DNA from: a virus | Taxonomy: Duplodnaviria; Heunggongvirae; Uroviricota; Caudoviricetes | Virus record (IMG/VR): IMGVR_UViG_2684622582_000005 | Coordinates: 1 to 8,016 of that record | Strand: one strand, 5' to 3' | Length of the DNA stretch: 8,016 nucleotides | Shown: one piece after another, positions 1 to 8,016 of the stretch | Position numbering within the stretch: position 1 is the first letter of the stretch | Layout of the letters: each line of letters opens with the position of its first letter | Position numbers and translations under genes: made by a program | The notes under the pieces: generated by a model | Database searches by the model: none | Told to the model about the DNA's origin: nothing | The model's input: the letters and a program-made list of their open reading frames with translations, nothing else

Positions 1-1284
1 CTACTTTTTCGCCTCTGCAACCACTTTGCTACCCACGCCGCGGTTATTGTATTCCCACATGCGGTTGTAGTTAGTGTCATTCAGATTGCGCTGTACTTCG
101 TCGTTATCATCAACGTTGCCAGTATTACCCGCAAACGGACGATTGGAAATCACCGCATCGGCCCACGGTTTCGCCGTGTTAAAACCTTCGTTGATGGCGC
201 TATCACGGATCACTACCTGACCGTTGGTATTGGCATCAACATCCAGCGAGCGGCCCAGTTGCGCCACGCCATCACCGGAAGCATTGAAACGGCTGTTTAC
301 GGCGAGGAAACCGTAGTAAATGTTGGACAGCGTAGCCGGTGCAAACACATACGCTTCTTGCTGGGTACGGGAGTTCACCACGCGGAATTCGGTGTTATCG
401 AACACCACTGCGCCGCGACCAGAAACGATATCCACATCCCCTTCAATATAGCTGTTGGTCACCAGCGTACGCGGCTGACGATTCGTTTCCAGACGGTTCT
501 GCACACCGCTGTTGGTGACAAAGAAGGTGTTCTGACGACCGAGAATGTTGACGTTATTGATCTGCACTTTGTCGCCATCAGTACGCAGTGCCACCGCCGG
601 ATGGTTACCCGCATCTACGCTATCGCCCAGCGTGTTTTCGATGGTCAGGTTTTGCAGTTGCAGGCCATTGTTTTGTGACCAGAAGACCGCAGAGCAGAGA
701 ACACCGATACTGTCGCTGCGTTTACTCTGGCAGCTATCGTACATATACCACGCCGGTTTACCTGGCATATATTTGCCGCGCGGGTTGACGTCGTGACGCC
801 AGTCGGCAGGGCTCATGCCACCATCAAGGGAAAGCCCAATCTTCACATCAATCGGTTTTTCACCTGTACCGTATAGAGTAATTCCACCCGGAGCGGCAGG
901 GACATACACCGTTCCCTGATACTCACCAGGCATCACGGCAATATACTGGCGCTTGTTGGTACGCTTGATAATTGCCGCATCTACCGCCGCCTGAATCGTG
1001 GTATGCGTTACACCTTGAGTACCCGCCGGGCCGACAACAAAGTCAGGTTGCGCAGGCAGGGTAATCGGGGAAGGATTCCACGCTGCCGCACCTGGTGTCA
1101 GGGATGCAAAATAGTGTTGAGCATCGAAATTCTGCGCTTCTTTTGCCGACAGAATCGGGCGCGAAGAGGTACCAGGCGCGGTTTGATCAGAAGGACGTTG
1201 ATCGGGCGGTGTTGAGCTACAGGCGGTCAGCGTCACGCCAAAAGCCAATGCCAGCGCCAGACGGGAAACTGAAAATGTGTTCAC
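1..1284 (-). CDS. ybhC: YbhC, putative outer-membrane lipoprotein (pectinesterase-like / acyl-CoA thioesterase family); host gene flanking attB-lambda
   Basis: 427-aa ORF spanning 1..1284 on the minus strand. N-terminus MNTFSVSRLALALAFGVTLTAC has a signal peptide and lipobox (LTAC). Length and sequence match my memory of E. coli YbhC, the gene on the gal side of attB-lambda. Start ATG at 1284, stop at 1..3. Confidence 0.9.
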   Translation of the reverse strand: MNTFSVSRLALALAFGVTLTACSSTPPDQRPSDQTAPGTSSRPILSAKEAQNFDAQHYFASLTPGAAAWNPSPITLPAQPDFVVGPAGTQGVTHTTIQAAVDAAIIKRTNKRQYIAVMPGEYQGTVYVPAAPGGITLYGTGEKPIDVKIGLSLDGGMSPADWRHDVNPRGKYMPGKPAWYMYDSCQSKRSDSIGVLCSAVFWSQNNGLQLQNLTIENTLGDSVDAGNHPAVALRTDGDKVQINNVNILGRQNTFFVTNSGVQNRLETNRQPRTLVTNSYIEGDVDIVSGRGAVVFDNTEFRVVNSRTQQEAYVFAPATLSNIYYGFLAVNSRFNASGDGVAQLGRSLDVDANTNGQVVIRDSAINEGFNTAKPWADAVISNRPFAGNTGNVDDNDEVQRNLNDTNYNRMWEYNNRGVGSKVVAEAKK

Positions 1285-1315
1285 AGGTTGCTCCGGGCTA
1301 TGAAATAGAAAAATG

Positions 1316-1421
1316 AATCCGTTGAAGCCTGCTTTTTTATACTAAGTTGGCATTATAAAAAAGCATTGCTTATCAATTTGTTGCAACGAACAGGTCACTA
1401 TTAGTCAAAATAAAATCATTA
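1316..1421. other. attL: attL (B-O-P') of lambda-type site-specific integration; 15-bp core at 1331..1345
   Basis: Host-side B arm TTGAAGCCT, then core GCTTTTTTATACTAA (1331..1345), then P'-arm sequence GTTGGCATTATAAAAAAGCATTGCTTATCAATTTGTTGCAACGAACAGGTCACTAT... as in lambda attP, running directly into the int stop codon. Confidence 0.88.
1371..1421. promoter_or_regulatory. P'-arm protein-binding sites: IHF H' site (TATCAATTTGTTG, 1371..1383) and three tandem Int arm-type sites (about 1391..1421)
   Basis: TATCAATTTGTTG fits the IHF consensus WATCAANNNNTTR. CAGGTCACTAT / TAGTCAAAAT / AAATCATTAT resemble the Int arm-type consensus (C/A)AGTCACTAT and sit where P'1-P'3 lie in lambda. Confidence 0.7.
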
Positions 1422-2345
1422 TTTGATTTCAATTTTGTCCCACTCCCTGCCTCTGTCATCACGATACTGTGATGCCATGGTGTCCGACTTATGCCCGAGA
1501 AGATGTTGAGCAAACTTATCGCTTATCTGCTTCTCATAGAGTCTTGCAGACAAACTGCGCAACTCGTGAAAGGTAGGCGGATCCCCTTCGAAGGAAAGAC
1601 CTGATGCTTTTCGTGCGCGCATAAAATACTTTACACCTGTTTTGCTTTGCTCGACATAAAGATATCCATCTACGATATCAGACCACTTCATTTCGCATAA
1701 ATCACCAACTCGCTGCCCGGTAACAACAGCCAGTTCCATTGCAAGTCTGAGCCAACATGGTGATGATTCTGCTGCTTGATAAATTTTCAGGTATTCGTCA
1801 GCCGTAAGTCTTGATCTCCTTACCTCTGATTTTGCAGCGCGAGTGGCAGCGACCGGGTTTATTGTTATATGGCCTTCAGCTATTGCCTCTCGGAATGCAT
1901 CGCTCAGTGTTGATCTGATTAACTTGGCTGACGCCGCTTTGCCCTCGTCTATGTATCCATTGAGCATTGCCGCAATTTCTTTTGTGGTGATGTCTTCAAG
2001 TGGAGCATCAGGCAGCCCCCTCCTTATTGCTTTAATTTTGCTCATGTAATTTATGAGTGTCTTCTGCTTGATTCCTCTGCTGGCGAGGATTTTTTCGTAG
2101 CGATCAAGCCATGAATGTAACGTAACAGAATTATCACTGTTGATTCTCGCTGTCAGAGGCTTGTGTTTGTGTCCTGAAAATAACTCAATGTTGGCCTGTA
2201 TTGCTTCAGTGATTGCTATCCTCCTGTCTCGGCCTAAACCAAACTCTTTACCCGTCCTTGGGTCCCTGTAGCAGTAATATCCATTGTTTCTTATATAAAG
2301 GTTAGGGGGTAAATCCCGGCGCTCATGACTTCGCCTTCTTCCCAT
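1419..2345 (-). CDS. int: Lambda-type tyrosine integrase Int with an in-frame 48-residue internal deletion (308 aa instead of 356 aa); probably inactive
   Basis: N-terminus MGRRRSHERRDLPPNLYIRNNGYYCYRDPRTGKEFGLGRD and C-terminus ...LLGHKSDTMASQYRDDRGREWDKIEIK match lambda Int. The residue count places R212 and K235 at their lambda positions and maps H260/R263/H285/Y294 onto lambda H308/R311/H333/Y342, which fits a loss of residues 240-287. The lambda BamHI site (GGATCC, about 1580) is retained. Confidence 0.88.
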   Translation of the reverse strand: MGRRRSHERRDLPPNLYIRNNGYYCYRDPRTGKEFGLGRDRRIAITEAIQANIELFSGHKHKPLTARINSDNSVTLHSWLDRYEKILASRGIKQKTLINYMSKIKAIRRGLPDAPLEDITTKEIAAMLNGYIDEGKAASAKLIRSTLSDAFREAIAEGHITINPVAATRAAKSEVRRSRLTADEYLKIYQAAESSPCWLRLAMELAVVTGQRVGDLCEMKWSDIVDGYLYVEQSKTGVKYFMRARKASGLSFEGDPPTFHELRSLSARLYEKQISDKFAQHLLGHKSDTMASQYRDDRGREWDKIEIK

Positions 2346-2541
2346 TTCTGATCCTCTTCAAAAGGCTACCTGTTACTGGTCGATTTAAGTCAACCTTTAC
2401 CGCTGATTCGTGGAACAGATACTCTCTTCCATCCTTAACTGGAGGAGGGAATATCCTGCATTCGCGCACCCATCGACGAACTGTTTCAAGGCTTCTTGGG
2501 CGTCGCTGGCGAGCGTTCCACTCCTGAAGTGTCAAGTACAT
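2323..2541 (-). CDS. xis: Excisionase Xis (72 aa)
   Basis: MYLTLQEWNARQRRPRSLETVRRWVRECRIFPPPVKDGREYLFHESAVKVDLNRPVTGSLLKRIRNGKKAKS matches lambda Xis. ATG at 2541; the 3' end overlaps the int start by 23 nt. The 102-aa ORF in the track is an upstream extension in the same frame. Confidence 0.92.
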   Translation of the reverse strand: MYLTLQEWNARQRRPRSLETVRRWVRECRIFPPPVKDGREYLFHESAVKVDLNRPVTGSLLKRIRNGKKAKS

Positions 2542-2562
2542 CGCAAAGTCTCCGCAATTACA

Positions 2563-2589
2563 CGCAAGAAAAAGCCGCATTGATGCGGC
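2563..2589 (-). terminator. Predicted rho-independent terminator (minus strand) between the 114-aa ORF and xis
   Basis: Read on the minus strand: GCCGCATCAATGCGGC (perfect 6-bp stem, 4-nt loop) followed by TTTTTCTTG. Confidence 0.6.
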
Positions 2590-2658
2590 GATGGTAGGTC
2601 TGGATATCATTGAGCAATGAACAGGCCTCATCGAGTGTGAGGCGGTGTTATTTCATGG

Positions 2659-3003
2659 TTAGTCCTTGCGTAGCTCGCTGATTCTTCTGTAAGTCTCTGG
2701 TGCTTTGTTTCCGTGTATCTTCATTTCAGACTTCAACAGAGCAACGAGGGAATCCCATTCGTTGAGGATTCCTTTGAATGCCGGAACGCGCTTTGCAACC
2801 TTGTTGAATGAATCTCTGATTTCTGGAATCTGCTCAACAAGTGCAACGCATCGTCTGAAATCGGCTGCGTCATGGGGAGCGCCGAAGTGATGACCATAGA
2901 TATTCTTTTTCAGTCCACATGCGATTGAGGCAAGAGTTGCGCTACTGATGCCAACATCGCCAGTCGATTGCCATTTCAAAACCTTCATAGCCAAATCTGA
3001 CAT
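2659..3003 (-). CDS. Hypothetical protein, 114 aa; unrecognised accessory gene immediately upstream of xis
   Basis: Intact ORF with ATG at 3003, preceded by GGAGA 6 nt upstream. Co-oriented with the operon. I do not recognise a family from the sequence (MSDLAMKVLKWQSTGDVGISS...YGHHFGAPHDAADFRRC...RRISELRKD). Confidence 0.6.
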   Translation of the reverse strand: MSDLAMKVLKWQSTGDVGISSATLASIACGLKKNIYGHHFGAPHDAADFRRCVALVEQIPEIRDSFNKVAKRVPAFKGILNEWDSLVALLKSEMKIHGNKAPETYRRISELRKD

Positions 3004-3016
3004 TTCTTGTCTCCAA

Positions 3017-3039
3017 TAAAAAAACCGCCATCAGGCGGC
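3017..3039 (-). terminator. Predicted rho-independent terminator (minus strand) downstream of the 59-aa zinc-ribbon gene
   Basis: Read on the minus strand: GCCGCC-TGAT-GGCGG hairpin followed by TTTTTTTA. It ends about 14 nt before the ATG of the 114-aa ORF. Confidence 0.65.
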
Positions 3040-3104
3040 TTGGTGTTCTTTCAGTTCTTCAATTCGAATATTGGTTACATTGTTTTCATATATGAATAAA
3101 TAAA

Positions 3105-3284
3105 TTAGCTTTTTTCGTTGCCTTCGCGTTCTTTATTAATTTTGACAAAATCGTTTTTACCACGCTCTCCAAATGCGTCTTTAGAGTCGTTGTATCCGCA
3201 ATCGCAGCACACATAATCATCAGACCATCCACGCATTGTTTTTTCTTTTGCAATATTTCCAGAACCGCATTTTGGACAAGACAT
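3105..3284 (-). CDS. Small zinc-ribbon protein (59 aa), CPKCG...CCDCG; possible Ea8.5-like
   Basis: ATG at 3284 preceded by GGAGG with a 7-nt spacer; product MSCPKCGSGNIAKEKTMRGWSDDYVCCDCGYNDSK... The track's 70-aa version starts at an upstream TTG with no obvious RBS. Two CxxC pairs; paralogous in pattern to the 65-aa ORF at 4457..4654. Confidence 0.55.
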   Translation of the reverse strand: MSCPKCGSGNIAKEKTMRGWSDDYVCCDCGYNDSKDAFGERGKNDFVKINKEREGNEKS

Positions 3285-3380
3285 ATCACTACCTCCAAAG
3301 CATGAGAGAGATGACAACGTAACATTGATTGGAGATTAACAATAGATTGCTGATGTAAAAGATATGTATAAGCTTAGCTA

Positions 3381-4169
3381 TCAAAGGGGAGGTTCTGGTA
3401 GTTGCATCCAGTCGGTTACATTGCGACTCTGTGTTTCGAAAAATTCATCACCATTGCGGACAATATCGAAAAACTCTCCGTCTCGATATTGCGCATAAAG
3501 AACGAATGCGCCATCACATAAAATAATTACGTGCTGACCATCATCTGGCATTCGCTCACTACAGCTTATCCAACCATCCGGAGTTACCGGATAGTTGCCC
3601 GATAGTGCATTCTGCTCCAGTGATGCTTTTACAAAACACGCGGCCTGAACTATTACGTCATGAATCCAGCGCAAATCAGCATCGCGATCTTTCTTTTTCA
3701 TTTTTTCGCCACTTAAAGCCTGGCTTATGTGGCTGCGTACCAGGTCTTCATGTAACGCCTTCGCATCCTCAATGGTGAAACCACCAGGCAGGCGAGCCGG
3801 GGTTACATGAGGGTTGCCTTCCCCCTGACTCTGAAGCATGGTGGCGCGGCAGGCGTTCCAGCCTTCATCAAAACCGACTATGCCATTATTTAAAGACGGA
3901 CGAGCATCTGGCACCACCAGTACTGGCTTGGCTATATATAGCGGCTGAACATACCAACCCTTTGATAACCAACTGTCAGCAATGTTTTTACTCCTCGTTA
4001 TTGCCGGAATACCTAAGCCATTGTCTGAATGAAGCCACGCCACCGGCTCTGCTTCCAGCGATGCCAGAGCAATTTCATAAGCCCGACGCTCAATATTGTC
4101 TCGGACGTCCAGGCTGCCTATGCGCTCTTTGATTTCTTTAATCAGTTCTTTGTCGGTGAAAGTGGTCAT
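3381..4169 (-). CDS. Ea22-like protein with a DUF551-like C-terminal region (262 aa)
   Basis: Likely start is ATG at 4169 (MTTFTDKELIKEIK...), with RBS AAGGAGAG and stop-start coupling (TGAtATG) to the upstream ORF. The C-terminus (...WISCSERMPDDGQHVIILCDG...VTDWMQLPEPPL) resembles the W...PEPP ending I associate with DUF551 prophage proteins. The track's 292-aa version extends upstream across the neighbouring ORF. Confidence 0.65.
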   Translation of the reverse strand: MTTFTDKELIKEIKERIGSLDVRDNIERRAYEIALASLEAEPVAWLHSDNGLGIPAITRSKNIADSWLSKGWYVQPLYIAKPVLVVPDARPSLNNGIVGFDEGWNACRATMLQSQGEGNPHVTPARLPGGFTIEDAKALHEDLVRSHISQALSGEKMKKKDRDADLRWIHDVIVQAACFVKASLEQNALSGNYPVTPDGWISCSERMPDDGQHVIILCDGAFVLYAQYRDGEFFDIVRNGDEFFETQSRNVTDWMQLPEPPL

Positions 4170-4182
4170 ATCACTCTCCTTT
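4167..4182. repeat. 16-nt junction repeat CATATCACTCTCCTTT (copy 1) at the Ea22-like stop / downstream-gene start
   Basis: Identical 16-mer at 4167..4182 and 4652..4667. On the minus strand it reads AAAGGAGAGTGATATG, i.e. RBS plus TGA stop plus ATG start. A degenerate third copy (CATATCACTACCTCC) lies at 3282..3296. Confidence 0.85.
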
Positions 4183-4446
4183 TCCCTGAAGCATAGCCGC
4201 GCGGCAGGCATTCCAGCCTGTAGTGTAATATTGCGCATCATGCCAGCTCGTTTGTACATTTGAGTACGCTTTTTCCTCTGTCATCGGCTCGGGTATTGAT
4301 GGCGCTTGCTTTGCTTCCAGTGATGCCAGTGCAATCCGTGCCAGTTCTTCCGCTTCTTCTGCTGGCAGTACAACGTTGCTACCCGGTCCGTATGTTTCTC
4401 GCCACTGCTTGATTGTCAGCAGTCGATCTTTGGTAATAGTGGTCAT
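4171..4446 (-). CDS. Hypothetical protein (91 aa); truncated paralog of the N-terminal module of the 262-aa Ea22-like protein
   Basis: MTTITKDRL... parallels MTTFTDKEL...; shares the IALASLEA and GWNACRA(A/T)MLQ segments with the 262-aa protein. Ends ...KGE with TGA one nt before the next ATG. Confidence 0.5.
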   Translation of the reverse strand: MTTITKDRLLTIKQWRETYGPGSNVVLPAEEAEELARIALASLEAKQAPSIPEPMTEEKAYSNVQTSWHDAQYYTTGWNACRAAMLQGKGE

Positions 4447-4456
4447 TTGTTATGCC

Positions 4457-4654
4457 TCAATACACAAAATCTGTTTTAAATTCATGGTTACATTCTGGAC
4501 AGCATGTTTCGTAACCTTTTATTTCTTCACATGCCTGTTTTGCTCCAGAAAATTCCCAGAAATCAGCATCGCAAAGCAGATCGAAATTGTGGCCGCATTT
4601 TGGGCATTCAGTATCAAGTGATAAACTCCAGTAAGCAGGTGTGTTTTTGTCCAT
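4457..4654 (-). CDS. Small zinc-ribbon protein (65 aa), CPKCG...CCPEC; possible Ea8.5-like
   Basis: ATG at 4654 preceded by AAGGAGAG; product MDKNTPAYWSLSLDTECPKCGHNFDLLCDADFWEFSGAKQACEEIKGYETCCPECNHEFKTDFVY. It follows an Ea22-like gene with the TGAtATG junction, the position ea8.5 occupies after ea22 in lambda. Confidence 0.55.
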   Translation of the reverse strand: MDKNTPAYWSLSLDTECPKCGHNFDLLCDADFWEFSGAKQACEEIKGYETCCPECNHEFKTDFVY

Positions 4655-4667
4655 ATCACTCTCCTTT
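4652..4667. repeat. 16-nt junction repeat CATATCACTCTCCTTT (copy 2)
   Basis: See copy 1; exact match read directly from the sequence. Confidence 0.85.
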
Positions 4668-5081
4668 GATGCGAATGCCTGCGGCGCGTGGCACATTAAC
4701 TTCCACGATGCGCACTGTTGGTTTGTACATCTCAATCGCTGTCAGCCAGTCAGCTCCTGTCATGCGCTTTTCCGCATCGCCATTAGTCCACTGAACCGGT
4801 ACACCAATAGCCTTCATCGCGATTTCTATTTCCCCGGCAATGGCGCTTTTTCCGCAACCAGTAAAACCAGAAACAACGACAAGAACTTCACCTTTGGCTG
4901 GTTTTATTTCCCGAGCTTCCAGTTCTGCAATGCGCTTTTTGTCTGCTTCCCGTTCATCCAGCAGTGCCAGCACAATCGATGGTGTTACCAGCTCATGGAA
5001 AAGGTCCGCGTCAAATCCCCAGTTGTCATGCATTGCCTGCTCTGCCGCTTCACGCAGTGCCTGAGAGTTAATTTCGCTCAC
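4656..5081 (-). CDS. Ea22-like protein (141 aa) with an internal Walker-A-like motif (GFTGCGKS)
   Basis: GTG start at 5081 overlapping the orf73 stop (GTGA), preceded by AGAGAGG. The N-terminus MSEINSQALREAAEQAMHD... and the ...IRIKGE C-terminus resemble the conserved ends of the ead/Ea22-like family as I recall them. The central segment VLVVVSGFTGCGKSAIAGE (nt 4845..4868 encode GFTGCGKS) fits GxxxxGK[ST]. Confidence 0.6.
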   Translation of the reverse strand: MSEINSQALREAAEQAMHDNWGFDADLFHELVTPSIVLALLDEREADKKRIAELEAREIKPAKGEVLVVVSGFTGCGKSAIAGEIEIAMKAIGVPVQWTNGDAEKRMTGADWLTAIEMYKPTVRIVEVNVPRAAGIRIKGE

Positions 5082-5299
5082 TTCGAACCTCTCTGTTTAC
5101 TGATAAGCTCCAGATCCTCCTGGCAACTTGCACAAGTCCGACAACCCTGAACGATCAGGCGTCTTCGTTCATCTATCGGATCGCCACACTCACAACAATG
5201 AGTGGCAGATACAGCCTGGTGGTTCAGACGACGCATTTTTATTGCTGTATTGCGCTGTAATTCTTCGATTTCTGATGCTGAATCAATGATGTCTGCCAT
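5078..5299 (-). CDS. TraR/DksA-family C4 zinc-finger protein (73 aa), orf73-like
   Basis: MADIIDSASEIEELQRNTAIKMRRLNHQAVSATHCCECGDPIDERRRLIVQGCRTCASCQEDLE... has two CxxC pairs about 17 residues apart, the same length as F-plasmid TraR (73 aa), and sits at the orf73 position of lambdoid exo-xis regions. Confidence 0.75.
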   Translation of the reverse strand: MADIIDSASEIEELQRNTAIKMRRLNHQAVSATHCCECGDPIDERRRLIVQGCRTCASCQEDLELISKQRGSK

Positions 5300-5353
5300 C
5301 TTCCATTAATCCCTGAATTGTTGGTTAATACGCTTGAGGGTGAATGCGAACAA

Positions 5354-5375
5354 TAAAAAAGGAGCCTGTAGCTCC
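5354..5375 (-). terminator. Predicted rho-independent terminator (minus strand) between the orf61-like gene and orf73
   Basis: Read on the minus strand: GGAGC-TACAG-GCTCC hairpin followed by TTTTTTAT, about 22 nt downstream of the orf61-like stop. Confidence 0.6.
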
Positions 5376-5397
5376 CTGATGATTTTGCTTTTCATGT

Positions 5398-5679
5398 TCA
5401 CCGTTCCTTAAAAACGCCGTTTAACATGCCGATCGCCAGGCTTAAATGAGTCGGTGTGAATCCCATCAGCGTTACCGTTTCGCGGTGCTTCTTCAGTACG
5501 CTACGGCAAATGTCATCGACGTTTTTATCCGGAAACTGCTGTCTGGCTTTTTTGATTTCAGAATTAGCCTGACGGGCAATACTGCGAAGGGCGTTTTCCT
5601 GCTGAGGTGTCACTGAACAAGCCCCATGTCGACAAGCATAAGCACACAGAATATGAAGCCCGCGGCCAGAAAAATGCAT
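5398..5679 (-). CDS. orf61-like hypothetical protein (93 aa as drawn; true start uncertain)
   Basis: ORF in the position of lambda orf61, ATG at 5679, 10 nt after the orf63 stop. An internal GTG (VTPQQ...) would give 71 aa. Called by position and operon context only. Confidence 0.5.
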   Translation of the reverse strand: MHFSGRGLHILCAYACRHGACSVTPQQENALRSIARQANSEIKKARQQFPDKNVDDICRSVLKKHRETVTLMGFTPTHLSLAIGMLNGVFKER

Positions 5680-5689
5680 TCAGTGGTTG

Positions 5690-5881
5690 TCATACCTGGT
5701 CTCTCTCATCTGCTTCTGCTTTCGCCACCATCATTTCCAGCTTTTGTGAAAGGGATGTGGCTAACGTATGAAATTCTTCGTCTGTTTCTACTGGTATTGG
5801 CACAAACCTGACTCCAATTTGAGCAAGGCTATGTGCCATCTCAATACTCGTTCTTAACTCAACAGGAGATGCTTTGTGCAT
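5690..5881 (-). CDS. orf63: Orf63 (63 aa), exo-xis region protein
   Basis: 63-aa [66 protein letters not shown] at the expected position; length and sequence match my memory of lambda Orf63. Confidence 0.8.
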   Translation of the reverse strand: MHKASPVELRTSIEMAHSLAQIGVRFVPIPVETDEEFHTLATSLSQKLEMMVAKAEADERDQV

Positions 5882-6036
5882 ACCGCCTCCCGTTTATTAT
5901 TTATCTTCTCAGCCAGCCGCTGTGCTTTCAGTGGATTTCTGATAACAGAAAGGCCGGGAAATACCCAGCCTCGCTTTGTAACGGAGTAGACGAAAGTGAT
6001 CGCGCCTACCCGGATATTATCGTGAGGATGCGTCAT
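5854..6036 (-). CDS. orf60a: Orf60a (60 aa), exo-xis region protein
   Basis: Start at the ATG overlapping the exo stop (ATGA at 6033..6036) gives the 60-aa product [40 protein letters not shown]... The track's 62-aa version starts 2 codons upstream. Confidence 0.8.
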
Positions 6037-6713
6037 CGCCATTGCTCCCCAAATACAAAACCAATTTCAGCCAGTGCCTCGTCCATTTTTTCGATGAACT
6101 CCGGCACCATCTCGTCAAAACTCGCTATGTACTTTTCATCCCGCTCAACCACGACATAATGCAGGCCTTCACGCTTCATACGCGGGTCATAGTTGGCAAA
6201 GTACCAGGCATCTTTTCGCGTCACCCACATGCTGTACTGCACCTGGGCCATGTAAGCCGACTTTATGGCCTCGAAACCACCGAGCCTGAACTTCATGAAA
6301 TCCCGGGAGGTAAACGGGCATTTCAGCTCAAGGCCGTTGCCGTCACTGCATAAACCATCGGGAGAGCAGGCGGTGCGCATACTTTCGTCGCGATAGATGA
6401 TCGGGGATTCAGTAACATTCACGCCGGAAGTGAATTCAAACAGGGTTCTGGCGTCGTTCTCATACTGTTTTCCCCACGCCAGCGCCTTAGCATTAACTTC
6501 CGGAGCCACACCGGTGCAAACCTCAGCCAGCAGGGTGTGGAAGTAGGACATTTTCATGTCAGGCCACTTCTTTCCTGAGCGGGGCTTTGCTATCACGTTG
6601 TGAACTTCTGAAGCGGTGATGACGCCGAGCCGTAATTTGTGCCATGCATCATCCCCCTGTTCGACAGCTCTCACGTCGATCCCGGTACGCTGCAGGATAA
6701 TGTCCGGTGTCAT
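6033..6713 (-). CDS. exo: Lambda exonuclease (Red-alpha), 226 aa
   Basis: [65 protein letters not shown]... matches lambda Exo over its full length. Start overlaps the bet stop (ATGA). Confidence 0.95.
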
Positions 6714-7495
6714 GCTGCCACCTTCTGCTCAGTGGCTTTCTGTTTCAGGAATCCAAGAGCTTTCACTGCTTCGGCCTGTGTCAGTTCTGACGATGCGCGA
6801 ATGTCGCGGCGAAATATCTGGGAACAGAGCGGCAATAAGTCGTCATCCCATGTTTTATCCAGGGCGATTAGCAGAGTGTTAATCTCCTGCATGGTTTCAT
6901 CGTTAACCGGAGTGATGTCGCGTTCCGGCTGACGTTCTACAGTGTATGCGGTATTTTCGACAATGCGCTCGGCTTCATCCTTGTCATAGATACCAGCAAA
7001 TCCGAAGGCCAGACGGGCACACTGAATCATGGCTTTATGACGTAACATCCGTTTGGGATGCGACTGCCACGGCCCCGTGATTTCTCTGCCTTCGCGGGTT
7101 TTGAATGGTTCGCGGCGGCATTCATCCATCCACTCGGTAACGCAGATCGGATGATTACGGTCCTTGCGGTAAATCCGGCATGTGCAGGATTCATTGTCCT
7201 GCTCAAAGTCCATGCCATCAAACTGCTGGTTTTCATTGATGATACGGGACCAGCCATCAACGCCCACCACCGGAACGATGCCGTTCTGCTTATCAGGGAA
7301 GGCGTAAATTTCTTTCGTCCACGGATTAAGGCCGTACTGGTTGGCGACGATCAACAATGCGATGAACTGCGCATCGCTGGCATCACCTTTAAATGCCGTC
7401 TGGCGAAGAGTGGTGATCAGTTCCTGTGGGTCGACAGAATCCATGCCGACACGTTCAGCCAGCTTCCCTGCCAGCGTTGCGAGTGCTGTACTCAT
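6710..7495 (-). CDS. bet: Bet (Red-beta) single-strand annealing protein, 261 aa
   Basis: [69 protein letters not shown]... matches lambda Bet over its full length. Confidence 0.95.
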
Positions 7496-7500
7496 CCGTT

Positions 7501-7797
7501 TTATACCTCTGAATCAATATCAAACTGGTGGTGAGCAATGGTTTCAACCATGTACCGGATGTGTTCTGCCATGCGCTCCTGAAACTCAACATCGTCATCA
7601 AACGCACGGGTAATGGCTTTTTTGCTGGCCCCGTGGCGTTGCAAATGATCGATGCATAGCGATTCAAACAGGTGCTGGGGCAGGCCTTTTTCCATGTCGT
7701 CTGCCAGTTCTGCCTCTTTCTCTTCACGGGCGATCTGCTGGTAGTGACGCGCCCAGCTCTGAGCCTCAAGACGATCCTGAATGTAATAAGCGTTCAT
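7501..7797 (-). CDS. gam: Gam (GamS form, 98 aa), RecBCD inhibitor
   Basis: [60 protein letters not shown]... matches lambda Gam from its internal Met. An in-frame TAA 10 codons upstream stops the ORF from extending to the 138-aa long form. Confidence 0.9.
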
Positions 7798-7851
7798 GGC
7801 TGAACTCCTGAAAATGGCTGTGAAAATATCGCCCGCGAAATGCCAGGCTGA

Positions 7852-8016
7852 TTAGGAAAACAGGAAAGGGGGGTAGTGAATGCTTTTGCTTGATCTCAGT
7901 TTCTGTATTAATATCCATTTTTTATAAGCGTCGACGGCCTCACGAAACATCTTTTCATCGCCAATAAAAGTGGCGATAGTGAATTTAGTCTGGATAGCCA
8001 TAATTGTTTGATCCAT
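7852..8016 (-). CDS. kil: Kil (host-killing / cell-division inhibitor), 54 aa here versus 47 aa in lambda
   Basis: The reverse complement of the window end reads ATGGATCAAACAATTATGGCTATCCAG..., giving [47 protein letters not shown], then YPPFLFS before TAA at 7852..7854. The ATG sits exactly at the window edge. Confidence 0.7.

Follow-up and report, generated by a model that had tools for sequence, protein, structure and literature searches.

The closest relatives of the integrase described here are the Int protein of phage lambda (UniProt P03700; structures 1AE9, 1P7D, 1Z1B, 1Z1G and 5J0N) and the near-identical Int proteins of phages HK97 and 434. Excision of lambda requires Int, which works on attL and attR in concert with Xis and IHF (PMC6379469, PMC4880445), and in the catalytic domain of the enzyme the residue K235 sits between strands beta2 and beta3 (bioRxiv 10.1101/2023.11.06.565760). 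Five residues explain most of the difference in core-site specificity between lambda and HK022 (PMC6007267). A mutation in the recombinase gene or in an att site is regarded as the grounding event of a so-called "grounded" prophage (PMC6379469), and the cryptic prophages DLP12, Rac, e14 and Qin of E. coli (PMC6379469) are likewise chromosomal prophages with a lesion in the excision machinery. The locus analyzed here resembles these four elements in this respect, but they are old, heavily deleted and fixed in their lineages, whereas the present prophage carries a single and apparently very recent lesion in one isolate, and, unlike in classic cryptic prophages, the rest of the visible prophage DNA, up to cIII, is undamaged. 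With lambda Int the protein shares the three-domain layout, the catalytic residues, an att core with a P' arm and an overlapping xis gene; unlike lambda Int, it is devoid of residues 240-287 and its catalytic domain is incomplete.

The window, i.e. the whole stretch of 8,016 nucleotides that was analyzed, is an exact substring of CXYT01000002.1, a contig of 572 kb belonging to the E. coli draft assembly GCA_001268365.1. This contig stops 67 bp past the window, inside cIII, and the prophage is therefore viewed here from the ybhC side to cIII, with the immunity, replication and late regions and attR presumably lying on other contigs. The order ybhC-attL-int-xis...exo-bet-gam-kil-cIII is that of a lambdoid prophage at the lambda attachment site, ybhC being the host gene that flanks lambda attB, and the window is a lambdoid prophage integrated at this site, beside ybhC, in one E. 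coli isolate (Table 1). Similar prophages occupy the same site in about 1,750-1,900 of 5,426 complete E. coli genomes, and at the DNA level the int-xis-attP module shares 98-99% identity with its counterparts in phages HK97, 434 and lambda. The Red ORFs exo, bet and gam are intact and are followed by kil and then by cIII. Between xis and exo lies a mosaic of early-left genes for which a full match was found in none of the complete E. coli genomes, the best place covering 83% of the window. The Lar-like and DUF551 proteins encoded in this mosaic have 59 and 262 aa, respectively, and three further proteins of 114, 91 and 65 aa encoded in the same region gave no match to a Pfam family.

Table 1. 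Features of the ybhC-proximal part of the prophage (positions refer to the window).
Feature	Position	Strand	Basis or content
ybhC, host gene, 427-aa pectinesterase-like lipoprotein	1..1284	-	ORF, PF01095; annotated ybhC in the syntenic E. coli WP5-S17-ESBL-11 locus
attL core (common core O), GCTTTTTTATACTAA	1331..1345	+	identical to the lambda attP core, misc_recomb 27724-27738 in J02459
P' arm, Int arm-type sites P'1, P'2 and P'3	1392-1401, 1402-1411 and 1413-1422	+	alignment with lambda attP and the WP5 attL
int, lambda/HK97/434-type tyrosine integrase gene, 308 codons	1419..2345	-	ORF, alignments, Pfam
int, 3' part kept (lambda residues 288-356)	1419..1629	-	block 2 of the match to 5j0n and 1z1g
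Deletion junction, codon 239 (AA|G) joined to codon 288	1629..1630	-	alignments
int, 5' part kept (residues 1-239)	1630..2345	-	PF09003, PF22022, PF02899, PF00589 profile positions 2-65
xis (excisionase), 72 aa, intact	2323..2541	-	translation; relatives annotated as excisionase
Mosaic early-left genes between xis and exo	2659-6042		Lar-like, DUF551, Ea22-like, TraR/DksA zinc-finger, DUF1382, DUF1317

Alignment of the window int with the int genes of lambda (J02459) and of E. coli WP5-S17-ESBL-11 displayed a single in-frame gap of 144 nt and no other gap, and outside this gap the gene is identical, at 927 of 927 nt, both to the int of WP5-S17-ESBL-11 and to that of a sister contig, L004, described below. 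The deletion is a discrete change of the sequence and does not depend on statistics. The gap starts at the third base of codon 239 and ends at the second base of codon 287; K239 survives the deletion, its codon changing from AAA to AAG, the 48 residues from I240 to R287 are gone, and VEQSKTGVK is fused to YFMRARKASG at the junction. In lambda Int the residues 240-287 read IAIPTALHIDALGISMKETLDKCKEILGGETIIASTRREPLSSGTVSR, a segment that this enzyme does possess and that the original prediction had given correctly and in full as the missing peptide. Likewise, the ORF and the alignments bear out the size difference on which that prediction was built (308 aa against the 356 aa of lambda Int), and the pairwise alignment with the lambda int of J02459 that of a 48-codon deletion of residues 240-287. 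The same two blocks, 1-239 and 288-356, were recovered by comparison with the chains of three lambda Int structures, 5j0n, 1z1g and 1z1b. The full-length sister Int differs from lambda Int at only four residues (T162I, H164P, A245T and I248V).

The 5' part that is kept encodes the arm-binding domain (residues 1-69), the core-binding domain (residues ~79-171) and, with R212, D215 and K235, the beginning of the catalytic domain; H308, R311, H333 and Y342 are encoded in the 3' part together with the C-terminal tail. All these residues are present in the window protein, at positions 212, 215, 235, 260, 263, 285 and 294, respectively, in agreement with the earlier statement that R212, K235, H308, R311, H333 and Y342 are retained, and the catalytic set R-K-H-R-H/W-Y is therefore complete. 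The lost residues amount to 48 of the ~187 residues of the catalytic domain, or 26%, very close to the "roughly a quarter" that had been estimated, and the spacing between K235 and H308 falls from 72 to 24 residues, 48 of the 72 between them being lost.

Profile searches describe the same situation at the level of domains. The arm-type DNA-binding domain was recognized over residues 1-69 by PF09003, with 113.5 bits against a cut-off of 22, and is identical to that of the lambda 1-64 structures 1KJK and 2WCC; the core-binding (SAM-like) domain was recognized over residues 81-171 by PF22022 and PF02899, and this part of the protein matches 2OXO over residues 74-176. PF00589 covers a full-length relative in one stretch (residues 179-345, profile positions 2-168, 139 bits), and the window protein in two pieces with a total of 93.6 bits, the first of which ends at profile position 65 of 172. 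The lost segment corresponds approximately to profile positions 66-113 of this 172-position domain, and the complete catalytic fold, made of the beta1-beta3 sheet and the helical core, is not found in the window protein.

Homologues from across the Enterobacterales were taken from one database search (41-86% identity to the query, 345-362 aa), and 53 full-length homologues were aligned (45-80% identity, 345-362 aa). All of them keep the segment, in which only indels of 1-3 residues occur, and I242 and P243 are nearly invariant among them. The shorter proteins seen among the relatives are only closely related damaged or partial copies. For the full-length protein, AlphaFold gave a model with a mean pLDDT of 85.9, the catalytic domain of which agrees with the crystal structure 1AE9 with a TM of 0.96-0.99. 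In this model strand beta2 spans residues 228-232, strand beta3 residues 239-243, a helix residues 255-265, a small hairpin residues ~270-279 and the next helix residues 282-296. Mapped on the model (the original prediction had proposed mapping on a lambda Int structure), the missing residues comprise strand beta3, the helix 255-265, the hairpin at ~270-279 and the first six residues of the helix 282-296. In a model of the deleted protein the beta2-beta3 hairpin is lost and the confidence of the catalytic domain falls from 93-97 to 69-88, a result that we count as consistent with the above, structure prediction being a poor judge of the effects of deletions. The positions that determine the difference in core-site specificity between lambda and HK022 are reportedly 99, 282, 283, 287 and 319 (Dorgai et al. 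1995), and an HK022-type Int in our alignment differs from lambda at exactly these positions. As 282, 283 and 287 lie inside the lost piece, three of the five core-specificity positions of this reported set are gone. The lost segment is a conserved structural core of the protein and not a variable loop.

The remaining elements of the recombination module that lie in the window were compared with those of lambda. The attL core has the bacterial B arm on its left and the phage P' arm on its right, and both the cognate core and the arm-type sites adjoin int, P'3 overlapping the int stop codon. P'1, P'2 and P'3 are named and delimited after the known lambda attP (Ross & Landy 1982; Numrych et al. 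1990). P'2 begins with a T (window position 1402) where lambda has a C, and at all its other bases the P' arm agrees with that of lambda. The C form of P'2, set in a near-invariant 43-mer, was found in 1,921 of the 5,426 complete E. coli genomes, and the T form in none of these 5,426 genomes and in none of the phage records, GTDB representatives or IMG/VR sequences searched. That this C-to-T change could be a second private lesion of the recombination module was considered and rejected, since the sister contigs L004 and L006, both with an intact int, also carry the T; its presence on these contigs indicates that the T of P'2 is most simply viewed as a rare lineage variant, separate from the int deletion and unlinked to it. 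The product of xis differs from lambda Xis by one substitution, G59S, in the C-terminal region, and xis overlaps the start of int in the same manner as in lambda. The attL core, xis and the exo, bet and gam ORFs are as intact as had been anticipated.

Because the lost segment is the conserved core of the tyrosine-recombinase fold, the deleted Int is presumed to be inactive, and structure and conservation together indicate that it is almost certainly unable to fold an active catalytic domain. A catalytic domain devoid of residues 240-287 would not be expected to adopt the tyrosine-recombinase fold, the beta2-beta3 hairpin that positions K235 would be broken, and cleavage and strand exchange would in all likelihood be lost. 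Both integrative and excisive recombination by the deleted Int are predicted to be absent. Since int is crippled and excision requires Int, it can be soundly inferred that the prophage is unable to excise or to re-integrate with its own Int, and the earlier claim that it cannot excise is upheld by reasoning from the loss of the conserved core. Excision and re-integration would be expected to remain blocked unless a co-resident lambda-type Int acted in trans. The prophage displays two marks of a grounded element, namely integration at the attachment site and a lesion in the recombinase gene, here the 144-bp deletion in int. The PGAP name given to the protein, WP_053294341.1, is only "Arm DNA-binding domain-containing protein", and its full-length relatives are named "tyrosine-type recombinase/integrase".

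The age of the lesion can be judged from two sister metagenome contigs, L004 (ENA ERZ28636746, scaffold_543) and L006 (ENA ERZ27304961), which were found through the neighboring DUF551 protein and which carry the same prophage at the same insertion site with an int of 356 aa. Over bases 1-6286 the sole difference between the window and L004 is the 144-bp deletion. Beyond position 6286 five synonymous changes are found within 190 bp of exo (6287-6477) and one more change in gam (7524); the cluster in exo resembles a short patch of recombination, as is typical for the mosaicism of lambdoid phages. A 44-mer spanning the junction was absent from the 5,426 complete E. coli genomes and from 50,697 phage records, and an exact 31-nt junction pattern was absent from the GTDB representative genomes, the JGI metagenomes and IMG/VR; local BLAST, dust checks and a wild-type control query established that these negative results were not caused by masking or by the length of the query. 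The exact 308-aa protein occurs on one contig among approximately 15 billion proteins. An intact int in an otherwise identical sister copy and a junction seen nowhere else in these collections point to a deletion that, as judged by sequence comparison, is a derived state, arose very recently and is limited to a single isolate. The comparison with other lambdoid prophages at this site, which had been suggested as a way of tracing the deletion, therefore gives a singleton and not a lineage-wide trait.

As to the manner in which the deletion arose, its ends share 0 bp of microhomology, no match within 40 nt on either side is longer than 6 nt, a length that shuffled sequence gives as well, and no direct or inverted repeats beyond chance were found at the ends. 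Replication slippage between repeats is for this reason disfavored as the cause, and the lack of a shared repeat argues equally against a collapse of k-mers by the assembler. This last point bears on the view that the isolate in fact has an int of 356 codons and that assembly, scaffolding or gap closure dropped 144 bp of it. Such an artefact, of assembly or of sequencing, would be in accordance with the facts that the deletion is known from one short-read draft assembly alone, that none of the independently assembled contigs of the large collection searched encodes the same 308-aa product, and that the closest relatives, with no other difference over bases 1-6286, have a full int. Nevertheless, de Bruijn k-mer collapse is implausible at ends with no repeat longer than those 6 nt, the source contig is long, with the site 6.4 kb from its end, and neither Ns nor other anomalies are present around the junction, and we consider an artefact unlikely. 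The reading that fits best is that the sequenced DNA really underwent an illegitimate deletion, and we hypothesize that 144 bp were lost in this manner inside int, very recently and in one isolate. That such a deletion left an inactive Int and a stranded prophage, as an ordinary step of decay, is in our judgment probable. It would be the ordinary start of the "grounding" or decay of a prophage, presumably neither designed nor selected.

Two other possibilities accept the deletion as real and differ in the meaning given to it. The shortened Int might still be an active recombinase, with a natural "mini" catalytic domain and a mobile prophage, since the catalytic residues, both DNA-binding domains, the C-terminal tail and the reading frame are all kept. 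Against this stand the retention of the segment in all 53 complete lambda-type Ints aligned, down to 45% identity to full-length Int, the extent of the loss in PF00589 (about 48 consecutive positions of the profile, 66-113 of 172), the shortening of the K235-H308 spacing by two thirds, the absence from the fold of strand beta3 and of two helices, and the location in the lost piece of 282, 283 and 287, among the five positions that distinguish lambda from HK022 in core specificity; an active enzyme is thus extremely improbable. Alternatively, the deletion could have been favored because it locks in a beneficial prophage, with its Red genes and immunity, or because the shortened Int serves as a decoy that binds arm sites and interferes with related phages. 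A preserved reading frame together with an intact high-affinity arm-binding domain and an intact xis would suit this interpretation, and favored grounding has been proposed in general terms (PMC6379469). Yet the allele is a singleton that has not spread, its undiverged flanks make the event too recent for selection to be read, an in-frame outcome has a prior of one in three, and plainly destructive lesions also occur in the same int family. In addition, int is silent in a repressed prophage. In lambda, pI needs cII and pL is repressed in the prophage, hence int is not expressed. Selected domestication is consequently very unlikely, and a narrower form of it, in which a stable, catalytically dead Int able to bind arm sites, and perhaps core sites, is retained as a lock and as a dominant-negative decoy against phages of the lambda family, has hardly any likelihood; if true, it would represent a natural "anti-integrase" built from an integrase.

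The same evidence leaves two further claims of the original prediction without support. The deletion had been described as unlike typical pseudogene decay on account of its frame and clean flanks, but an in-frame outcome is expected in one of three cases by chance, and the same int family also harbors a 61-aa in-frame deletion, a 21-aa duplication and frameshifts, so that this claim is unsupported. These damaged alleles comprise a protein of 295 aa with an in-frame loss of residues 213-273 (P0018), one of 377 aa with a 21-aa tandem duplication, SEVRRSRLTADEYLKIYQAAE (P0016), the frameshifted "putative integrase" of Shigella flexneri 5 str. 8401 (P0048) and a further damaged lambda-type int allele (P0044). 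They resemble the window int in belonging to the same gene family and in bearing independent lesions in or near the catalytic domain, but differ from it in the position and type of the lesion, and the junction of the window int is found in none of them. Likewise, the proposal that the prophage keeps useful functions is unsupported in any selected sense, because the allele is a singleton with flanks unchanged relative to the intact sister copy, and because the view of the prophage stops where the contig does, in cIII. A lineage-fixed lesion accompanied by purifying selection on the genes that are kept is not what was found, the allele being a singleton with 0 substitutions over 6.3 kb; with no change relative to the sister copy over this distance, selection has had no time to act or to become visible.

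The event itself is of a kind already known, as a fresh loss-of-function lesion in a prophage integrase is a well-described step of decay, and it has little significance beyond the isolate, its relevance being limited to the users of this strain. Its value lies in showing, in a clean and datable case, the first hit by which a lambdoid prophage goes from active to stranded, and the sister sequences supply the intact parental allele for comparison. For annotation purposes, the ORF at 1419-2345 is best labeled a disrupted integrase rather than a functional one. If induced, a prophage that is defective in excision but otherwise functional would replicate in place and kill the cell, yielding no normal phage.

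Follow-up and report, generated by a model that had tools for sequence, protein, structure and literature searches.

ORF114, an accessory gene next to xis in lambdoid prophages, is most likely an optional delayed-early pL gene whose flanking terminators double as recombination joints

The genes between exo and xis of phage lambda (orf60a, orf63, orf61, orf73, ea22, ea8.5 and orf55) are small, dispensable and poorly characterised, and they are reported to be expressed early (PMC8614690). ORF114, the gene considered here, shares all of these traits of size, dispensability, scant characterisation and place between exo and xis; unlike them, it is absent from lambda, is unrelated in sequence to Ea8.5 and Orf55, and belongs to a family that extends far beyond the lambdoid phages. 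The review of the exo-xis region just cited does not cover it. The gene and its flanking terminator are already known, in the sense that GenBank entries for phage 434 have included both for decades: in record M60848 the gene is named ORF114 (protein AAA67902) and lies between ORF55 and the annotated terminator t'I, with another terminator, tL4, annotated upstream of ORF55. In the complete 434 genome (OL657226) the same gene is CPT_434_33, and in HK022 it is gp32 (HK022_32), annotated as 'N15 early protein homolog'. Literature searches on ORF114 and 434, on the phage 434 genome, on PHROG 1229 and on the HK022 locus tags returned nothing relevant. A second kind of described system with which the locus has to be compared is the moron, of which HK97 gp15 is an example among those of HK97 and HK022, and which is characterised by a promoter and terminator of its own, a GC content out of line with its surroundings and expression while the prophage is repressed (PMC3594210).

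The stretch of DNA that we analysed (the window, 8,016 nucleotides) is the left end (int-xis-...-exo-bet-gam) of a prophage of lambda type that occupies attB-lambda. The gene ybhC (1..1284) adjoins the prophage, and beyond it lie the core of the lambda attachment site (GCTTTTTTATACTAA, 1331..1345), the lambda-type integrase gene int (1419..2345, minus strand) and xis (2323..2541, minus strand), which codes for 72 amino acids. A frame of 102 aa at 2323..2631 in the program's list of open reading frames was rejected as a gene, since it is xis with a spurious upstream start: the Pfam match (PF07825 Exc, E = 1e-40) covers residues 31-102 of the long frame, and match and alignment agree on the ATG at 2541 as the true start. 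ORF114 follows at 2659..3003 (minus strand, ATG start, 114 aa). Upstream of it the window carries only the last 48 nt of a lambda-type orf55 (3031..3078, minus strand; blastn aligns orf55 positions 121-168 only), joined to the gene for a Zn-ribbon protein that RefSeq names 'Eag protein' (3105..3317, minus strand); this neighbour lies outside the cassette and defines a mosaic joint. Further along the minus strand come a gene for a DUF551 protein, several small open reading frames, and then exo, bet and gam. The initial annotation had taken the neighbour for an ea8.5-like gene and had stated that in lambda such a gene is followed by xis after a short spacer. Neither statement survives, since BLASTP gives zero alignment between the neighbour and lambda Ea8.5, and lambda has orf55 between ea8.5 and xis. 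The Eag-like protein itself gives weak Pfam matches to Lar (restriction alleviation) and to HVO_2753-type Zn ribbons.

The closest relatives of the locus are those of 434 and HK022. The region is about 95-96% identical to them in DNA and the ORF114 protein 97% identical, the gene occupies the same slot between orf55 and t'I/xis, and its ribosome-binding site and flanking hairpins are as in the window. The differences are that in the window orf55 is cut to its last 48 nt, with the eag-like Zn-ribbon gene in its place, and that the Int of the window prophage has an in-frame deletion of 48 aa. This integrase is 99% identical to lambda Int apart from the missing residues (240-287 in lambda numbering), which belong to the catalytic domain, and given this deletion the prophage may be unable to excise.

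As a sequence feature ORF114 is ordinary, being present in about one sixth of complete E. coli genomes (963/5,426), where it is named hypothetical protein in every case. Its region is matched in 211 phage records by megablast, the exact protein of the window occurs in at least 1,000 contigs, copies of the gene number 353 in IMG/VR and 1,246 in E. coli, and the family profile phrog_1229 matches it over its full length (E = 1.1e-51; residues 1-114 against positions 1-113 of 116). Had the frame been neither conserved nor under purifying selection, the initial annotation would have fallen with it; instead ORF114 is conserved with a dN/dS of about 0.12 over 14 alleles, and 23 of its 40 variable sites are third codon positions. 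ORF114 is a real gene under purifying selection. It also has a Shine-Dalgarno sequence, GGAG (3011..3014, minus strand), which lies within the recurring linker TTTTAT(T)GGAGA, and a ribosome-binding site is annotated at the equivalent position of 434. Many database entries are chimeras of half of ORF114 with fragments of Ea22, Kil, ERF or DUF550 (dATP/dGTP pyrophosphohydrolase), which suggests that in decaying prophages deletion or recombination has broken the gene internally.

That the 114-aa frame is bracketed by two hairpin/T-run elements, as first described, is confirmed, with the elements placed at 3018..3041 and 2569..2589 on the minus strand. The upstream, terminator-like element consists of the stem-loop AAGCCGCC-TGAT-GGCGGTTT at 3022..3041 and a U-run to 3018; it folds at -13.2 kcal/mol (z = -2.7), and the stop codon of the orf55 remnant sits in its loop. 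The downstream element is the hairpin GCCGCATCAATGCGGC with its T-run, that is, the stem-loop GCCGCA-TCAA-TGCGGC at 2574..2589 and the T-run at 2569..2573, with a fold of -10.5 kcal/mol (z = -1.8). This second element is a known one, because record OL657226 of 434 annotates an identical element as terminator t'I and cites PMID 6305007 for it. Like the annotated t'I it is a GC-rich hairpin with a T-run lying immediately upstream of the CII site/pI and xis; it abuts the CII site/-35 of pI, after which comes the ribosome-binding site of xis. The window as a whole holds 18 terminator-like sites, against 9.4 +/- 2.7 in shuffled sequence, and the two that flank ORF114 are among the best on the minus strand.

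Both flanking hairpins are conserved in 434 and HK022, the 434 copy of the upstream one having a stem mismatch. In a further sample of 80 IMG/VR loci that carry ORF114 at 98% identity or more, a hairpin stands ahead of the gene, before its ribosome-binding site, in 77, and one follows the gene in 62; in one IMG/VR locus the two sides of the t'I stem have changed in a compensatory way (GCTGC/GCAGC). Just past the ORF114 stop codon lies a third hairpin that is conserved, GCCTCACACTCGATGAGGC (2625..2643, minus strand; -9.9 kcal/mol, z = -3.0), which has no T-run and is found in 39/80 of the ORF114 loci. It could be an element of RNA processing or stability.

How this arrangement compares with that of lambda can be read from a four-way alignment of the window with lambda, 434 and HK022. 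At the slot lambda reads CACCAAGCCGCCTGATGGCGG joined to TTTTTTCTTGCGTGTAATTGCGG, which leads on to the ATG of xis, whereas the window, 434 and HK022 have about 480 bp more, running from TTTTTTTATTGGAGACAAGAA-ATG through ORF114 and its TAA to GCCGCATCAATGCGGC. The alignment places this difference exactly between CCGCCTGATGGCGG and the TTTTTCTTGCG T-run. Because the extra bases lie between lambda's hairpin and lambda's T-run, the two hairpins of the window are the edges of the indel, the upstream element being its left edge and t'I its right edge. The upstream hairpin is in fact the stem of lambda's t'I and overlaps the orf55 stop codon, so that the single t'I of lambda is made of the left hairpin and the right T-run; the two sides share the microhomology GCGG(C)TTTTT. 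Lambda's t'I thus differs from that of the window and 434 in that another hairpin, the one at the orf55 end, is joined to the same T-run, and since lambda uses this other hairpin, the phages with ORF114 carry both halves of lambda's t'I as two separate hairpin/T-run elements.

We surveyed the slot with an exact 32-mer that spans from the T-run to the xis ATG, which recovered 119 IMG/VR loci. In 92 of these the slot is empty, as in lambda, and in the other 27 it holds ORF114; a third state, or other cargo in the slot adjoining xis, was not found among the 119. The view that ORF114 is DNA additional to lambda, in a mosaic region, and an accessory gene that is either present or absent, is therefore supported by both alignment and survey, and the idea that the gene might alternate with other cargo at this place is not, since these loci are either empty or carry ORF114. 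Where enough flanking sequence is available, 77 loci have orf55 only, 10 have ORF114 only and 8 have both. The joint between eag and the orf55 remnant occurs in five loci without ORF114 and in one, of the window type, with it. Its occurrence in both backgrounds shows that the joining of eag to the orf55 remnant and the indel of ORF114 are independent events.

The upstream side of ORF114 has a second form. In phages that lack orf55, the gene is preceded by the leader hairpin of orf55, CTCGCTACGGCGGG-TTTTGTTTTATGGAGA, and the two meet within the shared TTTTAT(T)GGAGA linker, which holds the ribosome-binding site. Among the 80 further loci the upstream hairpin is of the orf55-end type in 48 and of the orf55-leader type in 32, and both of these alternative linkers consist of a hairpin, a T-run and GGAGA. 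On the strength of the slot survey, we regard the distal pL operon as a string of small cassettes, with hairpin/T-run/RBS linkers as the mosaic joints between them, and the locus as a worked example of how terminator-hairpin/RBS linkers may serve as joints for the gain and loss of cassettes in lambdoid early operons.

How would a gene placed between two terminators be expressed? The genes gam, bet, exo, ORF114, xis and int all lie on the minus strand, ORF114 between exo and xis, with no divergent gene intervening. A consensus scan, of a kind that would miss weak or activator-dependent promoters, found no sigma-70-like promoter on the minus strand between 3000 and 3400, and from the upstream T-run to the ORF114 ATG there are 18 nt only, within which the ribosome-binding site has to fit. 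The CII-binding site TTGC-N6-TTGC at the -35 of pI (2554..2567, minus strand) is intact and identical to the sequence annotated in 434, and it lies downstream of ORF114, so that pI transcripts exclude the gene.

The explanation that we favour, and to which we assign as a whole a probability of about 0.65, is that ORF114 is an optional cassette of one gene that closes the accessory part of the leftward early (pL) operon, at its distal end and next to xis-int. Because the gene has no promoter of its own that we could find and sits between two terminator-type hairpins, only early transcription that has been antiterminated, by RNA polymerase that started at pL and was modified by N or put, should reach it, along with xis and int. 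Transcription without antitermination would stop ahead of the gene, which would then be silent in the lysogen, and the CII-activated pI transcript, starting downstream, would leave it out. The hairpin/T-run/RBS linkers would have a second role, in offering short homologies for gain or loss of the cassette. The product is a small, basic, all-alpha globular protein that would act early in lytic growth or induction on a host or nucleic-acid target, possibly in host takeover, anti-defence or support of recombination. On this evidence ORF114 is most likely an optional delayed-early pL gene, with flanking terminators that double as recombination joints.

The contexts in which more distant homologs are found fit such an early role. 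Homologs lie in early regions, often near recombination genes. In a Mannheimia phage the homolog precedes xis/int and has an annotated terminator on either side; in the P22-like Salmonella phage SPN9CC a 62%-identical homolog is the last gene before int and has the same double-hairpin leader ahead of it; and in a Burkholderia prophage the homolog stands two genes ahead of an HTH_17 excisionase and an integrase. Mu-like phages carry homologs in their early regions, the 9NA-like phage Solent has one in its early region with a terminator after it, and in the virulent Vibrio podophage 252E42.2 a terminator and then a sigma-70 promoter matching at 11/12 positions lie directly upstream of the homolog. 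Judged from these genomes, the presence of homologs in virulent podophages and in 9NA-like and Mu-like early regions points to a probable role in early lytic growth over one in lysogenic conversion.

The protein family is large. An exhaustive profile search returned 2,799 clusters at 50% identity with E <= 1e-3, of which 633 reach E <= 1e-10, and most members are stand-alone proteins of 105-140 aa; where N- or C-terminal extensions occur, clustering shows them to be heterogeneous. With tblastn, homologs appear in 279 phage records, including Vibrio podophages, P22-like phages, the 9NA-like Solent, Yersinia and Mannheimia phages, the Mu-like SuMu, and Arthrobacter and Clavibacter phages. The AlphaFold (AF2) model of ORF114 is confident (pLDDT 93.2, pTM 0.86) and all-alpha, with seven helices. 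Across 82 distant members, at 30-45% identity, the residues S20, P43, D45, D48, R51, C52 and W83 are invariant, all of them present in the window protein, and W11, G18, S21, L55 and P60 are nearly so.

The early statement that the protein could not be assigned to a family holds as far as known function is concerned, since Pfam, NCBIfam and PADLOC give no family of known function and PHROG 1229, into which the protein falls, is itself a family of unknown function. PADLOC's models of defence proteins give zero families at E <= 1. For the 82 distant members, Pfam gives no match and PHROGs only families of unknown function; a PDB sequence search, run with the single protein and with the profile, gives no match, and no structural neighbour of the model was found in the PDB. 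A BFVD search returned uncharacterised family members only, among them a giant-virus relative, and the source records of family members name all of them 'hypothetical' or 'prophage protein'. The profile and structure searches that the initial annotation had proposed thus turned up no well-characterised phage protein. A family so abundant and conserved, with neither a Pfam model nor a solved structure nor a function, is a reasonable low-cost target for study.

These properties could be read more boldly. ORF114 would then be the founding member of a very large family of phage early proteins, spanning about 2,800 clusters at 50% identity in phages of Proteobacteria, actinophages and a giant virus, with a previously unseen all-alpha fold, an invariant Ser/Asp/Asp/Arg/Cys/Trp set and a specific conserved activity, for example in anti-defence, in host takeover or as a general cofactor of prophage excision. 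We put this forward tentatively, as a conjunction that is on balance improbable; if true, the conserved activity would account for the retention of ORF114 as the gene that adjoins xis/int in at least six unrelated modules.

A narrower alternative concerns the kind of molecule only, namely that the protein is a small enzyme or a specific binder of a ligand or nucleic acid, not a stoichiometric inhibitor of a host protein. In its favour are the seven residues that stay invariant across 82 sequences at such low identity, the net charge of about +5 and the pI of 9.4. However, matches to an enzyme or binding fold were not found, and in the model S20/S21 and D45/D48 stand at helix N-termini, where they may be structural caps. 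The fusions bear on the question in the same divided way. One distant member of 558 aa has an ORF114-like domain C-terminal to a PolyA_pol head, an RNA-binding and an HD domain (a CCA-adding-type enzyme), and Agrobacterium and metagenomes contain tandem two-domain versions of about 250 aa, which favours the enzyme or binder; the CCA-adding-enzyme fusion, though, is a single metagenomic protein that may be a gene-calling artefact, Pfam on ten long family members found nothing beyond it, and the other fusions are heterogeneous. Taken together this makes the alternative unlikely. The tandem versions, as a separate matter, hint that a dimer may be the acting form of the single-domain protein.

The place of ORF114 just upstream of xis invites a different explanation, that the protein is an accessory or regulator of site-specific recombination, in excision or integration. 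In the 80 IMG/VR loci, an ORF114 of at least 98% identity is followed directly by genes of six types, namely lambda Xis, a 66-aa HTH protein, a 63-aa AlpA-like protein, an HTH_17 excisionase (as in mEp043), a DUF1233 excisionase, or the integrase directly. Moreover, the distant homologs in the Mannheimia phage, SPN9CC and the Burkholderia prophage adjoin xis/int as well, and the gene would share the pL transcript with xis and int but be absent from the int-only pI transcript. Yet lambda and 92/119 related loci have the same xis-int and manage without ORF114, and homologs occur in phages without an integrase (Vibrio podophages, Solent, Mu-like phages). The partner excisionases, furthermore, are mutually unrelated, and a specific protein partner is therefore unlikely. 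The fixed position is equally well explained if the gene is the conserved flank of an int-xis module that is often exchanged, and to judge by the six downstream types this is how ORF114 appears to behave. A dedicated function in recombination is thus quite doubtful, and we return to the optional delayed-early pL gene as the preferred account.

The initial annotation had called the layout typical of moron genes, a label that stands in part. ORF114 is an accessory cassette of extra DNA relative to close relatives, an indel of about 480 bp carried by 27/119 loci, and it is bracketed by hairpins; like the morons of HK97 and HK022 it is a single small gene, and a hairpin/T-run follows it. It differs from them in having no promoter of its own in the scan above, in a terminator placed before it, in lying in the early and not the late operon, in its homologs in virulent phages and in its GC content, which is ordinary (46.4% for ORF114, against 48.9% for xis, 45.3% for int and 47.5% for the prophage part of the window). 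The terminator ahead of the gene would keep transcription out of ORF114 instead of driving it. The downstream one is the known t'I, which insulates the pI/xis-int unit, and may not be private to the gene; it accompanies ORF114 in many loci and is missing in 18/80. The interpretation is thus partly supported, for an accessory cassette and not for an autonomous unit. More generally, a gene bracketed by terminators is not automatically a moron, and the layout of ORF114 predicts silence in the lysogen. That ORF114 is a true moron, autonomous, expressed from the repressed prophage and of benefit to the lysogen (e.g. in superinfection exclusion or defence), is very improbable, for what speaks for it, namely the extra DNA relative to lambda in a mosaic region, the flanking terminator-like hairpins and the great frequency of the gene in E. 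coli prophages, stands against a missing promoter-like site with only those 18 nt to hold one, unremarkable GC, co-orientation inside the pL operon, zero PADLOC matches, homologs in virulent phages and Mu-like early regions, and failure under the definition in PMC3594210.

Two observations concern the remainder of the operon. The DUF551 frame (292 aa, 3381..4259, minus strand), the RefSeq counterpart of which is a dATP/dGTP pyrophosphohydrolase-domain or DUF551 protein, overlaps a 91-aa frame (4171..4446, minus strand) by about 90 nt, and both carry the motif 'IALASLEA' close to the N-terminus, suggestive of duplicated or mosaic modules of the Ea type. Two more strong terminator-like hairpins lie on the pL-operon strand, at 5950..5972 and 5359..5377 (both minus), as would be expected if tL-type terminators were strung along the operon.

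Follow-up and report, generated by a model that had tools for sequence, protein, structure and literature searches.

A recurring stop-start junction in the mosaic accessory region of a lambda-like prophage

The exo-xis (ea/b2) region of lambda and related phages influences the lysis-lysogeny decision in Shiga-toxin (Stx) phages. In lambda, it carries ea22, ea8.5 and a predicted 55-aa ORF. Mosaic variants of Ea22 have been described, with DUF551 as a portable domain (PMC10834534), and Ea22 of lambda, 933W, Phi24B and P27 all end in '+GE', a feature of 'significance unknown' (PMC7093339). There is an old debate about whether the mosaicism of temperate phages arises at short boundary sequences or by illegitimate recombination. 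In the passages of PMC2327257 and PMC3233612 that cite Clark et al. 2001, short conserved flanking sequences can mediate the exchange of lambdoid modules.

We analyzed an 8,016-nt stretch of prophage DNA (the window). All coordinates refer to the whole window, and genes on the minus strand are given as window positions. Based on the results described below, we think it probable that a lambda-like prophage adjoining ybhC carries the hypervariable accessory ('ea') part of its leftward early (pL) operon at positions 3105-5081, that this segment is a mosaic of five cistrons that are unrelated or related by modules only, rather than a duplicated array, and that a 16-nt sequence found in it is a compact intercistronic coupler that aids the swapping of cistrons by recombination. 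This reading provides a simple and testable account of the '+GE' C-terminus of Ea22, listed as unexplained in a 2020 paper (PMC7093339), and makes the junction a concrete and widespread example for the debate on boundary sequences. The junction and its tail variants are also possible anchors to catalogue accessory ('dark matter') prophage cassettes, including those of Shiga-toxin phages.

Gene content of the accessory segment

As lambdoid exo-xis mosaics go, the region is ordinary, a hypervariable stretch of a well-known type. It has the operon position and flanks of the lambda and Stx exo-xis region, and the window is collinear with lambda from int-xis and the Ea22 N-terminus through orf61, orf63, orf60a, exo and bet (~97% identity, as also for orf73). 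Between orf73 and the 114-aa gene are five minus-strand ORFs (141, 65, 91, 262 and 59 aa), as read from the sequence earlier (Table 1), in the place where lambda has its three. Inside this variable block, only an island of 31 nt at the Ea22 tail is homologous to lambda, and this island is also all that matches the 3' two-thirds of the lambda gene.

The modules are real genes, to judge from their pN/pS of 0.04-0.21. They fall in large phage families (PHROG 250, 60, 2945 and 4173), and the five-gene combination is rare: a look-up by exact protein gave 6 contigs. Among 5,426 complete E. coli genomes and 50,697 phage records, none covered 80% or more of either 2600-5400 or 4140-4700, and there were no Rfam matches in the window.

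Table 1. Features of the accessory segment, in window positions.
Feature	Position	Strand	Remarks
Conserved 60-nt module between Eag and the 114-aa gene	3019..3078	-	100% identical to lambda
59-aa zinc-ribbon gene, RefSeq 'Eag protein'	3105..3284	-	phrog_2945, E = 5.3e-31, aa 1-58
Variant or relic junction GGAG[GT]AGTGATATG	3282..3296	-	13 junction bases plus a 2-nt insertion, at the Eag start
262-aa DUF551 gene	3381..4169	-	Pfam PF04448; phrog_60, E = 2.5e-55
Internal tail-motif copy (GWNACRATMLQSQGE)	3820..3864	-	80% identical over 45 nt to 4175-4219 (91-aa tail)
Junction copy 2, identical to copy 1	4167..4182	-	KGE and TGA of 91-aa gene, one base, ATG of 262-aa gene
91-aa gene	4171..4446	-	N-module MTTITKD...IALASLEA (aa 1-46) and short C-part ending GWNACRAAMLQGKGE
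485-bp unit: one junction copy, 65-aa and 91-aa genes	4183..4667	-	Present in window, absent from L125
Hinge motif I-A-L-A-S-L-E-A	4308..4335	-	Paralogous copies at 4046-4073 (89% identical) and 4949-4976 (weak, 68%)
65-aa CxxC...CxxC zinc-ribbon gene	4457..4654	-	phrog_4173, E = 2.7e-27
Junction copy 1, AAAGGAGAGTGATATG	4652..4667	-	KGE and TGA of 141-aa gene, one spacer base, ATG of 65-aa gene
31-nt island (AGIRIKGE tail and stop)	4653..4683	-	93.5% identical to lambda
141-aa Ead/Ea22-like gene	4656..5081	-	GTG start overlapping orf73 stop; Pfam PF13935 match

The first variable gene combines an Ea22 N-terminus with a different C-module. Like lambda ea22, it has the Ea22 N-terminus (86% identity to lambda Ea22 residues 1-51; 48.5 bits against PF13935, cut-off 27, aa 2-57) and the AGIRIKGE tail. 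The 141-aa protein consists of this N-terminus (aa 1-~45), a coiled-coil hinge, a C-module of ~70 aa that differs from that of lambda Ea22 and contains the Walker-A-like motif GFTGCGKS, and the tail PRAAGIRIKGE. The C-module is conserved among 18 homologues whose N-termini vary, the Walker-A-like motif being invariant in all 18, and pN/pS was 0.11 for the gene and 0.06 for its C-module. Matches to P-loop families were sub-threshold (APS_kinase, E = 0.03; AAA_16, E = 0.043; PDB, E >= 0.08), and the structure model was of low confidence (mean pLDDT 58.7).

The sequence-only reading had called the 262-aa gene Ea22-like as well, and the 91-aa gene a fragment. The Ea22-like description fits the 141-aa gene, but neither of the other two proteins matched PF13935 (Pfam, E <= 0.1), and both have only the tail motif and, at comparable positions, a hinge motif in common with the 141-aa protein. 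The 262-aa protein contains an N-module (MTTFTDK...IALASLEA), a middle part with the tail-like motif, and a C-terminal DUF551 (68.8 bits against PF04448, cut-off 22, aa 199-261); it had no match among solved structures. The gene has internal mosaic breakpoints at 3521-3547, 3597-3599, 3806, 3832 and 4035-4053. Matches to phrog_60, phrog_3323 and phrog_660 are common to the 91-aa and 262-aa proteins. The N-module of the 91-aa protein had a pN/pS of 0.21 (32 homologues), and the exact protein is recorded in only 6 contigs, every one with the same array.

The two small genes encode zinc ribbons of different affiliation. The 65-aa gene had a pN/pS of 0.04, and its product reached only sub-threshold scores with zinc-ribbon families in Pfam. 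The gene follows an Ea22-like gene via the same junction in three other loci (L045, L249 and L250). The 59-aa gene corresponds to Eag, one of the 'ea' genes of P22 (Eag, Eai and others), by RefSeq annotation: the homologous gene, in DNA of 99.6% identity, is listed as 'Eag protein' (WP_001277762.1). Two other assignments were considered. The 59-aa protein scored 23.0 bits against Lar_restr_allev (PF14354), below the cut-off of 28.6 and over the zinc-knuckle part only, and its precomputed Lar match is graded 'weak'; Eag is at most a candidate Lar-type restriction-alleviation protein. The zinc ribbons are not homologues of lambda Ea8.5 by sequence: tblastn of Ea8.5 on the window gave a best E of 1.1, with no sequence similarity to either zinc ribbon or to the 114-aa ORF, and the window has no ea8.5 homologue.

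Downstream from Eag lies a boundary sequence of a second kind. The 60-nt module between Eag and the 114-aa gene includes a terminator-like hairpin (3041-3022) and recurs in ~20 or more loci with unrelated flanks.

The 16-nt junction and its partners

The same 16-nt sequence joins two pairs of genes in the segment. AAAGGAGAGTGATATG is present exactly twice in the window, 485 nt apart, and each copy reads K-G-E-TGA, followed after one base by the start codon (ATG) of the gene downstream; the identity reported earlier for the 141-aa/65-aa and 91-aa/262-aa joints is exact. In copy 1, the Shine-Dalgarno sequence AAGGAG is 6 nt ahead of the ATG. The repeat is above chance, as shuffled sequences averaged 0.09 matches even with 3 mismatches allowed, and its self-BLAST E-value was 0.007. 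Of the 21 HSPs over the N-module of the 262-aa protein, 17 have their end exactly at position 4169, the first base of the start codon.

Not every similar sequence is a joint. The degenerate third copy noticed before the 59-aa gene does exist, but it is merely the start site of Eag: GGAG[GT]AGTGATATG is invariant ahead of all 17 of the 17 Eag copies compared, provides the ribosome-binding site and start of Eag only, with no stop/start joint, and the cassette boundary near Eag is at 3412. Lambda ea22 has GCTGGCATTCGCATCAAAGGAGAGTGA at its end, after which the sequence departs (GATC): the junction breaks off immediately behind the TGA, and a gap of 191 nt separates it from ea8.5.

The closest relative that we found differs from the window by a unit bounded by the junction. 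The prophage L125 occupies the same ybhC site, and its 141-aa gene is followed by a single junction and then by an MSTFTDK...DUF551 gene. The HSPs covering window positions 5082-4652 and 4182-4042 abut in L125, and their overlap is exactly the 16-nt junction (L125 4415-4430). At position 13, the junction of L125 carries G instead of T, and the downstream N-module is only 91% identical, so L125 is not a simple deletion derivative of the arrangement in the window.

The junction is found at gene joints in many phages. The exact 16-mer is present in at least 120 IMG/VR contigs, and at nearly all of the listed loci the TGA closes one long ORF and the ATG opens another. Among the matches listed, 83 of 120 were accompanied by markers of the pL operon that are on the same strand and keep the syntenic order, and 37 of 120 had no lambda-type marker. 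A collection of this size would be expected to contain a random 16-mer some tens of times (an estimate); given this and the 37 loci without a marker, some of the loci may be due to chance. When loci were instead sampled independently, by their Ea22 N-terminus, all matches (up to 3 mismatches) were on the coding strand at gene joints. Genome contigs scanned with the 24-nt tail gave mostly contaminating lambda DNA in unrelated assemblies, and the scan therefore carries no taxonomic information.

The junction combines many different genes. Among the matches listed, ~20 clusters of upstream C-termini and ~27 clusters of downstream genes occurred in 58 different pairings. The upstream partners include Ea22-like proteins with differing C-terminal domains and also a Mom-like protein; of ten partner cassettes compared with Pfam, nine had no family and one had a weak Mom-like match. 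A 69-aa protein ends ...LRINK* in L009, and its homologue in L039 ends ...LRSNKGE* at the junction.

Homology between loci is lost at the junction. For the 152 pairs related on the left flank only, homology ended a median of 2 nt past the ATG (6 nt or less in 90%), and for the 425 pairs related on the right flank only, a median of 10 nt upstream of the 16-mer, in each case among the matches listed and in a sample that was anchored on the 16-mer, which biases it toward finding the 16-mer at joints. In the window, HSP ends cluster at 4169, 4446-4463 and 4651-4660. The presence of the junction in at least 120 contigs, its unrelated flanks and the coinciding breakpoints tie it to cassette boundaries in related phages, as had been suggested. 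Gene-boundary breakpoints are also expected from random illegitimate joints followed by selection. Other types of joint, e.g., ATGA overlaps, coexist in the same regions, and because many joints use such arrangements, the junction is not required for mosaicism. Our gene-chain census of junction types was crude and noisy, and we make no quantitative use of it.

Proposed coupling and cistron exchange

The junction is, to judge from its distribution and the breakpoints, an example of the known idea of conserved boundary ('linker') sequences (Susskind and Botstein; Clark et al. 2001, per PMC2327257 and PMC3233612). In the passages of those papers that describe linkers, as in the window, a short sequence is found at the joints, the flanks are unrelated and breakpoints coincide. 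Relative to that description, the linker in the window differs in that it doubles as a translational signal and as upstream coding sequence.

The arrangement also resembles that of integron cassettes, in that promoterless cistrons of one orientation appear to be gained and lost as units at a recurring junction. However, integrons have attC sites and a dedicated integrase, whereas the window has no attC-like imperfect palindromes at cassette ends (its inverted repeats are short and far apart), its junction is a direct repeat inside coding sequence, and the one integrase present, a lambda-type Int, is found at the attachment site; attP is where lambda Int acts. With no attC-type repeats, no Rfam match and no dedicated cassette recombinase, we rejected an integron-like array.

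We favor a mechanism in which the junction is a coupler. It packs AAGGAG, the upstream stop and, one base later, the next start into one element. Because these signals adjoin, a terminating ribosome could re-initiate on the next cistron, and because the Shine-Dalgarno sequence sits in the last three codons, the upstream protein has to end in Lys-Gly-Glu whatever its kind. The coupler, often with an upstream tail (such as ...RAAGIRI or ...WNACRAAML(Q/H)G), caps many unrelated lambdoid accessory genes, and different loci therefore have from 16 to ~40 nt of identity. Homologous or short-homology recombination (of the Red-beta/Erf/RecT type, or by RecA) could then add, remove or swap whole cistrons, and every exchange would regenerate an intact, translationally coupled joint. 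The sequence-only reading had proposed shuffling by recombination at conserved junctions; the partners, the breakpoints and the 485-bp indel support shuffling, and from these, and from the layout of the joint, we infer recombination as the cause and translational coupling at the junction.

It is possible, but in our opinion unlikely, that the junction is kept solely as a near-optimal combination of ribosome-binding site, stop and start, with joints made by illegitimate recombination and selection and with no role in recombination. Nearly all of the sequence is indeed functional signal (AAGGAG, TGA and ATG), other junction types are used in the same regions, and illegitimate recombination is the mainstream alternative in the literature. 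The published minimal efficient pairing segments are 23-27 bp for Red-beta and 31-34 bp for RecA (PMC3945230), and the bare 16 nt common to the two copies in the window are shorter than this. Among the matches listed, the median perfect tract between unrelated junction instances was 18 nt, and a perfect tract of at least 23 nt was found in 24.8% of junction pairs with otherwise unrelated flanks. Several observations argue against a role as signal only. Identity reaches unconstrained positions and the upstream tails of 10-25 nt, which come in a few discrete 'flavours'; the same tail codons are found on unrelated proteins with zero synonymous variation; hundreds of pairs, among the matches listed, lose homology within 2-10 nt of the junction; the indel relative to L125 is bounded by direct junction repeats; and in lambda the leftmost 12-13 nt are kept, with divergence setting in exactly behind the TGA.

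A broader version of the coupler is conceivable, although we consider it improbable. The sequence (W-x-x-x-R-A-A-...)K-G-E-stop-N-ATG might be a selected, recombinase-independent 'docking' connector, with the hinge and tail likewise connecting domains in frame, by which lambdoid phages, P22-like phages and phage-plasmids would swap promoterless accessory cistrons in register via Red, Erf or RecT. If true, this would amount to an integron-like cassette economy without an integrase, and the hinge (IALASLEA) and the tail (WNACRAAML) would be in-frame connectors for domain shuffling.

The C-terminal tail and the internal repeats

The explanation that we offer for the '+GE' end of Ea22 is that it is probably the read-out of the ribosome-binding site of the next gene, with the constraint at the level of nucleotides rather than peptide. 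All three large genes had been read as ending in KGE; the 141-aa (...IRIKGE) and 91-aa (...QGKGE) proteins do, but the 262-aa protein ends ...LPEPPL. In an unbiased set chosen by the Ea22 N-terminus, the KGE codons were always AAA-GGA-GAG and never synonyms. The Gly codon in this series is rare in E. coli. The 18 homologues of the 141-aa C-module had 42 invariant columns up to R132 and zero in the tail, where IRIKGE, IKVEAE, INLETGGE and IKREG were found. For two of the divergent tails we checked the DNA, and in both a purine-rich stretch resembling a Shine-Dalgarno sequence closely precedes a next start that abuts or overlaps.

It seems very unlikely that (W-x-x-x-)R-A-A...K-G-E is instead a functional C-terminal peptide of early proteins, such as a partner-binding or turnover tag, with the identity of the DNA as a by-product. 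This would fit the +GE end of all four Ea22 proteins compared in PMC7093339 and the longer peptide consensus W-(N/K/D)-x-x-R-A-A-x(2-5)-K-G-E, which is found on many genes. However, the tail is the part of the C-module family that is least conserved in amino acids while the Shine-Dalgarno-like run persists, KGE is fixed as a single set of codons, the tail is on unrelated proteins, and the tail of the 141-aa protein is predicted to be disordered (in a low-confidence model). Some constraint at the protein level may act on the tail in addition, as part of W-x-x-x-R-A-A... looks like a conserved peptide. A full palindrome, 'NACRAAGI', hinted at by inverted repeat I2, was absent from every locus checked.

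Self-comparison of 2600-5400 revealed three short shared motifs only: the 16-mer, a hinge of 28 nt ('IALASLEA') and a tail of 34-45 nt ('GWNACRAxMLQ'). The sequence-only reading had proposed a cassette duplication, and in-situ tandem duplication of an [Ea22-like + zinc-ribbon] unit followed by divergence would account for the superficially repeated order of a long gene and a small Cys-rich gene, the identical junctions after the 141-aa and 91-aa genes, and the common hinge and tail motifs, but we dismiss it as extremely improbable: by self-comparison, BLASTP and PHROG the 'pairs' are not paralogous, with no detectable BLASTP similarity between the 141-aa and 262-aa proteins, no tandem array, zinc ribbons of different PHROG families whose supposedly common CPKCG...CCxxC layout reduces to the 5-residue CPKCG knuckle, junctions at non-equivalent positions (141-aa gene to zinc ribbon versus 91-aa to 262-aa gene), and each module with its own relatives in different phages and its own boundaries.

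The mosaic of cistrons and modules that we favor extends into the genes themselves. The hinge at 4308-4335 falls on intragenic mosaic breakpoints, with more than 40 HSPs beginning at 4308-4316, and the breakpoints at 3806 and 3832 flank the 3' end of the internal tail copy.

The five ORFs and their setting

The window corresponds to the left arm of a lambda-like prophage adjoining the host gene ybhC, and the region is the exo-xis segment of lambda and Stx phages. The minus-strand genes are in the order gam, bet, exo, orf60a (DUF1317), orf63 (DUF1382), orf61-like and orf73 (TraR/DksA zinc finger), followed by the five ORFs under study, a 114-aa ORF, xis, int and ybhC. DNA identity to lambda was ~97% from the Ea22 N-terminus through bet (4947-7183) and across xis-int (1331-2589). 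The stretch 2590-4946, comprising the 114-aa gene and a variable block (3079-4946), was mostly without relation to lambda, the two exceptions being a 60-nt module (100% identical) and a 31-nt island. The equivalent interval of lambda holds ea22, ea8.5 and a predicted 55-aa ORF; lambda ea22 ends ...GGCATTCGCATCAAAGGAGAGTGA, with divergence directly after it (GATC) and 191 nt to ea8.5.

Positions of genes, junction copies and other features in the window
Feature	Position	Strand	Basis
Integrase	1419-2345	-	
60-nt module	3019-3078		
Terminator-like hairpin	3041-3022	-	
59-aa zinc-ribbon ORF (Eag)	3105-3284	-	
Degenerate third junction copy	3282-3296		
262-aa DUF551 ORF	3381-4169	-	Pfam
Hinge copy	4046-4073		
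Junction copy 2	4167-4182		
91-aa ORF	4171-4446	-	
Inverted repeat, arms	4198-4213 / 4673-4688		
Hinge copy	4308-4335		
65-aa zinc-ribbon ORF	4457-4654	-	
Junction copy 1	4652-4667		
31-nt island	4653-4683		
141-aa ORF	4656-5081	-	
141-aa C-module	4659-4900	-	
Hinge, weak third copy	4949-4976		
orf61-like ORF	5398-5679	-	

The five ORFs were placed as the sequence-only reading had them, with matching coordinates. It had also described the 262-aa protein as Ea22-like and ending in KGE; both descriptions were wrong, as the protein ends ...LPEPPL and by Pfam is a DUF551 protein, not a member of the Ea22 family. An internal GWNACRATMLQSQGE stretch of this protein resembles the 91-aa tail (45 nt, 80% identical), and the 91-aa and 262-aa proteins have N-module families in common (phrog_60, phrog_660 and phrog_3323). 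The PHROG families matched by the five proteins are families of unknown function. The modules behave as real coding sequence: pN/pS was 0.04-0.21, with too few differences in Eag to judge.

The region is not a tandem duplicated array. Cassette duplication had been proposed, and we rejected it: there was no paralogy across the units, which have only short motifs in common. Comparison of the 141-aa and 262-aa proteins gave no similarity, the CPKCG knuckle is the sole element common to the 65-aa and 59-aa zinc ribbons, which match different PHROG families, and tandem-array detection found none. Self-alignment returned a common 16-mer together with hinge and tail motifs, and no longer repeat. The hinge, IALASLEA, has two copies (89%) and a weak third; the tail motif, GWNACRA(A/T)MLQ, is the third short motif common within the region.

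For the orf61-like ORF a reading of 93 aa is possible, versus the 61 aa annotated in lambda. RefSeq relatives have a 71-aa 'cell division protein ZapA' annotated at this position, and the ORF had a weak Pfam match to ZapA (E = 0.014). For Eag, the match to the Lar restriction-alleviation zinc ribbon was sub-threshold (23 bits versus a cut-off of 28.6), a hint only. The C-module of the 141-aa protein (~70 aa, aa ~60-132) has a Walker-A-like GFTGCGKS and is nearly invariant in homologues from E. coli, Citrobacter, Klebsiella, Cronobacter and Salmonella, where it is joined to very different N-termini. Some records name the C-module 'ATP-binding protein'; P-loop matches were all sub-threshold, and the predicted topology was beta-alpha-beta-alpha-beta (low-confidence model).

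The junction and its probable translation signal

The 16-mer AAAGGAGAGTGATATG, the junction, is present in exactly two copies, 485 nt apart, well beyond chance. In both, AAA-GGA-GAG makes up the last codons of the upstream gene (K-G-E) and is followed by the TGA stop, one base and the next ATG. As first noticed from the sequence, the identical 16-mer joins the 141-aa gene to the 65-aa gene and the 91-aa gene to the 262-aa gene. A degenerate third copy is present as GGAG[GT]AGTGATATG immediately 5' of the 59-aa gene.

An AAGGAG 6 nt ahead of an ATG is a strong ribosome-binding site, and a stop one base ahead of a start is the textbook layout for termination-reinitiation coupling. The junction would couple translation, the ribosome ending the upstream gene and re-initiating on the next, and any upstream protein would be forced to end in K-G-E because the ribosome site occupies its last three codons. 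All four Ea22 proteins compared in a published study end in a basic residue plus Gly-Glu, the 'significance' of which 'is unknown' (PMC7093339). The ribosome site of the junction, lying in the last codons, explains this +GE end. This link, and a quantified example of a boundary sequence, are what the present analysis adds.

Three observations point to a constraint on the tail at the nucleotide rather than the peptide level. Across 18 homologues, the 141-aa C-module itself was almost invariant and the tail variable (IRIKGE, IKVEAE, INLETGGE, IKREG...); in the DNA of two divergent tails, a Shine-Dalgarno-like run rich in purines (GGAGG; GGGGGTGAG) was retained immediately ahead of the next start, which abuts or overlaps; and the 141-aa tail was predicted to be disordered (low-confidence model). 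For the longer W-x-x-x-R-A-A motif, some protein-level role is possible.

A 16-nt inverted repeat (15/16 bases complementary) lies just upstream of both junction copies, the N-A-C-R-A codons in one tail being the reverse complement of the R-A-A-G-I codons in the other. None of the loci carries the full palindrome ('NACRAAGI'), and the CGCGCG core may have produced the repeat by coincidence.

Mosaic boundaries in related loci

The junction joins many different genes in other phages. An exact-match scan of IMG/VR for the 16-mer found at least 120 contigs. Among the matches listed, nearly all had a TGA ending a long ORF and an ATG starting another, and 83 of the 120 listed loci had same-strand homologues of the window's pL-operon genes in syntenic order, with recombination genes upstream and xis/int downstream. 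These listed matches fell into ~20 upstream C-terminus clusters and ~27 downstream gene clusters in 58 different pairings, one Ea22-type upstream cluster being paired with at least 10 different downstream genes; a Mom-like protein and Ea22-like proteins with several different C-terminal domains were among their upstream partners. In one phage, a 69-aa Cys-rich protein has ...LRINK before its stop, and its homologue at a junction in another ends ...LRSNKGE.

A second sample consisted of 80 loci picked by the Ea22 N-terminus, and hence independent of the 16-mer. Many of its Ea22-like genes end GCTGGCATTCGCATCAAAGGAGAGTGA followed by TATG, GATG or CGTG, and others are joined differently, for example by ATGA overlaps. 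All matches to the 16-mer with up to 3 mismatches fell at gene joints, in coding-strand orientation.

Homology between related loci ends close to the junction. We compared 107 distinct junction instances pairwise. In the 152 pairs with only the left flank in common, homology was lost a median of 2 nt past the ATG (within 6 nt in 90%), and in the 425 with only the right flank in common the loss came 10 nt (median) before the 16-mer, with 90% inside 21 nt. BLAST segment ends from other loci accumulated at 4169, the first base of the 262-aa ATG (17 of 21 covering that N-module), at 4446-4463 (91-aa start and 65-aa stop) and at 4651-4660 (junction copy 1), and, inside genes, at the hinge and tail motifs (4308-4316, 4937-4973, 3806 and 3832).

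The best individual example was L125, the nearest relative found and a prophage that occupies the same ybhC site. Its order is the 141-aa gene (96% identical), one junction (AAAGGAGAGTGAGATG), an MSTFTDK...DUF551 gene, Eag, the 114-aa gene, xis and int. Aligned with L125, the window gives two segments whose overlap on L125 is precisely the 16-nt junction; the two prophages therefore differ by a 485-bp unit, made up of the 65-aa and 91-aa genes, between direct junction repeats. What had been observed from the sequence alone was mostly correct, and the duplication reading was wrong. The pairings, the breakpoints, which cluster at the junction across related prophages, and this 485-bp unit give comparative support to shuffling at a conserved junction.

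The 60-nt module is a second type of conserved boundary sequence. It contains a terminator-like hairpin and lies just upstream of the 114-aa gene; in lambda it is just upstream of xis, and it was found again in ~20 or more loci with unrelated flanks. Set against the lambda order, the 114-aa gene looks like an insertion separating this module from xis.

A block of an Ea22-like gene, the junction, the 65-aa zinc ribbon and a DUF551 gene (ALASLEA-type) also occurs outside the exo-xis slot. It lies between the replication gene P/DUF1064 and terminase in a prophage of the E. coli NR379 chromosome (L249), and on plasmids of ~95-100 kb, among them the 97-kb p266917_2_02 (L250); plasmids accounted for 309 of the 2,035 matching places. 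Assemblies of unrelated taxa, Streptomyces, Bacillus, Prevotella, Shewanella and Pseudomonas among them, had matches to the 24-nt lambda ea22 tail (L211-L248). Of these contigs, most match phage lambda at ~100% identity and several measure ~48.5 kb with low coverage; this is lambda DNA contaminating the assemblies.

Probable recombination at the junction and rarity of the combination

Ea22 mosaicism and DUF551 portability are already published (PMC10834534). PMC2327257 and PMC3233612 cite Clark et al. 2001 for short conserved flanking sequences that mediate module exchange in lambdoid phages, an idea that has a rival in the illegitimate-recombination model.

From the sequence comparisons, we infer that recombination at the junction probably caused the mosaicism. 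An exchange inside it would add, remove or swap whole cistrons with the coupled joint restored intact, and for that reason such exchanges would be selectively tolerated. The junction occurs with upstream tails of several flavours (...RAAGIRI, ...WNACRAAML(Q/H)G, ...RAAAAG and ...HLRT), giving identity tracts of 16 to ~40 nt. The minimal efficient pairing segment is 23-27 bp for Red-beta and 31-34 bp for RecA (PMC3945230). Among junction pairs with otherwise unrelated flanks, the perfect tract was at least 23 nt in 24.8% and at least 31 nt in 6.8%; the window's own two copies have only 16 nt in common. Alternatively, illegitimate joints would have been filtered by selection and the junction kept as an expression signal only, which we consider unlikely. 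An integron-like system was rejected, as the window has neither attC-like palindromes nor a dedicated recombinase.

The exact five-gene combination is rare. It was not found in 5,426 complete E. coli genomes or 50,697 phage records (at least 80% coverage), and was present in 6 contigs of a large collection, each time with the same prophage surroundings.

The window's integrase is 308 aa versus 356. Compared with lambda and L125, 141 nt are deleted in frame, with the joint near 1630-1632 and ~residues 236-282 lost, and the prophage may therefore be unable to excise. The truncated allele is also in GCA_001268365.1 (CXYT01000002.1), and sister contigs with the same five-gene array have full-length Int.

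Follow-up and report, generated by a model that had tools for sequence, protein, structure and literature searches.

ORF91 and ORF262, two adjacent genes in the window (the whole 8,016-nt stretch of DNA analyzed here), are probably intact paralogues of a large modular family of accessory proteins, assembled by recombination between phages at short islands of conserved sequence. Theirs is a case of ordinary phage mosaicism, and not of a local duplicate in decay. Both lie on the minus strand, joined by TGA-T-ATG, within the exo-xis early-left region of a lambdoid prophage, which is transcribed leftward. The gene order, all on this strand, is int, xis, a 114-aa gene, a Lar-like gene, ORF262, ORF91, a zinc-ribbon gene and an Ea22-like gene, beyond which lie orf73, orf61/63/60a, exo, bet and gam; the last three, at 6033-7797, are 2-3 kb from the pair.

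Architecture of the two genes and of their family

The genes and modules referred to throughout are the following.

4171..4446, minus strand: ORF91, an intact family member of the insert-less ('short-form') type
4312..4446, minus strand: N module of ORF91 (codons 1-45, MTTITKDRLLTIKQWRETYGPGSNVVLPAEEAEELARIALASLEA), shared more widely than any other block of the region
4220..4307, minus strand: private C-half segment of ORF91 (QAPSIPEPMTEEKAYSNVQTSWHDAQYYTT), a rare module
3381..4169, minus strand: ORF262, family member fused to DUF551
4044..4169, minus strand: N module of ORF262 (aa 1-42, MTTFTDKELIKEIKERIGSLDVRDNIERRAYEIALASLEAEP), the same N module as in YfdT of E. coli K-12
3868..4043, minus strand: insert of ORF262 (aa 43-100), predicted by AF2 as a small beta-alpha-beta unit followed by low-confidence coil, and lacking from ORF91
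3387..3575, minus strand: DUF551 domain of ORF262 (aa 199-261), Pfam PF04448
4457..4654, minus strand: 65-aa zinc-ribbon gene, with its ATG in the second AAAGGAGAGTGATATG copy
4656..5081, minus strand: Ead/Ea22-like gene, 141 aa (PF13935, E 1.7e-12, 48.5 bits against a cut-off of 27)

At 50% identity the family divides into 660 clusters or more, its members being 65-385 aa long, and it is carried by lambdoid, P22-like and P1-like prophages of Enterobacteriaceae; a protein search with ORF91 returned 971 homologues. In alignments, one N module is joined to many different middles and tails. The common plan begins with a helical hairpin (M-T-T-x-T ... IALASLEAEP) of several sequence types, continues with an optional variable insert, and ends in a short helix with GWNACRAAMLQG, after which comes either a stop and the next gene or an in-frame DUF551 linker. 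Both window proteins follow this plan, opening with M-[TS]-T-x-T, closing the hairpin with IALASLEA(E)P and carrying a GWNACR..ML helix, which occupies residues 77-86 of ORF91, where KGE-stop-ATG follows, and residues 103-112 of ORF262, where the linker and DUF551 follow. ORF91, with an N hairpin of the very common 'MTTITKERLLTIKQW' type, is the insert-less and unfused form; ORF262, with a hairpin of the YfdT type, is the insert-bearing, DUF551-fused form. Across 63 sequences W78, N79 and C81 of the GWNACR motif never vary, and the conservation of R82 is 90% or more. Among 68 distinct family ORFs, DUF551 is fused in 19, encoded by the ORF directly following in 18, and found further downstream in 10. 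As the GWNACR module and DUF551 are thus fused or translationally coupled neighbors, they presumably work together at the protein level, and the proteins may be small acidic helical adaptors, whose variable domains are directed at host targets during early infection or lysogeny.

ORF91 is built as an N-terminal helical hairpin followed by a C-terminal helical hairpin with GWNACRAAMLQGKGE at its end. Its AF2 model has four helices at moderate confidence (pLDDT 74), with H6-19/H29-45 and H68-88 matched in ORF262 by H6-19/H25-39 and H100-113 in a model of low confidence (pLDDT 58). The order of modules in ORF262 is a YfdT-like N module, the beta-alpha-beta insert (E44-48, E56-58, H61-69 and E73-77, with segments 79-87 and 90-101 below pLDDT 50), the GWNACRATMLQ helix, a helical linker, and the DUF551 beta domain, for which five strands are predicted (pLDDT 74-87). 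ORF262 matches PHROG 60 and 5117. We place its start at the ATG at 4169 because all homologues, including YfdT and the identical 262-aa RefSeq protein WP_053294342.1, begin MTTFT; a 292-aa ORF (3381..4259) was accordingly rejected as the real ORF262.

The sequence-only reading of this DNA had labeled ORF262 'Ea22-like', a name that belongs to a different gene. ORF262 matches DUF551 (PF04448, E 7.8e-19, 68.8 bits against a cut-off of 22), which has no hmmscan match in ORF91, and neither protein matches Ead_Ea22 (PF13935; hmmscan, E <= 0.1). The Ead_Ea22 match in the region is the 141-aa ORF at 4656..5081, an assignment with which gene calls in loci L095-L097 agree. ORF262 should be annotated as a YfdT-like/DUF551 fusion, not as Ea22, and its 141-aa neighbor as the Ea22-like gene of this prophage. 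Some annotators give the name 'Ea22' to DUF551 genes.

The family, large as it is and tied by fission and fusion to DUF551, is without a Pfam model: neither Pfam nor NCBIfam holds one for ORF91, the ORF262 N part, the N module or the GWNACR motif. PADLOC-DB gave no match for ORF91, ORF262 or four neighboring genes (E <= 0.01), and searches of PDB sequences, by phmmer with ORF262 and with an ORF91-family profile, gave nothing significant (one match, E 0.38). Foldseek searches of the PDB likewise returned nothing significant for the ORF91 model (best E 2.9); the SH3/Tudor/Sm-like and RimP matches of the ORF262 model were weak and non-significant (E >= 0.048), and were not used to assign function.

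Islands, mosaic breakpoints and a natural recombinant

Homology between this region and approximately 90 other loci is broken up into islands of 16-55 nt with sharp edges, among them the two repeat pairs singled out in the sequence-only reading. Across 250 distinct HSPs, homology depth is 20-48 inside islands and 0-5 outside them, and HSP endpoints heap at island edges. The loci were retrieved by a GWNA/CRAAML peptide pattern, so depth at the GWNACRA island is partly so by construction, while nucleotide-level results and those for the other islands are unaffected. The productive source of loci was a scan of viral contigs; a scan of genome contigs gave only 6, because the species-representative set has few E. 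coli or Salmonella prophages, and tblastn of ORF91 against phage records gave fragmented matches, with the low-complexity filter acting over EEAEELARIALASLEA. The islands and junctions are as follows.

4308..4347, minus strand: ORF91 island 'EELARIALASLEAEP', a mosaic breakpoint; holds the repeat at 4312-4335
4186..4219, minus strand: ORF91 island 'GWNACRAAMLQ', direct-repeat arm paired with 3831-3864; holds the repeat at 4199-4218
4045..4074, minus strand: ORF262 island 'IALASLEAEP', a mosaic breakpoint; holds the repeat at 4050-4073
3831..3867, minus strand: ORF262 island 'GWNACRATMLQ', second arm of the direct-repeat pair; holds the repeat at 3844-3863
3547..3599, minus strand: island 'GNYPVTPDGWISCSERMP' at the DUF551 entry, a mosaic breakpoint
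4167..4182, minus strand: gene junction AAAGGAGAGTGATATG, with K-G-E-stop of ORF91, a Shine-Dalgarno sequence and the ORF262 ATG
4652..4667, minus strand: second copy of the 16-mer AAAGGAGAGTGATATG, with K-G-E-stop of the Ea22-like gene, a Shine-Dalgarno sequence and the ATG of the 65-aa gene

The repeats themselves needed some correction. The repeat GCGCGGCAGGC(A/G)TTCCAGCC is present at 4199-4218 as described, but its second copy is at 3844-3863 and not at 3813-3832, a displacement of 31 nt. The repeat TGCTTCCAG(T/C)GATGCCAG(T/A)GCAAT also exists, with copies at 4312-4335 and 4050-4073, so that the positions first given for it (4310-4332 and 4050-4072) were slightly displaced. A further repeat, absent from that description, is the exact 16-mer AAAGGAGAGTGATATG, which occurs twice in the window against a chance expectation of 0.01 and of which the second copy falls in a conserved junction island (4646-4690) found in about 20 distinct loci.

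Between the islands, blocks of high identity lead to different partners. The ORF91 N module is 93-97% identical in nucleotides to approximately 40 distinct loci in other phages, this homology stopping at 4308-4316; of 5426 complete E. coli genomes, plasmids included, 1202 (about a fifth) carry the module. The private C-half segment is common only to L006, L007 and L098 (depth 3), and the C half is 98% identical to that of L007. The ORF262 N module is 94-98% identical to L071, L046 and L007 (95% to the stand-alone genes in L071 and L046), with homology stopping at 4045-4048, and the adjoining insert has no DNA homologue among 94 loci (depth 0). Breakpoints coincide with islands: a single 15-nt bin of the island at 4308..4347 holds 40 HSP endpoints; depth is 21 in the island at 4045..4074 against 0-3 in its flanks, and 33 in the DUF551-entry island against 1-2. 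The block shared with L007 runs from 4335 to 4045 at 98.3% identity, beginning in one IALASLEA island, ending in the other, and straddling the gene boundary between them. Blocks of high identity here thus terminate within short stretches that sequences without other relationship have in common, the trace expected of homologous recombination.

One recombinant lies between the very repeats that had been noted. P0243/L098, a 238-aa gene of an E. coli prophage, corresponds to window positions 4446-4186 (96.6%) joined to 3864-3547 (94%), its homology to ORF262 beginning at 3864, with a 34-nt overlap at the repeat. Its sequence is exactly what a crossover between the two GWNACRA repeats would yield, and it occupies the same genomic position, with the Lar-like gene, the 114-aa gene and int downstream of it. 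The event may have been a deletion from a tandem pair, or the reverse.

We therefore propose, on the strength of these alignments, that the ORF91-ORF262 pair was put together by homologous recombination between different phages. Crossovers would have fallen in DNA islands of 16-55 nt that are ~90% or more identical, namely the junction AAAGGAGAGTGATATG, the gene start, IALASLEA, GWNACRAAML and the DUF551 entry PVTPDGWISCSERMP, and the two repeat pairs of the sequence-only reading would be such islands. Crossover between the GWNACRA copies would fuse ORF91 to the C-terminal part of ORF262, a product which exists in nature as P0243/L098. The likely agent is Red/RecT-type recombination, given that this prophage itself encodes exo, bet and gam.

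The same arrangement might be explained by protein-level selection alone, with junctions produced by illegitimate recombination and subsequent selection for in-frame chimaeras, and with the islands not acting as substrates. The motifs do fall in predicted helices and are nearly invariant in protein, and this is an established model; some 70% of mosaics carry no detectable homology traces (PMC3945230). Synonymous positions speak against it: we compared the frequency of the same codon, given the same amino acid, in sequence pairs with both flanks unrelated, and although these pairs are non-independent, it exceeded the codon-bias baseline in the GWNACRAAML island (0.70 against 0.39 in flanks) and at the DUF551 entry (0.90 against 0.47). 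The contrast was modest for IALASLEA with both flanks unrelated (0.67 against 0.55), and stood at 0.68 against 0.38 where only the downstream flank was required to be so. Selection on protein would also have to contend with breakpoints of many independent blocks lying within a few nucleotides of island edges, with an overlap in L098 that is shared with both parental arms and is the signature of a homologous crossover, and with exact conservation of a junction 16-mer that is part non-coding, part coding; we consider it unlikely. A DNA- or RNA-level function of the islands (protein-binding site, translational coupling or RBS context, or RNA structure), with recombination as a by-product, is very improbable: the junction 16-mer clearly has a Shine-Dalgarno and stop/start coupling signal and synonymous conservation is present, but no Rfam family is found in the window at gathering thresholds and a promoter/terminator scan of 3200-4800 gave no more sites than shuffles, leaving an internal regulatory element unsupported, while the internal islands (IALASLEA, GWNACRAAML and DUF551 entry) are away from gene starts and the 10-nt palindrome GCCGCGCGGC of the ORF91 island is not kept in the ORF262 copy.

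Assembly by recombination at the islands accordingly remains our preferred reading. More tentatively, the in-frame islands, the junction 16-mer included, might go beyond protein motifs and be kept at the nucleotide level as a recombination 'grammar', through which annealases shuffle the domains of this family between co-resident prophages and phage-plasmids; we regard this as possible and rather doubtful, and the excess synonymous conservation could alternatively reflect DNA- or RNA-level function, or hitch-hiking with a neighboring block. Were the 'grammar' real, the family would constitute a natural domain-swapping cassette system of N modules, inserts and C-terminal domains, in which split pairs (ORF91 + ORF262) and fused forms (P0243) are interconverted by single crossovers. 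Current understanding of phage mosaicism is unchanged by these findings; the locus illustrates, cleanly and on a small scale, the diversification of lambdoid accessory proteins at domain-border islands, with one natural recombinant caught in evidence.

ORF91 as a gene, and its relationship to ORF262

The similarity of ORF91 to the N-terminal part of ORF262, as reported from the sequence alone, is real. It is colinear (ORF91 1-91 against ORF262 1-117) and consists of the three protein blocks MTTxT, IALASLEA and GWNACRA.MLQ..GE. Plain BLASTP finds the C-terminal block alone (E 2e-7), and gapped Smith-Waterman alignment with shuffles was therefore needed: the score was 76, against 27.3 +/- 4.3 (maximum 42) in 500 shuffles, or 132 against 50 +/- 7 with cheap gaps, and neither score was reached by any shuffle (0/500). 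Local alignment of the DNA scored 52.5 (shuffled, 20.4 +/- 3.1, maximum 37), and similarity at this level is restricted to three blocks of 9-33 nt, these being the repeat blocks and the first 9 nt. The two proteins share PHROG matches 60, 3323, 660 and 5117. Aligned codons are 57% identical in nucleotides, with dN 0.49 and a saturated dS of 1.86. Judged from these comparisons, ORF91 and the N part of ORF262 are homologous as old paralogues, and their resemblance is a family resemblance.

What had been proposed for ORF91 is an origin on the spot: the 5' part of ORF262 would have been partly duplicated in tandem, and the copy, shortened by internal deletions, may now be a decaying, non-functional remnant. 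The homology stands, as does the want of an internal segment: ORF91 has no equivalent of ORF262 aa 43-95, and is without an internal segment in comparison with most family members as well as with ORF262. Adjacency, colinear similarity and the rarity of the exact ORF91 in databases also favor the proposal. A local tandem origin, however, is contradicted by the divergence of the neighbors, and by the fact that each half of ORF91 is 93-98% identical in nucleotides to genes of other phages in other loci, and not to ORF262. The two genes are not each other's closest relatives, their DNA similarity does not extend beyond the motifs, and dS between them is far from the low value expected of a recent tandem duplicate.

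The claim that ORF91 is a remnant is largely refuted. Its frame is intact, and identical in three independent assemblies, which are all the copies found; a Shine-Dalgarno sequence of its own (GAGG) precedes it, and at its end the stop codon is coupled to the start of the following gene. ORF91 is under purifying selection, as seen in few, closely related copies of the exact form with few substitutions, the exact form being rare: its 90% cluster has 4 members, and contiguous ORF91 occurs in 0 of 5426 complete E. coli genomes. The C half differs from that of L006 by 6 synonymous and 0 non-synonymous changes (dS 0.30), from L098 by 4 and 1, and from L007 by 2 and 1, giving a dN/dS of ~0-0.12 for the private C-half segment. 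For the N module, dN/dS is ~0.07-0.26 over 15 homologues, dropping to 0.06-0.13 in the five pairs of greatest divergence (dS 0.68-1.1). Over both halves and all comparisons dN/dS is therefore 0-0.26, and at most 0.13 wherever dS exceeds 0.6, values that are not near the 1 of a pseudogene. Intact counterparts exist in L006, L007 and P0242, and among the 92-96 aa insert-less forms that are a recurrent architecture in Salmonella prophages, of which P0112 alone is found in 76 contigs and listed in 116 index blocks. Genuine decay in the family looks otherwise, the L050 relative being frameshifted. We thus regard origin by local duplication and subsequent decay as highly unlikely, and ORF91, as an intact paralogue probably brought beside ORF262 by inter-phage exchange, should be kept in annotation as a real gene.

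Comparison with known systems

ORF262 shares its N module with YfdT of E. coli K-12 (b2363, cryptic prophage CPS-53), residues 1-42 of the two proteins being 86% identical (E 6e-22). YfdT is a stand-alone protein of ~100 aa, in which this module is joined to a different C half, and is in that sense a short form of ORF91's kind; unlike ORF262, it has neither the GWNACRAAML motif nor DUF551, and its N module and that of ORF91 are of different sequence types (BLASTP not significant, E 0.12). In strain DFK.1, yfdQ-yfdR-yfdS is followed by the gene for a 203-aa DUF551 protein which is colinear with ORF262 except in the helical linker, and which holds the position of yfdT in CPS-53-like prophages. 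With yfdQR in multicopy, yfdT or yfdS suppresses the over-initiation of hda-185 (PMC4776307). Experimental handles on this group come only from YfdS/YfdT, through suppression of replication initiation and sensitivity to peroxide, and from Ea22, through the decision between lysis and lysogeny.

Lambda Ea22 and the Ea22 variants V1-V3 of Stx phages lie in the same exo-xis neighborhood and operon as ORF91 and ORF262, and their products, too, are acidic. Ea22 variants are mosaics with portable C-terminal domains, and V2 of Stx phages has DUF551 (PMC10834534). The same logic, of a shared N-terminal or coiled part combined with interchangeable C-terminal domains, governs both families, but the N hairpin here belongs to another sequence family than PF13935, and the pro-lysogenic phenotype is that of Ea22, shown for Ea22 rather than for ORF91 or ORF262.

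The first 26 residues of the 'EaA' proteins of Shigella phages POCJ13 and 75/02 Stx and of a P1-like phage are 88-96% identical to the ORF91 N module, and the 92-aa Salmonella homologues of ORF91 are called 'Eaa protein' in UniRef. 'Eaa/EaA' is an annotation name without a family model, given to proteins of P22-like, Stx and P1-like phages, and EaA of POCJ13, at 308 aa, has a different body; our search of the literature on 'EaA' gave a passing mention only.

The notion of linker or boundary sequences reportedly goes back, within the modular theory of phage evolution, to Susskind and Botstein in 1978 and to Clark and colleagues in 2001 on HK620. A literature search on linker sequences and gene boundaries in lambdoid phages gave nothing specific.

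The nearest parallel in process is the mosaicism associated with Rad52-like phage recombinases, which drive mosaics between short diverged sequences and exchange small gene fragments more often than whole modules (PMC3945230; PMC2327257). As in the examples of Martinsohn et al. (2008) and De Paepe et al. (2014), short conserved stretches flank the exchanged blocks, many of which are smaller than a gene. The island length is of the order of the minimum of ~30 bp for Red-beta (PMC3945230), and a recombinase operon is next door. What sets this locus apart from Rad52-like mosaicism in general is that its islands are inside coding sequence, in frame, and at the domain borders of one family, so that exchange shuffles protein domains and not just genes.

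Genomic setting and the extent of similarity

The similarity between ORF91 and the adjacent ORF262 is the family resemblance of two functional paralogues within a mosaic gene family, rather than the trace of a degenerate local duplication as the sequence-only reading had proposed. Both genes belong to a lambda-like prophage whose integration site adjoins ybhC; the window spans its left arm and is 100% identical to contig CXYT01000002.1 of E. coli assembly GCA_001268365.1. The genes from int to kil, in one orientation throughout, are early-left (pL) genes:

1419..2345, minus strand: int, followed by xis
between xis and the Lar-like gene, minus strand: 114-aa gene
3105..3317, minus strand: Lar-like zinc ribbon, between the 114-aa gene and ORF262
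3381..4169, minus strand: ORF262
4171..4446, minus strand: ORF91
4457..4654, minus strand: 65-aa zinc ribbon
4656..5081, minus strand: 141-aa Ead/Ea22-like gene (Ead_Ea22 profile match)
beyond the Ea22-like gene, minus strand, in order: orf73 (DksA/TraR type), orf61/63/60a, exo, bet, gam (exo to gam, 6033-7797), kil

Promoter-like and terminator-like sites in 3200-4800 were no more frequent than in shuffles, and no Rfam family matched in the window. The integrase has 308 aa, versus 356 aa in L095 and L097, copies of the same prophage region otherwise 99.9% identical to the window's; an in-frame internal deletion of ~141-144 nt (junction near 1630-1632) separates them, and excision of the present copy may have been lost. 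The two small zinc-ribbon genes flanking the ORF262-ORF91 pair are each exchanged as a block of their own (related loci L033, L050 and L091, for instance, match 4667-4427 at 94-98%); gene calls in L095-L097 give the Lar-like gene 59 aa, against 70 aa from an upstream TTG, and the 65-aa gene carries a CxxC...CxxC pattern. The C-terminal part of the 141-aa Ea22-like protein contains a Walker-A-like motif, GFTGCGKS. The protein's matches to APS kinase, AAA_16 (E 0.03-0.04 for these two) and an NCBIfam adenylyl-sulfate kinase model (E 0.006) are weak, and it could be an Ea22 variant with a P-loop C-terminal domain.

The similarity itself holds up. Three common blocks (MTTxT, IALASLEA and GWNACRA.MLQ..GE) place ORF91 in colinear alignment with residues 1-117 of ORF262, and the Smith-Waterman score of 76 compares with 27 +/- 4 in shuffles, 0 of 500 of which reach it. 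Both repeat pairs reported earlier exist: TGCTTCCAG(T/C)GATGCCAG(T/A)GCAAT at 4312-4335 and 4050-4073, and GCGCGGCAGGC(A/G)TTCCAGCC at 4199-4218 and 3844-3863, the latter copy having been misplaced by 31 nt, at 3813-3832. Beyond the repeat blocks and the first 9 nt, the DNA of the two genes shows no similarity. A third repeat, absent from that reading, is the exact 16-mer AAAGGAGAGTGATATG (4167-4182 and 4652-4667, minus strand; chance expectation 0.01), which encodes K-G-E-stop of the upstream gene together with the Shine-Dalgarno sequence and ATG of the downstream gene; its copies join the Ea22-like gene to the zinc-ribbon gene, and ORF91 to ORF262. In L050 (3355-3400) a family gene and the same zinc-ribbon gene meet at a junction of this type in the opposite order, which suggests permutation of whole genes at such junctions.

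A mosaic family of functional paralogues

ORF91 has no match in Pfam or NCBIfam, and the sole match of ORF262 is DUF551 (residues 199-261, E 7.8e-19); the label 'Ea22-like' once given to ORF262 belongs instead to the separate 141-aa ORF. Both proteins match the same PHROGs, function unassigned there, and ORF262 residues 1-115 are covered end to end by PHROG 5117, a family of 125 residues. A word-indexed search returned 971 ORF91 homologues, and an exhaustive search gave 660 clusters at 50% identity, 65-385 aa long. Alignments reveal a common plan: a conserved N-terminal helical hairpin, or N module, MTTITKERLLTIKQWRETYGPGSNVVLPAEEAEELARIALASLEAEP; a variable middle ending ...YAAPPxPVVPE; a variable short stretch; and a C-terminal GWNACRAAMLQG, followed by KGE-stop or by a linker that leads into DUF551 or other tails. 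The middle is missing from forms of 91-96 aa, which are present in E. coli (the ORF91 type) and, with a different C half, in many Salmonella prophages; of these short forms, P0112 alone is found on 76 contigs and has entries in 116 index blocks. ORF262 carries a second sequence type of N module, which shares 86% identity with residues 1-42 of YfdT from E. coli K-12. A 292-aa ORF (3381..4259, minus strand), taken from a mechanical ORF list, was rejected as a source of the ORF262 N-terminus; its upstream extension, not real, runs out of frame over the ORF91 3' end (MYKRAGMMRNITLQAGMPAARLCFREKESD-), and related locus L007 shows the same read-through, owing to conservation of the GWNACRAAMLQGKGE-coding DNA beneath it.

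Local duplication is contradicted by the divergence of ORF91 and the ORF262 N part, whose aligned codons are 57% identical (dN 0.49, dS 1.86), and by much closer relatives of each module elsewhere. The ORF91 N module (4446-4308) has 93-97% nucleotide identity to ~40 distinct loci; L007 matches the ORF91 C half, junction and ORF262 N module together (4335-4045) at 98.3%; stand-alone genes of L071 and L046 share 94-96% identity with the ORF262 N module, and the DUF551 body (3599-3388) 97-98% identical to L009 and L047. Nor is ORF91 a remnant, as had been suggested, since it is intact and identical in three assemblies, its N module has dN/dS of ~0.07-0.26 against 15 homologues (0.06-0.13 among the five pairs with the greatest divergence, dS 0.68-1.1), and its private C half differs from L006 at six synonymous and no non-synonymous codons (dS 0.30), with corresponding counts of 4 and 1 against L098 and of 2 and 1 against L007. 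A truly decayed family member is found in L050 (3001-3386), where a frameshift breaks a long-form relative with an ORF91-type N module into pieces 86 and 35 aa long (…YAAPPFQ* / MPNPLSMYAVDAVAAIAEVRGWNACRAAMLQGKGE).

A caveat to the rejection of a remnant is that the exact ORF91 short form is rare, contiguous in 0 of 5426 complete E. coli genomes; its N module (4308-4446) is present in 1202 of the 5426, at up to seven places per genome. These include 269 places on plasmids of P1-like phage-plasmid size (about 89-101 kb in E. coli, e.g. NZ_CP026725.1 and NZ_CP067234.1), and P1-like phage records annotate the module as EaA, so that the family is shared across the lambdoid/P1 divide. Salmonella prophages L001-L005 (e.g. 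L005 238-2364) carry a recurring string of Ead_Ea22, 71-aa, 141-aa, 92-aa short-form and DUF551 genes between replication genes and terminase rather than in the exo-xis interval; the cassette thus moves between genome regions.

Islands of homology and a natural recombinant

Comparison of 94 related loci with 2917-5116 by blastn yielded 250 distinct match segments, whose depth, 0-5 over the greater part of the region, jumps to 20-48 within stretches that have sharp limits:

4690-4646: gene junction
4452-4308: N module, ending in the IALASLEA island
4225-4166: GWNACRAAMLQGKGE-stop-ATG
4075-4045: IALASLEA of ORF262
3867-3831: GWNACRATMLQ
3599-3547: GNYPVTPDGWISCSERMP

Segment endpoints cluster at the edges of these stretches, and long blocks extend from one island to another regardless of gene borders (for example, the L007 block 4335-4045). 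Islands are 16-55 nt long, and their synonymous sites are over-conserved: in sequence pairs with both flanks unrelated, where the amino acid was shared, the codon was shared too at a frequency of 0.70 versus 0.39 in flanks for GWNACRAAML, 0.67 versus 0.55 for IALASLEA, and 0.90 versus 0.47 for the DUF551 entry island.

The 238-aa protein P0243, from E. coli GCA_902845455.1 (locus L098), is encoded where L098 4001-4261 matches window 4446-4186 at 96.6% and 4228-4545 matches 3864-3547 at 94%; the 34-nt overlap is the GWNACRA repeat itself, and the gene lies, as in the window, upstream of the Lar-like gene, the 114-aa gene and int. P0243 has the structure of a crossover product between the two GWNACRA repeats and is the most direct evidence of exchange; the repeats first noted are therefore probably recombination substrates. 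Tandem pair and fused gene lie one homologous crossover apart, in either direction. Island length is of the order of the ~30 bp minimum reported for Red-beta, and Rad52-like phage recombinases make mosaics between short diverged sequences (PMC3945230, PMC2327257); the prophage's own exo, bet and gam enzymes may be the agents of exchange.

Predicted architecture, possible function and known systems

AF2 models agree with a shared architecture. That of ORF91 (pLDDT 74) has predicted helices at 6-19, 29-45, 57-64 and 68-88; that of ORF262 has helices at 6-19 and 25-39, a small beta-alpha-beta insert (44-77), a helix (100-113) bearing GWNACRATMLQ, a disordered stretch, two long helices and a five-stranded DUF551 domain (pLDDT 74-87). 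Neither model has a significant PDB neighbour. Among 68 distinct family ORFs reaching the GWNACR end, DUF551 is fused in 19, directly next in 18, further downstream in 10 and absent from the locus in 21, a fission/fusion pattern that tentatively points to joint action of the GWNACR module and DUF551. If so, the partner of ORF91 would be ORF262, whose start is translationally coupled to the ORF91 stop. ORF91 is acidic (12 D/E versus 9 K/R, counted from the sequence), and the domains joined to the module vary. Our best guess, of low confidence, is a putative small helical adaptor that would display variable domains to host targets soon after infection or induction. No PADLOC defence model matched.

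Experimental handles on relatives are limited to work on yfdS/yfdT and Ea22. Multicopy suppression of hda-185 requires yfdQR plus yfdS or yfdT, and peroxide sensitivity is linked to yfdS (PMC4776307); Ea22 has a pro-lysogenic effect, and its C-terminal domains are mosaic, with DUF551 in variant 2 (PMC10834534). YfdT is a stand-alone 101-aa protein of prophage CPS-53, and in a CPS-53-like prophage yfdQ-yfdR-yfdS is followed by a gene for a 203-aa protein colinear with ORF262. The locus fits a known kind of system, the lambdoid exo-xis/nin accessory genes under homology-driven mosaicism, to which it adds in-frame islands with clean bounds, conserved at synonymous sites, and a natural recombinant exactly between the repeats first noted.

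Follow-up and report, generated by a model that had tools for sequence, protein, structure and literature searches.

A protein of 141 residues that resembles the phage lambda protein Ea22, encoded in an 8,016-nucleotide stretch of viral DNA (hereafter the window), contains the sequence GFTGCGKS, which matches the Walker A consensus of P-loop proteins. P-loop NTPases are usually about 160 aa or more in size. Ea22 is produced early by lambda and promotes lysogeny. The locus raises the question of whether the motif is a working P-loop, a piece captured from a larger enzyme, or a chance match. The evidence set out below favours the first of these: the motif probably works as the Walker A of a self-contained mini P-loop domain (~68 aa), which would serve as a minimal binder of Mg-nucleotide or phosphate in the C-terminal slot of an Ea22 scaffold.

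Prophage setting of the Ea22-like gene

A lambda-like prophage has integrated next to ybhC (1..1284, minus strand, as for every feature located below), and its left end makes up the window. The int gene (1419..2345) and xis (2323..2631) follow, and a series of small exo-xis-region genes lies between xis and the homologues of exo (6033..6713), bet (6710..7495) and gam (7501..7797). The Ea22-like gene belongs to this exo-xis region (4656..5081, minus; GTG start, 141 codons and a stop). Immediately upstream is a TraR/DksA-like zinc-finger gene of the lambda orf73 type (5078..5299, minus; phrog_54), the TGA stop of which overlaps the Ea22-like start as GTGA, and the two genes are translationally coupled. 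Immediately downstream is a zinc-ribbon gene (4457..4654, minus), the product of which is a 65-aa CxxC...CxxC protein (phrog_4173, function unknown). The open reading frame as listed (4457..4735) starts 80 nt inside the Ea22-like gene; the true start is likely M28 (ATG 4654), 1 nt past the Ea22-like stop.

Two further features of the window were observed. The integrase has lost 48 aa of lambda Int (lambda residues 240-287) by a clean in-frame deletion, being identical to lambda Int at 306 of 308 residues elsewhere, and this deletion suggests that the integrase is crippled and the prophage cryptic and fixed. The gene for a DUF551 protein (3381..4259, minus) probably starts at M31 (ATG 4169), directly past the stop of a 91-aa open reading frame (4171..4446, minus). 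The two products have three segments in common (MTT.T.K..., ALASLEA and GWNACRA.MLQ), the 91-aa product ends in K-G-E as Ea22 proteins do, and the likeness between them looks like module shuffling inside the exo-xis region.

The Ea22 scaffold

Ea22 proteins are built from an N-terminal region, a coiled coil, a variable C-terminal domain and a K/R-G-E end, the full-length proteins being tetrameric and the C-terminal domains dimeric (PMC7093339, PMC10834534). In the 141-aa protein, the Pfam family Ead_Ea22 (PF13935) matches residues 2-57 with 48.5 bits, against a cut-off of 27 (E=1.7e-12), and lambda Ea22 is 86% identical over residues 1-51, with no alignment past residue 51. The N-terminal region (residues 1-57; 4911..5081, minus) contains AlphaFold helices at 6-18 and 34-56, the latter (LALLDEREADKKRIAELEA in the full-length model) being the predicted short counterpart of the Ea22 coiled coil. 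The C-terminal K-G-E tail (4659..4667, minus) is common to Ea22 proteins (PMC7093339). The N-terminus, helix 34-56, the tail and the exo-xis position together give the protein an Ead/Ea22-like architecture.

The earlier note had considered a fragment fused into the variable middle of this scaffold. The motif lies instead in a module, residues 64-131 (GEVLVVVSG...VRIVEVNVP; 4689..4892, minus), that fills the slot of the C-terminal domain and is followed only by the K-G-E tail. Kinship of this module with the C-terminal domain of lambda Ea22 itself was considered and rejected, since the alignment is limited to residues 1-51. The words 'ATP' and 'kinase' are absent from two papers on Ea22 (PMC7093339 and PMC10834534), and 'Walker' and 'nucleotide-binding' are absent from the first of these.

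The Walker A motif and its conservation

The Walker A sequence occupies residues 72-79 (4845..4868, minus), with K78 as the Walker-A lysine, the hydrophobic stretch EVLVVVS before it and 62 residues after S79. The pattern [GA]xxxxGK[ST] occurs once in all six reading frames of the window, and recurs in 0.4% of shuffles of the 141-aa protein, so that the motif alone is weak, merely suggestive evidence. In the homologues it is kept almost without exception: in 119 of 120 close homologues, in 140 of 143 cluster representatives, in 119 of 120 sequences from a more remote branch, composed mostly of free-standing proteins, and in all seven phage homologues at 35-60% identity. The observation that GFTGCGKS conforms to GxxxxGK[ST] behind a hydrophobic strand of an Ea22-like protein was thus upheld by translation, by Pfam and by conservation.

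In the widest alignment, of 15 sequences reaching down to about 35% identity and including proteins from jumbo phages and Stenotrophomonas phages, seven residues are invariant (G72, G77, K78, S79, G93, E104 and E127), and a further seven are nearly so (V70, G75, A80, W98, E117, P121 and N129). V66, V68 and V70 are invariant among close homologues, and the signatures AGEIEI and ADW that mark the main branch are lost in distant members. The residues that survive in distant members are largely the set that would be expected for phosphate and Mg2+ binding. When the module in the window is compared with three enterobacterial loci, its dN/dS ratio is 0.02-0.05.

This ratio and the wide conservation together exclude both a chance motif and a decaying fragment. 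That GxxxxGK[ST] arose by chance in a fold of another kind, as the earlier note had allowed, would be compatible with its appearance in 0.4% of shuffles and with the lack of a P-loop match in Foldseek, but is already contradicted by the conservation and selection data, and we give it next to no weight. The module is, very probably, a genuine conserved P-loop-type domain.

A widespread and autonomous module

Residues 58-141 were used as the query against 1.84 billion cluster representatives (50% identity), which retrieved 445 representatives with E<=0.001, 350 of them with E<=1e-10, query positions of about 3-77 being covered almost always. The boundaries of the ~68-aa module are constant among 261 retrieved homologues with unrelated flanks. 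The proteins are 82 to 623 aa long and highly mosaic, with unrelated sequence outside the module; the module lies at the C-terminus in 244 of them, at the N-terminus in 12 and internally in five. A second search, seeded with a Methylobacterium homologue from a genome scan, revealed a further, large branch in which 81 of 120 matches are whole proteins of 57-90 aa, with the typical sequence MSEITVTVSGPVGCGKSAIAGEIEIA...SEKxMTGADW..YLEMYKPSVVIVE. The module is therefore discrete, widespread and under strong purifying selection, and also occurs as free-standing proteins of 70-90 aa. Among the possibilities raised by the earlier note, that of a minimal nucleotide-binding module is accordingly the best supported, with the ~68-aa unit being autonomous and the binding itself predicted.

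Hosts of the family are found among the Gamma-, Beta- and Alphaproteobacteria. Homologues at 35-43% identity are carried by jumbo phages of Ralstonia and Burkholderia (RSL2 ORF127 and SURPRISE13_138), by the jumbo-phage record KpHz_2 (named as a Serratia phage, with Klebsiella pneumoniae as its listed host), and by Stenotrophomonas and Xanthomonas phages. Closer is gp37 of Burkholderia phage BcepC6B (61% identity), and Klebsiella phage Eowyn gave a partial match (44% over 59% of the query). With the module of Stenotrophomonas phage StM171 as the query, a word-indexed homologue search returned no match. In Escherichia, the module gene sits in an early accessory operon with an integrase nearby, and in a Stenotrophomonas prophage, a Rhizobium chromosome and a metagenomic contig it lies amid small unknown genes with a phage integrase adjacent; this integrase-adjacent niche is the same as that of the lambda exo-xis region.

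Some of the neighbouring genes and fusions were noted in their own right. In a Stenotrophomonas maltophilia prophage (locus L001, 5622..9362), the module forms the N-terminus of a 453-aa protein, the gene for which is directly downstream of a set resembling a diversity-generating retroelement (a gene with an Lcl_C domain, bAvd and a reverse transcriptase) and upstream of a DNA methylase. In Methylobacterium variabile (locus L024, 2361..3264), the free-standing module of 84 aa is encoded by a gene that overlaps the stop of the preceding one; this upstream gene encodes 218 aa, which resemble an ASCH domain by eye only. Many module proteins outside the enterobacteria consist of unrelated segments, in one case with DUF4406, joined by recurrent Ala/Pro-rich linkers (such as ...ARAALAATPA... 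and ...AAPVVLPEPVAW...), and the EPVAW junction in the DUF551 protein of the window is similar. These linkers may be recombination joints for domain shuffling.

The earlier note asked whether homologues elsewhere are full-length NTPases, and none of those seen is. Pfam, run on ten long mosaic relatives and on six distant ones from phages, detected no complete NTPase domain, the partner domains being only DUF4406 and Ead_Ea22. No homologue was seen to extend into a kinase domain, and in the 141-aa protein a tail of only ~10 residues follows residue 131. The suggestion of a captured NTPase or kinase fragment is thus borne out in one respect, since the first 40 residues resemble the APS, gluconate and shikimate kinases, a likeness that speaks of deep ancestry only; in the other respect it fails, as the family is old, widespread and selected, with no full-length NTPase among the homologues seen.

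A related explanation takes the module for the remnant of a kinase gene, truncated and without function, that recombination has left in place. The exo-xis region is indeed highly mosaic, the prophage integrase has suffered its 48-aa deletion, and the kinase similarity is limited to the N-terminal part of the kinases. A remnant would, however, sit poorly with a dN/dS of 0.02-0.05, with the same boundaries in hundreds of clusters from three proteobacterial classes, with intact free-standing genes, and with the lack of a full-length parent among the homologues seen, and we regard this explanation as very improbable.

No family in Pfam, NCBIfam or PADLOC covers the module, PADLOC giving no match to a defence system, and none of the PHROG families that match it has a known function. 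Automatic annotation by NCBI and JGI names some members 'ATP-binding protein' or 'adenylylsulfate kinase-like enzyme'. Neither natural mini P-loop proteins nor an Ea22 P-loop variant was found in the searchable literature; the one paper in which both terms occurred applied them to different genes.

Predicted fold

The module lacks the canonical three-layer alpha/beta sandwich, in which the central sheet has five or more strands and the whole takes some 160 aa or more; its ~68 aa have room for three strands and two helices. The claim that the protein is too short for a canonical P-loop fold thus holds as regards size, the module being far too short; the shortness is, however, a trait of the whole family, and not the result of truncation in the 141-aa gene.

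Two AlphaFold models were considered. That of the full-length protein is poor (pLDDT 57.7) and was used for secondary-structure elements only; it contains helices at 6-18 and 34-56, a strand at 66-71, a helix at 77-91, a helix at 111-119 and a strand at 122-127. The model of the module alone, built from 48 diverse sequences, is better defined (pLDDT 83.4, pTM 0.70), with helices at 78-91, 102-106 and 109-119. DSSP assigned no strands in the module-only model, one possibility being that the predicted strands would be without partners in a monomer. Foldseek searches against PDB and BFVD gave no significant match.

Taken with the sequence, these models suggest the order beta1, P-loop, alpha1, beta2, alpha2, beta3. 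The predicted strand beta1 (EVLVVVS; 4869..4889, minus), which is strand 66-71 of the full-length model, is fully hydrophobic and runs into the P-loop, so that the Walker A sequence falls between this strand and helix 77-91, the same helix being present in the module-only model. Helix alpha1 (residues 78-91, KSAIAGEIEIAMKA; 4809..4850, minus) appears in both models, includes the family signature AGEIEI, and aligns with STVAGALEEALHKL of CysC. The inferred strand beta2 (VPVQW, residues 94-98) and the loop TNGDAE after it (together 4770..4802, minus) come from the sequence, the strand being in neither model; the loop places N-G-D at the DxD position of APS and shikimate kinases, with the invariant E104 (codon 4770-4772) two residues further on. 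Helix alpha2 (GADWLTAIEMY, 109-119) and strand beta3 (VRIVEVN, 123-129; together 4695..4757, minus) correspond to helix 111-119 and strand 122-127 of the full-length model.

Strand beta3 has the invariant E127 at its end, N129 being nearly invariant, and E127 is a candidate for a Walker-B-like residue, a Walker B being a hydrophobic strand that ends in Asp or Glu and lies beside beta1. The strand VRIVE (122-127) ends in E127 in the full-length model only, the module-only model having no DSSP strands. It had been argued that too few residues follow the P-loop for a Walker B motif; this is not supported, as alpha1, beta2, alpha2 and beta3 are all predicted after the P-loop, with VRIVE ending in the invariant glutamate.

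Proposed mode of action

In the model that we favour, the 141-aa protein would combine a lambda-type N-terminus, a short coiled-coil helix, the module and the K-G-E tail, with the module as the occupant of the interchangeable Ea22 C-terminal slot. K78 and S79 would bind the phosphates of a nucleotide or of another phosphate ligand, and E104 and E127 would bind Mg2+ or water. Binding of some phosphate ligand is reasonably likely; hydrolysis or transfer of phosphate is possible but rather doubtful.

The active form would be a dimer or higher oligomer, since a three-stranded half-fold with a hydrophobic beta1, and with no base-binding or lid elements, would leave the site incomplete on its own. 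On the 141-aa scaffold, oligomerisation would be supplied by the coiled-coil helix of Ea22, because lambda Ea22 is tetrameric with dimeric C-terminal domains. Many fused forms count against this part of the scheme, as Ala/Pro-rich linkers precede the module in place of coiled coils. Like other Ea22 C-terminal domains, the module would then exert an early effect on a host process after infection or induction.

According to an alternative explanation, the module is a mimic with the shape of the N-terminal half of a kinase or ATPase, which docks on a host protein as a decoy or dominant-negative partner, nucleotide binding being absent or incidental. Ea22 proteins have interchangeable C-terminal domains, which are proposed to contact host proteins (PMC7093339, PMC10834534), base-binding and lid elements are lacking, the surface-type residues conserved in the main branch (AGEIEI, ADW and Y119) are atypical as nucleotide ligands, and the closest sequence match is the N-terminus of a host enzyme, CysC. 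The residues that persist to 35% identity, however, include K78 and S79 of the Walker A and two acidic ones, while AGEIEI and ADW are lost, and because of this pattern of survival, binding of a ligand and metal fits better than a single protein interface. The family moreover extends through Alpha-, Beta- and Gammaproteobacteria and into jumbo phages, which makes a single host target unlikely. Overall, we consider mimicry unlikely, while giving it more weight than a remnant or a chance motif.

The nature of the phosphate ligand allows another alternative, in which the P-loop would grip the backbone or terminal phosphates of ssDNA, RNA or polyphosphate, and not a free nucleotide. Prototypes of the beta-(P-loop)-alpha type, designed with 40-110 residues, use the P-loop to bind ssDNA, NTPs and polyphosphate, and do so only as dimers or oligomers (bioRxiv 10.1101/2020.07.30.228619). 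The gene has exo, bet and gam as near neighbours in the recombination and early region, and the sub-threshold profile matches in PDB include 6c2u (a 'phosphate-loop protein') and 9jix (a de novo designed ATPase), but these matches are insignificant (E 0.4-0.5). In addition, the surroundings of the motif are acidic (E84, E86, E104, E117 and E127), which is unfavourable for nucleic acid, and the two invariant glutamates suggest Mg2+ coordination. A nucleic-acid or polyphosphate ligand is thus improbable, and a Mg-nucleotide or other phosphate ligand remains the preferred reading.

A bolder extension of the preferred reading can be offered, as speculation. The ~70-residue proteins might be the smallest natural P-loop units that bind, and perhaps hydrolyse, nucleotides: half-folds completed by self-assembly, and living counterparts of the beta-(P-loop)-alpha polypeptides proposed as the ancestors of NTPases. 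In the decision between lysis and lysogeny, temperate and jumbo phages would use them, free or tethered to a scaffold that oligomerises, such as Ea22, and the proteins would bind or use up a nucleotide or signalling molecule of the host.

Significance

The P-loop fold class is known; the family of this module has no curated model and is not described in searchable papers, and its free-standing members, natural P-loop units of ~70 aa, are smaller than P-loop NTPases usually are. For phage biology, the module provides a first sequence-based handle on one of the interchangeable Ea22 C-terminal domains, and defines an unnamed accessory gene family that is integrase-adjacent in many temperate phages of Proteobacteria and is also present in jumbo phages. 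If the proposed reading is true, a selected, free-standing P-loop unit of ~70 aa would mean that half a P-loop fold can be functional in vivo, which to our knowledge has so far been argued only from designed prototypes. The interest of the family would rise considerably if oligomer-dependent nucleotide binding proved true.

Comparison with known systems

The 141-aa protein resembles lambda Ea22 in its exo-xis position, in having an orf73/TraR homologue as its neighbour, in its coiled-coil-like helix and in its K-G-E tail. It differs in that its coiled coil is much shorter, and in that its C-terminal domain is unrelated to the NMR-solved C-terminal domain of lambda Ea22 and to the described variants of Stx phages.

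Likeness to established P-loop families is confined to a short segment. Searches of PDB sequences with the single sequence and with profiles gave only sub-threshold matches in the P-loop segment. Among the domain models, PF01583 (APS kinase) scored 14.8 bits, below its cut-off of 21.1, and the APS-kinase models of NCBIfam scored 13-16 bits, below cut-offs of 139-244. APS kinase, gluconokinase, MinD/Mrp and UvrA are among the proteins matched below threshold, along with others like them, and these matches reach no further than the strand-P-loop-helix segment.

A profile of the module was also compared by hhalign with six hand-picked E. coli P-loop proteins, the E-values being pairwise. Unrelated NTPases often give high probabilities in their P-loop regions; with this caveat, CysC scored 95.9-96.0% (35% identity, module residues 66-105 against CysC 29-68, 34-40 columns), GntK 83-88%, and AroK 78-82% with the EKRxTGAD match included, as against 9-15% for MinD, 1-5% for Adk and 0.3-1% for BioD. 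To judge by sequence profiles, the first 40 residues of the module thus come closest to the N-terminal half of small-molecule kinases of the DxD group, and the sub-threshold matches to APS kinase and gluconokinase agree with this. BioD, MinD and Adk, as candidate closest relatives, were rejected, their profile scores all being 15% or less; BioD and MinD represented the SIMIBI-class NTPases, to which the GPN-loop GTPases also belong.

In detail, the module has in common with CysC, GntK and AroK the Walker A form G[LFP]xGxGKS after a hydrophobic strand; with CysC a similar helix alpha1 (SAIAGEIEIAMKAIG in the module, STVAGALEEALHKLG in CysC); with the DxD group the inferred beta2 followed by N/D-G-D at the DxD position; and with AroK the stretch EKRxTGAD. 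Only the first 34-46 residues of the module align, however, and the likeness stops after beta2 and alpha2. At about 68 aa, against 173-201 aa for the DxD-group kinases, the module is without the lid, the substrate-binding region and strands 4 and 5. The residues at the DxD position also vary within the module family (NGD in the 141-aa protein, and DGD, DSD, DSE or NEQ elsewhere), whereas E104 and E127 are conserved.

The P-loop prototypes of the Tawfik laboratory (PDB 6c2u) and the designed ATPases (9jix) are similarly tiny, with most of the NTPase fold missing. They are laboratory constructs, obtained by ancestral inference or design, and not natural genes, and their matches to the module are without significance (E about 0.5), so that they provide an analogy for how the module might bind its ligand, and not evidence for the phage family. 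Unlike the prototypes, the phage module has conserved acidic residues of its own and a third strand.
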